A DNA stretch of 64,000 nucleotides, taken from Escherichia phage vB_VIPECOMC06. The notes under the pieces are model-generated. The model was not told the DNA's origin, ran no database searches, and saw only the letters and a program-made list of their open reading frames with translations. A program made the position numbers and the translations under genes. Shown here in pieces: positions 1 to 64,000 of the stretch (positions within the stretch are counted from its first letter, which is position 1; each line of letters opens with the position of its first letter). Where the stretch lies: sequence record PQ416618.1; one strand, given 5' to 3'.

Positions 1-29
1 CGTCTTCTGCGATGTGCTAAGGAATCATT

Positions 30-302
30 ATGTCTAAAGAACAAACCGAACTGGCCGAAGCCGTAGAAAAAATCTATGCAGCTATTGAGGCTGCCAAAGA
101 AATTGCTGATAAACAAAACACAACATTCGACTTGTATCCAGCTTATGGTATGGGTGGAACCTATCATTCACCTGGACAACTTAAAGCCGATCTTGAACGT
201 TGTACAAAAAACGGCTATGCTGAATGGGCTGACGTTTACCAATACGACTACAACCTGAGCCTCGAAACCGGTGGTTGGATTGCATCTTCTCACACTTGCT
301 AA
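30..302 (+). CDS. hypothetical protein (90 aa)
   Basis: ORF with AAGGAA SD before ATG; C-terminal GWIASSHTC resembles the C-terminus of the next ORF. Confidence 0.45.
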   Translation: MSKEQTELAEAVEKIYAAIEAAKEIADKQNTTFDLYPAYGMGGTYHSPGQLKADLERCTKNGYAEWADVYQYDYNLSLETGGWIASSHTC

Positions 303-311
303 GGAAATCAT

Positions 312-509
312 ATGTCTCGTGAATTAGATTGTGCTGTACGTACGGCAGTAGCTGCTCTGGAAAACCTGTTCCAAATTGCAACAGAAGAACGCGAAGAAGT
401 TACATTATGGATTGAAGATAACGCAGGTCTGAATCTCCAGAATGCAATCTCGGTATCAAATAATAGTATTACTGTTCAAGGCTGGGTATCATCTAGTTAT
501 TCTTGCTAA
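312..509 (+). CDS. hypothetical protein (65 aa), paralog of preceding ORF
   Basis: Near-identical SD/start context (AAGGAAATCATATGTCT) and similar C-terminus QGWVSSSYSC. Confidence 0.45.
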   Translation: MSRELDCAVRTAVAALENLFQIATEEREEVTLWIEDNAGLNLQNAISVSNNSITVQGWVSSSYSC

Positions 510-513
510 AACA

Positions 514-552
514 GTTTACAACAAGATAGGGCTATGTTATAGTAGTCCTATC
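514..552 (+). promoter_or_regulatory. early promoter with flanking inverted repeat (PeSL-like)
   Basis: GTTTAC, TGTTATAGT; GATAGGGCTA / TAGTCCTATC arms around the -10. Confidence 0.55.
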
Positions 553-571
553 AAATTAAATGGAGTCCACA

Positions 572-811
572 ATGATTTATTACGAAAGTATCGGAACCAA
601 AGTGGTTGGTAAAACCATTACTCGTGAAAAGTTTGCAAAGATATTCGATATGCGTTATAAAAAATCTGAACACAAAGGCATCAGATTCGAAGATGCACAC
701 TGTACAATTTGCCCTTATAATGAAGACATAAATGGTACAATCGTTCCATTGGTAGAGGCTTCACATGACGACCTCTGGGATGAATATAATATCGCATGTC
801 GCGAAATTTAA
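572..811 (+). CDS. hypothetical protein (~80 aa)
   Basis: ORF downstream of early-promoter cassette; GGAG SD before ATG at 572 (track start 560 is upstream in-frame). Confidence 0.4.
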   Translation: MIYYESIGTKVVGKTITREKFAKIFDMRYKKSEHKGIRFEDAHCTICPYNEDINGTIVPLVEASHDDLWDEYNIACREI

Positions 812-839
812 GTTAATGAATTAATCCGAGGAAATTATT

Positions 840-1796
840 ATGATGTTAGTTATTGGTTCTCGTGCACTTCACTATCATGGACTTATTGATTCTAACGCTA
901 TCAAAAATAGTGACTGGGACTTTATTGCGGACCAAGGTTCTTGGAATACATTCAAAAATCAAATGATGGGTGTATATGTTCACCAAGATAACCCTGATGT
1001 CCAAGTTTTCAAATGCTTCCATAACGGACGCGAAACTCATTTTGAAGCATATATTGTTCCGGCAATCACTAATGTCCGTGAATTAGTCGGTGAACTCACT
1101 CCTGAAGATTTCACGTCTTCTTACGACCTTTTAAAATACGCCAAGAAAAATTTAACTAAAGACCGTTTGAACGGGTTTTACTGGGCAACTCCTGGGATGT
1201 GTCTTGCAATTAAGATGTCTCATCGTTTCAAGAAAAATAATCCATTCTTTTTAAAGACTATGAACCATATTCAGTATCTTCGTGGTAAAGGTGTTACACT
1301 GAACGATGAACTTACTGAAATTATGCTGAAACGCCAGAAAGAAACCTTGAACTATGCTCACCCAGTTCTTGACACTTCTAAAAGTGCGTTCTTTAAAGAT
1401 GACATCTATACATATGACCATGATACTATTCATGAAGCCATTGCACTAACAGACCGTCCAGCATATACATTTTATATGAAAGACGGTTCTGAAGTCATGA
1501 CCTCACGCGAGAAGTTTGAATCATTACCAGAAATGGTCAAATTGGCCGGTGTATACGAAGAATCATGTGTACTAGCATTAGAACGTTCTCAGATTCCTAA
1601 TGACTTTAAAATTAACCCTGAATCCAGTTTCATGATGGCATTGGAAAAAGTCTGTACAAGCATCACCTCCGGTTGGTTCCGTGAGTATGCCTGGGAAAAC
1701 TACAGCAAAGTAGTAAGTATGTACCAAAGCTTAGGACATGATGATTACGTCAAACGTTTCAAACAAAATTTCCATATGGTAAAACCTTTCAAATAA
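840..1796 (+). CDS. hypothetical protein (318 aa)
   Basis: Long ORF with GAGGAAA SD; no family recognised. Confidence 0.55.
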   Translation: MMLVIGSRALHYHGLIDSNAIKNSDWDFIADQGSWNTFKNQMMGVYVHQDNPDVQVFKCFHNGRETHFEAYIVPAITNVRELVGELTPEDFTSSYDLLKYAKKNLTKDRLNGFYWATPGMCLAIKMSHRFKKNNPFFLKTMNHIQYLRGKGVTLNDELTEIMLKRQKETLNYAHPVLDTSKSAFFKDDIYTYDHDTIHEAIALTDRPAYTFYMKDGSEVMTSREKFESLPEMVKLAGVYEESCVLALERSQIPNDFKINPESSFMMALEKVCTSITSGWFREYAWENYSKVVSMYQSLGHDDYVKRFKQNFHMVKPFK

Positions 1797-1808
1797 CTTC
1801 ACAAAACT

Positions 1809-1846
1809 GTTTACAACATGATAGGACTATGTTATAGTAGTCCTAT
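1809..1846 (+). promoter_or_regulatory. early promoter with flanking inverted repeat (PeSL-like)
   Basis: GTTTAC, TGTTATAGT; ATAGGACTA / TAGTCCTAT perfect arms. Confidence 0.55.
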
Positions 1847-1866
1847 TAAAACATGAGGAGAATATT

Positions 1867-2172
1867 ATGAAATTAGGCGAAACCAACCGAATTGGTCTTT
1901 TAACAATATTTGCATCACCTTTTTACGCAGCCCTTTCTGTTGCAGTATTACAAAAGGCTTACGATATGGATGGTGTTCCTGGTTTTGTATTCTTATCGCC
2001 GTTTTTGCTATTCGTTGGAGCATTGTTATTATATGCCACGACTAGTTTCGACCATAACGTCTGGGTCAATTATAAATGTAAATTGTCTGAAGAAGAACAC
2101 GCGGAAGCTCGTAAAAAAGCTATTGAATCTACTAATCTAGAAAATTTCATTAAAGAATGTCGAGGAAAATAA
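1867..2172 (+). CDS. predicted membrane protein (101 aa)
   Basis: Two hydrophobic helices (LLTIFASPFYAALSVAVL, FVFLSPFLLFVGALLLYA); SD GAGGAGA upstream. Confidence 0.5.
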   Translation: MKLGETNRIGLLTIFASPFYAALSVAVLQKAYDMDGVPGFVFLSPFLLFVGALLLYATTSFDHNVWVNYKCKLSEEEHAEARKKAIESTNLENFIKECRGK

Positions 2173-2243
2173 TATGAATAGTTGATGGCAATGAAGGTAT
2201 TTCATACTATTCAGTAGATTGGACATCCTGTCCATCCTACTTA

Positions 2244-2642
2244 GTGAAACATATTTGCCAAGAATTTAAAATCGACCAGCCAGCAGGTATTATCGTGAAC
2301 AGATACATTAATGGATATCAACCTATCGATGAAGTAATACGAACAACCCAAGCTGAGCTTGAAAAGTTTTTCAATAAGTGCCAATGGATAACAGGATGGA
2401 TTATATTTGTACCATCGGTATGGTTTTTTAGTACTAAAGTAAGTGCCTTTGCCGTACTAGATATTATCGCCATCTTATTAGCATCTATTATCATAAGTGT
2501 TGTTGGTGGCATCATTGGCGGCGGTACCGCCGCCATCATTATTAATCTTATTAAAAGTAGTTTACAAGAACGTAAAGACAAGATAAAAGCCAAGAATAAT
2601 GAAGTTGAACGTTTTATTACCGAATGCAGGAATTTGAGATGA
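2244..2642 (+). CDS. predicted membrane protein (132 aa)
   Basis: Hydrophobic core with Gly-rich helix VVGGIIGGGTAAIII; start may be downstream of the track start. Confidence 0.45.
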   Translation: MKHICQEFKIDQPAGIIVNRYINGYQPIDEVIRTTQAELEKFFNKCQWITGWIIFVPSVWFFSTKVSAFAVLDIIAILLASIIISVVGGIIGGGTAAIIINLIKSSLQERKDKIKAKNNEVERFITECRNLR

Positions 2643-3097
2643 TGAGTAAGAAAAATAAAGTGAAAGAACTATCAGCCGGTATTATTTTCCTTACCGAAGA
2701 TAAAGAATTATTCATGGGGCGTGTAACTGGTTCTCGTCCTAAAGGTTCTTTAGCTCATCGGTGGGATATTCCTAAAGGTCGTGTCGAGCCCGGCGAATCT
2801 CCTATTGAAGCCGCTATTCGTGAATGTGAAGAAGAAACTGGGTTTACACAATATGACCCTGCCTTCCTGAAAGACCTAGGTGAACATCGTTACTCAGACA
2901 ATAAGAATATTCATCTGTTCCTATATACCATCCCTGTAGAGCACGAGCAATTCAGAAACAGTGTTTGTAATTCCTATCATACGTTCCCAGACGGACGACA
3001 GATTCCTGAATTTGATGCATTCGCTTTAATTAAACCTTCTCAATGGGAATATGTAATGGGCAAATCATTATATAAGGTGCTCACTACCCTCCTATAA
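2639..3097 (+). CDS. nudE: Nudix hydrolase
   Basis: Nudix box GRVEPGESPIEAAIRECEEETGF; sits immediately upstream of lysozyme as in T4 (e.1); ATGA overlap with upstream ORF. Confidence 0.8.
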   Translation: MMSKKNKVKELSAGIIFLTEDKELFMGRVTGSRPKGSLAHRWDIPKGRVEPGESPIEAAIRECEEETGFTQYDPAFLKDLGEHRYSDNKNIHLFLYTIPVEHEQFRNSVCNSYHTFPDGRQIPEFDAFALIKPSQWEYVMGKSLYKVLTTLL

Positions 3098-3104
3098 GTA
3101 ATAA

Positions 3105-3130
3105 ATACCTCCTATAAACGTGGGAGGTAT
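3105..3130 (+). promoter_or_regulatory. SD-sequestering hairpin with internal late-promoter-like box upstream of e
   Basis: ATACCTCC / GGAGGTAT inverted repeat; loop TATAAACG; right arm contains the e Shine-Dalgarno. Confidence 0.6.
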
Positions 3131-3131
3131 T

Positions 3132-3620
3132 ATGAATATATTTGAAATGCTTCGTAATGACGAAGGTCTTAGACTGACTTTATACAAAGACACTGAAGGC
3201 TTTTGGACGATTGGCATAGGTCATTTAGTAACAAAGAACCCGTCTTTAGCTGTAGCTAAAGCCGAACTTGACAGAATGATCGGGCGTAAATGCAACGGTA
3301 CAATTACCCTTGATGAGGCTGAAAAGTTATTTAATGAAGACGTTGATAAAGCTGTTCGCGGAATCTTGGGTAATGCTAAACTTAAACCGGTGTATGATTC
3401 TTTAGATGCAGTTCGTCGATGTGCATTGGTCAATATGGTCTTCCAAATGGGTGTAGCAGGCGTCGCCGGTTTTACTAATTCTCTTCGTATGCTTCAACAG
3501 AAACGTTGGGACGAAGCGGCAGTAAATCTAGCCCAATCTAAATGGTATCGTCAGACACCTAATCGCGCGAAACGCGTAATCTCAACATTTAAAACAGGAA
3601 CTTGGAAAGCGTATATATGA
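3132..3620 (+). CDS. e: endolysin (T4-type lysozyme)
   Basis: N-terminus [28 protein letters not shown] is the T4 lysozyme signature; ATG at 3132 (track start 3120 is a GTG inside the regulatory hairpin). Confidence 0.95.
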
Positions 3621-3898
3621 AAACATATAGTGAATTTTTATCAGAATCTATTCTTAACGAAGCTACTGACACATTTGCAACTAAGCTAGGTGCAGCTTTG
3701 GTTGAAGCTGAAAGTTTATTAGCACGTATTTCTGAACTTGCTAGTAAGATAGATACTCGCAAATTTGAGCGCACCAGTGATATCGTTAAGCTTGAAGCCT
3801 TGTTGCGTATGTGCGATAAACCAGAAGAAATCGCTAAGAACGGCTCGCTGATGAAACAACGTCTTGAAAAATATATTTCAGGCGCTTCAGAAAAATAG
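3617..3898 (+). CDS. internal-protein-like protein with capsid-targeting N-terminus
   Basis: Starts [10 protein letters not shown], resembling the T4 IP capsid targeting sequence MKTYQEFIAE; ATGA coupling to e. Confidence 0.5.
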
Positions 3899-3899
3899 T

Positions 3900-3953
3900 G
3901 TTTACTTCCTCCAAGGACTTTGATACTATACATTCATCAACTACTTGGAGGAA
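3900..3953 (+). promoter_or_regulatory. early promoter cassette with SD-pairing inverted repeat (denV)
   Basis: GTTTAC -35, TGATACTAT extended -10; TTCCTCCAAG (3906-3915) is the exact reverse complement of CTTGGAGGAA (3944-3953). Confidence 0.55.
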
Positions 3954-3956
3954 ATT

Positions 3957-4370
3957 ATGACTCGTATCAATTTAACACTTGTTTCTGAACTGACCGACCA
4001 ACATCTTATGGCGGAGTATCGTGAATTACCACGCGTATTTGGTGCAGTCCGTAAACATGTTCAAAACGGTAAACGTGTAAAGGATTTTAAAATCTCTCCA
4101 ACATTTATCTTAGGCACAGGACACGTAACATTCTTTTACGACAAACTCGAATTTTTACGTTTACGTCAAATCGAGCTAATCGCTGAATGCTTGAAACGTG
4201 GTTTCAAAATCAAGGACACGACTGTCCAGGATATTTCCGACATCCCTGCAGAATTTCGTAATAATTATGTCCCGTCCGAAGCGTCCATTGCGATAAGTCA
4301 AGCACGCTTAGACGAAAAAATTGCCCAACGTCCTACTTGGTACAAATACTATGGTAAATCAATTTACTAA
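3957..4370 (+). CDS. denV: endonuclease V (pyrimidine dimer DNA glycosylase)
   Basis: [32 protein letters not shown] matches the T4 endo V family; ATG at 3957 after GGAGG SD. Confidence 0.9.
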
Positions 4371-4401
4371 GGAAAAAGGTTGCGATGGTAAAGCTTAAAT
4401 T

Positions 4402-4431
4402 GTTTACGCTTAAGTATTAATATGGTATAAT
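4402..4431 (+). promoter_or_regulatory. early promoter upstream of internal protein genes
   Basis: GTTTAC, 18-bp spacer, TGGTATAAT. Confidence 0.55.
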
Positions 4432-4461
4432 TACTCTATCAAAACAAACAAGGAAACAAAA

Positions 4462-4776
4462 ATGAAAACGTATAAAGAATTTATTGCAGAATCCGCCAAC
4501 CAACGCGTTGAAGGTGGTTATATTTGGATTGAACAAGTTGAGCCACCGAGCCGCACTTCTACAGGTAAATGGAAAATTACTGTTGATGGTCCTGGTGGTA
4601 AACGTAGGACTCTTAAAGAAATTAATGGGTACTATGAAGAAGCTCTTTCGGATGCAGGAACTTACATGATGCAAATCATGATTAAAAACCCTGAAAACCG
4701 TTTTGCAGCTAAAGTCTTCCGTCGCATCGGTAATAAACTTTATGACGCATACTCTAAAAACTTCCCTAAAGAATAA
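4462..4776 (+). CDS. internal protein (injected, capsid-targeted)
   Basis: N-terminus MKTYKEFIAE (T4 IP capsid-targeting sequence with prohead-protease site). Confidence 0.7.
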   Translation: MKTYKEFIAESANQRVEGGYIWIEQVEPPSRTSTGKWKITVDGPGGKRRTLKEINGYYEEALSDAGTYMMQIMIKNPENRFAAKVFRRIGNKLYDAYSKNFPKE

Positions 4777-4802
4777 CATGAATTAAAACAATAGGAACAA
4801 AA

Positions 4803-5381
4803 ATGAAAACATATAAAGAATTTATCGCCGAGGCCTTTGCAGGAAAAGCTCAAGGCATTAATAAGGACGAGTGGACTTATCGTGGTGGAAACGGCTTTGA
4901 CCCTAAAACTGCTCCACTTGAACGATATCTAGCCACAAAGGCTTCCGACTTTAAAGCTTTCGCTTGGGAAGGACTTCGCTGGCGTAACGATCTAAATATT
5001 GAAGTTGACGGACTTAAATTTGCTCATATTGAAGATGTTGTTGCTAGTAACTTAGACGCAGCTTTTGTTAAAGCCGACAGTGATCTTCGACGCTGGAATT
5101 TAAAACTGTTCTCTAAACAAAAAGGACCGAAGTTTGTGCCTAAAGCTGGTAAATGGGTCATTGATAATAAATTAGCTAAGGCTGTCAACTACGCTGGTCT
5201 TGAATTCGCCAAGCACAAATCATCATGGAAAGGTCTTGATGCAATGGCTTTCCGTAAAGAATTTGCTGATGTTATGGCTAAAGGCGGCTTTAAGGCAGAA
5301 ATAGATACCTCTAAAGGTACGTTTAAAGACGCTAATGTTCAGTACGCTTACGCCGTTGCTAATGCAGCCCGTGGTAATTAA
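4803..5381 (+). CDS. internal protein (IPIII-like, 192 aa)
   Basis: N-terminus MKTYKEFIAEA; size similar to T4 IPIII. Confidence 0.7.
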   Translation: MKTYKEFIAEAFAGKAQGINKDEWTYRGGNGFDPKTAPLERYLATKASDFKAFAWEGLRWRNDLNIEVDGLKFAHIEDVVASNLDAAFVKADSDLRRWNLKLFSKQKGPKFVPKAGKWVIDNKLAKAVNYAGLEFAKHKSSWKGLDAMAFRKEFADVMAKGGFKAEIDTSKGTFKDANVQYAYAVANAARGN

Positions 5382-5402
5382 GGCCTATACTTAGGCCTAT
5401 TT
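5381..5402 (+). terminator. stem-loop, putative terminator after IPIII-like gene
   Basis: AGGCCTA-TACT-TAGGCCT perfect 7-bp stem followed by ATTT. Confidence 0.4.
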
Positions 5403-5419
5403 ACATTTAAAGGACACAT

Positions 5420-5749
5420 ATGAAAACATATCAAGAGTTTATCACTGAAGTTACATTATCTGCGGAACAGAAAGCTGCTATCGAAGAAGGTAAAAATCCC
5501 AAAGTAACATATAAAGTAAATAGTAAAGGCGTTTTTGATGGCTTGGTTCAAGACCCTGAATTGAAAAAAGCTCTTTCTAAAACTAATGCGTACTTTGCTC
5601 CTAAATTTAACACAGCCGGTGTACTTATTGGATTGGATGTATTCAACTCTAAAGGTGTTCTATCTAGTGCCTTTGGTTATGCCGCTAACAAAATTACCAA
5701 AGCCGCATGGGAATCCAATACCAAACAAGCTCAAAAGCCTAGAGTATAA
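5420..5749 (+). CDS. internal protein (109 aa)
   Basis: N-terminus MKTYQEFITE. Confidence 0.7.
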   Translation: MKTYQEFITEVTLSAEQKAAIEEGKNPKVTYKVNSKGVFDGLVQDPELKKALSKTNAYFAPKFNTAGVLIGLDVFNSKGVLSSAFGYAANKITKAAWESNTKQAQKPRV

Positions 5750-5922
5750 TTCTTGCCTAATAAAGGGAAACGCAACCTCTCCTTATGAACGTCGAGTCCT
5801 CTGAGTGATGTACCTTTTCCAACCTGTAATAAGGTCGAGCCCAAGTGCGGTAATGGGTTTACATAGCGAGTCGAAGGACCTAACATGTGCCACGGAATGG
5901 CCCCAACCTTAAGAGAAACTAA

Positions 5923-6462
5923 ATGAGAACATTTTTAACTGGACCTTATCTATCCCTGATGAATGCTTTTACACACCATTCTGATGCTAGAGTAGAAGAA
6001 ATTTGTAAGAACGGTTATGCCCCACCATTTGAAGACGTACTCAAGCAGTACTGTACACTTCGTTTAGATGGTGGCAGACAATCTGGTAAATCAACTGCAG
6101 TAACTAATTTTGCTGTTAATTGGCTGTATGACGGTGGAACGATTATTGTTCTTTCTAATACTTCAGCTTATGCTAAAATTTCTGCTGGCAACATTGAAAA
6201 AGAATTTTCTCGTTATTCTAGCGACGATATTCGATTCCGTTTATTTACTGATTCTGTTCGTAGTTTTATTGGCAATGAAGGTTCTAAATTCCGTGGATTA
6301 ACGCTTTCTCGTATTCTGTATATAATTGATGAGCCTATTAAAGCTCCTGATATGGATAAGATTTACAATGTCCATATTAAAACAGTCCAACACTGTTGCA
6401 AAAGCAAATATTGCATCAGCGGTAATGCTCGTCCTCAATTTTTTGTGATTGGAATGCAATGA
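5923..6462 (+). CDS. P-loop-containing hypothetical protein (179 aa)
   Basis: Walker-A-like GGRQSGKST; no family recognised. Confidence 0.45.
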   Translation: MRTFLTGPYLSLMNAFTHHSDARVEEICKNGYAPPFEDVLKQYCTLRLDGGRQSGKSTAVTNFAVNWLYDGGTIIVLSNTSAYAKISAGNIEKEFSRYSSDDIRFRLFTDSVRSFIGNEGSKFRGLTLSRILYIIDEPIKAPDMDKIYNVHIKTVQHCCKSKYCISGNARPQFFVIGMQ

Positions 6463-6767
6463 TGACAACTATTGAAGTTTTTGAGTATTGTTATAACAGC
6501 CCAGTATGCAATAAAAGGGCTCTTGTAGAAAATTATGAGATTTATCATTTTAAACCTAAACGATATCGTTTGACTAAAGGTCCGTTCGCAGGGCAGCAGG
6601 TTCTTTGTACTGCTCCTAATGCACGGTTGATGACTAGTATTCCGCATTTCAAAATGGAATTTATTGATGGGCCGTTTAAGGGATTAATCACTCAAAGTTT
6701 AATGGCGTTTAATTCCGACCCATTTTTGATTAAAGAAAAATCTTGGATAAATTTATTTTCTAATTGA
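6459..6767 (+). CDS. hypothetical protein (102 aa)
   Basis: ATGA start/stop overlap with upstream gene. Confidence 0.4.
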   Translation: MMTTIEVFEYCYNSPVCNKRALVENYEIYHFKPKRYRLTKGPFAGQQVLCTAPNARLMTSIPHFKMEFIDGPFKGLITQSLMAFNSDPFLIKEKSWINLFSN

Positions 6768-6773
6768 GGTTAT

Positions 6774-7136
6774 ATGAAAGCATATCAAATTCTTGAAGGC
6801 ACGCATAAAGGTACTATTTATTTTGAAGACGGTATTCAAGCACGAATTATTGTCTCTAAAACTTTTAAAGAAGACGCTATTGTAGACCCGGAAATTTTCT
6901 ACGGTTTGAATGCTCGTGAAATTGAAATTGAACATCAACCTAAAGTTAAAATTGAAGGTGGTCAACACCTGAACGTTAACGTTCTGCGTCGCGAAACTCT
7001 GGAAGATGCAGTTAAGCATCCAGAAAAATATCCACAGCTGACCATCCGTGTATCTGGTTATGCAGTTCGCTTTAACTCTCTGACTCCAGAACAGCAGCGC
7101 GACGTTATCGCTCGTACCTTTACTGAGAGTCTATAA
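6774..7136 (+). CDS. autonomous glycyl-radical cofactor (GrcA/YfiD-like)
   Basis: C-terminal glycyl radical motif [25 protein letters not shown]; ~120 aa as in GrcA and T4 Y06I. Confidence 0.8.
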
Positions 7137-7360
7137 TGGCTAAATTGATTATAGAAGGGTCTGAAGATGTTTTAAAATGTTTTGCCGCCTGGTTTAGTTG
7201 CTCAGGCGAGCAATCATTCATTGAAGCATTTAGAACGGGTGATATTACTGGAAAATATCCGTCAACCGATATCACTGTACGCGGATATGGTATTAATGAG
7301 CCTATCCAATTGGTCGAATATGACCTTGCCACCGATGAGGAAATTCCTTATGTCGATTGA
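7136..7360 (+). CDS. hypothetical protein (74 aa)
   Basis: Start overlaps upstream stop (TAATG). Confidence 0.4.
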   Translation: MAKLIIEGSEDVLKCFAAWFSCSGEQSFIEAFRTGDITGKYPSTDITVRGYGINEPIQLVEYDLATDEEIPYVD

Positions 7361-7616
7361 AGACATCAAAGGCTACAAGCCGCATACCGATGATAAAATC
7401 AGTAAAGTGAACGCTATTAAAGATGCAGAAGTCCGTCTTGGATTGATGTTTGATGCTCTGATTGAAGAAGCATATATCTTGAAAGAAAATGAATCAGAGC
7501 AACAAACCAAAGAAGATATGGATGCAGTGCAGGCTCTTAAGTATGCTAAGCAACATCTAAAAGAAGCCAGCATGTGGGCATGTCGTGCAGTATTTCGACC
7601 TGAGGAAAAATACTAA
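7350..7616 (+). CDS. hypothetical protein (~88 aa)
   Basis: In-frame ATG at 7350 overlapping the upstream stop; the longer track ORF from 7182 would overlap the upstream gene. Confidence 0.35.
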   Translation: MSIEDIKGYKPHTDDKISKVNAIKDAEVRLGLMFDALIEEAYILKENESEQQTKEDMDAVQALKYAKQHLKEASMWACRAVFRPEEKY

Positions 7617-7831
7617 TGGCTTCTACTATTACTGGGTTATTGGACTTTCAAGAAAAGGTCAACAAAATTTGTAGTGAATACTTAAAGTATCTTGAAGAAG
7701 ACCTTGAAGATTGTAAGGAAGAAGGCGAAGAAGACTATGCTGACCAGCGTCGTCGCCAAATCGAAGAGATGAGGCATTTCGCCGATATGGTATCTAAAGA
7801 ATCTTGGGCTTTAACTCCATTTTATCAATAA
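7616..7831 (+). CDS. hypothetical acidic protein (71 aa)
   Basis: TAATG coupling; highly acidic. Confidence 0.4.
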   Translation: MASTITGLLDFQEKVNKICSEYLKYLEEDLEDCKEEGEEDYADQRRRQIEEMRHFADMVSKESWALTPFYQ

Positions 7832-7835
7832 AGTA

Positions 7836-7886
7836 GTTTACTTCTCCTCTAGATGTGTTACTATAGACCTGTCAACTAGAGGAGAA
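7836..7886 (+). promoter_or_regulatory. early promoter cassette with SD-pairing inverted repeat (regB)
   Basis: GTTTAC, TGTTACTAT; TCTCCTCTAG (7843-7852) complementary to CTAGAGGAGA (7877-7886). Confidence 0.55.
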
Positions 7887-7892
7887 ATCAAA

Positions 7893-8351
7893 ATGACTAT
7901 CAATTCTGACGTTTTTATCCGCCGTAATAAACTCCGTCGAATCTTTGAAACGGAGTTCCGCAAAATAAATGCCGGTATAAAAGATGCTGCAAAGTCTCTT
8001 GGAATACCAGGCTTTCATATCAAGTATTCTCAACATCTCTTAGATCGTGCTATCCAGAGAGAAATAGATGAGAACTACGTTTTTGAATTATTTCGTAAAG
8101 TAAAAAATCATGTTAAAGAAGTTGCAGAATTTTTATCAATGCCGGCACGTCCAGATGTTGATGAAGATTTTGTCGAAGGTGTTGAATATCGCCCAGGCCG
8201 TTTAGAAATAACTGACGGAAATCTTTGGTTAGGACTTACAGTTTGTCGCGAAAATCCAGCATTCAAAATGAAGACTCTTCAATGCAGAATGGCTATTATT
8301 AACAGTAAACGACTACCAGGAAAAGCTTCTAAAGCAGTGATTAAAATCTAG
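7893..8351 (+). CDS. regB: RegB-like sequence-specific endoribonuclease
   Basis: MTINSDVFIRRNKLRR...HLLDRAIQREIDE...EYRPGRLEITDGNLWLG resembles T4 RegB as recalled; size ~152 aa; correct locus between denV and tk. Confidence 0.7.
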   Translation: MTINSDVFIRRNKLRRIFETEFRKINAGIKDAAKSLGIPGFHIKYSQHLLDRAIQREIDENYVFELFRKVKNHVKEVAEFLSMPARPDVDEDFVEGVEYRPGRLEITDGNLWLGLTVCRENPAFKMKTLQCRMAIINSKRLPGKASKAVIKI

Positions 8352-8359
8352 AGGTAAAC

Positions 8360-8902
8360 ATGAGAAAAGCACTACTCGCTGGTCTATTTGCTCTTTCATT
8401 ATCAGCACATAGCTCCGAGCATACTTTTAGTAATGTCCAACTCGATAACTTGAATTATGCTTATCAGTTTGGGGAACAGTTTTCTAAGGACGGAAAATTT
8501 AAAACGCATGAAAATATGCATAAGAAAGGACTTGGATACATAATGGCCGCAATACTATGGCAGGAATCATCTGCCGGTATTAATCTTAAAGATAAGAAAG
8601 GTCACCATGCGTATGGAATGTTCCAAAATTATCTACCAACAATGAGGGCAAGAATTAACCAGCTTGGTTATAATATGACTGATGCCCAAATTAAGAAAAT
8701 GCTATCTAAGCGGTCTAATTCAGCCAGATGGGCTTATATCGAATTTTCTTATTGGTTAAATATACATAACGGGGATATAAGAAAAGCTATATCCTCATAT
8801 AATGCGGGATGGAAGACGAGTGCTGGAAGTAAATATGCTTCTGAAGTCCTAGAAAAGGCTAATTACCTTAAATCAAACAAACTACTGGAAATAAAAGAAT
8901 GA
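8360..8902 (+). CDS. secreted protein, possible lytic transglycosylase-like
   Basis: Signal peptide MRKALLAGLFALSLSAHS; QESS...GxxQ motif region; family assignment tentative. Confidence 0.45.
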   Translation: MRKALLAGLFALSLSAHSSEHTFSNVQLDNLNYAYQFGEQFSKDGKFKTHENMHKKGLGYIMAAILWQESSAGINLKDKKGHHAYGMFQNYLPTMRARINQLGYNMTDAQIKKMLSKRSNSARWAYIEFSYWLNIHNGDIRKAISSYNAGWKTSAGSKYASEVLEKANYLKSNKLLEIKE

Positions 8903-9246
8903 CCAAAATGTTGGCTTTAATAGTTGGCTTGGTTTCATTTAACGCTCTTGCTAATACTACATATACTGATGTAACGGAGTATACAAACAGAACAGCGTCT
9001 GATTATTGTGGTAAAAGTCAAGAGTGTAAAGTAGATTTTTCACAAAAATTGTTATATGCGTATAAAGACGGAGAAAAAGATGGGGCGTCTAGTAGGTTCA
9101 AGGCGTCTACCTTAATTAAAAGATACTATAAAAAATGGCAAATATTAGAATGCTCGGTGGCGGAACCTAAAGATAAGGCAGCATGCAATTCTATGGTGGA
9201 CCGTCTAGTTGACTCTTATACTAGAGGACTTGCAGCAAGTGATTAA
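8899..9246 (+). CDS. secreted protein (115 aa)
   Basis: Signal peptide MTKMLALIVGLVSFNALA; Cys-containing mature part. Confidence 0.45.
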   Translation: MTKMLALIVGLVSFNALANTTYTDVTEYTNRTASDYCGKSQECKVDFSQKLLYAYKDGEKDGASSRFKASTLIKRYYKKWQILECSVAEPKDKAACNSMVDRLVDSYTRGLAASD

Positions 9247-9706
9247 AAACTATATCAAGGGCGATATTGTCGCCCTGTTTTCTAAAGGTAATAATATTGC
9301 TCATGGGTGTAATTGTTTTCATACAATGGGCGCTGGTGTGGCAGGACAATTAGCAAAGGCTTATCCAAAAATTCTAGAAGCCGATAAACTTCAAACCGAA
9401 TTCGGAGACGAGTCTAAACTCGGGACTTATTCGGTTTATGAAAAATATTTTAAGACCCATAAAGCTTATTGCTTTAATCTTTATACACAGTTTGAGCCTG
9501 GACCTAATTTTGAGTACTATGCTTTAATGAATTGTATAATAGAATTAAATGAATTCGGAAAGAATAAGATAACAAAGCCTGTAATTTATATGCCAAGAAT
9601 TGGTGCAGGTATCGGTGGCGGAAACTGGGATGTCATCGAAGAGATTTTAGATACGTATTCCACTAAACTAGAAATTGTGATTGTTGATTGGGAACCATTA
9701 TTATGA
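9209..9706 (+). CDS. macro-domain protein (ADP-ribose binding/processing)
   Basis: Macro-domain-like core NNIAHGCNCFHTMGAGVAGQLAKAYP and C-terminal GAGIGGGNW; start uncertain (overlaps upstream ORF by 38 nt). Confidence 0.55.
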   Translation: MTLILEDLQQVIKNYIKGDIVALFSKGNNIAHGCNCFHTMGAGVAGQLAKAYPKILEADKLQTEFGDESKLGTYSVYEKYFKTHKAYCFNLYTQFEPGPNFEYYALMNCIIELNEFGKNKITKPVIYMPRIGAGIGGGNWDVIEEILDTYSTKLEIVIVDWEPLL

Positions 9707-9915
9707 ATATACATTATCCACATCCATATGACCCAAAGAATAAGGCAGTAATTATTCGTCAATGGGAACGCATTTGTCGTACCAAATGTCCAATTAATAG
9801 TCCACACGATGTAGATAAAGACTACATCGGAACATTCGTTGAATATACCTTTATTGATAAGAAAGGCCGTAAACAACATGTAGAAGAATACTGCTTAAAG
9901 GTGACATGGCTATGA
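9703..9915 (+). CDS. hypothetical protein (~70 aa)
   Basis: ATGA overlap with macro-domain gene stop. Confidence 0.4.
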   Translation: MNIHYPHPYDPKNKAVIIRQWERICRTKCPINSPHDVDKDYIGTFVEYTFIDKKGRKQHVEEYCLKVTWL

Positions 9916-10097
9916 GTTTAAGCAAAGAACAAAAAGACAAACTCTTTTCTCTTATCCATGAAGTTATGGATAAAAATAGTGAATTGGAAAAAGTTTGTAA
10001 TGAATGCGGTCCTTTTAGTGCAAACGAGTACGAAGAACTTTCTAAAGAATTCGATAATAAAGAGCAAGAACTCATTGATTATATAAATTCCTTATGA
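9906..10097 (+). CDS. hypothetical protein (~61-63 aa)
   Basis: Overlapping start region with upstream stop (ATG at 9906 or 9912). Confidence 0.4.
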   Translation: MAMSLSKEQKDKLFSLIHEVMDKNSELEKVCNECGPFSANEYEELSKEFDNKEQELIDYINSL

Positions 10098-10291
10098 TTA
10101 CTCGCAAACAAAAGAACGAAATATTATTTTTAGTTAGTGAAATTGTTAGTTTAGAAAAGGATTTGTCTTTTGAAATATCTTCTGAATACGGAGATGCCGA
10201 AACATATTACGAATTAGTAAAATCTATCGATAAAGCTGAAAATGATTTAGAAACATATTTAGAAAATTTAACTAAGGACTCTTATGGCTAG
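10094..10291 (+). CDS. hypothetical acidic protein (65 aa)
   Basis: ATGA coupling. Confidence 0.4.
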   Translation: MITRKQKNEILFLVSEIVSLEKDLSFEISSEYGDAETYYELVKSIDKAENDLETYLENLTKDSYG

Positions 10292-10865
10292 TTTAATTTT
10301 TACATATGCCGCTATGAACGCTGGTAAATCTGCTTCATTACTTACTGCCGCACATAACTATAAAGAACGTGGCATGGGTGTATTAGTTCTTAAACCGGCT
10401 ATTGATACTCGCGATTCAAAAGGTGAAATAGTCTCTCGTATTGGTATTCGTCAGGACGCCAATATAATTACAAAAGACATGGATATCTTTGAATTCTATA
10501 AATGGGCTGCAGCACAAAAGGATATTCATTGTGTATTTGTTGACGAAGCTCAGTTTTTAACTACTGAAAAGGTGTATCAACTTAGTCGTATTGTTGACGT
10601 ATACAATGTGCCGGTAATGGCATATGGACTACGAACAGATTTTAAAGGTAATTTATTTGAAGGTTCTCAAGCATTAATGGCTATTGCCGATAAACTTGTT
10701 GAACTTAAAGGTGTCTGTCATTGCGGTAAAAAGGCCACAATGGTAGCTAGAGTCACGGAAGATGGACTTCCAATTACAGACGGCAGTCAAATTGAAATTG
10801 GTGATACTGATAGATATGTGTCATTATGCCGGAAGCATTGGAATGATTTGACAGGGTTGTTATAA
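10284..10865 (+). CDS. tk: thymidine kinase
   Basis: P-loop AAMNAGKSASLL, FVDEAQF, C-terminal Zn-binding CHCGKKAT...LCRKH; 193 aa as in T4 Tk. Confidence 0.9.
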   Translation: MASLIFTYAAMNAGKSASLLTAAHNYKERGMGVLVLKPAIDTRDSKGEIVSRIGIRQDANIITKDMDIFEFYKWAAAQKDIHCVFVDEAQFLTTEKVYQLSRIVDVYNVPVMAYGLRTDFKGNLFEGSQALMAIADKLVELKGVCHCGKKATMVARVTEDGLPITDGSQIEIGDTDRYVSLCRKHWNDLTGLL

Positions 10866-10892
10866 ATACTAATATCTAACCAAGAGGTATAT

Positions 10893-11105
10893 ATGCAGCA
10901 ATTAAACGAAAGACAACTTCGTAATCTTACTGTAACCCAATTGGATGAAATCCGAAGAGAATTAGGACATTCTATTTCTCATTTAAACGAGGATATCCGT
11001 CAAACTGGTTCTAAAGCTGATTATACACGCAAGCGCAAGCTGGAAAAATACCTCACAGATGTTAAGGCCGTCCAAAGGCGAAAAATAAATACTGGCCAAA
11101 ATTAA
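10893..11105 (+). CDS. hypothetical protein (70 aa)
   Basis: SD AAGAGG before ATG. Confidence 0.4.
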
Positions 11106-11117
11106 CAGGAGGCCTAT

Positions 11118-11420
11118 ATGGCCTTAAGAGCGATAGCTGTCATGGCGATGCTGGGGTTTTTTGCAGCAACAACTCCTATCGTTGGTACTGCGTACACTGA
11201 CCCATATTTTGATAACTTTATGGAATCAGGGATTAAAAACGTATATACTTTGTTTGAAATTCAAAATGTCGAGAATTCTGAAAAATTCTATAAGTATATG
11301 GCAAAGCATTACAAAAATAGCCCCTGTGATGATGCATTTGAATGTCATGAACAAGGCATAAAAACTGCTAGACAATTTGCCGAGTTCATGAAAATAAAAT
11401 TAGAGCCTACATCTATCTAA
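11118..11420 (+). CDS. hypothetical protein with N-terminal hydrophobic segment (100 aa)
   Basis: SD AGGAGG; N-terminus MALRAIAVMAMLGFFAATTPIVGTA is signal-peptide-like. Confidence 0.4.
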   Translation: MALRAIAVMAMLGFFAATTPIVGTAYTDPYFDNFMESGIKNVYTLFEIQNVENSEKFYKYMAKHYKNSPCDDAFECHEQGIKTARQFAEFMKIKLEPTSI

Positions 11421-11426
11421 TTTACT

Positions 11427-11454
11427 AGCCCCTTCCTTACGGTTGGGGCTTTTT
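11427..11454 (+). terminator. putative rho-independent terminator
   Basis: AGCCCC...GGGGCT stem followed by TTTT. Confidence 0.5.
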
Positions 11455-11465
11455 GGCATTTAGCA

Positions 11466-11494
11466 GTTTACTTTTCCTCAGGTTGTGTTATAGT
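11466..11494 (+). promoter_or_regulatory. early promoter
   Basis: GTTTAC, 17-bp spacer, TGTTATAGT. Confidence 0.55.
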
Positions 11495-11521
11495 AGACCT
11501 TACTTACTAGAGGAGAACGTT

Positions 11522-11701
11522 ATGTCACGTAAAGAAAAAATTTCTAAGTTAATGTTTTTGATTGAAGAGTACGCTAATGCGGTGTCTGATTGGGAAAATG
11601 CTCATGGTTGCGAAGATGGAGACATCGACATTAACAGAGCTATGAAAAAGATGGCAGATGCCCACACTGAATTACAAATGTATGTTAACGAGATTATGTG
11701 A
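11522..11701 (+). CDS. hypothetical protein (~59 aa)
   Basis: ATG at 11522 after GAGGAGA SD; track start 11453 lies inside the promoter. Confidence 0.35.
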   Translation: MSRKEKISKLMFLIEEYANAVSDWENAHGCEDGDIDINRAMKKMADAHTELQMYVNEIM

Positions 11702-11708
11702 GGATATT

Positions 11709-11876
11709 ATGCTTTACGATTATACCGGAAAATCTGAAGACGGTGTATTTGAACTTTTACCTGAAAGCGCTGAAGATGATGATATGGTGGTGATATATTG
11801 TGTTGGTTGTCAATCAATGCATGATGAAATTTTTAAACGTGAACCAAGAAACTGTTGGCACAGGAGCATGAGATGA
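11709..11876 (+). CDS. hypothetical protein (~55 aa), member of tandem paralog pair
   Basis: Starts MLYDYTGKSEDGVFELLPE; similar to ORF at 11968. Confidence 0.4.
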   Translation: MLYDYTGKSEDGVFELLPESAEDDDMVVIYCVGCQSMHDEIFKREPRNCWHRSMR

Positions 11877-11967
11877 TTTATTATCTTGAACCTTGGGCTT
11901 GGTTAACAATGGCTGTAGGACCTGTTTTAATTGGTTTATTCTTTTCATGGTTAGCGAGGAAACTGTA

Positions 11968-12183
11968 ATGTTATATGACCCAAGCGGTTGTTCTGAAGAT
12001 GGTGTGATTGTTCTGGAGCCTGAGCATCCAGTTGGTGATGTATATCGCACCGTTGAAGTATGCGAATGTAATTTCGTTGAAGGTAATACTGGCGGAATTT
12101 CCATTGAGCAAGATGATGATGTTATTTACCTGGATGCAAGCCAAGTAGAAGCTCTTTATAACATTTTAAAACATAATCGGTAG
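11968..12183 (+). CDS. hypothetical protein (~71 aa), member of tandem paralog pair
   Basis: Starts MLYDPSGCSEDGVIVLEPE; SD GAGGAAA. Confidence 0.4.
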   Translation: MLYDPSGCSEDGVIVLEPEHPVGDVYRTVEVCECNFVEGNTGGISIEQDDDVIYLDASQVEALYNILKHNR

Positions 12184-12221
12184 TTTACGTCTTGGTAGGA
12201 CTATGATATAGTAATCCTACC
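12183..12221 (+). promoter_or_regulatory. early promoter with flanking inverted repeat (PeSL-like)
   Basis: GTTTAC, TGATATAGT; GGTAGGACTA / TAATCCTACC arms. Confidence 0.55.
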
Positions 12222-12528
12222 AAAACAAATGGAGAACAAAATGAAACTTTTGCTTATCGCTTATGTTGTAGTACAATACAATTATCCGATGTTTACTTAT
12301 AACATGGTAAACGGCATAGTGAATCTTATTGAAACGAGTATGGTAAAATGACCCGTGAACAAGCTAATAAATTGATGGACCTTATCCATGACTTACGTGA
12401 AGCCGATTCAGATTTGAATGATGTAGCTTATCACGCGGTAAATGATAACGGAGACTTTTATGAAAATCAGGTTGATGCTTGCCAGAATGCTTTGGTGAAT
12501 TTTGTTGAAACTTTAATTGGTGAATAAT

Positions 12529-13059
12529 ATGAAAACTGTAATTGAAACGACCGAACTGTTCGGTGATTTGACTATCGAAAAACGTGGTAATGTATACGTT
12601 CTGACTCAGGAAGATGATGGTATTACTATTTGTCCTATGGAACTAGACGAGATTTTGAAACTCAATCCGCCTGGTCATGCATCGGCAATTAATATTGGTG
12701 GAGACCTTCAGGCTCGTTTTTATCATGGGCTTTATAACGGTGCTAATATCGAAACTGAAGACAAATGCCTTTCTATCGATAACTGGAAAACATTCGTTGC
12801 TAAGGTGAAAGAATTCTTGGAATCCGAACCACCTGAAAAGGCTAAACTTAAATGGGGTATCAGTCGTGGTGCTTACATTATTAATCCAATAGCTCCAAAC
12901 TATACCACGACTTTGGCTGTCATGAATTCTTATGAAGATGGTGATGTAGTAACTATTCGCCAAAATGATGATTTACGTTCACATGTTACTACATTTACCA
13001 AAGACGAAGCTGTAGCTCTTAAAGCTTATCTCGATTCCATTATCCCAACTTTGAAATAA
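12529..13059 (+). CDS. hypothetical protein (~176 aa)
   Basis: ATG at 12529 (track start is a TTG). Confidence 0.5.
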   Translation: MKTVIETTELFGDLTIEKRGNVYVLTQEDDGITICPMELDEILKLNPPGHASAINIGGDLQARFYHGLYNGANIETEDKCLSIDNWKTFVAKVKEFLESEPPEKAKLKWGISRGAYIINPIAPNYTTTLAVMNSYEDGDVVTIRQNDDLRSHVTTFTKDEAVALKAYLDSIIPTLK

Positions 13060-13068
13060 GGAATTATT

Positions 13069-13542
13069 ATGATTATCAATGAAAACTCTTGGCACTTTAA
13101 AATTTATGCCGCGTTCAATAGTACATGGAATCGTCCGAAAACGTTGTGTGTTTATTTTTGGAAAACGTTAATCCCGGTATTGGCTGTTTCAATTATTGGA
13201 TTTGCTATTTTAGCCGCAGTCACAATTATTGGCCAGGAATTTTTAACTAGATTCTTTGTTTTTAGTAGTCTATGGACATTAGTTCCGGCCTCAATTGGCG
13301 TAGGCATTTTAATGGTAGCAGTCATGGCTTTTATTGCTGCCGGGGCGGTAATTGGTCCGTCTTGGTTGTTAGACAAATATAACGACAGAAAATATTATAA
13401 AGAAATTGAGCTCATTGCGCAAAACCAAGAACGAATTAAAAATGGACTTGAACCTATTGAACGTAAGAAATCATTAATAGGTGAATACCTTAAAGCTCGT
13501 AAAGAAAAAGTCTGTCCTACTCTTGAATATAAGGCTAAATGA
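13069..13542 (+). CDS. predicted membrane protein (157 aa)
   Basis: Three hydrophobic helices; C-terminal charged tail. Confidence 0.5.
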   Translation: MIINENSWHFKIYAAFNSTWNRPKTLCVYFWKTLIPVLAVSIIGFAILAAVTIIGQEFLTRFFVFSSLWTLVPASIGVGILMVAVMAFIAAGAVIGPSWLLDKYNDRKYYKEIELIAQNQERIKNGLEPIERKKSLIGEYLKARKEKVCPTLEYKAK

Positions 13543-14528
13543 TGAAAACAATTATGAAAGGCTACTTTGGTAGCCACCTTTATGGAACGTCTACTCCTGA
13601 ATCTGACGTCGATTTTAAAGAAATTTATGTCCCTCACGCTCGTGATATCTTGACCGGTAACGTTAAAGAACACATGAGCAAGAACACGAATAACACATCT
13701 TCTAAGAACACAAAAGACGACGTGGACCATGAGTTGTATAGTCTCAAATATTTCTTTAAACTAGCTGCAGACGGTGAAACCGTCGCATTAGATATGCTTC
13801 ACACTCCACAAAGTCTAGTAGTTAAATCTGATTTGCCTGATGTATGGAAGTATATTCAAGATAACAGGTCTCGTTTCTATACTACTAACATGAAATCTTA
13901 TTTAGGGTATGTCCGTAAGCAAGCTTCTAAATATGGTGTCAAGGGTTCTCGACTGGCTGTTCTTCGTCAAGCCCTTAAACGTTCTAATGAATGGGGACAA
14001 TACTTTGATAATGGTGCAGTAATTCGTTTATCACATATGAAGAATGTTCTGCCTATAGGTGAATTTGCTTCATGGGTTGAAACAGAAAACGAGAAAACAG
14101 GTAAGCAAACATTCTATAATCTGTTAGACCGTAAATTCCAAGACACATTAACCAATAAAGAGTTCAATGCCATCCTGGTTAAACTGGAAGAGAACTATGG
14201 TGAACGTGCTCGTAAGGCAGAAGCTAACGAAGGTATTGACTGGAAAGCATTGAGTCATGCATGTCGTGGTGGACTTCAATTATTGGAAATTTACAAAACC
14301 GGCGACCTGGTTTACCCACTTCAGGATGCTCCATTTATTCTCGATGTTAAGCTTGGTAAACATACTTTTAAAACTGTACAAGAATTCCTAGAAGATATCG
14401 TTGACCAAGTTGAACATGCGTCAGAACAAGCTGCCAAGAACGGTATGCAACAAAAAGTAGATATGAGTTTCTGGGATGACTTCCTTGAACAGGTCTATCT
14501 CGAAAATCATAATTCTTACTATAAATAA
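13539..14528 (+). CDS. predicted pol-beta-superfamily nucleotidyltransferase (329 aa)
   Basis: N-terminal GSHLYGTSTPESDVDF (GS...SDxD nucleotidyltransferase signature); ATGA coupling. Confidence 0.55.
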   Translation: MMKTIMKGYFGSHLYGTSTPESDVDFKEIYVPHARDILTGNVKEHMSKNTNNTSSKNTKDDVDHELYSLKYFFKLAADGETVALDMLHTPQSLVVKSDLPDVWKYIQDNRSRFYTTNMKSYLGYVRKQASKYGVKGSRLAVLRQALKRSNEWGQYFDNGAVIRLSHMKNVLPIGEFASWVETENEKTGKQTFYNLLDRKFQDTLTNKEFNAILVKLEENYGERARKAEANEGIDWKALSHACRGGLQLLEIYKTGDLVYPLQDAPFILDVKLGKHTFKTVQEFLEDIVDQVEHASEQAAKNGMQQKVDMSFWDDFLEQVYLENHNSYYK

Positions 14529-14559
14529 GTAGATAAATAACCATTAACTTGAGGTAAAT

Positions 14560-14823
14560 ATGAAAAAATTGGTAATTGGTTTATTCGCAGTAATGATGGC
14601 ATTCTCTGTTGGTGCTACCACGGGTGCAGCCGGCGGTAACCAGACTTCTGGGCCTTCTAATGGTTCGGTAAATGCATCACATTCTCAGGGTATTGAGAAC
14701 ATTAAATCAAGCTATATTAATAGCACGGCCGGACAAGCAACTGAAGCATGGTCAAAGGGACGAGTAGTTACTCGCTCCGTATTCTGTGATATGCCTAATT
14801 ATGTTGCTAAGTGCGATAAGTAA
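14560..14823 (+). CDS. small secreted protein (87 aa)
   Basis: Signal peptide MKKLVIGLFAVMMAFSVGA; followed by GGGACC-TTCG-GGTCCC stem-loop. Confidence 0.45.
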   Translation: MKKLVIGLFAVMMAFSVGATTGAAGGNQTSGPSNGSVNASHSQGIENIKSSYINSTAGQATEAWSKGRVVTRSVFCDMPNYVAKCDK

Positions 14824-14826
14824 ATG

Positions 14827-14843
14827 TGGGGACCTTCGGGTCC
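14827..14843 (+). terminator. stem-loop, putative terminator
   Basis: GGGGACC-TTCG-GGTCCC; weak T-tract (TTTAGGGGG). Confidence 0.4.
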
Positions 14844-14875
14844 CTTTAGGGGGTTAAAATATTTTTAAAAAAGTA

Positions 14876-14904
14876 GTGTACATGCTTTTAGGATATGTTA
14901 TTAT
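14876..14904 (+). promoter_or_regulatory. early promoter variant
   Basis: GTGTAC, 17-bp spacer, TGTTATTAT. Confidence 0.5.
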
Positions 14905-14942
14905 AGACCTATCGAAACGAAATGAGTAAATTGGAGAATAAA

Positions 14943-15923
14943 ATGTTCAACGTTCAAATCAAAAAAGGTATCTATCGTAATAACGAAATCTCTGGTTCTT
15001 ATGTTGCCACAAAGACATGGTTCCCGGCAAAGCTTAATCCTGAATGTTCCCACTTAGGTGATGGTAAAATTTTCGTTATGATTGATGGTTCTGAACGTGG
15101 AGTATGGGTCTTCAAATCAGACATCGTAATGGAAGGAGTTGAGACATCACCAGTTGCAGTTGTTGAAAGCACTGAAGATATGAAAACTCGTATCAACAAA
15201 CGCTTTAAAGTAATGAACATGATGACGAATGGCATTATCGATGGCAAAATTCGTTCACTCATTATTTCAGGTGCAGCTGGTATTGGTAAGACGTATTCTC
15301 TGGATAAAGCACTTAATAACGCTAATGATAATGGTTTCATCAAATACAAAAGCATTAATGGTAAAATCTCTGGTATTGGCCTTTACGAACAACTTTGGCT
15401 CAACCGTGATGCAGACAGCGTTCTCTTAATCGACGACGTTGACGTATTCTCAGATATGGACATCTTGAACCTTCTTAAAGCAGCATTAGATACTGGAGAT
15501 AAACGCAAAGTTTGCTGGAGCACTGCGTCATCTTATCTCGATGATAAGGGTATTGATAAAGAATTTGAGTTTGAAGGTACTATCGTTTTCATTACAAACG
15601 TTGATATCGATAAAGAGTTAGAACGCGGTTCGAAACTTGCTCCACACCTTCAAGCTTTAGTATCTCGTTCAGTGTATCTCGACCTTGGAGTACACTCTAA
15701 TGAAGAGATTATGGTTCGAGTTGAAGATGTAATATTATCTACTGACATGATGCAGAAACGTGGTCTGACAGATGCAGAAACGTATAAAGCATTGTCCTGG
15801 ATGAAGGCTAACGTATCTCGTCTTCGCAATGTATCATTACGTACGGCTCTTTACGTAGCAGATTTTATTTCAACTGATAAAGATGGTTGGGAGGAAATCT
15901 CTGAAGTTACTTTACTGAAATAA
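14943..15923 (+). CDS. AAA+/P-loop ATPase (~326 aa)
   Basis: Walker A SGAAGIGKT and Walker B VLLIDDVD; ATG at 14943 preceded by GGAG. Confidence 0.6.
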   Translation: MFNVQIKKGIYRNNEISGSYVATKTWFPAKLNPECSHLGDGKIFVMIDGSERGVWVFKSDIVMEGVETSPVAVVESTEDMKTRINKRFKVMNMMTNGIIDGKIRSLIISGAAGIGKTYSLDKALNNANDNGFIKYKSINGKISGIGLYEQLWLNRDADSVLLIDDVDVFSDMDILNLLKAALDTGDKRKVCWSTASSYLDDKGIDKEFEFEGTIVFITNVDIDKELERGSKLAPHLQALVSRSVYLDLGVHSNEEIMVRVEDVILSTDMMQKRGLTDAETYKALSWMKANVSRLRNVSLRTALYVADFISTDKDGWEEISEVTLLK

Positions 15924-15939
15924 GCTTATAGGAAGTTCT

Positions 15940-15985
15940 GAGGTAACAAAAGCCATAAAGATGAATAATCATATGGCTTACCTCA
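15940..15985 (+). other. long imperfect hairpin in intergenic region
   Basis: GAGGTAA..GCCATA / TATGGC..TTACCTC nested inverted repeats. Confidence 0.35.
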
Positions 15986-16061
15986 AAGAAGGACACCAGG
16001 AACCTACTGAGGGCATAGAAATATTTAAAAATAATGTTGTACAAATCAAAGAGGCTATGTT

Positions 16062-16349
16062 ATGGATTTTATGCAAAAAATTAAAGCCGCAGTAGAACTG
16101 TATGCTCATCGTATGGTTAGTTCTACAATGCAATATAGCGAGGAGGTTCGCCAGGACTCTTCCTTGAAAGGAAAAACTAAAGCCTTAATTACCTTAGATC
16201 GTTTGCAAAAGAATGCCCTAGAGTTGTTCCAGTACGACAAGGATGCATATAAGAAAGAACAGGAAGAGAAACTTAAATCTGAAAAATTACAGAAAATTCC
16301 GAAATCAGTTTGGTTCAGTGGAAAAAATACCGAAAAAAGTTTCTTTTAG
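16062..16349 (+). CDS. hypothetical protein (95 aa)
   Basis: ORF, Lys/Glu-rich. Confidence 0.4.
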   Translation: MDFMQKIKAAVELYAHRMVSSTMQYSEEVRQDSSLKGKTKALITLDRLQKNALELFQYDKDAYKKEQEEKLKSEKLQKIPKSVWFSGKNTEKSFF

Positions 16350-16351
16350 TT

Positions 16352-16386
16352 GTTTACAAGGTCTATGGTTATGTTATTATAGACCT
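16352..16386 (+). promoter_or_regulatory. early promoter with flanking inverted repeat (PeSL-like)
   Basis: GTTTAC, TGTTATTAT; AGGTCTAT / ATAGACCT arms. Confidence 0.55.
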
Positions 16387-16407
16387 ATCAACTACTGGAG
16401 GTAAAAC

Positions 16408-16935
16408 ATGAACGCTAAAGATATTTTCAACCTGGTAAATTATAACGACGGTAAATTTAAATCTGAAGCACAAAGCAAGTTCTTTAATGACGTTGCTTAT
16501 GGTAACGAGATTACCGTGGACGGAGGTCAGATTTTCAAATCTCGCTGGAATTGGATTGTTATCATCGATTCAGTTGGAATTGTGGAAGTCTACAAAAACA
16601 CTAACAAAAAACGTACATTATTCTGGTCTCGTGAAACTAACGAGCAGTACAAAAAGGATAAAGCATCTCGTTTATCTAAAGTAACCCAGGAAGATATCGA
16701 GTTTATCAAGAAAGATATCGAGATGTACGAAAATTTAATCGCTGAAGACCAGGCAGTACTCGATAAGTTTGATGAAATTAAAGCTTCTCGTGAAATCCCT
16801 GACTTCATGAAAGAAACAGTAAACGAACGATACGCTCTCACTTCAGAACGTATTGCAAACTATACAAAACAGAAAGCAGAACGTATTAGTACTCTTCGGA
16901 AATTTGAAGAACGTTTAAAGACGGTTCACGCATAA
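16408..16935 (+). CDS. hypothetical protein (175 aa)
   Basis: SD GGAGG; downstream of promoter cassette. Confidence 0.45.
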   Translation: MNAKDIFNLVNYNDGKFKSEAQSKFFNDVAYGNEITVDGGQIFKSRWNWIVIIDSVGIVEVYKNTNKKRTLFWSRETNEQYKKDKASRLSKVTQEDIEFIKKDIEMYENLIAEDQAVLDKFDEIKASREIPDFMKETVNERYALTSERIANYTKQKAERISTLRKFEERLKTVHA

Positions 16936-16997
16936 ACGCTTTACCCAAGGACGGGTTATAATGGTTCTGAGTTCCAATTAAATCTGAGGAAATAGTT

Positions 16998-17993
16998 ATG
17001 AGCATTACATCTGATGCGGTAAAACATGAAATTAACGGTTTATGTGCTTCACAGATTAAAGTGTGGTTTAAAGACCATAATGATCGCAGAGCACTTAATT
17101 ATGAGCAAATTGCTATCCAAGTTCATCAATTACTGACTAGTAAATTTGATTTTCATATGCCGTCTGAAATCTATACTAATCTACCGCGAGCGCTTATTAA
17201 AGCGTGTAAAGGTTATGGAAAATCAATGGCTGATGGAATCTTCAGCGCGCTGAATAAACTTAACGTTCTGTCGATGATTAACTCTAACAACATCCTGCGT
17301 AATCTAGGACGTACTGATTTGTTCGGTCGTGAACAGTGTAAAATGCCTTTGAAATGGATTGTTGCTCATCTTAACGAGAACCAAACACGTTTTATGGCTG
17401 TATCAGCACGCTTACAAATGGGCCTAGATCGTCAGATGAACTTTAAAACTCATCCACGTTATTCAGGTTCAACAGACTTTTATAAATGTGAGCTTCAAAA
17501 GGTTGCAGGTAAAACTGTCTTAGTAGTTCGTGTAACGTTTGAAGGACGACGTCAAGGATATTTTGACCTAATCGGCTCTGGTCTTAAACATTGTGGATTT
17601 ATTGACGAAGTTGATATCAAGCGAGACAGCATTGGATACCGTATTGGATATGTTTGTACTCTTAAAGAAGAGATTTCAGGACCAGTACCAGGACTAAAAG
17701 ACGTTAGATATAAAGACGAGCTCGTTGAAGAAATAAAAGAAGTTGAATATGATATCAACCAAGAAGATGCTCTTAAAGACCTTATTGATGAACTAAACCA
17801 AGACGTTATTCCGGTTCAGAAATTTGAATCAAAACATGCTGAGCAAATCAAATACTTTGAAGCTTTGATTAACGAACTTAATGTAACTATTCAACAGACT
17901 GACGATGAAATCTCGCGATTAGCAGGCTTAAACGGTAAAAATAAAACGGAACGAGCTAATCTTATTCAGGTAGTAAAACTTCTTAAGGAATGA
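16998..17993 (+). CDS. hypothetical protein with C-terminal coiled coil (331 aa)
   Basis: SD GAGGAAA; heptad-like C-terminus. Confidence 0.5.
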   Translation: MSITSDAVKHEINGLCASQIKVWFKDHNDRRALNYEQIAIQVHQLLTSKFDFHMPSEIYTNLPRALIKACKGYGKSMADGIFSALNKLNVLSMINSNNILRNLGRTDLFGREQCKMPLKWIVAHLNENQTRFMAVSARLQMGLDRQMNFKTHPRYSGSTDFYKCELQKVAGKTVLVVRVTFEGRRQGYFDLIGSGLKHCGFIDEVDIKRDSIGYRIGYVCTLKEEISGPVPGLKDVRYKDELVEEIKEVEYDINQEDALKDLIDELNQDVIPVQKFESKHAEQIKYFEALINELNVTIQQTDDEISRLAGLNGKNKTERANLIQVVKLLKE

Positions 17994-18022
17994 TGTACAA
18001 CCAAGGATGGTTGGAGTATAAT
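17994..18022 (+). promoter_or_regulatory. repeated promoter cassette CAACCAAGGATGGTTGGAGTATAAT (copy 1)
   Basis: TGTACA -35-like, palindrome CAACCA-AGGA-TGGTTG, -10 TATAAT. Confidence 0.55.
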
Positions 18023-18048
18023 AAATTTTTCAACATGAGGAATATAAA

Positions 18049-18981
18049 ATGGCTTTTATTACACGTAGAGAACTTATCAAAGAATTTACCTCGAACGCAT
18101 ATACTCCAGGACCTAATCCTATCCGTATGCCTGTAAAGACTCCTGAAGAGATTGAGGAAATCTGTTCATATTATGGGATTAATTCTCGTAAGTTTACTCA
18201 ATTTGAATGCGTTACTAACACACCCGTTAAAGAGTTCATTAAAAATGGTGAGTTCAGCCGTTTATTAGCCAAACAGAAACTTCGTAATTTTTGTATCGGC
18301 GGTGAAGGACAATATTTCGCTAAGCAGTTCAGGAATAACCTTAACAATCTGATGGCCATTGCTTCTCGTATTCGTCCTCAAGCAATTAACATGAAACATT
18401 TGAAATATACTTACGATAAGTTAGAAATCATGGTTATCAGTGAGAACGAGTTCACTCTTAAGTATAAACCTAAGAATGATAACGTTGCTCGTGTATTCCA
18501 CCAAGCGTTGGAAGTTTTAGGTGATAATATCCACCAGATTAAAGCAATTTATTCTCGTGAGCTTAATATTATCGACCCTATCAAGAATAAGGGCCATATC
18601 GCTATCCAGGCTCGTGTATCTATTGGTAAAAAGGTTCCTGCGCCATGGTGGCACAAAGACTCTGAATATTATAAAAATCTTAAAAAGGAAAATGCAACGT
18701 TTGAAGCGTCAATTATTGTCGCCCCGACTATCGGTAAGATTAACGCAGCTTCAGCACAACCTGTTATGTTTAACGGCACGTCTTCGACTAAACTGGAAAT
18801 CTCTAATGGTCTTCTTCCTGCCGAAGATTACTATTATAATCAAATCAAAGCCACTGTGGACCAACTGTCTGTTGAACTTGACAAAGCACAAGCTAAGCTT
18901 CGTGATGCTCAACAAGTAGTTACCAAGCTCCAGTTGCAGTACTCTAAACTTTTTAACGCAATGAATGCATTAAAATCATAA
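18049..18981 (+). CDS. hypothetical protein with C-terminal coiled coil (310 aa)
   Basis: Preceded by CAACCAAGGATGGTTGGAGTATAAT cassette; C-terminal LDKAQAKLRDAQQVVTKLQLQ. Confidence 0.5.
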   Translation: MAFITRRELIKEFTSNAYTPGPNPIRMPVKTPEEIEEICSYYGINSRKFTQFECVTNTPVKEFIKNGEFSRLLAKQKLRNFCIGGEGQYFAKQFRNNLNNLMAIASRIRPQAINMKHLKYTYDKLEIMVISENEFTLKYKPKNDNVARVFHQALEVLGDNIHQIKAIYSRELNIIDPIKNKGHIAIQARVSIGKKVPAPWWHKDSEYYKNLKKENATFEASIIVAPTIGKINAASAQPVMFNGTSSTKLEISNGLLPAEDYYYNQIKATVDQLSVELDKAQAKLRDAQQVVTKLQLQYSKLFNAMNALKS

Positions 18982-18985
18982 ATCA

Positions 18986-19015
18986 GTTTACAACCAAGGA
19001 TGGTTGGAGTATAAT
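18986..19015 (+). promoter_or_regulatory. repeated promoter cassette (copy 2)
   Basis: GTTTAC, CAACCAAGGATGGTTGG, TATAAT. Confidence 0.6.
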
Positions 19016-19043
19016 CTTTCTATCTTAACGAGAGGAAAATATT

Positions 19044-19994
19044 ATGACACGTTCACATTACATTGATTATTTTGCAGGTCTTATCGCTAACGTTCATGCC
19101 CAACGTGCTTCTGGTTCATTAGGATTTGATGTTCCACACCGAGTTGTAGTAAGTGGTATTCTTCGCGATTTTGGTACATACACAGGCCAAGAAAATCATA
19201 TCTGTAAAGATACTCAGAATGCGTATTCTCATTCATTAGGGACACTGCTTCAATGGTTCAAACGTTCTCGTTTATTATCTTCTACTGTAGCTCGCGATAA
19301 CATTAAAAACTTTATGAAGCCGAGCTTTATTAAATCTGTGACATCTAAAACCGATTTGGTTGAATTTACTATTATTAACGATGTTAAAAAGACTCATTTA
19401 GCTGATTGGTTATCTACCATTCCTGAAACTAAATTTGCTGATAAATTTGCTTGTGAATTCAATAACCAAGTGAATATGCTTTTTAAACATTCTCGTAAAT
19501 TATTCACAGGTGGCGATGATCGTACAAATAAAGTTCATGTTAAAGATTGGGTTACTGCAGTATTCAAACCGACCGGTAATGGTAACGCATCATTGTCAAT
19601 TGATATCCAGGTTCCGTATTACTACTCACGTAATCTCGGCACCATGAAAGCTGAAGAAATTAAGAAGCACAACAAAACCATTCGTTCGCTGTCTTATAAA
19701 CTTCGCATGATGTTAAGAATCATGGACGTGGTAGAAATGTATGATGAAACCGAAGATAACGGTTCAATGTTATTCAGTTCTCGTATTCAAATTAAGCTGA
19801 AGAACCCTAACGAGTATAAGCCTAAGCCTATTAAAGAGACTAAAGCAGAAAAAGCTGATAATTTAAGAGAAGAACGCGAATATCTCAAATCTCGTCTGAA
19901 AGAAGTCGAAGCCCAGATTGCAGAACAAACTAAATCATTAAAAGCTCTGAATGCAAAAGCTGATGGTTTACGAAATGCTATTGAGGTTTTATAA
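19044..19994 (+). CDS. hypothetical protein with C-terminal coiled coil (316 aa)
   Basis: Preceded by the same promoter cassette; C-terminal LKSRLKEVEAQIAEQTKSLKALNAKADGL. Confidence 0.5.
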   Translation: MTRSHYIDYFAGLIANVHAQRASGSLGFDVPHRVVVSGILRDFGTYTGQENHICKDTQNAYSHSLGTLLQWFKRSRLLSSTVARDNIKNFMKPSFIKSVTSKTDLVEFTIINDVKKTHLADWLSTIPETKFADKFACEFNNQVNMLFKHSRKLFTGGDDRTNKVHVKDWVTAVFKPTGNGNASLSIDIQVPYYYSRNLGTMKAEEIKKHNKTIRSLSYKLRMMLRIMDVVEMYDETEDNGSMLFSSRIQIKLKNPNEYKPKPIKETKAEKADNLREEREYLKSRLKEVEAQIAEQTKSLKALNAKADGLRNAIEVL

Positions 19995-20299
19995 TGAAAC
20001 TACGTCTTTTAGAGGATATTGATATGAGCACTAATCACGGCTTGGTTAAGTTTATTGACGATAGTTCAAAGATTGAATTTGTTCAGCGAGATAAAATCCA
20101 CGGTGAAGAAGAGTTCGTTCCTCCGGCATGGAACGAAATCATGAAAATGGTTGAACGACGTGAAAATGCTGCCAAATCGGCAGCAAAACATCCGTGCCCG
20201 GAATGTGGAACTATCCAAGTCCAACTGGTTAACTGGACCACTGATAACTTGAAATTGAAATGCCGTAAATGCTTCCACAAATTTGAGAGAACATTATAA
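19994..20299 (+). CDS. zinc-ribbon protein (101 aa)
   Basis: CPECG...CRKCFH four-Cys motif. Confidence 0.45.
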   Translation: MKLRLLEDIDMSTNHGLVKFIDDSSKIEFVQRDKIHGEEEFVPPAWNEIMKMVERRENAAKSAAKHPCPECGTIQVQLVNWTTDNLKLKCRKCFHKFERTL

Positions 20300-20712
20300 T
20301 GAGATATAGCCTTCGTTGTTTTATCGCAGCTTTAGTTTTTGCCATCATTCCATTCATTTGGAACAGCCAGAATACTTACATGGAAACTAAAGTAATTCCT
20401 GTGGAGGTAGTGGAATTAATCTCAGGCCAATCTACAGGAAAATATTCTAAATTGGAATTTATTGCAGTTTATAAAGATGAACAAGGTCGAGTTTTTGACA
20501 GGCATGTATCACCGTCGTTTTATACGCTTCTGAATAAAGGTGATACGATAGCTATAGAAATTCGTGAGATGGATATCAAACAAACTACTAAAGATAACTT
20601 GATTTGGTTCTTTGGTACAGTGTTGTTGGTTTCTATCTGTATCACAGGTTTTATTACATGTATTGTATTTGGCATTACATATTTAATCGATGAAAGGAAA
20701 AATAATGTTTAA
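20299..20712 (+). CDS. predicted membrane protein (137 aa)
   Basis: N- and C-terminal hydrophobic helices. Confidence 0.45.
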   Translation: MRYSLRCFIAALVFAIIPFIWNSQNTYMETKVIPVEVVELISGQSTGKYSKLEFIAVYKDEQGRVFDRHVSPSFYTLLNKGDTIAIEIREMDIKQTTKDNLIWFFGTVLLVSICITGFITCIVFGITYLIDERKNNV

Positions 20713-20968
20713 AGTGTATGGTTATGACTCTACTATTCATAAATGCATTTATTGCGATAATGTAAAACGATTGCTGACTGTTAAGAAACAGCCATTCGAA
20801 TTCATTAATGTTATGCCAGAAAAAGGTATTTTTGATGATGAGAAAATTGCTGAGCTTCTGGTTAAGCTTGGACGTGAATCACAAGTCGGATTGACTATGC
20901 CTCAAGTGTTTGCTCCTGATGGAACTTCGATCGGTGGCTTTGACCAACTACGAGAATATTTTAAATGA
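20705..20968 (+). CDS. nrdC: thioredoxin/glutaredoxin-like (T4 NrdC type)
   Basis: MFKVYGYDS..HKCIYCDN..FDQLREYFK; 87 aa; CxYC active site; ATG at 20705 after AGGAAA. Confidence 0.85.
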   Translation: MFKVYGYDSTIHKCIYCDNVKRLLTVKKQPFEFINVMPEKGIFDDEKIAELLVKLGRESQVGLTMPQVFAPDGTSIGGFDQLREYFK

Positions 20969-21321
20969 CATATTCATTAAATCTTAAAGATTTCCAAGAT
21001 GTATACGAAGTTTGTGCTAATGAACTTGGTCCTGATGCTCCAACTATTATTGAAGTTTTAAATGTGCTCCCTTCATCATTAGCTTACGAAGCCAAATCAT
21101 GGGGTTGGAACGACACTGTCGTTCGTGATGACCTTTACGTCCTGATGAACGATATGATGGTTAAAAAGGCAGAACAGGCTGCACCAATGGTTACCATTAC
21201 CGTTAAAGAATATAATCGCCTGCAAGCCATTGAAGAGCTTCTGTGGAACATTGAATGTGACCTGCCATCCGGACTAGAATCCTGGATTGATTATGAAGAG
21301 CTCAATAAACTCCGGGGTTAA
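20965..21321 (+). CDS. hypothetical protein (118 aa)
   Basis: ATGA coupling to nrdC. Confidence 0.45.
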   Translation: MTYSLNLKDFQDVYEVCANELGPDAPTIIEVLNVLPSSLAYEAKSWGWNDTVVRDDLYVLMNDMMVKKAEQAAPMVTITVKEYNRLQAIEELLWNIECDLPSGLESWIDYEELNKLRG

Positions 21322-21333
21322 ACCGTGGTATTC

Positions 21334-21357
21334 GGCTCGATGGGAGACAGTCGAGCC
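21334..21357 (+). terminator. stem-loop, putative terminator
   Basis: GGCTCGA-(10 nt)-TCGAGCC perfect 7-bp stem. Confidence 0.35.
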
Positions 21358-21370
21358 AGACGTCGAAACA

Positions 21371-21400
21371 GTTTACAACGACGAAGAAAAATGTTATGAT
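21371..21400 (+). promoter_or_regulatory. early promoter
   Basis: GTTTAC, TGTTATGAT. Confidence 0.5.
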
Positions 21401-21449
21401 GAGCCTTCAATAAATGAATTAATTGATATGGAAATGGGAAGAGATTATT

Positions 21450-21620
21450 ATGCAAGTTAAATTATTGTACCGTTTATTAAAAAATGGCAAGCATGATTGG
21501 TATTTGCTTATTAAAACCGATCCGAATTTTTTCTCTGGACAACCATTTACAGTTCGTCCTACTAAACGTCAGCTTCGCAAAGCTAAACGTTCTCATCATA
21601 ACTTTTATAGAGAATATTGA
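21450..21620 (+). CDS. small basic protein (~56 aa)
   Basis: ATG at 21450; C-terminus VRPTKRQLRKAKRSHHNFYREY; paralog of the ORF at 22046. Confidence 0.35.
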   Translation: MQVKLLYRLLKNGKHDWYLLIKTDPNFFSGQPFTVRPTKRQLRKAKRSHHNFYREY

Positions 21621-21621
21621 T

Positions 21622-22035
21622 ATGAATATTTCTGAAACTCGCGGTAAATGGTTCAAGATTGTTAAAGAAGACGAAGAACTCCAAGATAAGTTTCCTGAAT
21701 TAAAGAAAGATACGATCATCAAGGTAATTGGTACTACTACCGAAGATGGTTATGGCGACCATGGCATTATCGAAGTGATGTTGAACACAGGTGAGAAACT
21801 TTGCATCTATGACCGTGATACTTCTCTTTGGTGCTTCTGGGAATCCCATTCAATAGATGAACTCGAAGAAATTGACCAAGTAGTTTGTGATGGTGGACTT
21901 GGCGAATTCGAAGGTGAACGTATTTCTTATGCTTTAGCTAAATTAGCCGCCCAAGAAAATAATGACGGTTATGAAGGTAATCTGATGCAAGCCGCAGCGG
22001 AATACATTGAATATTTAGAAAGACGTTTAAGTTAA
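21622..22035 (+). CDS. hypothetical acidic protein (~137 aa)
   Basis: ATG at 21622 just after upstream stop. Confidence 0.45.
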   Translation: MNISETRGKWFKIVKEDEELQDKFPELKKDTIIKVIGTTTEDGYGDHGIIEVMLNTGEKLCIYDRDTSLWCFWESHSIDELEEIDQVVCDGGLGEFEGERISYALAKLAAQENNDGYEGNLMQAAAEYIEYLERRLS

Positions 22036-22045
22036 GGGCTTATTA

Positions 22046-22225
22046 TGAAAACTGCATTATTTTTTGGCGAAAGAACAAACGGTCAAAAATCTTGGAAATT
22101 TGTTATGATTGGTGCTCCAAACAATCCGAACATGAGGACTTCAATCATTTCTGTAACACGTCCTACTAAAAGAATGATTCGCCAATACAAACGTTTCCAT
22201 CGTGACTTTTATAACATTTATTAAA
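22046..22225 (+). CDS. small basic protein (59 aa)
   Basis: Below track cutoff; C-terminus VTRPTKRMIRQYKRFHRDFYNIY parallels the ORF at 21450. Confidence 0.3.
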
Positions 22226-22226
22226 T

Positions 22227-22257
22227 TATAAATACCCTTATCTAATATGGTAAGGGT
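22227..22257 (+). promoter_or_regulatory. late promoter plus SD-sequestering hairpin upstream of gene 49
   Basis: Exact TATAAATA at 22227-22234; ACCCTTA / TAAGGGT stem including the SD. Confidence 0.65.
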
Positions 22258-22262
22258 TTATT

Positions 22263-22736
22263 ATGTTATTATCAGGCGCAAAATATAAAGAAGAAAAACA
22301 AAAATTTTATGATGCACAGAATGGTAAGTGTCCTATTTGCCACCGTGAATTAGACCCTGATGTTCAAGGTAACCATCTTGACCACGACCACGAATTAAAC
22401 GGGCCAAAAGCAGGTAGAGTTCGTGGGTTACTCTGTAATCTGTGCAACGCAGCAGAAGGCCAAATGAAGCATAAGTTCAACCGTTCGGGTCTTAAAGGAC
22501 GTGATGTCGACTACCTCGAATGGCTTGAAGCTCTTCTTGCTTATTTGAAACAAGATTATTCTGATAATAATATCCATCCTAATTTTGTTCCAGACAAAAC
22601 TAAAGAGTTCTCAAGACTAGGTAAAGAGGAAATGATGGCCGAGATGCTTCAAAGAGGATTTGAATATAATGAATCTGATACTAAAACACAATTAATAGCT
22701 TCATTCAAAAAGCAGCTTAGAAAGAGTTTAAAATGA
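22263..22736 (+). CDS. 49: endonuclease VII (Holliday junction resolvase)
   Basis: MLLSGAKYKEEKQKFYDAQNGKCPIC..HLDHDHELNGPKAG..RGLLCNLCN; 157 aa as in T4 gp49. Confidence 0.9.
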   Translation: MLLSGAKYKEEKQKFYDAQNGKCPICHRELDPDVQGNHLDHDHELNGPKAGRVRGLLCNLCNAAEGQMKHKFNRSGLKGRDVDYLEWLEALLAYLKQDYSDNNIHPNFVPDKTKEFSRLGKEEMMAEMLQRGFEYNESDTKTQLIASFKKQLRKSLK

Positions 22737-24550
22737 AAATTGAAAAAGAAATTGAAGGATTAATTCATAAAACTAATAAAGATCTTTTGAACGAGAATGC
22801 TAATAAAGATTCTCGTGTTTTTCCAACTCAACGGGACCTTATGGCTGGTATTGTGTCTAAGCACATTGCCAAAAATATGGTCCCGTCTTTTATTATGAAA
22901 GCACATGAAAGCGGAATTATCCATTTCCATGATATTGATTATTCCCCTGCTCTTCCATTTACTAATTGTTGTTTAGTAGATTTAAAGGGAATGCTTGAAA
23001 ATGGGTTTAAGCTAGGTAATGCTCAAATTGAAACGCCTAAATCTATCGGTGTTGCTACTGCAATTATGGCACAAATTACCGCACAGGTTGCTTCCCATCA
23101 ATATGGCGGAACGACTTTTGCTAATGTAGATAAAGTACTTTCTCCTTATGTTAAACGCACCTATGCAAAACATATTGAGGATGCAGAAAAATGGCAAATC
23201 GCTGATGCGTTGAATTATGCCCAATCTAAAACAGAAAAAGACGTATACGATGCATTTCAAGCTTATGAGTATGAAGTAAATACTCTTTTTAGCTCAAACG
23301 GTCAAACGCCTTTTGTAACAATTACATTTGGTACTGGAACTGACTGGACTGAACGAATTATTCAGAAGGCAATTCTTAAAAACCGCATTAAAGGCCTTGG
23401 TCGTGATGGAATAACTCCTATTTTCCCTAAACTTGTTATGTTCGTTGAAGAGGGTGTCAATCTTTATAAAGACGACCCGAACTACGATATTAAGCAGCTT
23501 GCTCTAGAGTGTGCAAGCAAAAGAATGTATCCTGATATTATTTCAGTTAAGAACAATAAAGCTATCACCGGTTCATCTATTCCTGTTTCTCCAATGGGTT
23601 GTCGTAGTTTCTTGAGTGTATGGAAAGATTCGACAGGTAATGAAATTCTTGATGGGCGTAATAATCTTGGTGTTGTAACACTGAATCTTCCTCGTATTGC
23701 GTTAGATTCTTATATTGGAACACAGTTCAATGAACAAAAATTTACTGAATTGTTCAATGAGCGAATGGATCTGTGTTTTGAAGCATTGATGTGTAGAATT
23801 AGTTCCTTAAAAGGAGTTAAAGCTACTGTTGCTCCTATTCTTTACCAAGAAGGTGCATTTGGGGTCCGTCTTAAACCTGATGATGATATAATTGAGTTAT
23901 TTAAAAACGGTAGAAGTTCAGTGTCCTTAGGATACATTGGAATTCACGAATTGAATATTCTTGTCGGACGTGATATTGGACAGGAAATTTTGACTAAAAT
24001 GAATGCTCGTCTTAAGCAGTGGACTGAAAGAACCGGTTTTGCTTTTAGCTTGTATTCTACTCCTGCTGAAAACCTGTGCTATCGATTCTGTAAACTTGAT
24101 ACTGAGAAATATGGAAGGGTAAAAGATGTTACTGATAAAGGCTGGTACACTAATAGTTTCCACGTTTCGGTAGAAGAAAATATTACTCCGTTTGAAAAGA
24201 TTTCTCGCGAAGCCCCATATCATTTCATTGCGACTGGCGGACACATTTCTTATGTTGAACTTCCTGATATGAAAAATAACCTAAAAGGTCTTGAGGCTGT
24301 CTGGGATTATGCTGCGCAACATTTAGATTATTTTGGTGTTAATATGCCGGTAGATAAATGTTTTACGTGTGGAAGTACTCATGAAATGACTCCTACTGAA
24401 AACGGATTTGTTTGTTCTATTTGTGGAGAAACTGATCCTAAAAAGATGAACACAATAAGAAGAACTTGTGGTTATTTGGGAAATCCGAATGAACGCGGAT
24501 TTAATCTCGGCAAAAATAAAGAAATCATGCATAGGGTTAAACACCAATGA
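22733..24550 (+). CDS. nrdD: anaerobic ribonucleoside-triphosphate reductase (class III)
   Basis: 605 aa; C-terminal Zn ribbon CFTCGS..CSICG and glycyl radical motif RRTCGYLG; uninterrupted (no intron). Confidence 0.95.
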   Translation: MKIEKEIEGLIHKTNKDLLNENANKDSRVFPTQRDLMAGIVSKHIAKNMVPSFIMKAHESGIIHFHDIDYSPALPFTNCCLVDLKGMLENGFKLGNAQIETPKSIGVATAIMAQITAQVASHQYGGTTFANVDKVLSPYVKRTYAKHIEDAEKWQIADALNYAQSKTEKDVYDAFQAYEYEVNTLFSSNGQTPFVTITFGTGTDWTERIIQKAILKNRIKGLGRDGITPIFPKLVMFVEEGVNLYKDDPNYDIKQLALECASKRMYPDIISVKNNKAITGSSIPVSPMGCRSFLSVWKDSTGNEILDGRNNLGVVTLNLPRIALDSYIGTQFNEQKFTELFNERMDLCFEALMCRISSLKGVKATVAPILYQEGAFGVRLKPDDDIIELFKNGRSSVSLGYIGIHELNILVGRDIGQEILTKMNARLKQWTERTGFAFSLYSTPAENLCYRFCKLDTEKYGRVKDVTDKGWYTNSFHVSVEENITPFEKISREAPYHFIATGGHISYVELPDMKNNLKGLEAVWDYAAQHLDYFGVNMPVDKCFTCGSTHEMTPTENGFVCSICGETDPKKMNTIRRTCGYLGNPNERGFNLGKNKEIMHRVKHQ

Positions 24551-25017
24551 ATTATGATAGATTTTATCCTTGCGATTTTGTGAATGGCCCTGGTTGCAGG
24601 GTCGTTCTTTTCGTTACAGGTTGTTTGCATAAATGCGAAGGGTGTTATAATAAATCAACATGGAACGCTAGAAATGGTATTCCATTCACGGGTGAAACAC
24701 TAGAGCAATTAATTGAATGTTTGAATAATGATTATATAGAAGGATTAACTATAACTGGAGGAGACCCTCTCTATCCTGATAACCGAGATGATGTTCATTG
24801 CATTGCTCAAACAGTAAAAAATCTTTATCCCAATAAAAGCATTTGGTTGTGGACAGGGTACAAGTTTGAAGATATTAAACAACTAGAAATGCTTAAATAT
24901 GTTGATGTTATTATTGATGGGAAGTATGAGAAAAATCTTCCGACTAAAAAGCTGTGGCGAGGATCAGATAATCAGCGACTTTGGTCAAATACCGATGGGG
25001 TGTGGAAACATGATTAA
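24547..25017 (+). CDS. nrdG: anaerobic RNR activating enzyme (radical SAM)
   Basis: N-terminal Cys-rich radical-SAM-type region (FVTGCLHKCEGCYNK); ATGA coupled to nrdD. Confidence 0.9.
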   Translation: MNYDRFYPCDFVNGPGCRVVLFVTGCLHKCEGCYNKSTWNARNGIPFTGETLEQLIECLNNDYIEGLTITGGDPLYPDNRDDVHCIAQTVKNLYPNKSIWLWTGYKFEDIKQLEMLKYVDVIIDGKYEKNLPTKKLWRGSDNQRLWSNTDGVWKHD

Positions 25018-25131
25018 ATTGAATTATATTATGGATACTATAAATGATATGATTTTTCATTTTGGTCCAGAATTTTATTCACAATATAGTTTAGTGTTTA
25101 TCAATGCTTGGTTAATTAATTAAGGGTAAAT

Positions 25132-25347
25132 ATGTATAAATTTCGTAAAGGTTTAGCTGATTTTCTTACAACTGTAACGTTCTTTTTGTTTATGGCAGTT
25201 GGAGCTATTTTTCTTATTCCTTTTACTGTTGTATTTTTCTTGATTAGTTTAATTTCTCCGGAAAAGGGTTTATCCTCCAGCGAATTCAATGAACGTTTGG
25301 ACAAAATTACTAATAAACTGAATTCTGTTCTTGATAAAAAGGCTTAA
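25132..25347 (+). CDS. small membrane protein (71 aa)
   Basis: Hydrophobic helix FFLFMAVGAIFLIPFTVVFFLISLI. Confidence 0.4.
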   Translation: MYKFRKGLADFLTTVTFFLFMAVGAIFLIPFTVVFFLISLISPEKGLSSSEFNERLDKITNKLNSVLDKKA

Positions 25348-25349
25348 TT

Positions 25350-25667
25350 ATGATTAGTTTTGAGCAGTATGTGGTAGAGAGTTGGAAAGGTTTTGATATG
25401 TTCGGTAATGACTATTATTTTTATGAATGTAGTCTAAATCCTAGTTTTTGGGCTGGACGTGAACGAGATCTCGAAGAAATTAATGCTCGTGTCGAATTGT
25501 TAGGTGAACTGCCTACAGTTTATTTTACCTTTGATGAATCTGGATTTGTTATCCAGGTTTATTTTCCTGAAGAAAACTCTGGCGAGGATTCTGTTAATCC
25601 TCCTTATTGGGCTTACCAAGGAATTATTTCTCGTGGAACAAAACTCGAACTTAAAGAACAAGATTGA
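25350..25667 (+). CDS. hypothetical protein (105 aa)
   Basis: ORF directly after upstream stop. Confidence 0.4.
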   Translation: MISFEQYVVESWKGFDMFGNDYYFYECSLNPSFWAGRERDLEEINARVELLGELPTVYFTFDESGFVIQVYFPEENSGEDSVNPPYWAYQGIISRGTKLELKEQD

Positions 25668-25956
25668 AATCTATGGCATCCCTGAAGAAGTAGGACGTTG
25701 TCCCGGATGTTATACTGTTACAAAACTTTTAAAGGAGCTCAATGCTCCTTATACATTTTATAAAGTCCTCACTAATAATGGTAAGATTGAATATGACCGT
25801 CCTTTAATCGTATCTCTTGCTAAACGTGCAGGATTCACTTCACTTAATATTCGTTATCCTGTCATATTTTTAAATGATAAGAAACAAAAGAATATTGCAG
25901 AGTTTAAAAAGTCCTTGATTTCATTAGGATATGACTCTGATATCATAGAAGATTGA
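25633..25956 (+). CDS. nrdH: glutaredoxin-like protein (NrdH-like)
   Basis: KIEIYGIPEEVGRCPGCYTV (CxxC redox motif) in the T4 nrdH position; no in-frame ATG, so a GTG at 25633 is assumed; start uncertain. Confidence 0.45.
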   Translation: MEQNSNLKNKIEIYGIPEEVGRCPGCYTVTKLLKELNAPYTFYKVLTNNGKIEYDRPLIVSLAKRAGFTSLNIRYPVIFLNDKKQKNIAEFKKSLISLGYDSDIIED

Positions 25957-26064
25957 CCAGGTGCCGCCTGGTCTTCTTTATCTCATTTCTAATATAATCC
26001 ATTGGAATCTTCACTTCACTATCTCCTTGTGCCCCTCTCAAATCAAAAATATTTTCATAAAACA

Positions 26065-26093
26065 GTTTACATCCTCAATAGATGTGTTAAGAT
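26065..26093 (+). promoter_or_regulatory. early promoter
   Basis: GTTTAC, 17-bp spacer, TGTTAAGAT. Confidence 0.5.
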
Positions 26094-26121
26094 TAAACCA
26101 TCTACTATAGAGGAAAATAAA

Positions 26122-26370
26122 ATGATTAGTTTAGATTCAAAGAAAGTTGTTCTAACTCTTAATGTAAACAACGAACGTCTGATATTCATTACCATTTCCG
26201 ATTTGAACGTTGAAATTGCTAATGGCGTCCGTACTTATCAAACGTCTAAAACACAATGGGACTATATCCCAATGTTGACGCTTACTCAGCGTTTAGAATC
26301 AATCGGTCTTAAAGACCTTTCAGTAAGTGAAGTGAATTTTATCAAACGCATTGTATCAATCAACCTCTGA
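26122..26370 (+). CDS. hypothetical protein (~82 aa)
   Basis: ATG at 26122 after AGAGGAAA SD, downstream of promoter cassette. Confidence 0.4.
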   Translation: MISLDSKKVVLTLNVNNERLIFITISDLNVEIANGVRTYQTSKTQWDYIPMLTLTQRLESIGLKDLSVSEVNFIKRIVSINL

Positions 26371-26377
26371 GGTACTT

Positions 26378-26671
26378 ATGGGTAAAACGTATCGTCGTAA
26401 AGATTTGAAAGTTCGTGATTACGACTATTTTGGTAAACGTAAAGCTCCTGACGGTGTTAGCCACAAAGACATGGTTGAAAACATTTTCCGCTCAGATAAA
26501 TGGAAACGTATGAAAGGTGTTGATTCTGAAGTCAAGAACGAAATGAATCGACAACTTCGCAAAGAAGTTCGTAAGTTGAAAAAAGATGTTTACAGTAAAG
26601 AAGATTATGATTATAATACTTCTCATACTGAAGCCAAACGTAAAGCTAACGAATGTTATCGTTACAGTTGA
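26378..26671 (+). CDS. small basic protein (~97 aa)
   Basis: ATG at 26378 after GAGG SD; Lys/Arg-rich. Confidence 0.4.
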   Translation: MGKTYRRKDLKVRDYDYFGKRKAPDGVSHKDMVENIFRSDKWKRMKGVDSEVKNEMNRQLRKEVRKLKKDVYSKEDYDYNTSHTEAKRKANECYRYS

Positions 26672-26678
26672 GGAAATT

Positions 26679-26813
26679 ATGAATATCAAACGAATGCTTT
26701 TTAAGCAGGGATTATATACTTTAAATGCTAATCCAAAGGGTGATACAACTAAATGGTCTGTAAATGACTGGATTAAGTTCATCGACGAAAACGGGGCGTG
26801 GAACACAAAATGA
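26679..26813 (+). CDS. hypothetical small protein (~44 aa)
   Basis: ATG at 26679 after GAGGAAA SD; the longer track ORF from 26586 overlaps the upstream gene. Confidence 0.3.
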   Translation: MNIKRMLFKQGLYTLNANPKGDTTKWSVNDWIKFIDENGAWNTK

Positions 26814-27010
26814 ATCCTGAAAATATTGTGTCATGGCAACTTCGTGAAGAACGTGCCGAATTCTTTGCCAATATGAAACTCAACGGTGTTGAGGACGAAG
26901 ACTTTTTACGTTGGTTCTGGATTTACAAATACAAAGAATGCCAGCACGCTGTACTACTGACTTGTGCAGTTATGTATGAAGGCTGGAAAGGCGCTAAAAA
27001 GTTCGGTTAA
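26810..27010 (+). CDS. hypothetical protein (~66 aa)
   Basis: ATG at 26810 overlapping upstream stop (ATGA). Confidence 0.35.
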   Translation: MNPENIVSWQLREERAEFFANMKLNGVEDEDFLRWFWIYKYKECQHAVLLTCAVMYEGWKGAKKFG

Positions 27011-27023
27011 TAATATACAACGA

Positions 27024-27057
27024 TAGGAAGACATGTTATTATCTTCCTATCGTCTTA
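27024..27057 (+). other. perfect 12-bp inverted repeat (PeSL-like stem-loop)
   Basis: ACGATAGGAAGA-(10 nt)-TCTTCCTATCGT. Confidence 0.5.
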
Positions 27058-27073
27058 AAATGAGGAAAATATC

Positions 27074-27313
27074 ATGGAACAAGAATTAGACATTATTACA
27101 TCGAAAAAACGTCTTGAAGTCGTAGTGAATGGCTCAACTATTAAGTTTGTATACGACACTTTAACTGATGCTATTACTGTTAGTTGTGGTGGAAAGGCTT
27201 TTAGTCTAGATTCTACTGAAAACAAATACCCGTTCTATAAAGGTATCTTTGATATGGGTGTTGATATCAGTGTTCGTCAAGCAAACTATTTACATTATCT
27301 TATCACGGAATAA
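27074..27313 (+). CDS. hypothetical protein (79 aa)
   Basis: SD GAGGAAA; downstream of inverted-repeat cassette. Confidence 0.4.
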   Translation: MEQELDIITSKKRLEVVVNGSTIKFVYDTLTDAITVSCGGKAFSLDSTENKYPFYKGIFDMGVDISVRQANYLHYLITE

Positions 27314-27381
27314 TGCACAAACTCTTGAGAGCAGAGTATAATGCTCTCTCATTGGATAATAAAATAACCGAGGAAAATAAT

Positions 27382-27714
27382 ATGTCTACTAAAATCAAAA
27401 ACGTAGTTAATTCTTTCGCTTTCGATAAAGTTGTTGCTCTTCTGGAATCCGGCAATATTGTTACTCCTCAAGTCCTTGACGCGTGGGAATTCCGTCTTTA
27501 TGAAATCATGCAAAAACACGACCAGAAAATTGGACGTAATTCTATTCGCGAAATTCTAGTACAATATATTCTTTCTGAATTTGACGTTGCTGCATTTGGT
27601 GTTGAATCTAAAGCTTATCAGAAACATGAAATCTCTGAAAAAACTATCCGTCGTATGAAAAATCAACGTAAGAAAAAATTCGTTGACCTGAAAATTGTTA
27701 AGGCGGTAAAATGA
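27382..27714 (+). CDS. hypothetical protein (~110 aa)
   Basis: ATG at 27382 after GAGGAAA SD. Confidence 0.4.
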   Translation: MSTKIKNVVNSFAFDKVVALLESGNIVTPQVLDAWEFRLYEIMQKHDQKIGRNSIREILVQYILSEFDVAAFGVESKAYQKHEISEKTIRRMKNQRKKKFVDLKIVKAVK

Positions 27715-27938
27715 GCGTATTAACAGAAACTTTGATTAATGACCTGCGTCTAGCTGGTTACGAAGTTGGTACAAATAGCCTAGGTCTTTCTCAGATTGAA
27801 GGGCTTGGATTTATCCTAGAATATGAATTCAAACAATGGTGGCTATATGCTACGGCTGACGATGCGTTGAATATCGATTTCGTTGACCAATTTGATTCGT
27901 TGGATGATGCTCTTGAAGCAGCAAAGGAACTAGAATGA
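27711..27938 (+). CDS. hypothetical acidic protein (75 aa)
   Basis: ATGA coupling. Confidence 0.4.
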   Translation: MSVLTETLINDLRLAGYEVGTNSLGLSQIEGLGFILEYEFKQWWLYATADDALNIDFVDQFDSLDDALEAAKELE

Positions 27939-28204
27939 AATTAACTCGAATCAGTATAACTGAAGAAAAGCTGGGCGAATTTTATGTTGACGAATACATG
28001 AAAGTCACGTATTTTCCATTCGTTAAAGGTGTTGGTTTTTGGGAAACTCATGTATCTCAATTAAACGAAGGCGACTATAACGAAACTCATGAGAACTTTT
28101 TAGATTTTCTTTATAATGCCGGTCTTACTGAGCTTTATATCGATATCCATGAGTTCAAACGTTTAATGGAAAAAGTGTTTCAGGCTTATTGTTTGCTCCG
28201 ATAG
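27935..28204 (+). CDS. hypothetical protein (89 aa)
   Basis: ATGA coupling. Confidence 0.4.
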   Translation: MKLTRISITEEKLGEFYVDEYMKVTYFPFVKGVGFWETHVSQLNEGDYNETHENFLDFLYNAGLTELYIDIHEFKRLMEKVFQAYCLLR

Positions 28205-28211
28205 TATCTCG

Positions 28212-28250
28212 TGCTTTAAGATAGGTCTCTAAATATTATGATATAATAGA
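28212..28250 (+). promoter_or_regulatory. putative middle/early promoter with inverted repeat upstream of gene 55
   Basis: MotA-box-like TGCTTTA; ATAGGTCT / AGACCTAT arms flanking TATGATATAAT. Confidence 0.4.
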
Positions 28251-28276
28251 CCTATGAATTGAGCTAAGAGGTACTT

Positions 28277-28834
28277 ATGACTGAACAAAAACCTAAAAAT
28301 AACTATGTGAATAATAAAGAGCTTCTCGCCGCTATAATCGAGTGGAAAAAGGAGCTCTTAAATAATAAAGACCCAAACAAAATTATTCGTCAGAATGATA
28401 CCATCGGTTTAGCAATTATGCTTATCGCCGAAGGCCTGTCCAAACGTTTCAACTTTTCAGGATATACCCAGTCTTGGAAGCAGGAGATGATTGCAGATGG
28501 GATTGAAGCCTCTATTAAGGGACTTCATAATTTCGACGAAACTAAGTACAATAACCCACATGCATACATAACTCGAGCTTGTTTTAATGCTTTTGTCCAA
28601 CGTATCAAAAAAGAACGTAAGGAAGTTGCAAAGAAATATAGTTACTTCGTTCATAACGTCTACGACAGTCATGACGATGATATGGTAGCGTTGGTAGATG
28701 AAACGTTTATTCAAGACATCTACGATAAAATGACGCATTACGAAGAATCCGCTTATAAAGCTCCTGGGGCTGAAAAGAAGGAAGTTGTTAGCGATTCGCC
28801 TAGTTTGGATTTTTTATATGAGGATGACAATTGA
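28277..28834 (+). CDS. 55: late sigma factor gp55
   Basis: 185 aa as in T4 gp55; position between nrdD side and gene 47; sequence recalled as gp55-like. Confidence 0.8.
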
Positions 28835-29033
28835 CATCTCTAACTACTTAGAAGAACCTTTTGACGAAGCAATCCCTTATTTGGTAAAACTGTTGGGTCG
28901 TGAATTTAAAATTAATTTTGACATCGACCCTTTGAACCCACATGACGTGTCATTTTCGATAAATGGGACTCCGGTTGAGTATGAGTTCTGTATTGAAGAG
29001 GACGGACGTTTTTATTTTAATTTAATGAGATAA
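28824..29033 (+). CDS. hypothetical protein (~69 aa)
   Basis: ATG overlapping end of gene 55. Confidence 0.35.
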
Positions 29034-29034
29034 T

Positions 29035-29358
29035 ATGACTACCGAGATTATTGAAAATAAAGAAGCAGAAGATGCAGTAGCTAAAATGCTACAAGAAATC
29101 CAAAAGAAAAATGAAGCTGAAGCACGTAAAAAATCCGAAAAGATTCTTAAAAAGAATCGTTTTGAACTAAACCGTCTTTATGCTCATGCTCAAGAAGCAG
29201 CAATTCAAAACAACTTCGAAGCTTATGAATATGCTATTAAGAAATCTCGGGATATTCTACGACAACCATATAATGACAAGTTAATTAAAATCCAGTGGGT
29301 TACTACACGTCAGGCTATTGAGGACATCATTAATGGCGCTAGTTCAAACAAAGTTTAA
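29035..29358 (+). CDS. hypothetical protein (107 aa)
   Basis: Lys/Glu-rich helical ORF. Confidence 0.4.
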   Translation: MTTEIIENKEAEDAVAKMLQEIQKKNEAEARKKSEKILKKNRFELNRLYAHAQEAAIQNNFEAYEYAIKKSRDILRQPYNDKLIKIQWVTTRQAIEDIINGASSNKV

Positions 29359-29539
29359 ACGTCTGAAGTTGAACGCAGGGTTCACCCTTAAATTGGGAGG
29401 TCCTCTTTGTGTTAAAATCTCTGAAAAGGAATATCACGACGGTTCTATTACAGAAATTTGTCCGCCTATTGTAAAGGCAGACCCAAAACAACTCGTGTGG
29501 GTTGATTCATTTCAAGTTAAGAAATGGTGGAAACGATGA
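29333..29539 (+). CDS. hypothetical protein (~68 aa)
   Basis: ATG at 29333 overlapping upstream gene end. Confidence 0.35.
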   Translation: MALVQTKFKRLKLNAGFTLKLGGPLCVKISEKEYHDGSITEICPPIVKADPKQLVWVDSFQVKKWWKR

Positions 29540-29578
29540 GAGAAATCGATTTAGGTATTTTCTGAGAGGTGATTATGC

Positions 29579-29752
29579 ATGACGAACGACCTGACCTCTG
29601 AAAATTTCGATAAAATCCGTAAAGGCAAAGCAGAAAGAATGAGACGTTTTAAAGAGTCTTATGATAAAGCTAAAGCCGAAGGAACTATTACATACAAGCC
29701 CATTCGATTTAAAAGTTCAAATGAGCCTCTGTACGGTGTACTATGTGGATAG
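29579..29752 (+). CDS. hypothetical small protein (57 aa)
   Basis: Below track cutoff; followed directly by a strong terminator. Confidence 0.3.
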   Translation: MTNDLTSENFDKIRKGKAERMRRFKESYDKAKAEGTITYKPIRFKSSNEPLYGVLCG

Positions 29753-29775
29753 GAACTCTTCGGAGTTCCTTTTTT
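29752..29775 (+). terminator. rho-independent terminator
   Basis: GGAACTC-TTCG-GAGTTCC followed by TTTTTT. Confidence 0.8.
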
Positions 29776-29821
29776 GCTTTATAAACGGATGATAGAATGA
29801 ATTAACTAATGAGGAAATAAT

Positions 29822-30841
29822 ATGAAAATTTTAAATTTAGGTGATTGGCATTTAGGTGTTAAAGCTGATGATGAGTGGGTTCAATCCATTCAGTTGGATG
29901 GAATTAAGCAGGCGATAGAATATTCTAAGAAAAATGGAATTACTACATGGATTCAATACGGTGATATTTTTGATGTGCGAAAAGCAATCACGCATAAAAC
30001 TATGGAGTTCGCACGTGAAATAGTTCAAATGCTTGATGATGCTGGTATTACCCTACATACTGTTGTAGGAAACCATGATATGCACTTTAAAAATACTTTA
30101 ACTCCAAACGCTTCTACTGAGCTTTTAGCTAAATATCCTAATGTTAAAGTATATGATAAGCCTACTACAGTAGATTTTGACGGATGTTTGATTGATTTAA
30201 TTCCTTGGATGTGCGAAGAAAATACTGGTGAAATTCTTGAACATATCAAAACTTCATCTGCTTCTTTTTGTGTTGGGCACTGGGAACTGAATGGCTTTTA
30301 TTTCTATAAAGGAATGAAGTCTCATGGGCTTGAACCTGATTTCTTAAAGACCTATAAACAAGTCTGGTCCGGCCACTTCCACACAATCTCTGAAGCTGCT
30401 AACGTCAAATATATTGGGACACCATGGACACTTACTGCAGGTGATGAGAATGACCCGCGCGGATTCTGGGTATTTGACACTGATGTTGAACGTATGGAAT
30501 TTATTCCTAATGAAACAACATGGCATCGACGAATCACTTATCCGTTTAAAGGCAAAATCAATTATTCTGATTATACTAATCTAGCCGTACGTGTTATAGT
30601 ATCAGAAATTGATTCAGAGTTGACTAAGTTTGAATCTGAACTTGAAAAAGTAGTTCACTCTCTTCGTATGGTTTCTAAAGTTGATAACAGTGTTGAATCT
30701 GATGATGACCAGGAAATCGAGATTAAATCACTTCAAGATATCATTAAAGAATATATTGACGCGATTCCAGATATCTCAGACGAAGACAGAGAAGCGCTGG
30801 TCAAATATTCTAACGAACTTTATATTGAGGCAACACAATGA
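29822..30841 (+). CDS. 47: recombination endonuclease subunit gp47 (Mre11/SbcD-like)
   Basis: Phosphoesterase motifs GDWHLG, GDIFD, GNHD, GHWE; 339 aa. Confidence 0.9.
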   Translation: MKILNLGDWHLGVKADDEWVQSIQLDGIKQAIEYSKKNGITTWIQYGDIFDVRKAITHKTMEFAREIVQMLDDAGITLHTVVGNHDMHFKNTLTPNASTELLAKYPNVKVYDKPTTVDFDGCLIDLIPWMCEENTGEILEHIKTSSASFCVGHWELNGFYFYKGMKSHGLEPDFLKTYKQVWSGHFHTISEAANVKYIGTPWTLTAGDENDPRGFWVFDTDVERMEFIPNETTWHRRITYPFKGKINYSDYTNLAVRVIVSEIDSELTKFESELEKVVHSLRMVSKVDNSVESDDDQEIEIKSLQDIIKEYIDAIPDISDEDREALVKYSNELYIEATQ

Positions 30842-31095
30842 CTTTAGATGAATTTAACAATGCTGGGCTTGGGCTTGAAGTTGAAATGGACGTTAAAGAT
30901 GATGACGGATTCGAGAACACTATCAAGTATTGGATTGAGCCATTACGCGTTGAAGGCAATGAAGTTAAAGCAGTTCATGTCTGCACCGACTGGGCTATTG
31001 AATTTAGCTTTAATATAATGGACAACGATACTCCTGGCTCTATTCTTAAAATGGCTGAAGCATGTATTGAGGACGCGTATAATGACGAAGACTGA
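30838..31095 (+). CDS. hypothetical acidic protein (85 aa)
   Basis: ATGA coupling to gene 47. Confidence 0.4.
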   Translation: MTLDEFNNAGLGLEVEMDVKDDDGFENTIKYWIEPLRVEGNEVKAVHVCTDWAIEFSFNIMDNDTPGSILKMAEACIEDAYNDED

Positions 31096-31321
31096 TTATG
31101 AAATCCATCGTCATGAATTTAGTATTGGCGACGGTTATATTGGTGTCGTTGAATGGACTGAGAATTACGAGGAATCAACTCCTCGTTTCTTTGGAACCAT
31201 GTATGTTACCTGTGAGTACGCACCAGGTGTTGTCATGTATGCAGAACTAGATGAATATTTTGCTGATAGAGATGACATGTTAAAATATGTAGAGGACTTC
31301 ATTCGAAGAGAATACATATGA
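31082..31321 (+). CDS. hypothetical protein (~79 aa)
   Basis: ATG at 31082; start uncertain. Confidence 0.4.
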   Translation: MTKTDYEIHRHEFSIGDGYIGVVEWTENYEESTPRFFGTMYVTCEYAPGVVMYAELDEYFADRDDMLKYVEDFIRREYI

Positions 31322-33006
31322 AATCATTTAAATTAAATCGTGTTCGTTATCAAAACATCATGTCGGTAGGTGGGAATCCTATTGACATCCAATTAGATAA
31401 AGTCCAAAAGACATTAATCACTGGTAAAAATGGTGGTGGTAAATCTACGATGTTAGAAGCCATTACTTTCGGACTTTTCGGTAAACCATTTCGTGATGTT
31501 AAGAAAGGGCAAATCATTAATAGCACGAACAAGAAAGAGCTCTTAGTTGAGCTTTGGATGGAATTTGATGGTAAAAAATACTTCATTAAACGTGGCCAAA
31601 AGCCCAATATTTTCGAAATCTCCGTTGACGGTGTTCGTCTCGATGAATCTGCCAGCAGTCGTGACTTCCAAGAAGAATTTGAACGTAGCATCGGAATGTC
31701 ATACGCGTCTTTTAAACAAATCGTTGTGCTTGGGACGGCAGGGTATACCCCTTTCATGGCTCTTAGCACCCCTGCTCGCAGAAAACTTGTCGAAGACCTT
31801 TTAGAAGTCGGCACACTCGCTGAAATGGATAAAATCAATAAGTCTCAAGTTCGAGAACTTAATTCCCAAGGACAAGTTCTCGATGCCAAGAAAGATGGTA
31901 TTATCCAACAAATTAAGATTTATAACGAGAATATCGAACGTCAAAAGAAATTATCTGGTGATAATGTAGCGCGTCTACAGAATATGTATGACGACCTAGC
32001 CAAAGAAGCTCGTTCATTAAAAGCAGAAATCGAAGAAGCTAACGAGCGTCTACTTAATATCGTTCTTGACGAAGACCCTACTGAGGCATTCAACAAGATA
32101 GGACAAGAAGCATTCTTGATTAAATCTAAAATTGACTCATATAATAAAGTTATTAAGATGTATCATGATGGTGGTACATGTCCTACTTGTGCATCACAGT
32201 TGCACCAGGGTGATCCTATTGTCTCTAAGATTACCGATAAGCTTCATGAATGTAATCACTCATTCGAGCAACTTACCTGTCACAGAGATAATCTGAGTGT
32301 CCTAGTGGACGAATATAGAGCTAATGTTAAGACTAAACAGGACCTTGCATCTGATATTCGTACTAAGAAACAAGCAATGATTGCCACTATTGATAAAGCT
32401 AAGAAAGTTAAAGCTGCAATAGAACAAGCCTCAGCGGAATTTATCGACCATGCTGATGAGATAGCTTTGCTTCAAAAAGAACTTGATAAAATCATTAAAA
32501 CAAAATCGGATATCGTTCTTGAAAAATACCATCGTGGTATTATCACAGATATGTTAAAAGATTCCGGTATTAAAGGTGCTATCATTAAAAAATATGTGCC
32601 TCTGTTCAACAAGCAGATTAACTATTATCTTAAAATCATGGAAGCTGATTATGTGTTTTCTATTGACGAAGAATTCAATGAATCTATAAAATCACGTGGT
32701 CGTGAAGATTTTAGTTATGCTTCATTTAGTCAAGGTGAAAAGGCACGTATCGATATCGCATTGTTGTTTACATGGCGAGATATTGCTGAAAAGGTCTCTG
32801 GTGTTAAAATCAACACTCTGATTCTTGATGAGGTTTTTGATGGTGCTGTCGATTCTGAGGCTGTTAAGGCTATAGATACCATTCTTGGAAGTTTACAAAA
32901 TACTAATGTGTTCATTATCTCTCATCGAGACCATGACCCTCAACGTTATGGACAACATCTTCAAATGAGCAAAGTTGGACGATTTACGGTAATGACTGTT
33001 TCATAA
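31318..33006 (+). CDS. 46: recombination endonuclease subunit gp46 (Rad50/SbcC-like)
   Basis: Walker A GKNGGGKST, central coiled coil with Zn-hook-like CPTC, C-terminal signature/Walker B LILDEVFDG; 562 aa. Confidence 0.9.
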   Translation: MKSFKLNRVRYQNIMSVGGNPIDIQLDKVQKTLITGKNGGGKSTMLEAITFGLFGKPFRDVKKGQIINSTNKKELLVELWMEFDGKKYFIKRGQKPNIFEISVDGVRLDESASSRDFQEEFERSIGMSYASFKQIVVLGTAGYTPFMALSTPARRKLVEDLLEVGTLAEMDKINKSQVRELNSQGQVLDAKKDGIIQQIKIYNENIERQKKLSGDNVARLQNMYDDLAKEARSLKAEIEEANERLLNIVLDEDPTEAFNKIGQEAFLIKSKIDSYNKVIKMYHDGGTCPTCASQLHQGDPIVSKITDKLHECNHSFEQLTCHRDNLSVLVDEYRANVKTKQDLASDIRTKKQAMIATIDKAKKVKAAIEQASAEFIDHADEIALLQKELDKIIKTKSDIVLEKYHRGIITDMLKDSGIKGAIIKKYVPLFNKQINYYLKIMEADYVFSIDEEFNESIKSRGREDFSYASFSQGEKARIDIALLFTWRDIAEKVSGVKINTLILDEVFDGAVDSEAVKAIDTILGSLQNTNVFIISHRDHDPQRYGQHLQMSKVGRFTVMTVS

Positions 33007-33046
33007 ACGCTTTAACACGATGTGGTTATAATGACCACATCAAATT
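33007..33046 (+). promoter_or_regulatory. putative middle promoter with hairpin after gene 46
   Basis: CGCTTTA box, TATAAT 13 bp downstream, inside ATGTGGT-TATAATG-ACCACAT hairpin. Confidence 0.4.
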
Positions 33047-33060
33047 AAATGGAGAACAAC

Positions 33061-33249
33061 ATGGAGTATTCAACCGGACAACATCTTCTCGTTGTCCCTG
33101 AAATTAAAAAATATGTTTTGACCAATACGTTTTCAGGTGAAGAACATATTGTTACTGAACAAATGCTCAAATCTGCTTTTAAAGATGAGTATAATAAAAT
33201 AATGTCTAATCGCAATTCCGCATGGACAGTTACCGACTTCTACGAATAA
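33061..33249 (+). CDS. hypothetical protein (~62 aa)
   Basis: ATG at 33061 after GGAG; downstream of hairpin/promoter. Confidence 0.35.
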   Translation: MEYSTGQHLLVVPEIKKYVLTNTFSGEEHIVTEQMLKSAFKDEYNKIMSNRNSAWTVTDFYE

Positions 33250-33261
33250 GAGAGAAATAAT

Positions 33262-33678
33262 ATGTTTACTACTGCTAAAGGTTTCACTGCTGCTGATCTG
33301 AAAGTTACTTCTATCCGTACTGACGCTAACCCACATAACCATAATCGTGTTCGTAAAGCATGGGTCCTGCATTGTGATGACGCAAGTGCTAAAAAACTCC
33401 AATCTTTGCCACAAGAAACTCGTTTTATGATTTATGGTTTTATTGATAACGATGTATCTGATATGTGGATTCATCTGATGCGTAAGCACTATAAAGATTC
33501 TATTGAAGCCGGCGGAAAAATCGTTCTTGATAAAGATGGTTCTGAGCGTCTGGAAGATTTCTACTGTGTTGATGCCGACGAACAACTAATTGCAGCTGGC
33601 GAAATTGTTGCTTCTAAAATTCCAGAATATATTGAATCATTGCCTGAAGCTATTAAAAAGCAGATGGTTGCTGCATAA
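33262..33678 (+). CDS. rpbA: RNA polymerase-binding protein RpbA-like
   Basis: Position between gene 46 and gene 45 as in T4; ~138 aa; assignment is positional. Confidence 0.5.
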   Translation: MFTTAKGFTAADLKVTSIRTDANPHNHNRVRKAWVLHCDDASAKKLQSLPQETRFMIYGFIDNDVSDMWIHLMRKHYKDSIEAGGKIVLDKDGSERLEDFYCVDADEQLIAAGEIVASKIPEYIESLPEAIKKQMVAA

Positions 33679-33720
33679 TAAATTTGTTATAAACTTTGAA
33701 TTGTCTTGAAAGGAAATAAA

Positions 33721-34407
33721 ATGAAACTGTCTAAAGATACTATCGCTATTCTGAAAAACTTTGCCTCTATTAACTCTGGTATTCTGCTGAGTCAAGGTAA
33801 ATTTATTATGACTCGTGCAGTTAATGGCACCACTTATGCGGAAGCAAATATCTCTGATGAAATTGATTTTGACGTAGCACTTTATGATTTGAATAGCTTC
33901 TTAAGCATTTTGAGTCTAGTGTCTGATGACGCCGAAATTTCAATGCACACCGATGGCAATATTAAAATTGCAGATACACGTTCCACGGTTTATTGGCCTG
34001 CCGCTGACAAGAGCACCATTGTTTTTCCTAATAAGCCAATTCAATTCCCAGTGGCTTCTGTGATTACTGAAATTAAAGCTGAAGACCTTCAACAATTGCT
34101 TCGAGTTTCACGTGGTCTTCAGATTGATACAATTGCTATTACAAATAAAGATGGTAAAATTGTTATCAATGGCTATAATAAAGTTGAAGATTCTGGACTA
34201 ACTCGTCCTAAGTATTCTTTGACTCTTACCGATTATGATGGTTCTAACAATTTTAACTTCGTAATCAATATGGCTAATATGAAAATCCAGCCAGGTAACT
34301 ATAAAGTAATGTTGTGGGGAGCTGGTGATAAAGTTGCAGCCAAGTTTGAAAGCTCTCAAGTAAGTTATGTTATTGCGATGGAAGCCGATTCTACTCACGA
34401 CTTCTAA
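33721..34407 (+). CDS. 45: sliding clamp gp45
   Basis: MKLSKDTIAILKNFASINSGI...EADSTHDF; 228 aa as T4 gp45; ATG at 33721 (track start is a TTG). Confidence 0.9.
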   Translation: MKLSKDTIAILKNFASINSGILLSQGKFIMTRAVNGTTYAEANISDEIDFDVALYDLNSFLSILSLVSDDAEISMHTDGNIKIADTRSTVYWPAADKSTIVFPNKPIQFPVASVITEIKAEDLQQLLRVSRGLQIDTIAITNKDGKIVINGYNKVEDSGLTRPKYSLTLTDYDGSNNFNFVINMANMKIQPGNYKVMLWGAGDKVAAKFESSQVSYVIAMEADSTHDF

Positions 34408-34482
34408 GTCAAAGCTTTACGTTTATTGTGATACGATTATGGAGGAGAAATCCTCCAGTTTAATGATAATGAGGAAAATTAC

Positions 34483-35445
34483 ATGATTACTATCAATTCC
34501 AAAGAACACATTCTAGAACAGAAATATCGTCCTTCTTCCATTGACGAATGTATTCTGCCTGCGTATGACCATGAAACATTCAAGTCTTTAGTATCTAAAG
34601 GAAAACTTCCTCATATTATTTTGCACTCTCCTTCTCCTGGTACAGGTAAAACAACCGTAGCAAAAGCATTATGTAATGATATCAATGCCGAAATGATGTT
34701 CGTCAACGGTTCTGATTGTAAGATTGATTTTGTGCGGGGTCCGTTAACCGCATTCGCTCGTTCAGTCTCAATGGAAGGCAAGCCTAAAGTTATTGTTATT
34801 GATGAATTTGACCGTAGTGGCCTCGCCGAATCACAACGTCACCTTCGTACGTTTATGGAAGAATTCTCTAGTAACTGTTCTATTATTATTACTGCTAACA
34901 ACATCGATGGAATTATTGAACCATTACGTAGTCGTTGTCGAGTTATCGAATTCGGACGTCCAACCGAAGAAGATAAAATCTCGATGATGAAGAAAATGAT
35001 TCATCGTATGGTTGAAATCTGTAAGAACGAAAATATCGAAATCGCTGATATGAAAGTTGTTGCAGCTCTGGTTAAAAAGAACTTCCCGGACTTTCGTCGC
35101 ACAATCGGTCAATTAGACCAGTACTCGTCTAAAGGTGTTCTTGATGCGGGTATTTTGTCTATCGTAACTAATGACCGTGGCACAGTCTCTGATGTTATCG
35201 AAGCAATGAAGAACAAAGATATCAAACAGCTTCGTGCATTAGCTCCAAAATATGCCGCAGATTATTCATGGTTCATCGATAAATTAGTTTCAGAATGTTA
35301 TGACCAAGTTGCACCTGGTAAAAGTATTATTTCGCTTTATGAAATTGCAGGCGAAAACAATAAGTTTCATGGATTAGCAAGTAATATTGAATTACATGTT
35401 ATGTATATGCTTCTTCAACTGACCTGCGAACTGACTTGGAAATAA
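34483..35445 (+). CDS. 44: clamp loader large subunit gp44 (AAA+)
   Basis: Walker [11 protein letters not shown], Walker [12 protein letters not shown] motif LRSRC; 320 aa. Confidence 0.9.
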
Positions 35446-35446
35446 T

Positions 35447-36010
35447 ATGAACTTATTTGATGATGACGTCCAGCTTAACGAGCACCAAATTGCATGGAAG
35501 TCTAATGACGCTGATGCGATTCAAAAATGTGCTGATATGTTTAAAGAAAAACCTGAGAATGAATTCTTTAAAATCATTAATGCTATTAATGAAAAGAAAT
35601 CTATGTCAATTGCTCAGGTCGACTACTCAAAATTTATGGTTGAGAACTCATTATCCCAGTTCCCAGAATGTATGCCAGCTGTTTACATGATGAACTTAGT
35701 CGGTTCTGAATTAAGTGATGAAGCGCACTTCAACTATATGATGGCGGCAATTCCGCGTGGTCGTCGATTCTCTAAATGGGCTAAACTAGTCGAAGACACT
35801 TCAGAGTTACTAGTTATCAAACTGTTGATGAAACATTACACAATCAACATGAATGATGCTACAGAGTATAAGCGGCTCCTTGAAAAAAATAACAAGTTGC
35901 CAATAGTCCTTAAAGAACTGAAGGCCATGGTCACTGATGAGTTTCTCAAAGAAGTTACAAAAAATGTGAAAGAACAAAAACAATTTAAAAAATTAGCATT
36001 GGAATGGTAA
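35447..36010 (+). CDS. 62: clamp loader small subunit gp62
   Basis: 187 aa immediately after gene 44, as in T4. Confidence 0.85.
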
Positions 36011-36012
36011 AA

Positions 36013-36381
36013 ATGATTGAAATTAAATTGAAGAACCCTGAAGATTTTCTGAAAGTCAAAGAGACTTTGACCCGTATGGGCATCGCTAATAACAAGGATA
36101 AAGTCCTTTACCAGTCTTGTCATATCCTCCAAAAGCAAGGTAAGTACTATATCGTCCACTTTAAAGAAATGCTGCGTATGGACGGACGTCAGGTTGATAT
36201 TGATGGTGAAGACTATCAGCGACGTGATTCGATTGCTCAGTTGCTTGAAGAATGGGGATTGATTGTTATTGAAGACTCTGCTCGTGAAGATCTGTTTGGC
36301 CTGACTAATAACTTCCGTGTTATCTCTTTTAAACAGAAAGATGACTGGACTTTGAAAGCAAAATATACAATTGGTAATTAA
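36013..36381 (+). CDS. regA: translational repressor RegA
   Basis: MIEIKLKNPEDFLKVKETLTRMGIANNKDKVLYQSCHILQK; 122 aa; ATG at 36013. Confidence 0.85.
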   Translation: MIEIKLKNPEDFLKVKETLTRMGIANNKDKVLYQSCHILQKQGKYYIVHFKEMLRMDGRQVDIDGEDYQRRDSIAQLLEEWGLIVIEDSAREDLFGLTNNFRVISFKQKDDWTLKAKYTIGN

Positions 36382-36385
36382 AGCA

Positions 36386-36415
36386 ATGGGACTTCGGTCC
36401 CATTTGGAGTATAAT
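36386..36415 (+). promoter_or_regulatory. stem-loop plus -10 element between regA and gene 43
   Basis: ATGGGAC-TTCG-GTCCCAT hairpin followed by GAGTATAAT. Confidence 0.5.
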
Positions 36416-36462
36416 AAGTTCATCAACAAACAAAAGACAATAACTCGTCTAAAGGAAATTAA

Positions 36463-39174
36463 ATGAAAGAATTTTACTTAACGGTTGAACAGATTGGTGA
36501 TTCAATTTTTGAACGTTACATCGATTCTAATGGCCGTGAACGTACTCGTGAAGTAGAATATAAACCATCACTGTTTGCTCATTGTCCAGAAAGTCAGGCT
36601 ACGAAATATTTCGATATCTACGGTAAGCCGTGTACTCGTAAGTTGTTCGCCAATATGCGTGATGCCTCCCAATGGATTAAACGCATGGAAGATATCGGAC
36701 TTGAAGCACTTGGCATGGACGATTTCAAATTGGCGTATTTGTCTGACACTTATAACTATGAAATCAAATACGACCATACAAAAATTCGTGTGGCTAACTT
36801 CGACATCGAAGTAACATCTCCAGATGGGTTCCCTGAGCCGGCACAAGCAAAACATCCTATTGATGCTATCACCCATTATGACTCAATTGACGACAGGTTC
36901 TACGTATTTGATCTATTGAATTCTCCATATGGTAATGTAGAAGAATGGTCTATCGAAATTGCGGCTAAGCTTCAAGAACAAGGTGGTGATGAAGTTCCAT
37001 CTGAAATTATCGATAAAATCATTTATATGCCGTTCGATAACGAAAAAGAATTGTTGATGGAATATCTCAACTTCTGGCAACAGAAAACTCCTGTCATTTT
37101 GACTGGATGGAACGTTGAGTCATTTGATATTCCATATGTGTATAACCGAATCAAGAATATTTTTGGCGAATCTACTGCGAAACGTTTATCACCACATCGT
37201 AAAACTCGTGTTAAAGTTATCGAAAACATGTATGGTTCTCGTGAAATCATTACATTGTTCGGTATCTCTGTTCTTGATTACATTGACCTTTACAAAAAAT
37301 TCTCTTTTACCAATCAACCGTCATATTCCCTGGATTACATTTCAGAATTTGAATTGAACGTTGGTAAACTGAAATATGACGGCCCTATTTCTAAGCTTCG
37401 TGAAAGCAATCACCAACGATATATTTCTTATAACATTATCGACGTGTATCGTGTATTGCAAATTGATGCTAAGCGTCAGTTCATCAACTTGAGTTTGGAC
37501 ATGGGTTATTATGCTAAAATTCAGATTCAATCTGTGTTTAGCCCAATTAAAACATGGGATGCTATTATTTTTAATAGCCTTAAAGAGCAGAACAAGGTGA
37601 TTCCACAAGGTCGTTCTCATCCGGTTCAACCTTATCCTGGCGCTTTTGTTAAGGAACCTATTCCAAATCGATACAAATATGTAATGAGTTTCGACCTTAC
37701 ATCTCTGTATCCAAGTATTATTCGCCAAGTGAATATTAGCCCAGAAACAATAGCAGGAACGTTTAAAGTAGCTCCATTGCATGATTATATTAACGCTGTT
37801 GCTGAACGTCCTTCTGATGTGTACAGTTGTTCTCCTAACGGCATGATGTATTATAAAGACCGTGACGGTGTTGTTCCAACTGAAATCACTAAGGTCTTTA
37901 ATCAACGTAAAGAACATAAAGGTTACATGCTTGCAGCTCAACGTAATGGTGAAATAATTAAAGAGGCATTGCATAATCCTAATCTTTCTGTTGACGAACC
38001 ATTAGATGTTGATTATCGTTTCGACTTCAGTGATGAGATTAAAGAAAAGATTAAAAAGTTGTCTGCTAAATCTCTTAATGAAATGTTGTTTAGAGCTCAA
38101 CGTACTGAAGTTGCAGGTATGACTGCCCAAATTAACCGTAAATTGCTCATCAACTCGCTTTATGGTGCGCTTGGCAACGTTTGGTTCCGTTATTACGATT
38201 TGCGTAATGCTACTGCAATCACAACATTTGGTCAAATGGCTTTACAGTGGATTGAACGTAAAGTTAATGAATATCTGAATGAAGTTTGTGGCACAGAAGG
38301 TGAAGCTTTCGTTCTTTATGGTGATACAGACTCTATTTACGTATCTGCCGATAAAATTATCGATAAGGTTGGTGAATCTAAATTCCGTGATACCAACCAT
38401 TGGGTAGACTTCTTAGATAAGTTTGCACGTGAACGTATGGAACCAGCTATTGATAGAGGTTTCCGTGAAATGTGTGAATACATGAACAATAAACAACACT
38501 TAATGTTCATGGACCGAGAAGCTATCGCTGGGCCTCCACTCGGTTCTAAAGGTATTGGCGGATTCTGGACCGGTAAGAAACGTTATGCATTAAACGTGTG
38601 GGATATGGAAGGTACTCGTTACGCTGAGCCTAAACTCAAAATCATGGGTCTAGAGACTCAGAAATCTTCGACTCCTAAAGCAGTACAGAAAGCTCTTAAA
38701 GAATGTATTCGTCGTATGCTTCAAGAAGGTGAAGAATCATTACAAGAATATTTTAAAGAGTTTGAAAAAGAATTCCGTCAATTGAATTATATTAGCATCG
38801 CGTCGGTATCTTCTGCGAATAACATTGCTAAATATGATGTAGGTGGATTCCCTGGTCCCAAATGCCCGTTCCATATTCGTGGAATTCTGACGTATAACCG
38901 GGCTATCAAAGGTAATATCGATGCACCGCAAGTTGTAGAAGGTGAAAAAGTATATGTTCTGCCTTTACGTGAAGGAAACCCATTCGGTGATAAATGTATC
39001 GCATGGCCTTCCGGTACTGAAATCACAGATTTAATTAAAGACGACGTACTTCATTGGATGGACTACACTGTTCTCCTTGAGAAGACATTTATTAAACCAC
39101 TTGAAGGATTCACATCAGCAGCGAAACTCGAGTATGAGAAGAAAGCATCTCTGTTCGATATGTTCGATTTTTGA
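36463..39174 (+). CDS. 43: DNA polymerase (family B) gp43
   Basis: 903 aa; exo motifs FDIEV and YNIIDV, polymerase motifs DLTSLYPSII, KLLINSLYG, YGDTDS; length and N-terminus typical of the RB69-type enzyme. Confidence 0.97.
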   Translation: MKEFYLTVEQIGDSIFERYIDSNGRERTREVEYKPSLFAHCPESQATKYFDIYGKPCTRKLFANMRDASQWIKRMEDIGLEALGMDDFKLAYLSDTYNYEIKYDHTKIRVANFDIEVTSPDGFPEPAQAKHPIDAITHYDSIDDRFYVFDLLNSPYGNVEEWSIEIAAKLQEQGGDEVPSEIIDKIIYMPFDNEKELLMEYLNFWQQKTPVILTGWNVESFDIPYVYNRIKNIFGESTAKRLSPHRKTRVKVIENMYGSREIITLFGISVLDYIDLYKKFSFTNQPSYSLDYISEFELNVGKLKYDGPISKLRESNHQRYISYNIIDVYRVLQIDAKRQFINLSLDMGYYAKIQIQSVFSPIKTWDAIIFNSLKEQNKVIPQGRSHPVQPYPGAFVKEPIPNRYKYVMSFDLTSLYPSIIRQVNISPETIAGTFKVAPLHDYINAVAERPSDVYSCSPNGMMYYKDRDGVVPTEITKVFNQRKEHKGYMLAAQRNGEIIKEALHNPNLSVDEPLDVDYRFDFSDEIKEKIKKLSAKSLNEMLFRAQRTEVAGMTAQINRKLLINSLYGALGNVWFRYYDLRNATAITTFGQMALQWIERKVNEYLNEVCGTEGEAFVLYGDTDSIYVSADKIIDKVGESKFRDTNHWVDFLDKFARERMEPAIDRGFREMCEYMNNKQHLMFMDREAIAGPPLGSKGIGGFWTGKKRYALNVWDMEGTRYAEPKLKIMGLETQKSSTPKAVQKALKECIRRMLQEGEESLQEYFKEFEKEFRQLNYISIASVSSANNIAKYDVGGFPGPKCPFHIRGILTYNRAIKGNIDAPQVVEGEKVYVLPLREGNPFGDKCIAWPSGTEITDLIKDDVLHWMDYTVLLEKTFIKPLEGFTSAAKLEYEKKASLFDMFDF

Positions 39175-39214
39175 TATAATGTCATGGACGGTAAACTAAT
39201 TAAATGAGAGAAAT

Positions 39215-39850
39215 ATGAAAACTACTCCTATTACTATCGCTATTGACGCAATCATAAAACAAGCTTCTTCTTTGGCCGCTATGGCCAAAGTAATTAGTCA
39301 AAACCCTGCTCGTTATAATGCTATTCTAGAAACTCTTCGACGCCCAGGACTTAGTAATTATGAAAGCCGAGTAATTATTACAGGTGTTGGTAAGAATGCT
39401 AATATTGCAACTAAAGCTTCTGAGACATTTGCTTCACTCGGTATCCCGAGTATGTACTTGAACACAGGGCATTATTCTCATGGTGATGCAGGATTCATTG
39501 CGCCTAATGATGTGTTGATTCATATTAGTCGTTCTGGTAAAACTGAAGAAATGATAGGTGTGGCTAAGCATCTTAAAATGATTCGTCCGAACGTCAAACA
39601 GATTCTGTTGCATTGTAACCCTGACATTCCACAAGAATACGAAGCTCTTTTTGATTATACGTTCTGTACAGGCATCGCAGTAGAGGTTGATGAGAATTCT
39701 CTGGCTCCGACCATGTCCACTACATTGTTGTTAGCGCTTATCGATACGTTTGCTATCAACCTTTCGTCTGAACGTGGATTTACCTCTAATGACTTCCTTA
39801 AGTTCCACCCTGGCGGTGCACTAGGTGCCATGTTACGAGGCGAACAATGA
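39215..39850 (+). CDS. SIS-domain sugar-phosphate isomerase (KdsD/GutQ-like arabinose-5-phosphate isomerase, no CBS domains)
   Basis: SIS core VIITGVGKNANIATKASETFASLGIPSMYLNTGHYSHGDAGFIAPNDVLIHISRSGKTEEM parallels the KdsD N-terminal domain. Confidence 0.7.
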   Translation: MKTTPITIAIDAIIKQASSLAAMAKVISQNPARYNAILETLRRPGLSNYESRVIITGVGKNANIATKASETFASLGIPSMYLNTGHYSHGDAGFIAPNDVLIHISRSGKTEEMIGVAKHLKMIRPNVKQILLHCNPDIPQEYEALFDYTFCTGIAVEVDENSLAPTMSTTLLLALIDTFAINLSSERGFTSNDFLKFHPGGALGAMLRGEQ

Positions 39851-39990
39851 AAGCAATAACAATAGGACTTTTACTATTGATGCTTGTCATGACTATCTAC
39901 TGGAGCTTAACGGCTCCAGTATTGATTCCAACACTTGTAATCGGATGGATTATGATTGGACTACAAGCAAAGTATGAATGCTTTAACTAG
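39847..39990 (+). CDS. small hydrophobic peptide (47 aa)
   Basis: ATGA-coupled to the SIS gene; two hydrophobic segments; not in ORF track (<60 aa). Confidence 0.35.
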   Translation: MKAITIGLLLLMLVMTIYWSLTAPVLIPTLVIGWIMIGLQAKYECFN

Positions 39991-40003
39991 AATAGTGTAC
40001 AAT
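39979..40003 (+). promoter_or_regulatory. putative MotA-dependent middle promoter for the nucleotidyltransferase/kinase gene
   Basis: MotA-box TGCTTTA (39979-39985) with TACAAT 12 bp downstream. Confidence 0.4.
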
Positions 40004-40031
40004 ACACCTACTTACCAATGAGGACCACAAC

Positions 40032-41717
40032 ATGAAAAAAGCTGTTATTCTTGGTGCTGGATTGGCAACTCGTTTGTATCCAATAACGCATCATATTCCT
40101 AAGGTGCTTGTTAACTATAAACAAGACACTATTCTGAGCAATTTGTATACAATTTATTCTGACCTTGGCGCAGATGAAATTATTGTAGTAGTTCATTCAA
40201 AATTTGCTGAAACTGTTCGAGCTTATTGTGAGCAAGAAGGGTTCAATGTGACTATTCGTACAGTTGATGAAGCGTATGGTTCTGCTTATGCTCTTGCTAA
40301 ATTACACAAAGATTTAGACGGCCATAATGTAATTGTTAACTGGTGTGATATTATTCCTGATTTCGGTTCATGGTCTTGGAATGTTAACGCAATCTATGTT
40401 AAGGGTGACGAATGTCGATATAATTTCGACGGTGAAAATATCACTAACGTAGGTTCAACAGGTGGTAATGTTGTAGGAATTTATCAGTTCAAAGACTGGG
40501 AATTCTATATGGGTTCTACTGATGAGGAAATTCATGAATACTGCAAAGGACGTGATTTCGTAGAATTCCTTTACGGCAGCGCATTCAATAAATCAGAGCT
40601 TATGAATCTAATTGATTTAGGTGATATGCCTAAACTTGAAAAAGCTCATGAAGTTCGTGAACTTAATCGTAGTTTTAATGCAGTTGAAATTGGTGAAGAA
40701 ACTGTAACTAAATTCGCATTAACCGAACAGGGCCGAGCTCTTCAGAAAGATGAGATTTCATGGTATCTTAAAGTGAAATCAGATTCAGTTCCTCAGTTAG
40801 TTTCTGTTAATGAAAATAACTTTGAAATGGAACGCATTAAAGGTAAGCCGGCATTTGAATATATTAAATCCAAATCAAGTCTTGCTCGTCCACAAATTGT
40901 TGATGCAATTTTAGACGCACTGAAATTCAGCACAGACACTTATTTTGTAAGTCCTGAAACTGTTCGTCGTGATTTCACTAAAGAATTCTATACGAAAGTT
41001 ATTGATCGTTGTGAAAGTATTCAACCATTGATTGATTCATTTGGTAAAATCACACATGTAAACTACACTAAGATTGGGCGTCTGAAGCCAATGTTGAAAC
41101 AAGCTTTAGAACACCTTATTCGTTATCATAACCGTTCTCAGGGACAGTACTCTGTTATTCATGGTGACCCGAACTTCAGTAATACTATGATTACTGATAA
41201 CGGTGAAGTCAAGTTTATCGACCCTCGTGGATATTTTGGCGAAACCAAGATTTACGGGCCAAAATTGTATGATGAAGCTAAAGTGCTTTATGCTGTTTCA
41301 GGTTATGATGAATTCAACGCTAATCCGACCTGGGGGCAGTTTACTATTGATGAAACAACTTGTAATGTGACTATTAACATCAATCCATTAGTTTACAAAT
41401 ATGGAAAGATGAGTTCGTTTAACGAGTATCATCATTTGGCAGTGGCAATTATCTGGATTGCATTAGGTGGTTATTTCAAGAATAATCCACTTAAAGCGGT
41501 AGCCGCATATTATAAAGGTATGGAACTTCTGACTAAGCAATTACGTAACATGGGCCGTGTACTTCAGGACGGCTCTATTAGTTATGACGTAGCAGAACCT
41601 GTAACGGCTACTCTGATTACAAAAAATCCTGGTAAATGGGTACTAACTGATAAAGAAACTGGTGTTTCCTATCGTCCAATCGGTGGCGATATCACTCATC
41701 AATGGGAACGAATCTAA
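40032..41717 (+). CDS. bifunctional sugar-1-phosphate nucleotidyltransferase / anomeric sugar kinase (561 aa)
   Basis: N-terminal RmlA/MurU-type motif AVILGAGLATRLYP; C-terminal APH/choline-kinase-type catalytic loop VIHGDPNFSN and FIDPRGYFG. Confidence 0.7.
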   Translation: MKKAVILGAGLATRLYPITHHIPKVLVNYKQDTILSNLYTIYSDLGADEIIVVVHSKFAETVRAYCEQEGFNVTIRTVDEAYGSAYALAKLHKDLDGHNVIVNWCDIIPDFGSWSWNVNAIYVKGDECRYNFDGENITNVGSTGGNVVGIYQFKDWEFYMGSTDEEIHEYCKGRDFVEFLYGSAFNKSELMNLIDLGDMPKLEKAHEVRELNRSFNAVEIGEETVTKFALTEQGRALQKDEISWYLKVKSDSVPQLVSVNENNFEMERIKGKPAFEYIKSKSSLARPQIVDAILDALKFSTDTYFVSPETVRRDFTKEFYTKVIDRCESIQPLIDSFGKITHVNYTKIGRLKPMLKQALEHLIRYHNRSQGQYSVIHGDPNFSNTMITDNGEVKFIDPRGYFGETKIYGPKLYDEAKVLYAVSGYDEFNANPTWGQFTIDETTCNVTININPLVYKYGKMSSFNEYHHLAVAIIWIALGGYFKNNPLKAVAAYYKGMELLTKQLRNMGRVLQDGSISYDVAEPVTATLITKNPGKWVLTDKETGVSYRPIGGDITHQWERI

Positions 41718-42103
41718 TGCACCGTGTAAAAAACATGCTTAATCTTTGTTTTGATGTCGATGATTGTATAACAGAGTGGAATAACAATCGTGATTACGTG
41801 AACTTCAAACCAGACGTCGAAATGGTATCTGCCATTAATGCTCTGTATGATGCAGGGCATACCATAACGCTTTACACTGCTCGCGGTATGAAGTCAGTCG
41901 GTCCTGGTCGTATAGCAATCGACATTCTCCCAAGTCTGATTCAGAACTTGGCAAACATTGGCTTGAAGTACCATAATTTGCTAACACATAAACCAGTATA
42001 TGATTGGATTATCGACGACAAAGCTATGCGTCCTGACGAATTCAAAGCTCTTATGAATAAAGGCGAATTCGAAACATTTAAATCATATAAACCGAATCTA
42101 TAA
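41717..42103 (+). CDS. HAD-superfamily phosphatase (KdsC-like)
   Basis: HAD motif I FDVDDCITE, motif II TLYTARG, motif III K (THKPVYD), motif IV IIDDKA; start uncertain (41717 or 41735). Confidence 0.65.
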   Translation: MHRVKNMLNLCFDVDDCITEWNNNRDYVNFKPDVEMVSAINALYDAGHTITLYTARGMKSVGPGRIAIDILPSLIQNLANIGLKYHNLLTHKPVYDWIIDDKAMRPDEFKALMNKGEFETFKSYKPNL

Positions 42104-42157
42104 TAATTTAAGTAAGACCTGCAAAAACCATCGCAACAATTAACGCGAGATGCAAAA

Positions 42158-43318
42158 ATGAATACCTTTAAAATCGGAACGAATTTTGATTTAGCTCTTC
42201 TTGATAAAATCGTAGAGCTCAATAAAACTTATCCTAATAGCTTGATAAACGAAGTATACGGCTCTACAAGAGAAATGGCTTTTGTAGCAGCCAGACCTGA
42301 TTTTAGGCTTCCTGACGTTGACAAAAAGATGTTAGAAGATTACGTTAAACGTTGTAACGAATTAGGTATTTGCTTTAACTATACACTCAACACGATAAAT
42401 CCTGGTTCAAAAAGAGAACTAGTTGAGTGGAAGAAGAAAGCTATTCAGGATTATGTTCAGTATCTTTGGTCAATAGGCGTATGGCGTATTACTATCGCTA
42501 ACCCTGTTGTTATGGAAATTGTTCGTGAAGTCAATAAAGACATTGAGATTGAAGTTTCAACAATTCTACATGTCGATGCTGTAACTCAAATCAAATACTT
42601 GCATGACCAGTATAATATCAAAAAGGTCTGCTGTGGAATTCATAAGAACCGTTCAGTTTCTTTCCTGAAGCGTGCAGCAGAGTTTTGCAATAAGAACAAT
42701 ATAATATTTGAAGTTCTTGTAAATGAGTTCTGTTCTAATGCTGGTAAAGGGTATACAACACATTGTAGTTATCGTGACTCTTGCTATATTTTCCATAGCA
42801 CCGATGTTACAGTAGATGATGCCAAATCCTTAAATGGATATCCAATGCAACACTGCATTAAAGCTCGTGATACAGACCCATTTAACTGGTTGAGAACTCG
42901 TTTTGTTCGTCCTCAAGATTTGAAACTTTATAATGATATTGGTATCACTCAATTTAAAGTTTCTGGACGTACAGGTAGCACCGACTACATTTTGAAAGTT
43001 CTTGAAGCTTATGCTTCTGAAAAGTTTGAAGGTAATTTGTTAGAACTGTGGAAGCCTTTAGAGACTATTTTCACTCTTGAAAACGAAACTGAGTTTTCAC
43101 ATACGGTAAATATTGAAACCTCTTTGTTAGATGGCTTTTTAGAAAAAAGGTGGTTCAAACATCCAGATTTCGATTGTGCTAATGAAATCTGTGGGACGAC
43201 GTGTACATATTGTGAAAGATATTATAAACGTCAGTTATCTAAAAACGGGTTATCAGAAAATTCTATATCTATTATTGATATAACTAACTCTGATGACGCT
43301 TTGAGGTACCCAGAATGA
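42158..43318 (+). CDS. Cys-rich enzyme of unknown function (386 aa)
   Basis: Cys cluster EFCSNAGKGYTTHCSYRDSC and C-terminal CANEICGTTCTYC; weak resemblance to the TIM-barrel peptidase-U32 (RlhA/UbiU) pattern; part of the sugar-nucleotide cassette. Confidence 0.55.
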   Translation: MNTFKIGTNFDLALLDKIVELNKTYPNSLINEVYGSTREMAFVAARPDFRLPDVDKKMLEDYVKRCNELGICFNYTLNTINPGSKRELVEWKKKAIQDYVQYLWSIGVWRITIANPVVMEIVREVNKDIEIEVSTILHVDAVTQIKYLHDQYNIKKVCCGIHKNRSVSFLKRAAEFCNKNNIIFEVLVNEFCSNAGKGYTTHCSYRDSCYIFHSTDVTVDDAKSLNGYPMQHCIKARDTDPFNWLRTRFVRPQDLKLYNDIGITQFKVSGRTGSTDYILKVLEAYASEKFEGNLLELWKPLETIFTLENETEFSHTVNIETSLLDGFLEKRWFKHPDFDCANEICGTTCTYCERYYKRQLSKNGLSENSISIIDITNSDDALRYPE

Positions 43319-43458
43319 TTTCTAGAAAAACTTTTAACCACCAACTTAATGAAGAGATTTTGACTATTAAAATTAACAGCAACGAACAAATTCTTAAACA
43401 GGCCCATAAGGGCCTGTTTGAAACTAAAGCGGCTAAAGTGATTAAAGAACCTAACTAG
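43315..43458 (+). CDS. hypothetical small ORF (47 aa)
   Basis: ATGA-coupled to upstream gene; contains CAGGCCC-ATAA-GGGCCTG hairpin; may be noncoding. Confidence 0.2.
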   Translation: MISRKTFNHQLNEEILTIKINSNEQILKQAHKGLFETKAAKVIKEPN

Positions 43459-43591
43459 AATACTACGCTGATGCATTTCTTCATAGTGTTCTTGGAAGTA
43501 TCGATGCCGAAGCTTTACGTTATATCAACATCGCTAAGAAATTCAAATAAGCTTTATGAATTGAGTATATAATAACTGTATTGAGGTAAAC

Positions 43592-44308
43592 ATGGGAAAA
43601 CATAACACAATGAAATATATTAAAGCCGCAGATTTTCAATCCGCATTTAAAGCAGTCAATCGTGAAATTTTAGAAAACCCGGAATTCGTAACTGATTCTC
43701 GTATTGGACGTTGTAATGAAATTGGGTCTATGACAGTAGTTGTTGACACTCCATCTTCATTCAAAATGACCGATCCACGTATTAACCGCATCTCTTATGA
43801 ATATGCTGAAGATTTCTGGAAGTTTATGATTTCTGGTGGTACTGATGCAGAAGAAGCATTTAAGGCATATCCTAACGTTGCTAAATTTATTTCTAAACCT
43901 AAATCAGACGCTTTGCCTGCAAACTTCAACACTTTCTATGGTCCACGAATTGCGGCCCAGTTACCAGCTCTTTTAAAAGAACTTAAAGAGAAACCTAACT
44001 CCCGAAGAGTTGTGTTCCAAATTCTTGAAAGTTCAGATCAGGCTTTGCTTGATTCAGACGAAACACTTGAATATCCATGTACTGACTCAGTGACTTATTA
44101 TATTCGTGATGGTAAGCTTTATACCCACTGTCATATGCGTTCACAGAACTGTGCTGTTGTTATGCAGTTGGATTTTTATCTCCAAGGAAAATTACTTCAT
44201 TATATCGCTAAAGAATGTGGTGTAGAAGTTGGTGATTATACTCATACCATGGTAAGTGCCCATGTGTTTGAACGTGATTTTGATTATGTTAAAGGATTCC
44301 TTGACTAA
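43592..44308 (+). CDS. 42: thymidylate-synthase-fold pyrimidine hydroxymethylase (dCMP hydroxymethylase-like)
   Basis: TS-family pattern NSRR, catalytic Cys in YPCTDSVTYYIRDGK, MRSQN; position of gene 42 between 43 and uvsX; N-terminal half differs from T4 gp42 as recalled. Confidence 0.6.
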   Translation: MGKHNTMKYIKAADFQSAFKAVNREILENPEFVTDSRIGRCNEIGSMTVVVDTPSSFKMTDPRINRISYEYAEDFWKFMISGGTDAEEAFKAYPNVAKFISKPKSDALPANFNTFYGPRIAAQLPALLKELKEKPNSRRVVFQILESSDQALLDSDETLEYPCTDSVTYYIRDGKLYTHCHMRSQNCAVVMQLDFYLQGKLLHYIAKECGVEVGDYTHTMVSAHVFERDFDYVKGFLD

Positions 44309-45207
44309 TGGCTATTTTCCGCGTACCTATCTTGAGTATGCGGTCTTATGAAACTGGACAGTATGCTATCCTTAAGGATGGCAACTTCCAACTTCATTTG
44401 CACCGTGCTAATCCAGGTGATGTGATTACATATCCACGTAATGCATCTGATATTAAAGAATGCGAACGTCTTTTCCCAGAATTTAAGTTTGTTCCATTAT
44501 GGTATAAAGATAACGCGTATAACACTCGTAAATATTTCTGGTCTGAAAATGAATTTGTGGTTGATTCATTAATTGATTATTATGATTGTGATTTTCTAAT
44601 CACAGATATCACTGGATATGACGGCGCTTTTGATGTGGAATTCAATTTCAATATCACTGCAGACCCTAATAAACCACGTTTTTATATTGACGAATTCTTA
44701 AAAACCGACATGTTGTCTGTTAATCGTTCACTTCAAACTACTGTGTTGAATGAACGTCAAAAAGAAGTGCTGGTTAACGCAGGTGCAGATGGTAATAAGA
44801 TTATCGTAACCCAGAAAGTTATACGTCCTTCCATCATGCAGCGTCTTGTAGGTGATTTGGCTCCTATTCATCTAGATGGTATTTTTCATCCATTTCGAAT
44901 TAGTGACCCATGCTATCGTTTTGAACAAGTGGTTGAATGCGCAATTCAATTAGGCCAACCGCTTTATATAACCGATCCAAATAATAGCTTCGACAGAAAT
45001 AAGTATCCTGAAGAAGCGCTGATTCGAATTTTTAATCCAACTAAAACTGAGTACTATCAAATTCTTAAAGGACGTCCGAAGATTCAATATTTCGAAAATC
45101 CTGAAGAAGTATTCCATCCAGGTCTTGGTGAGTTCATCTACTTTAATGCTTTAATTTCTTCGCCGTATAATATACCTAAATATGAAGATGTCGTAATCGA
45201 GGAATAA
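44308..45207 (+). CDS. hypothetical protein in the beta-gt slot (299 aa); candidate DNA sugar transferase
   Basis: TAATG-coupled to gene 42; occupies the locus where T4 has beta-glucosyltransferase; no motif recognised. Confidence 0.5.
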   Translation: MAIFRVPILSMRSYETGQYAILKDGNFQLHLHRANPGDVITYPRNASDIKECERLFPEFKFVPLWYKDNAYNTRKYFWSENEFVVDSLIDYYDCDFLITDITGYDGAFDVEFNFNITADPNKPRFYIDEFLKTDMLSVNRSLQTTVLNERQKEVLVNAGADGNKIIVTQKVIRPSIMQRLVGDLAPIHLDGIFHPFRISDPCYRFEQVVECAIQLGQPLYITDPNNSFDRNKYPEEALIRIFNPTKTEYYQILKGRPKIQYFENPEEVFHPGLGEFIYFNALISSPYNIPKYEDVVIEE

Positions 45208-45208
45208 A

Positions 45209-45757
45209 ATGGCTAAAATTATTTTAGTAGATGGCCCGGATAATGCCGGTAAAACAACTTTCATTAATGACATAATGGAAATTAGTGAAAGATATGTAAA
45301 GATTGATTTCCCTAAACGAACAGTTGATGGACGTTTCGATGTTAAGTCTCGAAATGAAGTTGGCTGTTTCGAAACGATGTTGAATTATTTAGACCCTACT
45401 AAGATTTATCTGTTAGACCGTGGATATATTAGTAACTGGGTTTATGGACGTATTCGACAAGATGCGGACTCGGTTCTTGACGTTTATGAACAGGATTATG
45501 TTCGTCTTTGCCAAAACCATGATGTGTTCACAATTATTTTAACACGTAACGAAATGACTGAAAGTTTTGAAGACGACCTTATTACTTTGTCTTCATTCGG
45601 TTTTAATACAGTCATTTCATATTTTGAAGAGTTTGCAATTCATAACAAAATTCAAACGTATCAATTACTTAATCATGATGGTGCTAACAAAGTTATAGGA
45701 TTTAATGCAAGCGAACGTAATAATTTGATTACAGAAATTATCAAATGGGCTCGTTAA
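45209..45757 (+). CDS. P-loop nucleoside/nucleotide kinase-like protein (182 aa)
   Basis: Walker A ILVDGPDNAGKTT, LLDRGY; resembles dNK/TMK-type kinases, not T4 gp1. Confidence 0.55.
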   Translation: MAKIILVDGPDNAGKTTFINDIMEISERYVKIDFPKRTVDGRFDVKSRNEVGCFETMLNYLDPTKIYLLDRGYISNWVYGRIRQDADSVLDVYEQDYVRLCQNHDVFTIILTRNEMTESFEDDLITLSSFGFNTVISYFEEFAIHNKIQTYQLLNHDGANKVIGFNASERNNLITEIIKWAR

Positions 45758-45856
45758 GAGCCTGTTTAAAGTTTTAAATGCTGTATAACCGTTAGTATAT
45801 AATCGTCTTATCTTTTAAACATGAGTAAAATATAATGATGCCTATGGAAAAATACA

Positions 45857-47029
45857 ATGTCTGATTTAAAATCTCGTCTGATTAAAGCTTCTACTTCTAA
45901 AATGACTGCAGACTTGACTAAGTCTAAGCTGTTTAATAATCGTGATGAAGTCCCTACTCGTATTCCGATGTTGAATATTGCATTAGGTGGTGCACTGAAT
46001 GCCGGGTTGCAATCAGGCTTAACTATTTTTGCTGCTCCTTCTAAACACTTTAAAACGTTGTTTGGACTGACCATGGTTGCAGCGTATATGAAGAAATATA
46101 AAGATGCAATTTGTTTGTTCTATGATTCAGAATTTGGTGCTTCAGAATCTTATTTTCGTTCAATGGGTGTTGATTTAGACCGTGTAGTTCATACCCCGAT
46201 TCAATCTGTCGAACAACTTAAAGTTGATATGACTAATCAGCTTGACGCGATTGAACGCGGTGATAAAGTTATTATCTTTATCGATTCAATCGGTAATACT
46301 GCATCTAAGAAAGAAACCGAAGATGCGTTGAACGAGAAAGTTGTAGGTGATATGTCTCGTGCTAAGGCACTTAAATCTCTGTTCCGCATTGTGACTCCTT
46401 ATCTGACTATTAAAGATATTCCATGTGTTGCAATCAACCACACAGCAATGGAAATCGGCGGACTATATCCTAAAGAGATTATGGGTGGTGGTACAGGTAT
46501 TCTTTACTCTGCTAACACTGTGTTCTTTATCTCTAAACGTCAGGTTAAAGAAGGTACAGAATTGACTGGTTATGACTTCACACTGAAAGCAGAAAAATCT
46601 CGTACAGTTAAAGAGAAATCTACTTTCCCGATCACGGTTAATTTTGATGGCGGTATTGACCCATTCAGTGGCTTGTTAGAAATGGCAACTGAAATTGGTT
46701 TTGTAGTTAAGCCTAAAGCTGGTTGGTATGCTCGCGAATTCCTTGACGAAGAAACAGGCGAAATGATTCGTGAAGAAAAATCATGGCGTGCTAAAGCTAC
46801 TGATTGTGTAGAATTCTGGGGGCCGTTGTTTAAACATAAGCCTTTCCGTGACGCAATTGAAACTAAATATAAACTAGGTGCTATCTCTTCTATTAAAGAA
46901 GTTGATGATGCTGTTAACGACCTTATTAATTGCAAAGCAACAACTAAAGTTCCGGTTAAAACTTCTGATGCTCCGTCTGCAGCAGATATAGAAAACGACC
47001 TTGACGAAATGGAAGATTTCGATGAATAA
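45857..47029 (+). CDS. uvsX: RecA-like recombinase UvsX
   Basis: Walker A region FAAPSKHFKT, 390 aa, acidic C-terminus DLDEMEDFDE; order uvsX-40-41. Confidence 0.95.
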   Translation: MSDLKSRLIKASTSKMTADLTKSKLFNNRDEVPTRIPMLNIALGGALNAGLQSGLTIFAAPSKHFKTLFGLTMVAAYMKKYKDAICLFYDSEFGASESYFRSMGVDLDRVVHTPIQSVEQLKVDMTNQLDAIERGDKVIIFIDSIGNTASKKETEDALNEKVVGDMSRAKALKSLFRIVTPYLTIKDIPCVAINHTAMEIGGLYPKEIMGGGTGILYSANTVFFISKRQVKEGTELTGYDFTLKAEKSRTVKEKSTFPITVNFDGGIDPFSGLLEMATEIGFVVKPKAGWYAREFLDEETGEMIREEKSWRAKATDCVEFWGPLFKHKPFRDAIETKYKLGAISSIKEVDDAVNDLINCKATTKVPVKTSDAPSAADIENDLDEMEDFDE

Positions 47030-47363
47030 TCTCGATGATTTAAATCTAGAAATCGTTGATGAATCCCCTTCTTCGGAAGGGGAAGACATTCGCAAAGAAC
47101 GAGTGTTTAATGAATCTCTTAAAATTATCCGTTCAGCAATGGAAAATGTCATTCAAGAGATTCTGATTACACTTGAAGATGGTTCTCATCATATAGTCTA
47201 TATTACAAAACTAGACTGGGTTGATGGTAAAATCGTAATGGACTTTGCAGTTCTTGACCAGGACAGAAAAGCAGAACTTGCACCACATGTTGAAAAATGT
47301 GTTACAATGCAAGTACAACAAGCTTTTAATGAACGGGCCAAGAAAAAATTTAAATTCTTTTAA
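47022..47363 (+). CDS. 40: gp40-like protein (head vertex assembly accessory)
   Basis: Small ORF between uvsX and gene 41 as in T4; ATG at 47022 overlapping uvsX end. Confidence 0.55.
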   Translation: MNNLDDLNLEIVDESPSSEGEDIRKERVFNESLKIIRSAMENVIQEILITLEDGSHHIVYITKLDWVDGKIVMDFAVLDQDRKAELAPHVEKCVTMQVQQAFNERAKKKFKFF

Positions 47364-47372
47364 GGAGTTATC

Positions 47373-48815
47373 GTGGTAGAAATTATTTTGTCTCATCTAG
47401 TATATGACCAGGCTTATTTTTCTAAGGTCTGGCCTTATATGGATTCTGAGTATTTTGAGCGTGGACCGGCAAAAAACGTCTTTAAAATTATAAAGAGCCA
47501 CGTTAACGAATATAATGCAATGCCGTCTATCAATGCATTAAAGGTGGCTTTAGATAACAGTTCTTTAACTGAAGCCGAATATAAAGGAACTTCAGACCTA
47601 ATTGAAAAATTGGCTGATACTCCTGAAGACCATGAATGGTTGGTTAAAGAAACTGAGAAATATGTCCAGCAAAAAGCGATGTATAATGCTACATCCAAAA
47701 TCATTGAGATTCAGTCTAATGCTGAACTACCTCCAGAACAACGTAACAAGAAAATGCCTGATGTAGGAGCTATTCCTGATATTATGCGTCAAGCACTTTC
47801 AATTTCGTTTGATAGTTATGTTGGACATGACTGGATGGAAGACTACGAAGCACGCTGGCTTTCTTATCTGAACAAAGCACGTAAGGTCCCGTTCAAATTA
47901 AACATTCTGAATAAAATCACTAAAGGTGGTGCTGAAACCGGTACACTGAATGTTTTAATGGCTGGTGTTAACGTTGGTAAATCTTTAGGCCTTTGTTCAC
48001 TTGCTGCAGATTATCTTCAAACAGGTCATAACGTTCTTTATATTTCCATGGAAATGGCTGAAGAAGTTTGTGCTAAGCGTATAGATGCAAACATGCTTGA
48101 CGTATCGCTCGATGATATCGATGATGGTAACGTATCTTATGCTGAATATAAAGCTAAGATGGAAAAATGGCGTTCAAAAACAACATTAGGACGTTTAGTA
48201 GTTAAACAGTATCCTACTGGCGGAGCTAATGCTAATACATTCCGTGCATTGCTTAATGAATTGAAACTCAAGAAGAACTTTGTGCCGTCTGTAATCATGG
48301 TTGATTACTTAGGTATTTGTGGGTCTTGTCGTATCAGAGTTTACACTGAAAATAGCTACACATTAGTTAAAGCTATCGCAGAAGAACTTCGGGCATTAGC
48401 AGTAGAATCTGAAACAGTTCTATGGACTGCAGCTCAAGTAGGACGTGCAGCATGGGATGCTTCGGATATGAACATGAGTGATATTGCAGAATCAGCAGGT
48501 TTACCAGCAACGGCAGATTTCATGTTGGCTGTAATTGAAACCGAAGAACTTGCACAAGCTGAACAACAACTTATCAAGCAAATCAAATCACGATATGGCG
48601 ATAAGAATAAGTGGAATAAATTCCTGATGGGTGTACGTAAAGGCAACCAGAAATGGGTTGAGATTGAGCAAGAAGGCATGAACACACCTAACACAGTAAA
48701 TGAAAACGCAGGTGCTCAGATGCGTCAGGCAGAGGTGAATCGTACGGAACGCGTAGGTAAAGCCAAAGCAACACGTGCTGACCTAGATAGCTTAGCCAAT
48801 GAGTTAAAATTTTAA
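47373..48815 (+). CDS. 41: replicative DNA helicase gp41 (DnaB-like)
   Basis: MVEIILSHL...Walker A GVNVGKSLG; 480 aa; GTG start after AAGGAG SD. Confidence 0.95.
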   Translation: MVEIILSHLVYDQAYFSKVWPYMDSEYFERGPAKNVFKIIKSHVNEYNAMPSINALKVALDNSSLTEAEYKGTSDLIEKLADTPEDHEWLVKETEKYVQQKAMYNATSKIIEIQSNAELPPEQRNKKMPDVGAIPDIMRQALSISFDSYVGHDWMEDYEARWLSYLNKARKVPFKLNILNKITKGGAETGTLNVLMAGVNVGKSLGLCSLAADYLQTGHNVLYISMEMAEEVCAKRIDANMLDVSLDDIDDGNVSYAEYKAKMEKWRSKTTLGRLVVKQYPTGGANANTFRALLNELKLKKNFVPSVIMVDYLGICGSCRIRVYTENSYTLVKAIAEELRALAVESETVLWTAAQVGRAAWDASDMNMSDIAESAGLPATADFMLAVIETEELAQAEQQLIKQIKSRYGDKNKWNKFLMGVRKGNQKWVEIEQEGMNTPNTVNENAGAQMRQAEVNRTERVGKAKATRADLDSLANELKF

Positions 48816-48821
48816 TAAAAA

Positions 48822-48840
48822 GGAGACTTCGGTCTCCTTT
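48822..48840 (+). terminator. rho-independent terminator after gene 41
   Basis: GGAGAC-TTCG-GTCTCC followed by TTT. Confidence 0.65.
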
Positions 48841-48844
48841 CGGG

Positions 48845-48875
48845 GTTTACATCTTCCTCTAGGCATGATATGATA
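48845..48875 (+). promoter_or_regulatory. early promoter
   Basis: GTTTAC, TGATATGAT. Confidence 0.5.
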
Positions 48876-48903
48876 TACTTACACTAACCAAGAGGAGAAC
48901 AAA

Positions 48904-49221
48904 ATGGAAACCATCGATTGTAAAGCAGAATTTAAGATTTTTTATCACGGTTCAAGCAGTTCAGCTAACATCGAAAACATGCTTTGTCCTCCTGAGGAAA
49001 CAGGAGTTCTGTCTGAAACTGGACGTAAGAAAAACTTGGATCGTGTATTCTTTACTGAAGATATCGGTTTAGCAAAGATTTATGCAGGACGAGCAGCACG
49101 CTCTTATGGAGGTGAACCACGTCTCTATCGAGTAATTTCTCCGGTAGACGTAGTTCAAATGAATAATACTAAAGGTGCTACAGTTTATCACGCTGAATGG
49201 GCATTTTGCGAGGAAATATGA
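48904..49221 (+). CDS. hypothetical protein (105 aa)
   Basis: SD AGAGGAGAA downstream of promoter cassette. Confidence 0.4.
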   Translation: METIDCKAEFKIFYHGSSSSANIENMLCPPEETGVLSETGRKKNLDRVFFTEDIGLAKIYAGRAARSYGGEPRLYRVISPVDVVQMNNTKGATVYHAEWAFCEEI

Positions 49222-49406
49222 ACAAATTAACTAAAGTTACTTTTATCGGTTGGTTTAAAAGCGGCGAGATGTTCACTAAAGATATCATGTTATCAGGTGA
49301 TCGCGAAGAAATCGAGTGGGTTGCGGTACAACTCGCTGAAGTGAACAGTGCACTTGTTAAAGCATTTGTCGATGATAAGAAAGTTTTTGAAGCAGATTTT
49401 CGATAA
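49218..49406 (+). CDS. dmd: Dmd-like antitoxin (inhibitor of host RnlA/LsoA toxins)
   Basis: VTFIGWFKSGEMFTKDI...WVAVQLAEVNSALVKAFVDDKKVFEADFR matches the T4 Dmd pattern as recalled; ~62 aa; next to gene 41. Confidence 0.6.
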   Translation: MNKLTKVTFIGWFKSGEMFTKDIMLSGDREEIEWVAVQLAEVNSALVKAFVDDKKVFEADFR

Positions 49407-49419
49407 TTTTAAAATAACT

Positions 49420-49449
49420 GTTTACAAGCATCGCATACTGTGTTACTAT
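49420..49449 (+). promoter_or_regulatory. early promoter
   Basis: GTTTAC, 18-bp spacer, TGTTACTAT. Confidence 0.55.
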
Positions 49450-49477
49450 CTTTCTATCAACTACAGAGGAAATTGAA

Positions 49478-49846
49478 ATGAAAAAATTAATCGCTTTAGC
49501 AATGGTATTTGGATTAACCGGATGTGGTGCCCATGGCTTTATCCCTAATAACGTCGGCCAATTGATTTACAATCCGAATGTTAAACAGTATGACCAACCT
49601 AAAGTTGAAGTGGAAGACCCGGTTACTGTAGGTAATCGAATGATTCAAGCTGATGCCCATGCTCAACGTTATCGTGACTCTGATACTGTAGCATTGTCAA
49701 AAGAACAACGCGTTAAAGAACATTGTCTACAGGCTACTGAAATCGCATTCATTCGCTATGTTGAAACAACTGGTAAAGAGCCTACCCAGAAACAAATCGC
49801 AAATAACTACGTCCAGTGTATTGAACGTTTAAACAAATTTAACTAA
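49478..49846 (+). CDS. predicted lipoprotein (122 aa)
   Basis: Signal peptide with lipobox LTGC (MKKLIALAMVFGLTGC). Confidence 0.5.
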   Translation: MKKLIALAMVFGLTGCGAHGFIPNNVGQLIYNPNVKQYDQPKVEVEDPVTVGNRMIQADAHAQRYRDSDTVALSKEQRVKEHCLQATEIAFIRYVETTGKEPTQKQIANNYVQCIERLNKFN

Positions 49847-49907
49847 TTGGTTTATACCAAAGTTAAAATAAGATATTATAAACATAACAAATCAAGAGGA
49901 AATTAAC

Positions 49908-50156
49908 ATGGAATTATTCGTAGCTAGTTCAGTAGCTGTTTTAATCGCAGGTATTGGTTCAATCATCATTTACATGTTGCCTTGGGTAATCGCACTTATT
50001 CGTGGCACAAAAAGCACAACAGCAATCTTTTTTGTATCTTTACTCTTTAACTGGACGATGATTGGTTGGATTGGAACTTTAATTTGGTCTATCGTTGCCG
50101 AAAAGAAATCTGCTCAGCAGCCTCAACAAGTAATTATTATTCGCGAAAAAGAATAA
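49908..50156 (+). CDS. small inner-membrane protein (82 aa)
   Basis: Two hydrophobic helices; size and topology reminiscent of superinfection-immunity-type proteins. Confidence 0.45.
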   Translation: MELFVASSVAVLIAGIGSIIIYMLPWVIALIRGTKSTTAIFFVSLLFNWTMIGWIGTLIWSIVAEKKSAQQPQQVIIIREKE

Positions 50157-50160
50157 ACTT

Positions 50161-50198
50161 GTTTACATTATAGATGGACTATAGTATAGTAGTCCTAT
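50161..50198 (+). promoter_or_regulatory. early promoter with flanking inverted repeat (PeSL-like)
   Basis: GTTTAC; GGACTAT / TAGTCC arms around TATAGT. Confidence 0.5.
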
Positions 50199-50219
50199 CA
50201 AATCAACTAAGGAGTTAAA

Positions 50220-50513
50220 ATGAAAAAGTTATCATTGGCAGCAATCTTACTTGCAGTATCATGTGCACCGGCTCCAGTTACGGCAGGTTATGATAAAGAC
50301 CTCTGTGAGTGGTCAATGACTGCAAATCAAGAAGATGTTGAACAACAAATCTTCTCTGATATCATGAACATCACTAAACGAGACCGTCCTAATATGGTTA
50401 ATAAAGTTGTTGAACAACTTAAGTCTGGCGGTATCATGCAGTACAATTATGTTTTGTATTGTGACCCTAATTTCGATAACAAAGATATCGTAACCGAAAT
50501 CACAGGTGAATAA
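50220..50513 (+). CDS. sp: spackle-like periplasmic protein (97 aa)
   Basis: Signal peptide MKKLSLAAILLAVSCAPAPVTAG; mature part GYDKDLCEWSMT...YNYVLYCD; size and locus (41-61 interval) as T4 sp. Confidence 0.45.
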   Translation: MKKLSLAAILLAVSCAPAPVTAGYDKDLCEWSMTANQEDVEQQIFSDIMNITKRDRPNMVNKVVEQLKSGGIMQYNYVLYCDPNFDNKDIVTEITGE

Positions 50514-50514
50514 T

Positions 50515-51165
50515 ATGATTTATTATATGCACAAAAATGCGCCATTTAAATATGGTAAATTTCCTAATGCACAATGTTATAATATAACGCCGAACGAAAA
50601 TAATAACGGATATCATATTGGTGTAATTTTTGTAATTGTTAAAGATAACGAAATCGTTGCCTGGGCAGATTTTAAAGGTACAACGTATGATGTTAATCCA
50701 GTGCCTTTCACATATTACAATATAATGGATTTGGCATATGATTATAATTGGTTTAATCACGACGCGTTGGCTCATATTGAAGGTGTAGGATTTGACATCT
50801 CTTATTCTAGCTATTCATTATGTCCTATGAGCCGAGCTCACGGTAAAGATGCATCATATCTTTCATTTCGGAAACGTGTAAACTTCAAACGTAGTACAGA
50901 GTATGTCGGTGGACTCTTTGTTAAAGATAATAAAATAACCCGTATTAGTTATCCTTTAAGTGTAGGTCAAAAAGATGTTGATGTTGATTTAGACTTAACC
51001 GAAAATAACATTAATCATATTGCTTCTGTATATTTTGATATCGATGAAAAAATTGTAGTGTGTGGATACGAATTACCACCTGAAGAAAAGGCCGAAACAA
51101 TTGAAGTCGAATTAGAAATTTCTGTTGATGACCAAATATTTAATGCATTTATGAATCGAGGTTAA
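50515..51165 (+). CDS. hypothetical protein (~216 aa)
   Basis: ATG at 50515 (track start is a GTG overlapping the upstream stop). Confidence 0.45.
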   Translation: MIYYMHKNAPFKYGKFPNAQCYNITPNENNNGYHIGVIFVIVKDNEIVAWADFKGTTYDVNPVPFTYYNIMDLAYDYNWFNHDALAHIEGVGFDISYSSYSLCPMSRAHGKDASYLSFRKRVNFKRSTEYVGGLFVKDNKITRISYPLSVGQKDVDVDLDLTENNINHIASVYFDIDEKIVVCGYELPPEEKAETIEVELEISVDDQIFNAFMNRG

Positions 51166-51166
51166 A

Positions 51167-51364
51167 ATGACTACTGCAATTTGCACTGGTTCTAAAATTA
51201 GTGTTTTTACAAGTTTTGAAGATTATGAAGTTGTTTCAAAACACCAATACCATATTAGCGTAAAAGCTAATGATGGTGTAATTTGGAATATTCCACAGTA
51301 TGAAGGCACCACATATGAAGTCACAGATATAAATGGTGACAAAGCAATCTTTGTAATTGATTAA
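51167..51364 (+). CDS. hypothetical protein (65 aa)
   Basis: SD GAGG before ATG. Confidence 0.4.
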   Translation: MTTAICTGSKISVFTSFEDYEVVSKHQYHISVKANDGVIWNIPQYEGTTYEVTDINGDKAIFVID

Positions 51365-51383
51365 ATATACTCAGGAGGTACCT

Positions 51384-51851
51384 ATGGGTATTATTAACAC
51401 TGCAATAGATTCTGTTTATGCATATAAGTTTATTCGACTAATGCAAAAACCTTTTATCGAATGGAAAGCATACGAAGCCAAAATCATCGATGAACGTGGA
51501 AGCGTTCTTAAACGTCCTTCTACTCCCGAAGAGAAAGCGGCGTATACACCTTTTCATGCTTCAGTTCGTTCAATGAAGCGAATGATGAGCACTGTTCCGG
51601 GTCTTAATGGAATGGCCTCAATGATGTCTGCCTGGAGTGCTGTAGCATCCCGCTATAACATTACAGAAGAACAACAGAAAGAAATATTTAAAGAACTCCC
51701 TTTATTTGAGGATATGGTTGCTGGTGATTCAGGTGGCAGCCCCCAAGCTATTGCATCAGGAACAACTACAGGTGCAGTCGTAAATAAAGGTCCAGAACAA
51801 ATTCCTTCCAAGAAAAGAAAGCGAATTAAAGTAAATATTAATAAGTTGTGA
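51384..51851 (+). CDS. hypothetical protein (~155 aa)
   Basis: ATG at 51384 after AGGAGG SD; basic C-terminus KKRKRIK. Confidence 0.45.
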   Translation: MGIINTAIDSVYAYKFIRLMQKPFIEWKAYEAKIIDERGSVLKRPSTPEEKAAYTPFHASVRSMKRMMSTVPGLNGMASMMSAWSAVASRYNITEEQQKEIFKELPLFEDMVAGDSGGSPQAIASGTTTGAVVNKGPEQIPSKKRKRIKVNINKL

Positions 51852-51890
51852 TATGATGGCCTTATTAATTTAAGGCCTCTGGAGAATACT

Positions 51891-52913
51891 ATGGCTGAAT
51901 GGATAGATAATGAATTTGCTTATCGTGCGTTTTCTCACCTACCTCGTTTTAGACAAATCAATAATTCAAGCACATTTAAATTAACATTTCGATGTCCAGT
52001 TTGTGGCGACTCCCAGACAGATGCAATGAAAGCTCGCGGATGGTATTATGGCGGTACTCCTGGTAATGTACATTGCTATAATTGTCAATACCACAATACA
52101 ATTTCCGGATACTTAAAAGAGTATGATGAAGAGCTTTATCGCGAATATCTAATGGAAGTTCGTAAAGAAAAAGCTAGAATGGAACCAAAGATTGAAAAGG
52201 TTCCTGAACATAAACCAGAGCCGGAGAAAAAGACTATAAATTCTTTGCCGTCTTGTTCTCGTCTGGACAAGCTGCCTGAAGAGCATCCTATTGTGAAATA
52301 TGTTAAGTCTCGATGCATTCCTAAAGAATCATGGAACAGATTATGGTTCACATTAGAATGGCCTAAATTGGTCAACAAGATTCAACCCGGCACATATAAG
52401 AAAGAGATTCCTGAACCGCGTTTGGTTATTCCTATTTTTAATAAAGACGGGAAGGCTGAGTCATTCCAAGGACGTGCACTTCGTAAAGATGCTCCTCAGA
52501 AATATATCACTATTAAAGCGTTTGAGTCTGCAACAAAAATTTATGGTGTTGAACGTGTTAAGGAAGGAGACGTCTGGGTAATGGAAGGCCCTATTGATAG
52601 TTTATTCATACCCAATGCAATAGCTATTACAGGCGGCTCGATAGATTTAGATGTGGTACCATTTAAAGAACGTCGGGTATGGGTAATGGATAATGAACCT
52701 AGGCATCCGGATACTATAGCTCGCATGAAGCGATTAGTTGATGCAGGCGAACGTGTCATGTTCTGGGACCGAGCTCCGTGGAGATCAAAGGATGTGAATG
52801 ATATGGTGATGAAAGAAAATGCAACACCACAAGAAATTTTAGAATATATGAAACAGAATATTTCAAGTGGGTTGCATGCTAAAATGAGATTATCTCGTTA
52901 TTCGAAGATTTAA
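51891..52913 (+). CDS. 61: DNA primase gp61
   Basis: Zn ribbon CPVCGDS...CYNC followed by TOPRIM-like region (VMEGPIDS); 340 aa. Confidence 0.9.
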   Translation: MAEWIDNEFAYRAFSHLPRFRQINNSSTFKLTFRCPVCGDSQTDAMKARGWYYGGTPGNVHCYNCQYHNTISGYLKEYDEELYREYLMEVRKEKARMEPKIEKVPEHKPEPEKKTINSLPSCSRLDKLPEEHPIVKYVKSRCIPKESWNRLWFTLEWPKLVNKIQPGTYKKEIPEPRLVIPIFNKDGKAESFQGRALRKDAPQKYITIKAFESATKIYGVERVKEGDVWVMEGPIDSLFIPNAIAITGGSIDLDVVPFKERRVWVMDNEPRHPDTIARMKRLVDAGERVMFWDRAPWRSKDVNDMVMKENATPQEILEYMKQNISSGLHAKMRLSRYSKI

Positions 52914-53107
52914 ACAAGCCCTATAATAGCAAAGGCCAAATCAACTACAGTATCCAATGGAACAGAAGGAACTATAATACCATGGGCAACTAACAATGGT
53001 GCAATCCCGAAGTTCCACGAAATAATGCCACCTACAACTATTGCAGCGATAGCAGTTTTCTTTTTATTGCCTTTAATAGCGTTGATTAACGATGGAAGTT
53101 TAAACAT
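52910..53107 (-). CDS. small hydrophobic membrane protein (65 aa)
   Basis: Only convincing minus-strand gene: strong SD (AAGGAG, 5-nt spacer) before ATG on the minus strand; lies in the 61-56 intergenic gap. Confidence 0.5.
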   Translation of the reverse strand: MFKLPSLINAIKGNKKKTAIAAIVVGGIISWNFGIAPLLVAHGIIVPSVPLDTVVDLAFAIIGLV

Positions 53108-53196
53108 AATATCTCCTTAGTTACCTTATTATTTATTACGCTTTATAAAATTAATGTTAGAATTAACTCTCTTATACTGAATTGAAAGGAAAAATA

Positions 53197-53718
53197 ATGG
53201 CGCACTTTAACGAATGTTCACAACTTATTTCTGGTGTTGATAAAGCAGAAGAAGCTTATTTTAATGCTCTGATTCACGAAGATAAAGACCCACTGCAGGT
53301 AATGCTTGATATGCAGAAATCTTTACAAGTTCGTCTGGCAAATGACAAGCCTGAACATAACAAACATCCTGATGAATTGGCCACTGCTGGTGATGTTGTT
53401 GATTGGCTGCGTAATCAGAAAGATTATATTGATGATGAATTCCGTGAACTGTTGACTTCACTTGGCGGTATGAGCAATGGTGAAAAAGCCGCTAGCTCTG
53501 TATGGAAACCGTGGAAGGCACAACATGCTGAATATCGAAATCGTCGTATCGATGAACTGTCTCCTGAAGACCAGCTTGAAATTAAATTCGAGATGATTGA
53601 TATCCTCCACTTTGTCCTGAACATGTTCCAAGGTCTGGGTCTTTCTGCTGAAGAAATCTTTAAACTGTATTACTTGAAAAACCAACACAACTTTGAACGT
53701 CAGGATAATGGTTACTAA
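53197..53718 (+). CDS. 56: dCTP pyrophosphatase (dCTPase) gp56
   Basis: MAHFNECSQLISGVDKAEE...EIFKLYYLKNQHNFERQDNGY matches the T4 gp56 pattern; ATG at 53197. Confidence 0.85.
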   Translation: MAHFNECSQLISGVDKAEEAYFNALIHEDKDPLQVMLDMQKSLQVRLANDKPEHNKHPDELATAGDVVDWLRNQKDYIDDEFRELLTSLGGMSNGEKAASSVWKPWKAQHAEYRNRRIDELSPEDQLEIKFEMIDILHFVLNMFQGLGLSAEEIFKLYYLKNQHNFERQDNGY

Positions 53719-53724
53719 TTAAGT

Positions 53725-53732
53725 TATAAATA
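53725..53732 (+). promoter_or_regulatory. late promoter (soc)
   Basis: Exact T4 late consensus TATAAATA about 30 nt upstream of soc ATG. Confidence 0.65.
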
Positions 53733-53763
53733 CACCTGTAATTAAACAACAAAGGAGTTAATT

Positions 53764-54000
53764 ATGGGTGGTTATGTAAACATCAAAACCTTTACGCATC
53801 CTGCCGGTGAAGGCAAAGAAGTTAAAGGTATGGAAGTTTCTGTACCGTTTGAGATTTATTCAAACGAACATCGGATTGCAGATTCTCATTACCAAATCTT
53901 TCCGTCAGAAAAGGCAGCATATTCTACTGTAGTTTCTGATGCAGCTGATTGGAAAACTAAGAATGCTGCAATGTTTACCCCTACACCGGTAAGCGGTTAA
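53764..54000 (+). CDS. soc: small outer capsid protein Soc
   Basis: GYVNIKTF...HYQIFPSEKAAYSTV; 78 aa; preceded by exact late-promoter box TATAAATA and followed by a strong terminator. Confidence 0.75.
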   Translation: MGGYVNIKTFTHPAGEGKEVKGMEVSVPFEIYSNEHRIADSHYQIFPSEKAAYSTVVSDAADWKTKNAAMFTPTPVSG

Positions 54001-54008
54001 TAATTTAA

Positions 54009-54042
54009 GGAATCCTTCGGGATTCCTTTTTTTTTTTTTTGT
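54009..54042 (+). terminator. strong rho-independent terminator after soc
   Basis: GGAATCC-TTCG-GGATTCC followed by a 16-nt T-tract. Confidence 0.9.
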
Positions 54043-54049
54043 TTCTACA

Positions 54050-54078
54050 GTTTACAACCACTAAAAACTGTGTTAAGA
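54050..54078 (+). promoter_or_regulatory. early promoter
   Basis: GTTTAC, TGTTAAGAT. Confidence 0.5.
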
Positions 54079-54108
54079 TAATTCTTACTTACTCAAGAGG
54101 AGAACAAT

Positions 54109-54336
54109 ATGTTAAATCGTTGGATTAAACCTAATAACACATTAGGTGCTTTGATTGCTCAAGAAGTTTCGTTGAAATACGGTCTTGGATATTACGATGA
54201 TGTAGTCGTACACTCATTCATGATGGATGGTGAAGACGTCAAATTTAATGCCGAAATCCGTTGGGATGATGGTGGTGTTCGTTTTGTTCGAGGAACAATT
54301 AATGCTTACGATGCTGAAGAAGTTGTTTGCTGTTAA
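54109..54336 (+). CDS. hypothetical protein (75 aa)
   Basis: SD GAGGAGAA downstream of promoter. Confidence 0.45.
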   Translation: MLNRWIKPNNTLGALIAQEVSLKYGLGYYDDVVVHSFMMDGEDVKFNAEIRWDDGGVRFVRGTINAYDAEEVVCC

Positions 54337-54349
54337 ACCAGGCGAAGGT

Positions 54350-54550
54350 ATGATGCCTATTCCCGATGCACACGAAAAAAGTTGGGAATATATCGGTGAC
54401 GGAATGGTGGAAGAAGTTGTTCGTCCAAAAACAAAACAGGTTAATGTTTCAAGCTCTTCAAGTTATAATCATTCATACGTATCGTCTTGGCCCGGTGATT
54501 CTGGGTCAAGTTATTCTGATTGTGGTTCAAGCTCAGGGAGCTGCGAATGA
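54350..54550 (+). CDS. hypothetical Ser-rich protein (~66 aa)
   Basis: ATG at 54350; Ser-rich C-terminus. Confidence 0.35.
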   Translation: MMPIPDAHEKSWEYIGDGMVEEVVRPKTKQVNVSSSSSYNHSYVSSWPGDSGSSYSDCGSSSGSCE

Positions 54551-54726
54551 ACAGAGTGATAAGATGGTTTAAAAGCTGGGACGATGGTGTCGGTCCGGAA
54601 GATTGGCTGGATGTTCTTGAAGAGAATATGGCTAAAGAATTCCAGAAACACGAAGAGAAGCTCATCGAAGATGAAGGCGAACGTATTGTAAAACTTTATA
54701 TGGGTGAACCATTGAGGAAATTATAA
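54547..54726 (+). CDS. hypothetical protein (~59 aa)
   Basis: ATGA coupling. Confidence 0.35.
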   Translation: MNRVIRWFKSWDDGVGPEDWLDVLEENMAKEFQKHEEKLIEDEGERIVKLYMGEPLRKL

Positions 54727-55190
54727 TGGATGCTATGTTATTTAAAATGTATTTGCTTGAAGCCAAGTCGTTTAAACATATACCAGTAGAAGATAAGACT
54801 CCACTAGAAATAGCTATTCTCATTAACAAAAGTCTAAATAATCCGCAATATATCGTAGAAGAATTCTGTAAATTGCAGATTCCTAAAGGTTACAAAATTC
54901 GTGTAGAGCGAGTTGGAGCTATTACTCATTCTAAAAATTCTCCGTTTAGTCTTGAAGAAGGCATAAAGGACTTAGGTTATGAATCTACGGAAAATGCCGT
55001 TTATGTTAATCCTGAAAAGCGTTTAGATTTGTTTGAAAAGCGAGACCATAAGTATTTTGCTAAAAAATACTTTATTACATCATTAGCAGATTTAACCCAT
55101 TTGCAACGAGCTATTTGGAAATTTTTTAAGACAAAAGGTGTATCGCTAGAAACATTCTCTGAACCTGCTAGTTTTTATCTCGGTGAATAA
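54726..55190 (+). CDS. hypothetical protein (154 aa)
   Basis: TAATG coupling. Confidence 0.45.
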   Translation: MDAMLFKMYLLEAKSFKHIPVEDKTPLEIAILINKSLNNPQYIVEEFCKLQIPKGYKIRVERVGAITHSKNSPFSLEEGIKDLGYESTENAVYVNPEKRLDLFEKRDHKYFAKKYFITSLADLTHLQRAIWKFFKTKGVSLETFSEPASFYLGE

Positions 55191-55191
55191 T

Positions 55192-55371
55192 ATGGACTTG
55201 ATGAGTATGTTTGATGAGCCTGAAGTTGAGGCTCCTAAAGTGCATCGTAGTGAACTTGTTGATGAACTAGATAGTATTATACAACGTCACGGCTTTAGTT
55301 TACCTGTTGAAGCCCTGAAAGACCTTGCCTCTTATTATGATGACCCTCCACCATGGAGTCCTTGGAAATGA
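55192..55371 (+). CDS. hypothetical acidic protein (~59 aa)
   Basis: ATG at 55192. Confidence 0.35.
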   Translation: MDLMSMFDEPEVEAPKVHRSELVDELDSIIQRHGFSLPVEALKDLASYYDDPPPWSPWK

Positions 55372-55532
55372 AAGAGAAATTTAAAGAGAAATTCTTACTA
55401 GAAATCAAGGAAAAAGACTTTGAGACATGGTATCGAATGGTGAAAGGGTTGACATTGCTTTTTAAAGCATCGTTATTCATGTTAGAACAACCTGGACCTG
55501 ATGGACCTTTAGTAGGAAAGCTTAAAAAGTAG
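55368..55532 (+). CDS. hypothetical small protein (54 aa)
   Basis: ATGA coupling; below track cutoff. Confidence 0.3.
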   Translation: MKEKFKEKFLLEIKEKDFETWYRMVKGLTLLFKASLFMLEQPGPDGPLVGKLKK

Positions 55533-55560
55533 TTTACATTCCCTCCTCTCGTGTTATGAT
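55532..55560 (+). promoter_or_regulatory. early promoter
   Basis: GTTTAC, 17-bp spacer, TGTTATGAT. Confidence 0.5.
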
Positions 55561-55660
55561 AGGCTTATCTTTAAATGGAGGTCTATCATGACATGTCAAT
55601 CTGAACTTCAAGAACGCGAATACCTAACAAAATCATTCATTTAAAAATATTGAATTTTTA

Positions 55661-55690
55661 GTGTACAATCTCTTCCGATGATGATACTAT
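55661..55690 (+). promoter_or_regulatory. early promoter variant upstream of the ART gene
   Basis: GTGTAC, TGATACTAT. Confidence 0.45.
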
Positions 55691-55718
55691 ACCTTTATCA
55701 ACCATAGGAGAAACCTAA

Positions 55719-56327
55719 ATGTTTATGCCGTATAATGAATGTGAAATTGAAGAAATGGTTCGTCGTGCTCAATGCCCGGACTATCAGGATGAACTTCAGT
55801 ACAAAATAGATGAGCAATTCAGTGACATTGAACAAAGTGTACTGTGGCAATGTATGGAAAACAAGCCAGACAGCATCCAACAAGATTTAAGTGCAATTGT
55901 TCGTAGAAATTGGTCTTCTTCTGTTCCTGAGACAATGTATCGTGGAATCTCTAAGAAAACTATGGCCACACTCGATGATAAAGGCATTGGTAGTATTATT
56001 AAATTTGACAGAGTAATGAGCTTCAGCCCAGTGTTCAGTGTAGCACGTAACTTCGCTTCATATAATTTTTATGGAACATTTAATATGTTCTGCATCAAAG
56101 ATGCACCATTTGCTTTCAACTTCCGTGAACATATGCTTAACATGATTCTGGCTGCACCATCTTGCGAGTTCAATGGAGCTTTCCCTGAAGCTACAAGACG
56201 GTCTAATGCTAGACTTATATCTGACGAATGTGAATTTATGCTCCCTATAGGGACTACACTGCGTGTAGATTCTATTATTCAAGATGGACGTTATACAATC
56301 TGGAATCTGTCTATTGTAGGTTACTGA
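55719..56327 (+). CDS. ADP-ribosyltransferase (T4 ModA/ModB-like)
   Basis: ART triad-like elements: Arg in YRGIS, S-x-S in FSPVFSV, ExE in SDECEFM; ~200 aa; locus between soc and dda as T4 mod genes. Confidence 0.55.
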   Translation: MFMPYNECEIEEMVRRAQCPDYQDELQYKIDEQFSDIEQSVLWQCMENKPDSIQQDLSAIVRRNWSSSVPETMYRGISKKTMATLDDKGIGSIIKFDRVMSFSPVFSVARNFASYNFYGTFNMFCIKDAPFAFNFREHMLNMILAAPSCEFNGAFPEATRRSNARLISDECEFMLPIGTTLRVDSIIQDGRYTIWNLSIVGY

Positions 56328-56401
56328 CTGGATTGGAATAACCAGATGGAACTCAGAACCATTATAACACATAAAAAATTAAAGCATTTTACGAAAAAAG
56401 A

Positions 56402-56430
56402 GTGTACACTACCTGAGGGCATGATATTAT
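56402..56430 (+). promoter_or_regulatory. early promoter variant
   Basis: GTGTAC, 17-bp spacer, TGATATTAT. Confidence 0.45.
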
Positions 56431-56479
56431 AAGCTTATCAGCTAAACGACCTAACGTCCGTAAGACAGAGGAAAATATT

Positions 56480-57226
56480 ATGTTATCAAATAATAAAATT
56501 AACAAAATCAATCGTCGTCTTGACCACACCAGAGCTTCTGCGAAGAGACGCTCTAAGGATTTTAACTTAGACTTTAATTACCTTAAAAACATTCTTGATC
56601 AAAAGGTCTGCGCTTACTCAGGTGAATCTTTCAATAACTCTGTTGAAGGTGAGAAATTATCCTTAGAACGTTTTAATAATGATATAGGCTACATTAAAGG
56701 TAATGTTATCCCAGTTAAGAAAAAATATAACACGGCTCGTTCTGATTTAACATTAGAAGAGCTTATTGAGAAACGTGATGCCATTGCAAGACGTATCGCT
56801 AATCCTTCTGCCCGTAAAGTAGAGAAACTTAACCTCGACGAGAAGAAATGGGCCCAAATTAAAAAGGTTTATGGTACTATTTTAAAAATCCGAGCAAAAC
56901 GTGAAAATCGTGTTAAGCATATGGCGAACATGATGAAAAATCAACCTTTATCTAACGAATCTAAACTTAGAATTGTTGCTTTGAAAGCACGCATTAATGG
57001 CTCACATCAAGCAGAAGGCCATGAACTTACTAAACTCAACGTTCTTCTTAAAGGCTCTGACTGGAAAACTAAAACTAAATTAACTGACGCTGAATCGCTT
57101 TTCGATACATATGATAAAGTTATCCAAGGTCTGCAACGTTTTGAAAAGATCGGTTTCATTGGTAAATTAAAATTGAAACGTGGCTTACCACTTAGCGCAT
57201 CATTATTCCAACTGATTAAAGGTTAA
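56480..57226 (+). CDS. hypothetical basic protein (248 aa), possibly Srd-like
   Basis: Position corresponds to T4 srd (upstream of dda.1/dda); assignment is positional only. Confidence 0.4.
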   Translation: MLSNNKINKINRRLDHTRASAKRRSKDFNLDFNYLKNILDQKVCAYSGESFNNSVEGEKLSLERFNNDIGYIKGNVIPVKKKYNTARSDLTLEELIEKRDAIARRIANPSARKVEKLNLDEKKWAQIKKVYGTILKIRAKRENRVKHMANMMKNQPLSNESKLRIVALKARINGSHQAEGHELTKLNVLLKGSDWKTKTKLTDAESLFDTYDKVIQGLQRFEKIGFIGKLKLKRGLPLSASLFQLIKG

Positions 57227-57228
57227 TT

Positions 57229-57540
57229 ATGGTTTATGTATATGCAATAGTTTATCGAGATATGGAAGGATTTACTGTCCCGGTTCCACTTGATGAGCAT
57301 CGTCCTGCAGTATTTTTTAGAAAGGATATTGCAGATAAAGTTTTCGATACTTTGAAAACACAGTATAAAACAGATTTAAAAATGGGAGTTCTAAGAATGG
57401 TCGAAACTCCGCGTAAGTTCTGGTTTAATAAGCTTGAAATGAAACACGTTAAACTGGATGCGGAGACGCAAAAATTGTATCAACGAATCCTGGACACAGG
57501 CCGTATTGTTAGTATTCCAATTGCAGGGACTTTACGATGA
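57229..57540 (+). CDS. hypothetical protein (103 aa)
   Basis: Immediately upstream of dda, ATGA-coupled. Confidence 0.45.
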   Translation: MVYVYAIVYRDMEGFTVPVPLDEHRPAVFFRKDIADKVFDTLKTQYKTDLKMGVLRMVETPRKFWFNKLEMKHVKLDAETQKLYQRILDTGRIVSIPIAGTLR

Positions 57541-58850
57541 CATTTGATGATTTGACTGAAGGCCAGAAAAACGCCTTCAACGTTGTTATGAACGCTATTA
57601 AAGAAAAGAAACATCACGTAACTATTAATGGGCCTGCTGGTACAGGTAAAACAACCCTTACTAGATTCATCGTTGAAGCCCTTATTTCTTCTGGAGAATC
57701 AGGTATTATTTTAGCAGCCCCTACACATGCCGCTAAAAAGGTTCTAAGCAAACTTGCTGGACAAGAAGCATCGACTATTCATAGCATTCTTAAAATCAAC
57801 CCAACTACATACGAAGAAAACGTATTGTTTGAACAGAAAAAGGTTCCCGACTTAGCCTTGTGCCGTGTACTGTTATTTGATGAAGCATCAATGTGCGACC
57901 GTTCTCTGTTTAAAATAATGTTAGCTAGTATCCCTAAATGGTGTACAGTAATTGGAATCGGCGACCGATGCCAGATTCGTCCAGTAGACCCAGGCGAATC
58001 AACTGCGTATCTAAGTCCTTTCTTCACTCACAAAGACTTCGTGCAATGCAACCTTACAGAAGTTAAACGTAGCAATGCGCCAATTATTGATGTTGCGACT
58101 GATATTCGTAATGGCAAATGGATTTATGATAAAGTAGTTGATGGACATGGTGTTCATGGATATACAGACCTTAAATCGTATATGATGAACTATTTTAATG
58201 TCGTTAAAACTCCTGAAGACCTTTTCGAAAATCGAATGATGGCATTCACAAATAAGTCGGTGGACAAGTTAAATTCAATTATTCGCCGAAAACTTCTTGA
58301 AACAGAAAAACCATTTATTAAAGACGAAGTCATTGTTCTACAAGAGCCATTTACTAAGACATATAAGCTAGATGGTAAAAATATGACCGAAATGCTTTTC
58401 AATAACGGTCAATTCGTTCGTATTCGAGATGCTGTAGAAACGTCTACATTCGTTAAAGCACGTGGTGTTTCGGGCGAATATATGATACGATACTGGAATC
58501 TTACAGTAGAAACATATGGGGATGATGAAGAATACATCCGTGAAGATATAAAGGTTATTTCTTCTGAAGAAGAGCTTTATAAATTCAATTTGTTTTTGGC
58601 TAAGACAGCAGAAACATACAAATTCTGGAATAAAGGTGGTAAAGCTCCATGGAGCGAATTCTGGGATGCTAAACGTATGTTCACTAAGGTGAAGGCACTA
58701 CCAGTATCAACCTTCCATAAGGCTCAGGGTATGTCTGTTGACACGGCCTTTGTTTATACACCGTGTATCCATTATGCCGATTCAGAATTAGCTAAACAGT
58801 TATTGTATGTCGGCACAACTCGTGGCCGGTTTGACGTCCATTTTATTTGA
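57537..58850 (+). CDS. dda: SF1 DNA helicase Dda
   Basis: Walker A GPAGTGKTT, Walker B LFDEASM, C-terminal YVGTTRG; 437 aa. Confidence 0.9.
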   Translation: MTFDDLTEGQKNAFNVVMNAIKEKKHHVTINGPAGTGKTTLTRFIVEALISSGESGIILAAPTHAAKKVLSKLAGQEASTIHSILKINPTTYEENVLFEQKKVPDLALCRVLLFDEASMCDRSLFKIMLASIPKWCTVIGIGDRCQIRPVDPGESTAYLSPFFTHKDFVQCNLTEVKRSNAPIIDVATDIRNGKWIYDKVVDGHGVHGYTDLKSYMMNYFNVVKTPEDLFENRMMAFTNKSVDKLNSIIRRKLLETEKPFIKDEVIVLQEPFTKTYKLDGKNMTEMLFNNGQFVRIRDAVETSTFVKARGVSGEYMIRYWNLTVETYGDDEEYIREDIKVISSEEELYKFNLFLAKTAETYKFWNKGGKAPWSEFWDAKRMFTKVKALPVSTFHKAQGMSVDTAFVYTPCIHYADSELAKQLLYVGTTRGRFDVHFI

Positions 58851-58859
58851 GAGAAAATT

Positions 58860-59537
58860 ATGAGCACTGATGTTATTATAGATTTTGAAACATTCGGCAA
58901 TACATCAAAAGCGGCTGTTATTGACCTTGCGGTTATTGCATATAATTCCGGCCCTGAAGTTGTTGAATCATTTGAAGAACTTGTTCAACGAGGTAAGCGA
59001 ATTAAATTTAATTTAGCTTCTCAGAAAGGGAAGCGAGTTTTCGCTAAATCCACTATGAAATGGTGGAAAGAACAATCGGCTGAAGCACGTAAAAACTTGG
59101 CTCCGTCTGAAGACGATGTCACTACGCTTGAAGGCATTAAAATCTTTTTAGATTATTGTCGAGCTAATAAAGTTGACCAATGGAAATCACAGATGTGGTG
59201 CCGTGGTATGAGCTTTGACTTCCCGATCTTGGTCGATTTGATTCGTGACCTCTATCGTGATGAAGGTGTTCTTGAACCAGATATTGATACTGATAAATTA
59301 GAACCGGTTAAATTCTGGGCTCAACGTGATATTCGTACGGCAATCGAAGCTTACTCGTTGACACGAGGATTAAGTATGTGTCCATTACCGATGGGTACGC
59401 TAAAAGGATTCATTGCCCATGATAGTATTCATGATTGTGCTAAAGATATTTTGATGTTAAAATATGCTCAGCGTTATGCGCTTGGCCTTGAAGATGTCCC
59501 TGAGAATCCTGACCCGTTAAGTGTAAAACAGCGATAA
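58860..59537 (+). CDS. dexA: exonuclease A (DEDD-type)
   Basis: N-terminal IIDFETFG exonuclease motif; 225 aa; adjacent to dda as in T4. Confidence 0.85.
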   Translation: MSTDVIIDFETFGNTSKAAVIDLAVIAYNSGPEVVESFEELVQRGKRIKFNLASQKGKRVFAKSTMKWWKEQSAEARKNLAPSEDDVTTLEGIKIFLDYCRANKVDQWKSQMWCRGMSFDFPILVDLIRDLYRDEGVLEPDIDTDKLEPVKFWAQRDIRTAIEAYSLTRGLSMCPLPMGTLKGFIAHDSIHDCAKDILMLKYAQRYALGLEDVPENPDPLSVKQR

Positions 59538-59542
59538 AACCA

Positions 59543-59572
59543 GTTTACAACCAAGGATGGTTGGAGTATAAT
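59543..59572 (+). promoter_or_regulatory. repeated promoter cassette (copy 3)
   Basis: GTTTAC, CAACCAAGGATGGTTGG, TATAAT; same sequence as at 18986. Confidence 0.6.
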
Positions 59573-59601
59573 GAATTCAATTAAACAAAGAGAGAGAAAT
59601 T

Positions 59602-60057
59602 ATGATTACTATTGGTGAAATTAAGTATGTATCGCCTGTATCTCGTTCTAAAGCTGCAGGACGATTGGTTGAAGTGGTGGGACTTCGCACAAATGGCATG
59701 GGACGCATTAAAGAAGTTAAAGTTCGAATCATTCATAACTCCGGGCAAAAAGATGTTCAGTTCGCTTATGTAAGTCCTAAATTCTTGGAAACTCCTGCGA
59801 GCGCTCATTCTGCTTCTACCGAACCTAATGTACAGTTCAAATGGGCCCTTTGCAAAGGCGTTGAATTTATAACCGATAAAGAATTTGATTACATCGACGA
59901 ATACGGTTATCCAAGCAAAACTGATACTATGTGTGGCTTCATTAGTGACCAATGGGTTGAAGATGGTGAAAAGCTATACAATATCGTATTCTTAGGTGAC
60001 TTCCGAGTTGTTAAAGAATCTGAAATCACTCGCTATGTGTCTCCTCGTAAAGCTTAA
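59602..60057 (+). CDS. hypothetical protein (151 aa), tandem paralog A
   Basis: Shares FKWxLC..GFISDxWVEDGxKLYNIVF with the next ORF. Confidence 0.5.
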   Translation: MITIGEIKYVSPVSRSKAAGRLVEVVGLRTNGMGRIKEVKVRIIHNSGQKDVQFAYVSPKFLETPASAHSASTEPNVQFKWALCKGVEFITDKEFDYIDEYGYPSKTDTMCGFISDQWVEDGEKLYNIVFLGDFRVVKESEITRYVSPRKA

Positions 60058-60066
60058 GGAATTATT

Positions 60067-60486
60067 ATGAATATTGTAAATCTCTCTACAGGTGATTACG
60101 TATATGTATCTGTTGCTTCTCACTCTAAAGTTGCCGGGAAGTTGGTTGAAGTTCTTTCTGTGAGTGATCCGGTTTTTGGACGTAACCAAGTTAAAGTTCG
60201 TGATGCTAATGGTAATATTGGTTACGTTAAAAGCCAATTCATTGAACCAGAAGAAAAAGCGTTCAAATGGGGACTATGCAGATCAGTTTCTGTTGAAAAA
60301 GACCATGAATTCACTATTGCTGCGGCAACTGATGGAACACCGTGGAAAACTAAGCAAATCGCCGGATTTATTAGCGACCGTTGGGTAGAAGATGGTGTTA
60401 AGCTTTATAACATCGTTTTCGCTGGACAGTTCATGGTAGTTCCTGAATTCCAAATTAAAAAATATAGCCCAGCTGCTTTCGCATAA
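60067..60486 (+). CDS. hypothetical protein (139 aa), tandem paralog B
   Basis: Paralog of the ORF at 59602. Confidence 0.5.
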   Translation: MNIVNLSTGDYVYVSVASHSKVAGKLVEVLSVSDPVFGRNQVKVRDANGNIGYVKSQFIEPEEKAFKWGLCRSVSVEKDHEFTIAAATDGTPWKTKQIAGFISDRWVEDGVKLYNIVFAGQFMVVPEFQIKKYSPAAFA

Positions 60487-60490
60487 AGTT

Positions 60491-60541
60491 GTTTACTTCT
60501 CCTCCGGTTTTGATATTATAACCATATCAACCAGAGGAGAA
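60491..60541 (+). promoter_or_regulatory. early promoter cassette with SD-pairing inverted repeat
   Basis: GTTTAC, TGATATTAT; TTCTCCTCCGGTT vs AACCAGAGGAGAA (12/13 complementary). Confidence 0.5.
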
Positions 60542-60545
60542 TAAT

Positions 60546-61070
60546 ATGTTAGTTTACCGCGTAGAACGTAGTTTTTGTACTCAACGTGAATCATTACCAG
60601 GAATTGCTATCGAAGATGGTAAAGCCGTCAGAATTTGGGAAACCTCTTGGAATAAAGAACCTCGCTCGCCATACGGTTGGTCGGGCACCGACAACTCTGA
60701 AGAAACATGGGAGTTCCTTGATAAGCATGGAATAATCTCAGGTAACTTCTACCATCACGGCGACAACTATAATGTCCCTAATCGTCCTACAGTAAATGAA
60801 GACAAACTCCTTGAACAAAATATCTTAAGATACCATAGAATTGAGCACACATTTGAATTGAGTGAAGATTGGGCTCAAGGGTTCTATTTTGGATTTGAAA
60901 GTGTTGACGCGGTTTATGCATGGTTTGATGACCAGATGGATGTTGAACTCTTGAAAGCTAAAGGATACTACATCGCGATCTATGAAGCACCTGATTTCAT
61001 CCTCGGAAGTTGTCAATTAATGTTTAGACGTTCATTGGCAGAACAAGTTGATTTTATTTTGCTAAAATGA
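60546..61070 (+). CDS. hypothetical protein (174 aa)
   Basis: SD GAGGAGAA. Confidence 0.45.
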   Translation: MLVYRVERSFCTQRESLPGIAIEDGKAVRIWETSWNKEPRSPYGWSGTDNSEETWEFLDKHGIISGNFYHHGDNYNVPNRPTVNEDKLLEQNILRYHRIEHTFELSEDWAQGFYFGFESVDAVYAWFDDQMDVELLKAKGYYIAIYEAPDFILGSCQLMFRRSLAEQVDFILLK

Positions 61071-61103
61071 TGTACAACAACTACGGTCTATGATACTATA
61101 GAC
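61071..61103 (+). promoter_or_regulatory. early promoter variant with flanking inverted repeat
   Basis: TGTACA, TGATACTAT; GGTCTAT / ATAGACC arms. Confidence 0.45.
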
Positions 61104-61127
61104 CTATCAAAACAAGAGGAGAATATT

Positions 61128-61355
61128 ATGAAACGTCAAATCATTAAAAACGTGACTACTGATTCAAACATCGATGAGTTTGAAGATGTTCTGTTTAATC
61201 CTGATTTAGTTGTTGTACAGAAAAACTGGACCGAATTTTTATGCTACACTGAAGTGGTTTACGTTTATGAAAAACTCGGTGATGAAATGCCTATCTATGG
61301 TATCTTCCGTGAAATCACTGAAAACGGTACAACTTATTGGAAGGAAACTTACTAA
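61128..61355 (+). CDS. hypothetical protein (75 aa)
   Basis: SD AGAGGAGAA. Confidence 0.4.
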
Positions 61356-61765
61356 TGGCTAATAAATTCCGCGTTAACTCATGGTACCAATTTATAGATA
61401 AACGTGCCCAAGAAGAGTTTATTAAAGACCACACTGATAACGGGATTTATGCACGACGTCTTGGCATGGAACCATTTAAAGTATTAGATGTTGACCATCT
61501 TGGTCGTCCTACTAAAATTGTGACATCTACTGGCACGGTTGGATACGCAACAGGCGGTGATATTCTTGATGAAAACTTTATCTGGCTCTCTACTAGTGAA
61601 GCAGAGTTTTTTGACGAAGTGGGAAATCCATATCAAGCGTCTGAAGAGCAAGATTCTGGTGAACTTGACGAATTGACTGAATTTCCTGTGATGACGATTA
61701 CTATCGAAAATAACGACCAGGCATGGTCTTTGTATCAAATGTTGAAAGCACATTTTAAGGAATAA
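61355..61765 (+). CDS. hypothetical acidic protein (~136 aa)
   Basis: ATG at 61355 overlapping upstream stop (TAATG). Confidence 0.45.
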
Positions 61766-61767
61766 TA

Positions 61768-61947
61768 ATGCCGTTATACGACTATAAATGTCAATCTGAA
61801 GATTGTGGTCATGAATATGAAAAAATTAAAAGGATCTCTGAACGAGAAAACGATGTTTGCCCTGAATGTCATCGTCTGTCTACTCGTCGGGTTTCTGCTC
61901 CTAAACATGTAAATGGTGGTTTTTACGACTTACTTAAGAAGGGTTAA
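61768..61947 (+). CDS. FmdB-type zinc-ribbon protein (59 aa)
   Basis: MPLYDYKCQSEDCGHEYE...CPECH; below track cutoff. Confidence 0.4.
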   Translation: MPLYDYKCQSEDCGHEYEKIKRISERENDVCPECHRLSTRRVSAPKHVNGGFYDLLKKG

Positions 61948-61949
61948 TT

Positions 61950-62375
61950 ATGGCTTTTAAAGGTTTTGAAGTTGGTAAGAAATATCGTATTATCAAAGGA
62001 CAGGAAGATAATTTCTTGAGAATGCTTAATACGACTGGTAAACGTCTTAATACTAATCTGCATACTACTTTATTGTCCAAAGATTTTATTGTAGAAGAGA
62101 TGATTGGTTACGGCGTTTCGATTATTGCTGTAGAAGCCGTAGGCGATTATGGCCGAACTATTCATAGTATGCAAGGTGATATTCTGCTTTATGGTGCAGA
62201 ATTTAAATTCTTTGAAGAAGTTCCGGAACCAGATACAGCTGTCGATTTCAAAAAAGGCTCTGTAGAATTTGTTGATGGTTCGGTGATCGTATCAGGTGAT
62301 GTGGTCATTACAGTTAAAAGTGAACAAGGGCGTTTGGCTGCAATTGATGCACTTCAGAAAATTAAATTTAAATAA
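61950..62375 (+). CDS. hypothetical protein (141 aa)
   Basis: Followed by GGGC-TTCG-GCCC-TTTTT terminator. Confidence 0.45.
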   Translation: MAFKGFEVGKKYRIIKGQEDNFLRMLNTTGKRLNTNLHTTLLSKDFIVEEMIGYGVSIIAVEAVGDYGRTIHSMQGDILLYGAEFKFFEEVPEPDTAVDFKKGSVEFVDGSVIVSGDVVITVKSEQGRLAAIDALQKIKFK

Positions 62376-62392
62376 GGGCTTCGGCCCTTTTT
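62376..62392 (+). terminator. rho-independent terminator upstream of gene 39
   Basis: GGGC-TTCG-GCCC followed by TTTTT. Confidence 0.75.
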
Positions 62393-62438
62393 GCTTTAGA
62401 TTTCGGATGATAGAATACCTTCATAACGAGGAGACAAC

Positions 62439-64000
62439 ATGATTAAAAATGAAATTAAGGTATTGTCAGATGTAGAACATATTAAGAAACGCAGTGGCAT
62501 GTATATTGGTTCTTCGGCCAAAGAAGCCCACGAGCGTTTTTTGTTTGGTAAATATCAACAAGTTGAATATGTTCCTGGTCTGGTTAAATTAATCGATGAG
62601 ATTATTGACAACTCGGTTGATGAAGCTATTCGTACATCATTTAAGTTTGCAAATAAAATCGATGTGCAAATTAAAAATAATCAAGTTTCGGTGGAAGATA
62701 ACGGACGTGGTATTCCTCAAGGTTTAGTTACTGACCAAACAGGTGAACAAATTCCTGGGCCTGTAGCAGCCTGGACTATTCCAAAGGCTGGCGGCAACTT
62801 TGGCGATGACTCTGAACGCAAGACTGGTGGTATGAACGGCGTCGGGAGTAGTTTAACTAATATCTTCTCTACGTTGTTTACAGGCATCACGTCAGATGGC
62901 GAAAATGAAATCACCGTTAACTGTTCAAACGGAATGGAAAACAAATCATGGTCTTCTAAGAAATCTAAAGGTAAAGGCACTAAAGTAATCTTCACTCCTG
63001 ATTTCTCTTCATTTGAAGAACATAATTTATCTCAAATTTATTTAGATATTACTTTAGACCGACTTCAAACGTTGGCAGTCGTTTATCCTGATATCAAGTT
63101 CACATTTAATGGTAAAAAGGTTGATGGTAATTTTAAACGATTTGCTAAACAATTTGGCGAAGATAACATCATTCAAGAAAATGATAAAGTCTCTATAGCA
63201 TTCACAACATCACCAGACGGCTTCCGTCATTTAACTTATGTGAATAACATCCATACTAAAAATGGCGGTCATCATGTTGAATGTGTAATGGATGATATCT
63301 GCGAACATCTTTTGCCGGGTATTAAAAAGAAATATAAGGGTATTGAAGTCACTAAAGCTCGTGTTAAAGAATGCCTCACAATGTTGATGTTTATTAGAGA
63401 CATGAGCAACATGCGTTTTGATTCTCAGACTAAAGAACGTTTAACGTCAACGTATGGTGATATTCGTAATCATATCCAATTAGATGCTAAGAAAATTGCT
63501 CAGGCACTTCTTAAAAACGAAGCCTTGATTATGCCTATTGTTGAAGCAGCATTAGCTCGTAAATTGGCAGCAGAAAAGGCTGCAGAAACTAAAGCAGCTA
63601 AAAAGGCAACTAAAGCTAAGGTTCATAAGCATATTAAAGCTAACCAATGCGGTAAAGATGCAGATACGACATTGTTCTTAACAGAAGGTGATTCAGCAAT
63701 TGGTTATCTCATTGATGTTCGTGACCGTGAACTACACGGCGGATTCCCATTACGTGGTAAGGTGATGAATAGCTGGGGTATGTCATATGCTGATATGATG
63801 AAGAACAAAGAGCTCTTTGATATCTGTGCTATCACAGGTCTTATTCTTGGTGAAAAGGCAGAGAATACAAACTATCGTAATATTGCAATTATGACCGATG
63901 CCGATCATGACGGTCTTGGAAGTATTTATCCGGCTTTGCTTGCTTTCTTTAGTAATTGGCCTGAATTGTTTGAACAAGGACGTATTCGCTTTGTTAAAAC
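62439..64000 (+). CDS. 39: DNA topoisomerase II large subunit gp39 (GyrB-like), 5' partial
   Basis: GHKL ATPase motifs EIIDNSVDE, DNGRGIP, GGMNGVGSS; TOPRIM region TEGDSA; runs off the window end. Confidence 0.9.
   Translation, partial: MIKNEIKVLSDVEHIKKRSGMYIGSSAKEAHERFLFGKYQQVEYVPGLVKLIDEIIDNSVDEAIRTSFKFANKIDVQIKNNQVSVEDNGRGIPQGLVTDQTGEQIPGPVAAWTIPKAGGNFGDDSERKTGGMNGVGSSLTNIFSTLFTGITSDGENEITVNCSNGMENKSWSSKKSKGKGTKVIFTPDFSSFEEHNLSQIYLDITLDRLQTLAVVYPDIKFTFNGKKVDGNFKRFAKQFGEDNIIQENDKVSIAFTTSPDGFRHLTYVNNIHTKNGGHHVECVMDDICEHLLPGIKKKYKGIEVTKARVKECLTMLMFIRDMSNMRFDSQTKERLTSTYGDIRNHIQLDAKKIAQALLKNEALIMPIVEAALARKLAAEKAAETKAAKKATKAKVHKHIKANQCGKDADTTLFLTEGDSAIGYLIDVRDRELHGGFPLRGKVMNSWGMSYADMMKNKELFDICAITGLILGEKAENTNYRNIAIMTDADHDGLGSIYPALLAFFSNWPELFEQGRIRFVK

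Follow-up and report, generated by a model that had tools for sequence, protein, structure and literature searches.

An RB69-type vs.6 gene very probably encoding a spare part for host PFL, with a radical half that appears recently overwritten by host grcA

The vs.6 gene studied here lies in a 64-kb window, by which we mean the whole stretch of 64,000 nucleotides of Escherichia phage vB_VIPECOMC06 that was analysed. With high confidence, we read it as an RB69-type allele of the T-even gene vs.6, which codes for a spare part of PFL and in whose radical half host grcA sequence has recently replaced that of the phage, separately in phages of E. coli and of Klebsiella pneumoniae. The gene and its function are already known and the gene call adds nothing to them; an identical Vs.6 protein has an NCBI entry already, derived from a 168.5-kb contig. 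What is added here is the conversion patch, a modest evolutionary observation and possibly an unreported one.

The open reading frame given by the first-pass annotation at 6774-7136, with its RVSGYAVRF motif, was confirmed. It codes for a protein of 120 aa and 13.8 kDa, with the motif at residues 92-100, and the Pfam model Gly_radical matches it at 2e-18 (67 bits, cut-off 22) over residues 60-101. Vs.6 is a stand-alone glycyl radical domain without a catalytic barrel, the Gly_radical model being matched in its last 42 positions only, and no second domain beside it was detected by Pfam. The NCBIfam model TIGR04365 (spare_glycyl) aligned with residues 20-120 at 158 bits (1.3e-46), 12 bits under its equivalog cut-off of 170 bits. 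This shortfall is explained by the divergent N-terminus, and we treat Vs.6 as what appears to be a phage subfamily of GrcA. We also considered whether an unrelated fusion partner makes up the N-terminal half and rejected this, because both phmmer and TIGR04365 align Vs.6 to GrcA from residue 20-22. The phage family phrog_1209 covers residues 1-120 (1e-62). PHROGs v4 labels this family "unknown function", though its T4 member was characterised in 2001.

The gene is tightly packed between its neighbours, vs.7 on the 5' side and vs.5 on the 3' side (Table 1). We found no promoter directly upstream of vs.6: a consensus scan gave 9 sites, against 9.4 in shuffled sequence, and none was well placed. 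As there is no convincing promoter at this position, vs.6 is probably read as part of a vs.8-vs.7-vs.6-vs.5 unit.

Table 1. Position of vs.6, its parts and other features of the window
Feature	Position	Strand	Remark
vs.7 stop TGA	6765-6767	+	
vs.6 ribosome-binding site GAGG	6766..6769	+	Overlaps the vs.7 stop; read from sequence
vs.6 ORF	6774..7136	+	ATG start, 120 codons; read from sequence
Phage-type N-terminal half, codons 1-60	6774..6953	+	AT-rich, GC3 0.18
Putative host-derived patch, codons 61-117	6954..7124	+	Glycyl radical domain; near-identity to E. coli grcA DNA
RVSGYAVRF glycyl-radical fingerprint, aa 92-100	7047..7073	+	Motif is that of GrcA and of the PflB Gly734 loop
Codon of radical glycine G95	7056-7058	+	
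Phage-type 3' end GAG AGT CTA TAA	7125..7136	+	3' edge of the patch
vs.6 stop / vs.5 start overlap, TAATG	7134-7138	+	
regB	7893-8351		Pfam REGB_T4 6.5e-69
Endonuclease VII	22263..22736		
nrdD, intact, 605 aa	22733..24550	+	Pfam NRDD 1e-170 plus Gly_radical
nrdD glycyl radical site RRTCGYLG, aa 576-583 (G580)	24458-24481	+	
nrdG, radical-SAM activase of NrdD	24547..25017	+	Pfam Fer4_12 1e-47 and Radical_SAM

RB69-like coliphages (genus Mosigvirus) share 97-98% identity with the window over the 3 kb around vs.6, and we assign the window to an RB69-like T-even phage of that genus. In RB69, the gene at the same position is vs.6 (RB69p120), which stands in the run vs.8-vs.7-vs.6-vs.5-vs.4-regB, and the arrangement in T4 is the same (vs.6 is T4p117). 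RefSeq names both products "autonomous glycyl radical cofactor GrcA", and the T4 protein is Y06I (UniProt P13316, GRCA_BPT4). The first-pass annotation was therefore right to see a GrcA/YfiD-like spare part analogous to T4 Y06I, and the relation is in fact closer, since Vs.6 is the Y06I orthologue with about 95% protein identity (97% to RB69 Vs.6).

Homologues of vs.6 were found in 1,588 phage records. The carriers are T4-like phages of Escherichia, Klebsiella, Enterobacter, Cronobacter, Citrobacter and Aeromonas, and also T5-like phages; an N-terminal pattern, MKAYQILEG...ARxIVSK, is common to T4-like phages of several genera. In Salmonella phage S16 (Gelderlandvirus), taken up as a possible third case of matching to the host, no vs.6, vs.7 or vs.5 was present in the piece examined (12100-13445), where regB and vs.8 are almost adjacent. 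As S16 is without vs.6, the spare part appears to be dispensable in some T-even lineages. A separate observation concerns the neighbour vs.5. The T4 form (58 aa; 5382-5558 of the T4 piece) diverges after about 17 residues from the form of 73-74 aa present in Sf21, RB69 and the window (7136-7360), and the T4 reference vs.5 looks like a frameshifted version.

To which enzyme the spare part belongs is indicated first by its likeness to host proteins. The last 60 residues of Vs.6 are identical to E. coli GrcA at all 60 positions, and this identity puts the identification as a spare part far beyond chance. The last 64 residues share 49 positions (77%) with PflB 696-759. The best PDB matches of Vs.6 were GrcA (6owr, 3e-42) and PFL (1h16, 2e-26), followed by other PFL-type enzymes. 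The peptide RVSGYAV is the one recognised by PFL-AE. PFL-AE activates both YfiD and T4 Y06I, and the two proteins then restore oxygen-cleaved PFL in vitro, according to the accounts given in PMC8683613 and PMC13450708 of the work of Knappe's group (Wagner et al. 2001, BBRC 285:456), and Y06I is one of only two experimentally validated spare-part proteins (PMC8683613). The first-pass annotation had regarded failure of activation by NrdG or PFL-AE as grounds for giving up the spare-part role; for the T4 orthologue, which PFL-AE activates, this point is already answered.

From these data, we propose how Vs.6 may act. After infection, host gene expression is shut down by the phage; host GrcA would then no longer be made, and Vs.6 would be supplied instead. 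The host activase PflA (PFL-AE) would take hydrogen from G95 in the RVSGYAV loop, as it does in vitro with the T4 orthologue. Where oxygen cleaves PflB at Gly734, radical-bearing Vs.6 would take up the position of the missing C-terminal domain and restore the conversion of pyruvate to acetyl-CoA and formate, a reconstitution achieved in vitro with the T4 orthologue. The presumed physiological benefit would be a fermentative ATP supply that is kept up in the micro-oxic gut during phage growth. Because the N-terminus of Vs.6 is divergent and that of YfiD matters for radical installation (PMC13450708), the activation kinetics of the Vs.6 protein of the window could differ from those of YfiD.

The divergent N-terminal half might also be taken as a sign that Vs.6 is a decoy or modulator, which soaks up PflA activity or SAM, or occupies PflB, and thereby redirects host fermentation. 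This half is unlike bacterial GrcA (47% DNA identity, with the protein alignment starting at residue 20), the YfiD N-terminus is known to affect radical installation (PMC13450708), and no in vivo phage phenotype was found in the literature searched. A decoy, however, would not need a radical domain identical to the functional one of the host, glycine included, and the T4 protein restores PFL activity in vitro, as recounted in PMC8683613. We consider a decoy scarcely credible and keep to the reading of Vs.6 as a PFL spare part.

At the DNA level, the two halves of vs.6 differ sharply in their relation to the host gene. Codons 1-60 agree with K-12 grcA at 85 of 180 positions (47%) and are essentially unrelated to it, whereas codons 61-117 agree at 167 of 171 (97.7%; Fisher p = 1e-29 against the 5' half). 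GC3 rises from 0.18 in the 5' half to 0.37 in the patch. When the whole 64-kb window was compared by megablast with 5,426 complete E. coli genomes, the sole match was 6952-7144, which hit grcA in every genome. The four differences between the patch of the window and K-12 (7022, 7034, 7055 and 7088) are all third-position changes of G>A or C>T, the direction in which host DNA would be expected to change as it approaches the base composition of the phage.

The patch ends before the gene does. The last three codons are GAG AGT CTA in the phage and GAA AGC CTG in K-12, with the amino acids unchanged, and GAG AGT CTA is common to the window, RB69 and the distant Klebsiella Slopekvirus 05F, which marks it as ancestral phage sequence. 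Capture of the 3' end of the host gene by illegitimate recombination was considered, but the phage-type final codons, which distant phages also have, led us to reject it. An internal patch that is phage-type on both sides points instead to homologous recombination with host DNA, that is gene conversion, and not to a fresh capture.

We then compared the patch (171 nt) of other phages and hosts with that of K-12 grcA. The number of differences was one in RB69, two in T4, three in Sf21, one to three in six T-even alleles from IMG/VR and four in the window. Other Escherichia (E. coli 319 and Escherichia sp. MOD1) differed at two or three sites, Citrobacter grcA at 14 and Salmonella grcA at 30. Judged by these counts, the divergence of the E. 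coli phage patches (1-3 in RB69, T4 and the IMG/VR alleles) appears to be the same as the variation within E. coli (2-3).

The patch also seems to be younger than the rest of the gene. RB69 and T4 differ at 18 of 180 positions in the 5' half and at 3 of 171 in the patch (p = 0.001), from which we infer that the patch postdates the split of the RB69 and T4 alleles. Exchange between phages may have contributed to the history of this region too. From the 3' end of vs.7 through vs.6 (6640-7130), identity of the window to T4 is 0.83-0.98, while the flanks are at 0.5-0.75. Between the window and T4, vs.6 has a dN of 0.024 and a dS of 0.23, and dS exceeds 1 in each of vs.7, vs.5 and regB. Selection on the gene is purifying, and the pattern suggests a recent exchange of the 6640-7130 cassette between Mosigvirus and Tequatrovirus as well.

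A corresponding patch was found in Klebsiella phages. In Jiaodavirus, a genus of Klebsiella T-even phages, the vs.6 patch matches K. pneumoniae grcA and has the same start, at codon 61. The patch of Jiaodavirus phage GF differs from K. pneumoniae grcA at 10 of 171 positions, and that of the Jiaodavirus-like genome IMGVR_UViG_2974754850 at 1 of 153, its 3' edge being at codon 111 and not 117. The K. pneumoniae reference for these comparisons was a single grcA allele, taken from a chromosome filed in a plasmid collection, and a K. aerogenes grcA record was left out of the comparison on account of an indel. Two further observations were made on these records. In IMGVR_UViG_2974754850, a one-base deletion in a T-run of the 5' half breaks the frame of vs.6 (401-760 of the piece); it is probably a sequencing error, though the gene could be a pseudogene. 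Whole chromosomes are filed as plasmids under CP125156.1 (K. pneumoniae, 5.37 Mb) and NZ_AP026896.1 (Aeromonas caviae, 4.94 Mb), and such entries are a trap for plasmid statistics.

Within the patch, grcA of E. coli and of K. pneumoniae differ at 20 sites, 16 of which lie in codons with unchanged amino acids. At these 20 sites, the E. coli phages have 19-20 E. coli states and the Klebsiella phages 16-18 Klebsiella states. Other lineages, among them Slopekvirus, Karamvirus, Pseudotevenvirus, Krischvirus, Aeromonas phages and T5-like phages, are separated by 25-48 differences in the 171 patch positions from each of the host sequences available. Because these lineages are so far from all hosts, the phage gene must be old and the patches recent. 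Host grcA would thus have replaced the vs.6 radical domain on at least two independent occasions, although the shared 5' junction could mean fewer events and later spread from phage to phage. We lean, with no great margin of confidence, to the view that recurrent host-to-phage gene conversion keeps the radical half matched to the host of each lineage, with the same codon-61 5' junction in both.

Could the near-identity to grcA arise without conversion, either as an assembly artefact from host reads or through extreme constraint on a sequence captured long ago? Host DNA does contaminate phage preparations, and the amino acids of the domain are almost invariant from Haemophilus to E. coli. An artefact would not account for the patch in T4, RB69 and Sf21 or in six independent IMG/VR genomes, where phage-type codons always flank it in frame and it has lineage-specific changes; this recurrence in independently sequenced genomes, together with those changes, excludes it. 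Constraint on the protein, for its part, does not explain why each phage group matches its own host when 16 of the 20 sites at which E. coli and K. pneumoniae differ are in synonymous codons, nor why other phage lineages, in which the protein is equally constrained, are 25-48 of 171 positions away from every host. We therefore regard this explanation as extremely unlikely, and gene conversion by host grcA remains the preferred reading of the patch.

The window also contains an intact nrdD with its own glycyl radical site, RRTCGYLG (G580), and the first-pass annotation, which correctly placed vs.6 about 16 kb upstream of it (15,597 bases lie between the two genes, with nrdG also downstream), had left open whether host PFL or NrdD is served. 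When the window was scanned for a possible second activase, the CxxxCxxC motif of nrdG was located at 24622, and the only other match in a long plus-strand ORF is at 43190. With nrdD and nrdG both intact in the phage, and with NrdD subject to the same oxygen cleavage, Vs.6 might be a spare part for phage (or host) NrdD, activated by NrdG and replacing the radical domain lost at G580. Nucleotide metabolism was proposed by Nolan et al. 2006 from a Pfam match alone (PMC1524935), and spare parts of non-PFL glycyl radical enzymes have not been conclusively looked for, according to a 2026 review (PMC13450708). There are also genomic arrangements in favour: in Aeromonas phage 65, vs.6 (460-822 of the piece) stands between nrdG and nrdC/nrdH, inside the nrd cluster, and T5-like phages have both a grcA-like gene and nrdD.

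The sequences themselves speak against NrdD as the partner. BLASTP of Vs.6 against the NrdD of the window gave only E = 2.7, with the glycine sites unaligned, and no NrdD chain was among the PDB matches of Vs.6 at E <= 0.01. The similarity is absent from the loops too (RVSGYAVRF versus RRTCGYLG), and the Cys-rich segment that NrdD has just before its glycine loop (CFTCG...CSICG) is lacking in Vs.6, which thus has neither of the features, Cys-rich segment and RRTCGYLG, that mark the radical domain of class III ribonucleotide reductases. Moreover, the radical domain of Vs.6 is identical to host GrcA and has repeatedly been replaced by host grcA sequence, and the only sensible reading of such replacement is that the partner is a host protein which GrcA already fits.

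Gene occurrence and position give no sign of a coupling either. NrdG was found in 2,266 phage records and vs.6 in 1,588; many Vibrio, Felix-O1-like and Gram-positive phages carry NrdG, and the vs.6 search gave few or no records there. T5-like phages carry a vs.6-like gene, and none of them was among the 60 NrdG (tblastn) matches listed. Co-occurrence of vs.6, nrdD and nrdG nevertheless discriminates poorly, because T5-like phages carry nrdD too. No link between vs.6 and nrdD was found within the window, where 15.6 kb lie between the genes; in T4 and RB69, vs.6 is 16-18 kb from the nrd cluster, as against its place within the cluster in Aeromonas phage 65. In the T5-like Escherichia phage DT57C, we noticed a grcA-like gene (24577-24945) beside tRNA genes, with nrdD at 44074-45900. 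Its product has a more PflB-like C-terminus (a …TRTFTQ-type ending). No nrdG is annotated beside the DT57C nrdD, which implies that the GrcA-like protein and NrdD would both depend on host activases.

Taken together, the identities to GrcA (60/60) and PflB (49/64), the want of any likeness to NrdD and the biochemistry of Y06I largely settle the question in favour of PFL. An NrdD role is kept as very unlikely, and the open choice of the first-pass annotation was too generous to it. The GrcA identity and the absent NrdD likeness thus offer a sequence-based answer to the recurring question of whether vs.6 serves nucleotide metabolism.

T-even phages contain hydroxymethylcytosine and degrade host DNA. 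A host-matched patch in their genomes would mean that they exchange DNA with the host chromosome in nature, and the patch could serve as a natural marker of the frequency and recency of such exchange. If true, this would be a clean and datable case of a strictly lytic, host-DNA-degrading phage that repeatedly recombines with the host chromosome. Selection for a spare part exactly like that of the host may lie behind this matching. We found no description of the grcA patch in the literature searched; the T4 genome review and Wagner et al. 2001 lay outside it, and an earlier mention is possible. There is a practical side as well, in that a 2026 paper puts grcA forward as the conserved marker gene for detecting E. 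coli Straboviridae by qPCR (PMC12845203). If its primers lay in the 3' half of the gene, they would match every E. coli genome too, and E. coli DNA could give false positives.

Compared with known systems, Vs.6 of the window stands closest to T4 Vs.6/Y06I (P13316) and RB69 Vs.6 (NP_861810), which are encoded at the same position, have the same length of 120 aa and share both the N-terminal half and the E. coli-like radical domain. T4 Vs.6 differs from it by six amino acids, all in the N-terminal half except R73H of T4, and four synonymous changes in the patch (G>A or C>T) are private to the window relative to T4 and RB69. We would expect no functional difference from these two proteins.

E. 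coli GrcA (YfiD; 6owr, TIGR04365) is the same kind of stand-alone glycyl radical domain of about 14 kDa, with the same RVSGYAV loop. Compared with it, Vs.6 is seven residues shorter and only distantly related in its N-terminal 60 residues, the first 20 or so of which are unaligned. Vs.6 is expressed from a phage transcription unit, whereas host grcA has its own promoter, which is oxygen- and acid-responsive. The C-terminal radical domain of PflB (1h16, 696-759) has the Gly734 loop in common with Vs.6 and is the part which the spare part replaces. As read from its sequence, Vs.6 has neither the PflB catalytic barrel nor Cys418/Cys419 and, from established knowledge of PFL, it should have no activity alone.

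For the patch, the nearest precedent is cyanophage psbA, a host-derived auxiliary metabolic gene of T4-like phages in which patches are exchanged with the host copy by intragenic recombination between host and phage (Sullivan et al. 2006, PMC1484495). Unlike in psbA, the vs.6 patch covers just one domain, begins at a fixed 5' edge and is a near-perfect match to the host species in two host genera, and the phages that carry it are hydroxymethylcytosine-containing, host-DNA-degrading coliphages.

What the first reader, a model, noticed from the sequence alone, without database searches (positions are those of the whole stretch)
8360..9246. Two adjacent exported proteins between regB and the macro-domain gene
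The ORFs at 8360 and 8899 have clear signal peptides. The first has a QESS-containing region that might indicate a lytic-transglycosylase-like fold. These are periplasm-targeted early proteins of unknown role.
Basis: inference. Interest (0 to 1): 0.35.

Follow-up and report, generated by a model that had tools for sequence, protein, structure and literature searches.

The report
Exported phage wall-cutter and its partner
These two overlapping early genes are the known T4 genes vs.1 and vs: the first is an exported cell-wall-cutting (lytic transglycosylase-type) enzyme, and the second, long labelled a modifier of a cytoplasmic tRNA synthetase, looks instead like a secreted, disulfide-stapled partner protein.

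Summary
ORFs 8360-8902 (180 aa) and 8899-9246 (115 aa) overlap by ATGA. Each starts with a Sec-type signal peptide, a pattern seen in only 10 of 166 window ORFs.

They are not unknown genes. The window comes from an RB69-like T4-type phage (Mosigvirus), and these are the orthologues of T4 vs.1 and vs.

The lytic-transglycosylase reading of ORF1 is supported:
- All 33 relatives tested hit Pfam SLT.
- E69-S, G86-x-x-Q89 and Y147-N-x-G150 are invariant.
- E69 aligns with the catalytic Glu of E. coli Slt70.
- A confident AlphaFold model matches only GH23 enzymes at the top of the list.

This resemblance was already published in 2006.

ORF2 is annotated everywhere as "valyl-tRNA synthetase modifier", which implies a cytoplasmic job. 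Its family nevertheless always carries an export signal; in CC31-like phages this is a lipoprotein signal. It also has four invariant cysteines on a four-helix bundle.

A Vs homologue lies downstream of vs.1 in 64 of 70 viral contigs, and abuts or overlaps it in 56 of those.

Most likely this is a conserved periplasmic two-gene module. The ValRS label is either misassigned or incomplete. The genes are known; the topology conflict is the new, testable point.

The parts
8351..8355 (+). Shine-Dalgarno-like GAGGT for vs.1, overlapping the regB stop codon
   Evidence: Read directly from the sequence; 4 nt before the ATG at 8360.
8360..8902 (+). vs.1 orthologue: exported GH23/SLT-type lytic transglycosylase-like protein, 180 aa (precursor 20.6 kDa, predicted mature 18.7 kDa, pI 9.6, no Cys)
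   Evidence: phrog_600 E 3.7e-67; 84% identity to T4 Vs.1; AF2 pLDDT 89.7; Foldseek top hits are GH23 enzymes; all 33 relatives hit Pfam SLT.
8360..8413 (+). Predicted Sec signal peptide of Vs.1 (residues 1-18, MRKALLAGLFALSLSAHS|SE)
   Evidence: Rule-based scan; conserved as a pattern in 32/33 relatives; lower pLDDT (63-66) than the body.
8564..8572 (+). Catalytic motif I: Glu69-Ser70-Ser71 (the 'QESS' stretch)
   Evidence: E69 and S71 are invariant in 33 relatives. hhalign places WQESS on RQES of E. coli Slt70, i.e. on precursor residue 505, which is Glu478 of the mature enzyme.
8615..8626 (+). SLT motif II: Gly86-Met-Phe-Gln89 (counterpart of G-L-M-Q)
   Evidence: G86 and Q89 invariant; aligned with SGLMQ of Slt70.
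8798..8809 (+). SLT motif III: Tyr147-Asn148-Ala-Gly150 (A/S-Y-N-x-G)
   Evidence: Y147, N148 and G150 invariant.
8899..8902 (+). ATGA overlap of the vs.1 stop with the vs start (translational coupling)
   Evidence: Sequence. In 56 of 64 loci that hold both genes, vs starts within -8 to +7 nt of the vs.1 stop codon.
8899..9246 (+). vs orthologue (annotated 'valyl-tRNA synthetase modifier'): predicted secreted four-helix, four-Cys protein, 115 aa (mature 97 aa, 11.0 kDa)
   Evidence: phrog_1256 E 5e-35; 67% identity to T4 Vs; PF26829 on all relatives; AF2 pLDDT 87.3 with helices 20-37, 41-64, 69-85, 90-114.
8899..8952 (+). Predicted Sec signal peptide of Vs (residues 1-18, MTKMLALIVGLVSFNALA|NT)
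   Evidence: pLDDT is 50-55 for residues 1-20. The signal is replaced by a lipobox (ALSGC) in CC31-like phages.
9007..9027 (+). First invariant Cys pair, Cys37 and Cys43, flanking the helix1-helix2 turn
   Evidence: Invariant in 37 relatives. Present with C-x5/6/10-C spacing in all 55 full-length distinct Vs sequences from IMG/VR.
9151..9186 (+). Second invariant Cys pair, Cys85 and Cys96, flanking the helix3-helix4 turn
7893..8351 (+). regB (flank): first gene of the tightly packed early block regB-vs.1-vs-macro
   Evidence: Pfam REGB_T4 E 6.5e-69; the same order is found in T4, VR26 and F48.
9239..9706 (+). Macro-domain gene (flank): orthologue of T4 tk.4/adfM. GTG start overlaps the end of vs by 8 nt.
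   Evidence: Pfam Macro E 3.4e-6; annotation of SA79RD; T4 tk.4 named anti-DarT2 factor AdfM in bioRxiv 10.1101/2025.11.20.689424.

Best explanation
The two ORFs are the Mosigvirus orthologues of T4 vs.1 and vs. They form a conserved, translationally coupled pair of early proteins, and both are sent through the Sec pathway to the periplasm.

Vs.1 is a divergent GH23/SLT-family enzyme with an intact single-glutamate active site. Its most likely activity is cutting host murein glycan strands as a lytic transglycosylase.

Vs is a small, basic four-helix bundle, stapled by two disulfides once it is in the oxidising periplasm. In one lineage it is lipid-anchored. It most likely acts there together with Vs.1, as a binding partner that restrains, targets or tethers the enzyme, rather than as a cytoplasmic modifier of valyl-tRNA synthetase.

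Shown here: orthology, gene coupling, signal-peptide pattern, fold, motif conservation and the conserved gene pairing.

Inferred: actual export and cleavage, disulfide formation, enzymatic activity, the physical or functional link between the two proteins, and the biological purpose (early remodelling of the wall of the infected cell).
For: Identity:
- The region is 98-99% identical to many Mosigvirus genomes.
- The gene order regB-vs.1-vs-tk.4 is the same as in T4.
- PHROG matches have E 3.7e-67 and 5e-35.

Vs.1 as an SLT enzyme:
- All 33 relatives hit Pfam SLT, best E 1.3e-7.
- E69, S71, G86, Q89, Y147, N148 and G150 are invariant.
- E69 aligns with the Slt70 catalytic Glu.
- The AF2 model has pLDDT 89.7.
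- Its 22 best PDB matches are all GH23 enzymes: the Ralstonia GH23 chitinase, MltD, Slt/Slt70 and the phi6 P5 lysin. Probability is 0.75-1.00, at least 0.95 for the first 19.

Export:
- A signal-peptide pattern is present in 32/33 and 35/37 relatives despite sequence drift.
- Only 10 of 166 window ORFs show it.
- The Vs signal switches to a lipobox in CC31-like phages.
- Four Cys are invariant and sit at the two helix-turn-helix ends.
- His-tagged T4 Vs made in the cytoplasm is insoluble (PMC8076793).

Pairing:
- A Vs homologue lies downstream in 64/70 IMG/VR loci with Vs.1.
- It abuts or overlaps in 56 of these.
- This includes Acinetobacter phages, where Vs is only detectable by profile (hhalign 91.6%, E 8e-7).

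Phenotype: in T4 transposon data, vs and vs.1 insertions are both about 7- to 29-fold rarer than insertions in neighbouring genes in liquid LB. Both fall further in M9 (log2FC -2.19 and -0.87).
Against: - The window protein itself scores below Pfam's SLT gathering cut-off (18.8 vs 21.3 bits).
- Foldseek E-values are only 0.01-0.4 with TM about 0.5.
- A profile search of PDB sequences finds no transglycosylase.
- No signal-peptide predictor, no localisation data and no enzymology were available.
- Classical genetics and biochemistry (recalled from my own knowledge, not readable here) tie the vs locus to modification of cytoplasmic ValRS in vivo.
- Nothing here shows that Vs touches Vs.1. Gene adjacency in T4-type early regions is generally tight.
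- The similar transposon phenotype of vs.1 could be polarity on vs.
- Vs has no structural relative among known lysozyme or transglycosylase inhibitors.
Confidence: 0.6

Rival explanations
1. Vs is what its name says: the tau factor that binds host valyl-tRNA synthetase in the cytoplasm. Its hydrophobic N-terminus is not, or only partly, used for export. Its position after vs.1 reflects only the tight packing of T4 early genes.
For: - The annotation is uniform across hundreds of genomes.
- T4 vs is the most depleted gene in minimal medium, which the authors link to amino-acid or tRNA economy.
- From my own knowledge, not verified here: vs mutants were isolated by loss of ValRS modification and mapped to this region. 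The purified factor was about 10 kDa.
Against: - An export signal is conserved in every full-length family member.
- One lineage carries a lipobox, which has no meaning for a cytoplasmic protein.
- Four invariant Cys are placed to staple helix hairpins.
- Cytoplasmic expression of T4 Vs gives inclusion bodies.
- The roughly 10 kDa size fits the signal-cleaved form (11.0 kDa) better than the 13.1 kDa precursor. That would imply the purified factor had itself been exported.
- I could find no accessible paper showing that this particular ORF encodes tau.
Confidence: 0.25
2. Both proteins are exported, but Vs acts independently of Vs.1. For example, it could act against a host periplasmic enzyme or a superinfecting phage, as Spackle does against the gp5 lysozyme.
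For: - T4-type phages make several small early periplasmic proteins with separate jobs. Spackle (50220-50513) and RI (11118-11420) are in this window (PMC7677548 and PMC8385771 listed).
- In Slopekvirus-like genomes, vs lies 0.5-1.2 kb from vs.1.
- In M9, vs is depleted more than vs.1.
Against: - The genes abut or overlap in 56 of 64 loci, across subfamilies as distant as E. coli and Acinetobacter phages.
- All 64 loci in which Vs was found also hold Vs.1, but those loci were selected for Vs.1, so this says little.
- There is no similarity to Spackle or RI.
Confidence: 0.25
3. Vs.1 has the GH23 fold but is not a lytic transglycosylase. It could be a hydrolytic goose-type lysozyme or chitinase-like enzyme, or a non-catalytic murein-binding protein.
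For: The best Foldseek hit is a GH23 chitinase, and goose-type lysozyme appears weakly in the sequence search. GH23 contains both hydrolases and transglycosylases.
Against: The three family-1 transglycosylase motifs, including the catalytic Glu, are invariant. No second conserved acidic residue follows E69 where goose-type lysozymes have their auxiliary Asp residues (alignment; the comparison with goose lysozyme rests on my own knowledge).
Confidence: 0.12

Closest known systems
Bacteriophage T4 Vs.1 (NP_049725; phrog_600)
   Same: Orthologue: 84% identity, same length, same signal peptide, same position between regB and vs.
   Different: Nothing material. T4 Vs.1 itself has no experimentally shown activity as far as I could find.
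Family-1 lytic transglycosylases with the SLT domain (Pfam PF01464, CAZy GH23), e.g. E. coli Slt70, P. aeruginosa Slt and MltD, phage phi6 P5
   Same: Lysozyme-like helical fold. Catalytic Glu-Ser at the end of a helix, plus G-x-x-Q and Y-N-x-G motifs. Periplasmic location.
   Different: A minimal single domain of about 160 residues with no superhelical, LysM or lipid anchor. Very divergent sequence: below the Pfam cut-off for this protein, with no PDB hit by sequence. Made by a virulent phage early in infection, not as an endolysin or a virion enzyme.
Bacteriophage T4 Vs, 'valyl-tRNA synthetase modifier' (NP_049724; phrog_1256; PF26829)
   Same: Orthologue: 67% identity, 115 aa, same four Cys, same conserved C-terminal SMVDRLVDSY-x-RGL, same position.
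   Different: The name implies a cytoplasmic ValRS-binding protein. The sequence features of the whole family predict a secreted, disulfide-bonded protein.
T4 Spackle (Sp), a small early periplasmic protein that inhibits the gp5 tail lysozyme
   Same: Early expression, cleavable signal peptide, small helical Cys-containing periplasmic protein that binds a murein-cleaving enzyme (PMC7677548). A copy is in this window at 50220-50513.
   Different: No detectable sequence or profile similarity to Vs. Spackle's target comes from a superinfecting virion, whereas Vs is co-expressed with its presumed partner.
Bacterial proteinaceous lysozyme and transglycosylase inhibitors (Ivy, MliC/PliC, PliG, PliI, LprI/DUF1311)
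   Same: Small periplasmic or lipoprotein factors with disulfides that control murein-cleaving enzymes. This is the functional analogy for one reading of Vs.
   Different: No significant fold or sequence match. The only such entry in the Vs fold search is a DUF1311 protein at E 4.2, probability 0.06. Pfam scans of all 37 relatives gave nothing.

Membership tests
SLT-domain lytic transglycosylase (Pfam PF01464 / GH23, family 1) | Lysozyme-like alpha-helical fold | tested here: met
   AF2 pLDDT 89.7, pTM 0.83. The 22 best Foldseek PDB hits are all GH23 enzymes, with probability at least 0.95 for the first 19. E-values are only 0.011-0.44 and TM about 0.45-0.52.
SLT-domain lytic transglycosylase (Pfam PF01464 / GH23, family 1) | Catalytic glutamate followed by serine (E-S motif) | tested here: met
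   E69 and S71 are invariant in 33 relatives down to 39% identity. hhalign aligns WQESS with RQES of Slt70, and E69 falls on precursor residue 505 (Glu478 of the mature enzyme). That Glu478 is the catalytic residue is established knowledge, not tested here.
SLT-domain lytic transglycosylase (Pfam PF01464 / GH23, family 1) | Motifs G-L-M-Q and A-Y-N-x-G | tested here: met
   G86-M-F-Q89 and S146-Y147-N148-A-G150 are present; G86, Q89, Y147, N148 and G150 are invariant.
SLT-domain lytic transglycosylase (Pfam PF01464 / GH23, family 1) | Score above Pfam's curated gathering threshold | tested here: inconclusive
   The window protein scores 18.8 bits against a cut-off of 21.3, E 1.3e-3. All 33 relatives match at E <= 0.1, best 1.3e-7, and many carry a precomputed PF01464 call.
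SLT-domain lytic transglycosylase (Pfam PF01464 / GH23, family 1) | Non-hydrolytic cleavage of MurNAc-GlcNAc bonds giving 1,6-anhydro-MurNAc | not testable with these tools
   Needs purified protein and muropeptide analysis.
Sec-exported protein with a type I signal peptide | Positive n-region, 8-16 residue uncharged hydrophobic core, small residues at -3/-1, neutral or acidic early mature region | tested here: met
   Both ORFs pass a rule-based scan. The pattern is conserved in 32/33 and 35/37 relatives. SignalP or DeepTMHMM were not available, and cleavage was not shown.
T4 Vs family (phrog_1256 / PF26829) | Sequence homology and synteny with T4 vs | tested here: met
   phrog_1256 E 5e-35; 67% identity to T4 Vs; same position after vs.1.
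Valyl-tRNA synthetase modifier (function attached to the Vs family) | Resides in the cytoplasm, where ValRS is | tested here: not met
   This is a prediction only. An export signal is present in all full-length members, a lipobox in CC31-like members, and four invariant Cys are placed for disulfides.
Valyl-tRNA synthetase modifier (function attached to the Vs family) | Binds ValRS and changes its physical properties | not testable with these tools
   No complex prediction or assay was available. The original papers were not readable here.
Known proteinaceous inhibitors of murein-cleaving enzymes (Spackle, Ivy, MliC/PliC, PliG, LprI) | Fold or sequence similarity to a characterised inhibitor | tested here: not met
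   No Foldseek PDB hit has E < 0.9. BFVD returns only the protein's own family. hhalign against Spackle gives probability 3.9%. Pfam scans of 37 members found nothing consistent.

The most novel reading that the evidence does not exclude
The ORF family that every T4-type genome annotates as 'valyl-tRNA synthetase modifier' is not the cytoplasmic tau factor. It is instead a secreted (in some lineages lipid-anchored), disulfide-stapled partner of the phage's own periplasmic lytic transglycosylase Vs.1. The pair would form a previously unrecognised early envelope-remodelling module that matters for phage fitness, especially in minimal medium. The true ValRS modifier, if it exists as a separate protein, would then be encoded elsewhere.
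Probability: 0.4. Interest if true: 0.6.

Novelty: already known. Interest (0 to 1): 0.38.

Why it matters
As a gene finding this is ordinary. Identical or near-identical copies are deposited in hundreds of phage genomes, and the transglycosylase resemblance of vs.1 has been in print since 2006.

What matters is the mismatch uncovered on the way. A functional name used for about 800 phage records, a PHROG family and a Pfam family rests on a cytoplasmic activity. Every member of the family has the hallmarks of an exported, disulfide-bonded protein that is genetically welded to an exported murein-cleaving enzyme.

T4 vs has just been reported as the most strongly medium-dependent fitness gene of T4. 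Knowing whether it acts on translation or on the envelope therefore changes how that phenotype is read. The question can be settled with simple experiments on strains that already exist.

Tried and rejected
- A profile search of PDB sequences with the Vs.1 alignment found no transglycosylase. It returned only chance metacaspase and methylase hits, with goose lysozyme at E 1.4.
- NCBIfam has no model for either protein.
- The local Pfam copy has no model for Vs. PF26829 appears only in precomputed tables.
- Fold searches with the Vs model found nothing outside its own family in PDB or BFVD. The idea that Vs resembles a known lysozyme inhibitor was therefore dropped as a membership claim. A DUF1311 hit at E 4.2 was judged meaningless.
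- Spackle or RI as paralogues of Vs (suggested by a shared 'TxYTD' start of the mature part) was rejected by hhalign.
- A single-sequence search for Vs in 1.8 billion representatives found only 7 proteins, showing a narrow family. Profile iteration on fetched loci was needed to reach the Acinetobacter and Slopekvirus forms.
- The classical papers on the vs gene and the T4 genome review could not be read. Five full-text searches found no paper that discusses the signal peptide of Vs or documents how the ORF was assigned.
- The transposon data were examined as a test of a toxin-antidote relation between Vs.1 and Vs. They cannot discriminate, because insertions in vs.1 may be polar on vs.
Full report
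**What is there.** On the + strand, ORF1 runs 8360-8902 (180 aa) and ORF2 runs 8899-9246 (115 aa). ORF1 follows the regB stop by eight bases, with GAGGT placed four bases before its ATG. The ORF2 ATG overlaps the ORF1 TGA as ATGA. The upstream gene is regB (Pfam REGB_T4, E 6.5e-69). The downstream gene has a macro domain (E 3.4e-6).

**Where the window comes from.** The 2-kb stretch is 98-99% identical to many Escherichia and Shigella phages of the genus Mosigvirus (RB69-like, Straboviridae).
- In those records, and in T4 itself, the gene order is regB, vs.1, vs, tk.4 (macro domain), tk.3, tk.2, tk, rI.1, rI.
- ORF1 matches phrog_600 (E 3.7e-67) and is 84% identical to T4 Vs.1.
- ORF2 matches phrog_1256, 'valyl tRNA synthetase modifier' (E 5e-35), and is 67% identical to T4 Vs.
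- The two 'proteins of unknown role' are therefore the orthologues of two named T4 genes.

**Signal peptides.** Both N-termini have a positive n-region, an uncharged hydrophobic core and a small-x-small site: MRK/ALLAGLFALSLSA/HS|SE and MTK/MLALIVGLVSFN/ALA|NT.
- A fixed rule applied to all 166 ATG-ORFs of at least 60 aa in the window flags ten. These include the known exported proteins RI (11118-11420) and Spackle (50220-50513).
- The pattern, though not the sequence, is kept in 32 of 33 Vs.1 relatives and 35 of 37 Vs relatives. The misses are wrong or truncated starts.
- In both AlphaFold models the first ~20 residues have low confidence and lie outside the fold.
- No dedicated predictor was available, so export and cleavage after residue 18 are predictions.

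**Vs.1 is an SLT/GH23-type enzyme.**
- The window protein alone is just under Pfam's SLT cut-off (18.8 vs 21.3 bits). All 33 relatives scanned hit SLT, the best at 1.3e-7.
- A profile alignment to the C-terminal domain of E. coli Slt70 is weak in score. It nevertheless places WQESS on RQES and YGMFQ on SGLMQ, so E69 falls on Slt70 precursor residue 505. That is Glu478 of the mature enzyme, its catalytic residue by established knowledge.
- The AlphaFold model is confident (pLDDT 89.7, pTM 0.83).
- Its 22 best PDB matches are all GH23 proteins: the Ralstonia GH23 chitinase, MltD, Pseudomonas Slt, E. coli Slt70 and the phi6 P5 lysin. Probabilities are near 1, but E-values are modest (0.011-0.44) and TM is about 0.5.
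- Sequence-profile search of the PDB finds nothing useful. This is a very divergent, minimal (about 160-residue) member.
- None of this is new in kind. A 2006 comparison of T4-like genomes already reported the marginal SLT match of vs.1 in six of six phages and cited earlier PSI-BLAST results (PMC1524935). Several databases already name relatives 'transglycosylase SLT domain-containing protein'.
- The family is large, at 2060 phage records, and extends to Ackermannviridae and Felixounavirus.

**Vs does not look like a cytoplasmic protein.**
- The family is narrow: 7 representatives among 1.8 billion proteins by single-sequence search, 44 clusters by profile, and about 800 phage records.
- Thirty-seven relatives share four invariant cysteines (C37, C43, C85, C96) and a nearly invariant C-terminal SMVDRLVDSY-x-RGL.
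- The model is a confident four-helix bundle (pLDDT 87.3; helices 20-37, 41-64, 69-85, 90-114). The two Cys pairs flank the helix1-2 and helix3-4 turns. This is the arrangement expected for hairpin-stapling disulfides of secreted helical proteins.
- It has no informative structural neighbour in the PDB or among predicted viral structures outside its own family.
- It has no Pfam or NCBIfam match in the local libraries, and no relation to Spackle or RI.
- Predicted mature sizes are 10.99 kDa here and 11.05 kDa in T4.

**The pair is conserved.** I fetched 70 IMG/VR loci that encode a Vs.1 relative and searched them with an iterated Vs profile.
- Sixty-four have a Vs homologue downstream on the same strand.
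- In 56 of these the vs start lies within -8 to +7 nt of the vs.1 stop.
- In eight Slopekvirus-like genomes it lies 0.5-1.2 kb downstream.
- Six loci lack it: Aeromonas Biquartavirus-type phages and two contigs of about 310 kb.
- The Acinetobacter forms are too diverged for BLAST, but they align to the Vs profile with all four Cys in register (hhalign 91.6%, E 8e-7).
- Every full-length Vs in this set has a hydrophobic N-terminus and four Cys with C-x5/6/10-C and C-x8/10-C spacing.
- In CC31-like (Karamvirus) phages the AXA site is replaced by a lipobox, A-L-S-G-C. Exchange between type I and lipoprotein signals is what exported proteins do, and it has no meaning for a cytoplasmic one.

**The conflict with the annotation.** The name 'valyl-tRNA synthetase modifier' goes back to work of the 1960s-70s on a small T4 factor that binds host ValRS. 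It is cited as Muller and Marchin 1975 and 1977 in PMC8076793.
- I could not read those papers or the T4 genome review.
- Five full-text searches found no accessible paper that shows this ORF encodes the factor or that comments on its signal peptide.
- From my own memory, unverified, the factor was about 10 kDa and the gene was mapped genetically to this region.
- If the size is right, it fits the signal-cleaved form better than the 13.1 kDa precursor. That would itself imply passage through the membrane.
- Two recent observations fit either view. N-terminally His-tagged T4 Vs is insoluble when made in the cytoplasm (PMC8076793). T4 vs is the most depleted gene when a transposon library is competed in M9-glucose instead of LB, and a clean deletion plaques poorly on M9 (bioRxiv 10.1101/2025.11.20.689424).

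**The transposon table in detail.**

| Gene | Mean count, LB | Mean count, M9 | log2FC | Significance |
|---|---|---|---|---|
| vs | 26.6 | 5.0 | -2.19 | adjusted p 0 |
| vs.1 | 22.6 | 11.9 | -0.87 | p 0.0055, adjusted 0.155 |
| regB | 178.6 | 403.0 | +1.17 | p 0.049, adjusted 0.80 |
| tk.4 | 289.6 | 275.0 | -0.07 | p 0.86, adjusted 1.0 |
| vs.3 | 652.1 | 626.2 | -0.06 | p 0.91, adjusted 1.0 |
| vs.4 | 265.2 | 262.3 | -0.02 | p 0.97, adjusted 1.0 |

Both genes thus carry a similar fitness cost, and both get worse in minimal medium. This is what a shared pathway predicts. It is also what polarity of vs.1 insertions on a translationally coupled vs would give, so it does not decide the matter.

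**Most likely mechanism.**
- Shown: two coupled early genes, both with export signals. The first has an intact SLT active site and fold. The second is a Cys-stapled helical protein that travels with the first across T4-type phages.
- Inferred: soon after infection both are secreted. Vs.1 cleaves murein glycan strands in a limited way, since the cell must stay intact until holin-triggered lysis. Vs binds it to restrain, direct or (in the lipoprotein forms) tether it.
- Confidence: about 0.9 for orthology, export and the SLT fold. About 0.4-0.5 for a direct Vs-Vs.1 functional link.
- The main rival is that Vs really is the cytoplasmic ValRS modifier (about 0.25). A second rival is that Vs is periplasmic but acts on something else (about 0.25).

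**Verdict.** The genes are already known and catalogued, so the finding as written is ordinary. The added value is a documented, testable clash between a decades-old functional label and the topology predicted for the whole family.

Noticed in passing
window 9239-9706: The macro-domain gene after vs is the orthologue of T4 tk.4. A 2025 preprint (10.1101/2025.11.20.689424) names it AdfM, an anti-DarT2 factor. Its start here is most likely GTG 9239, overlapping vs by 8 nt. The ATG at 9326 used in one GenBank record would cut off the conserved GDIV...AHGCNC part of the domain.
   Followed up: partly
window 9258-9276: A perfect 8-bp GC-rich hairpin followed by GUUUUCU lies 12 nt after the vs stop, inside the first codons of the macro-domain gene. 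It folds at -13 kcal/mol, z -3.5, and 0 of 200 shuffles fold as well. It could be an intrinsic terminator or attenuator, or an RNA-stability element, separating regB-vs.1-vs from the downstream genes.
   Followed up: partly
window 7842-7886: A long stem (CUUCUCCUCUAG...CUAGAGGAGAA, -17.3 kcal/mol, z -2.9) lies just upstream of regB and sequesters a GGAG sequence. It is annotated as a terminator in phage SA79RD. GGAG is the RegB cleavage motif, so it may bear on regB autoregulation.
   Followed up: no
window 50220-50513, 49478-49846, 14560-14823: Other exported early proteins are present in the window. One is a Spackle orthologue (MKKLSLAAILLAVSCAPAPVTAGYDKDLCEWSM...). One is a lipoprotein-like ORF with an LTGC lipobox. 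One is an 87-aa ORF with a signal peptide and a Gly/Ala/Thr-rich start.
   Followed up: no
L006 (Acinetobacter phage AB-Navy1) 1438-3284: In this phage vs.1 and vs are followed directly by two more ORFs with signal or anchor sequences (141 aa and 99 aa) and then rI. This makes an uninterrupted run of five envelope-targeted genes.
   Followed up: no
L033 3541-3798 and L048 3549-3876 (IMG/VR contigs): Two phages carry damaged vs genes. One is an 85-aa internal-deletion form that keeps the signal peptide and the last two Cys (also seen in phage vB_EcoM_005). The other is a CC31-type gene split into two ORFs. So vs can be lost or degraded while vs.1 stays intact.
   Followed up: no
GenBank records hit: Annotation noise around these genes. 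vs.1 is variously labelled 'leucine aminopeptidase, subunit E, domain 1', 'endoribonuclease RegB domain-containing protein', 'C-type lysozyme/alpha-lactalbumin family protein' and 'putative RNA endonuclease'. vs is often shortened to 'valyl-tRNA synthetase', and at least one paper then reads it as a phage-encoded synthetase (PMC10698182).
   Followed up: partly

What the first reader, a model, noticed from the sequence alone, without database searches (positions are those of the whole stretch)
9209..9706. Macro-domain protein in the tk-proximal accessory region
The macro-domain-like core suggests ADP-ribose binding or hydrolysis. In a phage that also encodes a Mod-type ADP-ribosyltransferase (55719..56327), it could reverse ADP-ribosylation or counter host ADP-ribose-based immunity such as DarT- or NAD-derived signalling. 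The start codon is unclear (38-nt overlap with the upstream gene).
Basis: inference. Interest (0 to 1): 0.6.

Follow-up and report, generated by a model that had tools for sequence, protein, structure and literature searches.

The report
T4 tk.4/AdfM anti-DarT2 macrodomain orthologue

Summary
The ORF is real, but it most likely starts at GTG 9239, not TTG 9209. That gives 155 aa and an 8-nt overlap with vs. The window is a Mosigvirus with the T4 gene order regB–vs.1–vs–tk.4–tk.3–tk.2–tk.1–tk. The protein is 84% identical to T4 Tk.4, end to end and without gaps, and is under strong purifying selection (dN/dS 0.07).

A 2025 preprint renamed T4 tk.4 as adfM: deleting it makes T4 sensitive to DarTG2. 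The best explanation is therefore removal of DarT2-installed ADP-ribose from thymidines in phage DNA. No enzymatic activity has been shown for this family.

One nuance: the DarG/TARG1 catalytic lysine is replaced by an invariant glutamine (Q84), as in Streptomyces SCO6735. However, the loop that is five residues longer in SCO6735 is short here.

The suggested link to the phage's Mod ADP-ribosyltransferase has no support.

Seen in passing: a conserved GC-rich hairpin 20 nt inside the ORF, and an "active-allele" AdfA elsewhere in the window.

Verdict: already known, low interest.

The parts
9239..9706 (+). tk.4 / adfM orthologue CDS: 155 aa, GTG start, TGA stop; a single macro domain
9209..9238 (+).
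   Evidence: No homologue carries it: T4 and close homologues are 155 aa, and annotated starts match 9239.
9225..9229 (+). GAGGA Shine-Dalgarno, 9 nt upstream of GTG 9239
   Evidence: Read from the sequence. T4 has GAGGA at a similar distance before its ATG.
9311..9313 (+). Codon for Asn25, equivalent to DarG N22 and PhiKZ AdfM N23 (ADP-ribose site)
   Evidence: Alignment mapping. Invariant in 77 family members. Mutating N22 (DarG) or N23 (PhiKZ) lowers activity.
9488..9490 (+). Codon for Gln84, at the position of the catalytic Lys of TARG1 (K84) and DarG (K80) and of the essential Gln85 of SCO6735
   Evidence: MAFFT alignment with TARG1, DarG and PhiKZ gp104. hhalign with SCO6735/Bt_1257. Invariant in 77/77. 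SCO6735 Q85A is inactive (PMC9411070).
9593..9628 (+). PRIGAGIGGGNW, the glycine-rich diphosphate/distal-ribose loop (residues 119-130)
   Evidence: Aligns with DarG G117-G121 and TARG1 G121-D125. P119, I121, G122 and G124 are invariant. TARG1 D125 corresponds to G126 here.
9258..9276 (+). 8-bp GC-rich hairpin AGGGCGAT-ATT-GTCGCCCT inside codons 7-13, followed by GTTTTCT; function unknown
   Evidence: Terminator-like hit. MFE -13.0 kcal/mol against a mean of -4.6 for synonymous-codon shuffles, 0 of 300 as low. Kept in T4, slur02, ECD7 and others, with double-sided changes in 2 pairs.
8899..9246 (+). vs (valyl-tRNA synthetase modifier), the upstream gene; overlaps the tk.4 start by 8 nt
   Evidence: PHROG 1256, E 5e-35. 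Same order in T4.
9703..9915 (+). tk.3 (DUF7202), the downstream gene; its ATG overlaps the tk.4 stop (ATGA)
   Evidence: Pfam DUF7202, E 2e-38. T4 junction identical. Annotated at this start in moskry and HX01.

Best explanation
The gene at 9239..9706 is the Mosigvirus orthologue of T4 tk.4, recently renamed adfM ('anti-DarT factor macrodomain'). It encodes a stand-alone 155-aa macrodomain of the ALC1-like class (TARG1/DarG/SCO6735/Poa1p).

Proposed mechanism: during infection the host toxin DarT2 ADP-ribosylates thymidines in single-stranded phage DNA, which blocks replication. The phage macrodomain binds the ADP-ribose moiety and hydrolyses the thymidine-ribose bond, so replication continues. 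It would act as an orphan antitoxin.

Catalysis is predicted to use the invariant Gln84 (with Asn25 and the glycine-rich loop), as in SCO6735, and not the lysine of DarG and TARG1.

Shown here: orthology, synteny, fold, active-site composition and purifying selection. Shown in the literature for T4: tk.4 is required for growth on DarTG2 hosts. Inferred: that this allele behaves the same, and that the mechanism is enzymatic removal of ADP-ribose from DNA.
For: - Synteny regB-vs.1-vs-tk.4-tk.3-tk.2-tk.1-tk is identical to T4.
- 84% identity over all 155 residues, no gaps. dN/dS 0.069 with dS 1.31.
- Pfam Macro is above threshold. The only NCBIfam hit is the macro part of DarG.
- ADP-ribose-contacting positions of DarG are conserved or conservatively replaced: D9, I10, N25, V34, Q37, T83, G122, G124.
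- Gln84 is invariant in 77 homologues and aligns with SCO6735 Gln85. That residue is essential in an enzyme that cleaves thymidine-linked ADP-ribosyl-DNA and rescues DarT toxicity (PMC9411070).
- A T4 tk.4 knockout becomes sensitive to DarTG2; tk.4 was the single significant hit in a transposon screen (10.1101/2025.11.20.689424).
- A different phage macrodomain, PhiKZ gp104, removes DarT2 ADP-ribose from DNA in vitro (PMC13309987).
Against: - No enzymatic assay exists for T4 Tk.4 or this allele. The preprint only says enzymatic removal 'seems likely'.
- The DarG/TARG1 catalytic lysine is absent, so DarG chemistry cannot simply be transferred.
- The Gln analogy rests on SCO6735, which is only about 22-24% identical and has a loop five residues longer.
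- The genetic evidence is from one DarTG2 system, one phage and a preprint.
- The allele differs from T4's at 25 of 155 positions, including G127 where T4 has K127 in the glycine-rich loop.
- The closest solved relatives include Poa1p, a phosphatase.
Confidence: 0.75

Rival explanations
1. It neutralises DarT2 mainly by binding the toxin (stoichiometric inhibition), as AdfA and AdfB do, and hydrolysis is dispensable. This could also act alongside hydrolysis.
For: Catalytically dead SCO6735 Q85A still inhibits DarT in vitro, more strongly than DarG K80A or TARG1 K84A (PMC9411070). ICP1 AdfB and T-even AdfA act by binding DarT. No enzymology exists for Tk.4.
Against: The protein lacks the C-terminal DarT-binding domain of DarG: it is 155 aa and a single domain. 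TaqDarG-macro K80A alone did not inhibit DarT (PMC5179494). The invariant residues are all ADP-ribose-pocket residues (N25, Q84, G122, G124), which fits catalysis and ligand binding, not a toxin-specific surface.
Confidence: 0.1
2. It is a Poa1p-like ADP-ribose-1''-phosphate phosphatase or O-acetyl-ADP-ribose deacetylase that processes small ADP-ribose metabolites. This is the 'phosphatase' / 'A1pp motif' annotation carried by RefSeq.
Against: These names are transferred annotations, not tests. The only phenotype known for T4 tk.4 is DarTG2 sensitivity. I know of no source of ADP-ribose-1''-phosphate in T4-type infection (inference). From the alignment read with a one-residue shift (my reading; the printed ungapped alignment also gives Ser), Poa1p has Ser where this family has its invariant Gln.
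Confidence: 0.07
3. It removes ADP-ribose from proteins or RNA. Examples would be tuning or reversing the phage's own Alt/Mod modifications, or countering host protein- or RNA-directed ADP-ribosyltransferase defences.
For: The window encodes a ModB-like ADP-ribosyltransferase. TARG1 and SCO6735 also act on protein-linked ADP-ribose. The Johannesman paper notes that other ADP-ribosylating defences may be countered by such enzymes.
Against: The TARG1 Lys84/Asp125 dyad used for Glu/Asp-linked protein ADP-ribose is absent: Q84 and G126 here. T4 Alt/ModA/ModB modify arginine, which macrodomains of this class are not known to cleave (established knowledge, not tested here). The macro gene and mod lie 46 kb apart with no co-localisation. 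No phenotype points this way.
Confidence: 0.05
4. It binds or degrades ADP-ribose-derived immune signals (e.g. Thoeris gcADPR), acting as a sponge or hydrolase.
Against: Similarity to ThsA Macro is far below that to the DarG/TARG1/SCO6735 class. No literature or genetic evidence supports it. The known anti-Thoeris proteins are unrelated folds (own knowledge).
Confidence: 0.03

Closest known systems
Phage T4 Tk.4 = AdfM (NP_049723; 10.1101/2025.11.20.689424)
   Same: Same genomic slot between vs and tk.3. Same length (155 aa). 84% identity without gaps. Same SD/start and the same ATGA junction with tk.3. Same invariant N25, Q84 and glycine loop. Same 5' hairpin.
   Different: GTG instead of ATG start. 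25 substitutions, e.g. G127 here against K127 in T4. The host phage is a Mosigvirus, not a Tequatrovirus. The anti-DarTG2 phenotype has been shown only for the T4 allele.
SCO6735 (Streptomyces coelicolor) and Bt_1257, the Gln-type ALC1-like macrodomains (PMC9411070; PDB 5E3B, 2FG1)
   Different: Only 22-29% identical. The phage protein lacks the five extra residues of the 'mobile loop' that defines that subclass. SCO6735 is a cellular DNA-damage-inducible protein, not a viral counter-defence.
DarG (DarG2) antitoxin macrodomain (PDB 5M3I, 5M31, 7OMU)
   Different: Catalytic K80 is replaced by Q84. W83, proposed to stack on thymine, is replaced by P87. There is no C-terminal DarT-binding domain and no adjacent darT. 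Score is 30 bits against an equivalog cut-off of 250.
PhiKZ gp104 'AdfM' of chimalliviruses (PMC13309987)
   Same: Phage-encoded stand-alone macrodomain given the same name. It removes DarT2 ADP-ribose from DNA and rescues DarT2 toxicity. The Asn is conserved.
   Different: Only 19% identical. It is of the DarG type, with the FPTKDNW lysine motif, and is imported into the phage nucleus. It is likely an independent acquisition.
AdfN (T4 gp30.3, NADAR) and AdfA (gp61.2)
   Same: Other anti-DarT factors of T-even phages. AdfN is likewise an orphan antitoxin-like ADP-ribosylglycohydrolase. An AdfA homologue lies in this window at 50515..51162.
   Different: Unrelated folds. They counter DarTG1 (guanosine-linked), not DarTG2 (thymidine-linked). 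AdfN proteins do not rescue phage T5 from DarTG2.
Human TARG1/OARD1 and yeast Poa1p
   Different: The TARG1 K84/D125 dyad is absent. Poa1p is an ADP-ribose-1''-phosphate phosphatase. Both are eukaryotic housekeeping enzymes.

Membership tests
Macro domain (Pfam PF01661) | Score above the Pfam gathering threshold | tested here: met
   27.4 bits against a cut-off of 22, E 3.4e-6, profile positions 2-117 of 118.
Macro domain (Pfam PF01661) | Macro fold: central mixed beta-sheet flanked by helices | tested here: met
ALC1-like macrodomain class (TARG1/DarG/SCO6735/Poa1p) | Closest structural and sequence relatives belong to this class | tested here: met
T4 Tk.4 / AdfM orthologous group | Full-length high identity to T4 Tk.4 | tested here: met
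   130/155 identical, 0 gaps, E 8e-104.
T4 Tk.4 / AdfM orthologous group | Conserved position between vs and tk.3, upstream of tk | tested here: met
   Window order matches T4 NC_000866 at 60.9-61.7 kb. Junction sequences are conserved.
T4 Tk.4 / AdfM orthologous group | Required for phage growth on DarTG2-expressing hosts | not testable with these tools
   Shown only for T4. Needs a deletion mutant and plaque assays.
DarG antitoxin (NCBIfam NF048014, equivalog) | Score above the equivalog cut-off | tested here: not met
   30.4 bits against a cut-off of 250. Only profile positions 4-146 of 338 are matched.
DarG antitoxin (NCBIfam NF048014, equivalog) | C-terminal DarT-binding domain and an adjacent darT gene | tested here: not met
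   The protein is 155 aa with one domain. Its neighbours are vs and tk.3.
DarG antitoxin (NCBIfam NF048014, equivalog) | Catalytic lysine (K80) | tested here: not met
   Gln84 aligns with K80 of Mtb and Taq DarG. DarG sequences were verified against PDB chains.
SCO6735/Bt_1257 subclass | Essential Gln in place of the catalytic Lys | tested here: met
   hhalign (probability 98.9%) aligns NLYTQ with NMIGQ, i.e. Q84 with SCO6735 Gln85. Q84 is invariant in 77/77.
SCO6735/Bt_1257 subclass | 'Mobile loop' five residues longer than in DarG/TARG1 | tested here: not met
   hhalign places a 5-residue gap in the phage family opposite SCO6735 HGMKTGSKG. Loop length equals that of TARG1 and DarG.
TARG1 | Lys84/Asp125 catalytic dyad | tested here: not met
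   Q84 and G126 occupy those positions. The TARG1 sequence was verified against 2LGR.
Poa1p-type ADP-ribose-1''-phosphate phosphatase | Phosphatase activity on ADP-ribose-1''-phosphate | not testable with these tools
PhiKZ-type AdfM (gp104) | DarG-like active site with the Lys in FPTKDNW; conserved Asn | tested here: inconclusive
   The Asn is conserved (N25 vs N23) but the Lys is replaced by Gln. Identity is 19%. Same name and proposed function, different subfamily.

The most novel reading that the evidence does not exclude
The Tk.4/AdfM family may be a distinct, phage-specific subclass of ALC1-like macrodomains. It combines the SCO6735-type catalytic glutamine with the short loop of DarG/TARG1. 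It might therefore use a water-activating, lysine-independent mechanism and have a substrate range beyond DarT2-modified thymidine, such as other base- or RNA-linked ADP-ribose. Its expression might be controlled by a conserved 8-bp hairpin placed 20 nt inside the ORF, acting as an attenuator or mRNA-stability element.
Probability: 0.2. Interest if true: 0.4.

Novelty: already known. Interest (0 to 1): 0.15.

Why it matters
The practical value is correct annotation. This gene, and more than 150 near-identical copies in GenBank Mosigvirus genomes, are labelled 'hypothetical protein' or 'phosphatase'. They can now be called adfM/tk.4-type anti-DarT2 macrodomains.

The window also carries an AdfA with the active-type histidine. 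Together these predict that the phage is equipped against both DarTG subtypes, which is relevant when choosing therapeutic phages for DarTG-carrying E. coli.

The catalytic Gln-for-Lys difference is a small but testable mechanistic point that the T4 preprint does not raise. Otherwise nothing here changes current understanding.

Tried and rejected
- The phmmer alignment to Bt_1257 and the MAFFT alignment both misplace the SCO6735/Bt_1257 Gln because of their longer loop. I resolved this with a profile-profile alignment and the equivalence stated in PMC9411070.
- Pfam does not recognise the Mod-type transferase. PHROGs and tblastn with T4 ModA/ModB do.
- LeRoux et al. 2022 (PMC9250638) is not held in the library. 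Statements about DarTG2 and T-even phages therefore rest.
- The promoter scan of 6800..11500 gave no more sigma-70-like sites than shuffles (15 against 16.5 expected). No promoter is claimed; overlapping start and stop codons suggest co-transcription and translational coupling with vs and tk.3 (inference).
- The TTG 9209 start was rejected (see the observation check).
- Minus-strand ORFs overlapping the gene (9221..9349, 9504..9596, 9586..9879) have no support and were not pursued.
- A search for further literature on Tk.4 enzymology found none.
- I did not run the large representative-protein search, a bacterial genome scan or a metagenome scan. Orthology to a characterised T4 gene made them unnecessary.

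Full report
**What is in the sequence**

The window is a T4-like phage of the genus Mosigvirus. The 2.6 kb around the finding is 98-98.7% identical to phages AV112, HX01 and moskry.

The start is almost certainly GTG 9239.
- Both annotated relatives begin the CDS at the equivalent of 9239, giving 468 nt.
- T4 tk.4 is also 468 nt / 155 aa and aligns from residue 1 to 155 without a gap.
- Close metagenomic homologues are 155 aa.
- A GAGGA Shine-Dalgarno lies 9 nt upstream of the GTG. T4 has GAGGA at a similar distance before its ATG.

The overlap with the upstream gene is therefore 8 nt, not 38. The stop overlaps the start of the next gene (ATGA), exactly as in T4.

**Identity of the gene**

The local gene order is:
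- regB 7893..8351
- vs.1 8360..8902
- vs 8899..9246
- the macro gene 9239..9706
- tk.3 9703..9915
- tk.2 and tk.1
- tk 10284..10865
- rI.1 and rI

This is the T4 order regB–vs.1–vs–tk.4–tk.3–tk.2–tk.1–tk–rI.1–rI.

The protein is 84% identical to T4 Tk.4 (130/155, no gaps, E 8e-104). Nucleotide identity is 80.6%. Synonymous sites are nearly saturated (dS 1.31) and dN/dS is 0.069, so the protein is under strong purifying selection.

Relatives are found in 2,841 of 50,697 phage records. These include the T4-like Straboviridae hits listed there, and phages of Salmonella, Klebsiella, Pseudomonas, Vibrio and Acinetobacter. GenBank labels range over 'hypothetical protein', 'phosphatase' and 'macro domain protein'.

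**Fold and family**

- Pfam Macro is above threshold: 27.4 bits against 22.
- The only NCBIfam hit is the macro part of the DarG antitoxin model, far below its cut-off: 30 bits against 250.
- PHROG 335 'phosphatase' matches at E 2e-66.
- Against PDB sequences, the best matches are Bt_1257 (E 1.6e-10), yeast Poa1p, SCO6735, DarG and TARG1.
- An AlphaFold2 model built on 77 homologues has pLDDT 95.8 and pTM 0.91.

**Active site**

I verified the TARG1 and DarG sequences against PDB chains. SCO6735 and Bt_1257 came from PDB alignments, and PhiKZ gp104 from its paper.

Most residues that contact ADP-ribose in DarG have conserved or conservative equivalents here: D9, I10, N25, V34, Q37, T83, G122 and G124.

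The catalytic lysine of TARG1 (K84) and DarG (K80) is replaced by Gln84. TARG1 Asp125 is replaced by Gly126.

Gln84 sits in an N-L-Y-T-Q motif in which N80, Y82 and Q84 are invariant across 77 homologues. N25, G33, A35, D49, G62, P119, I121, G122 and G124 are also invariant.

Profile-profile alignment places Gln84 on Gln85 of SCO6735 (NMIGQ), with a five-residue gap opposite the longer 'mobile loop' of SCO6735. According to PMC9411070:
- SCO6735 lacks the DarG/TARG1 catalytic residues.
- It needs Gln85: the Q85A mutant is dead.
- It cleaves thymidine-linked ADP-ribosyl-DNA faster than DarG or TARG1.
- It rescues DarT toxicity.

The phage family therefore has the SCO6735-type glutamine on a DarG/TARG1-length loop. 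This is a mixed signature that I did not find described.

**What is known about the orthologue**

RefSeq has long annotated T4 Tk.4 as 'phosphatase; contains A1pp phosphatase motif'.

A November 2025 preprint (HIDEN-SEQ, 10.1101/2025.11.20.689424) reports the following:
- tk.4 was the single significant hit when a T4 transposon library was grown on a DarTG2 host.
- A clean knockout sensitised T4 to DarTG2.
- The authors noted structural similarity to the M. tuberculosis DarG macrodomain and renamed the gene adfM.
- They state that enzymatic removal of ADP-ribose from DNA 'seems likely'. No assay was reported.

Independently, PhiKZ gp104, also named AdfM, removes DarT2-installed ADP-ribose from DNA in vitro and rescues DarT2 toxicity (PMC13309987). 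That protein is only 19% identical and carries the DarG-type lysine.

T-even phages counter the other subtype, DarTG1 (guanosine-linked), with the NADAR enzyme AdfN and with AdfA. The three phage AdfN proteins tested did not rescue phage T5 from DarTG2, which was taken to mean that they cannot reverse thymidine-linked modification (PMC11825919).

**Most likely mechanism**

The protein is the phage's orphan antitoxin against DarT2. It binds ADP-ribose attached to thymidine in single-stranded phage DNA and hydrolyses the bond, so replication can proceed.
- Orthology, fold, pocket conservation and selection are shown here.
- The DarTG2 phenotype is shown for T4 only.
- Enzymatic action and the catalytic role of Gln84 are inferred from SCO6735.

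My confidence is about 0.75.

**Rival explanations**

- Toxin binding without catalysis. SCO6735 Q85A still inhibits DarT, but this protein has no DarT-binding domain.
- Poa1p-like phosphatase or deacetylase activity. This rests on similarity and transferred names only.
The TARG1 dyad is absent, and Alt/Mod target arginine (established knowledge).
- Binding of Thoeris-type signals. No evidence.

The interpretation, which hedged over several options, includes the correct one (DarT). The link to the Mod transferase is unsupported, although that gene is real.

**Novelty**

The gene is already known. It has been a recognised macro/A1pp gene of T4 for a long time and has a published (preprint) counter-defence role. 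Near-identical copies exist in many sequenced phages. Interest is low. The only additions are the Gln-type active site with a short loop, and the hairpin described below.

**Seen in passing**

- A GC-rich 8-bp hairpin lies at 9258..9276, inside codons 7-13 (K-G-D-I-V-A-L). It uses the codons GGC, GTC and GCC.
  - It is identical in T4 and in the 58%-identity slur02 allele.
  - It is retained with changed pairs in ECD7, L017/L021 (AAG…CTN becomes AAA…TTR) and the distant L055.
  - It is more stable than almost all synonymous-codon shuffles: window −13.0 kcal/mol against a shuffle mean of −4.6, 0 of 300 as low; other carriers scored p ≤ 0.01.
  - All 104 cells pair across 13 sequences, with double-sided changes in 2 pairs.
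  - That set was chosen because it shows the hairpin. Homologues without the V-A dipeptide lack it. This is suggestive only.
- The window's AdfA homologue (50515..51162) is 207/212 identical to RB69 AdfA but has His at the position of RB69 R164. That is the allele reported to neutralise DarT1.

Noticed in passing
window 9258..9276 (+), with the T-rich tract to 9285: An 8-bp GC-rich hairpin (AGGGCGAT-ATT-GTCGCCCT) lies 20 nt inside the tk.4 ORF. It is identical in T4 and slur02. ECD7, L017/L021 and L055 keep it with one- or two-sided changes. It is more stable than synonymous-codon shuffles (p <= 0.01). It is absent where the peptide lacks Val-Ala. It could be an attenuator, a terminator or an mRNA-stability element; its function is unknown. 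The sequence set was picked post hoc.
   Followed up: partly
window 50515..51162 (+): A homologue of AdfA (gp61.2), 207/212 identical to RB69 AdfA, carries His (ENNINHIASVY) at the position of RB69 Arg164. This is the allele reported to neutralise DarT1. The phage probably carries counter-measures to both DarTG subtypes.
   Followed up: partly
window 55719..56327 (+): Only one Mod-type ADP-ribosyltransferase ORF was found. It is closer to T4 ModB (E 4.6e-31) than to ModA (E 2e-18), whereas T4 has the modA-modB pair. Pfam misses it and PHROG 832 finds it.
   Followed up: partly
window 9906..10097 and 10094..10291 (+): tk.2 and tk.1 are tandem paralogues: both match PHROG 653. They are small acidic proteins of unknown function lying between the macro gene and tk.
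   Followed up: no
L003 (T4) vs L006 (slur02); one search hits: Two divergent tk.4 allele types exist within the genus Tequatrovirus. The T4 type is 84% identical to this Mosigvirus protein; the slur02/RB7 type is only 58%. This points to exchange of this gene between genera.
   Followed up: no
window 8360..8902 (+): vs.1 encodes a signal-peptide protein with a sub-threshold SLT lytic-transglycosylase match (18.8 bits against 21.3). GenBank records mislabel it as an endoribonuclease in some relatives (e.g. moskry).
   Followed up: no
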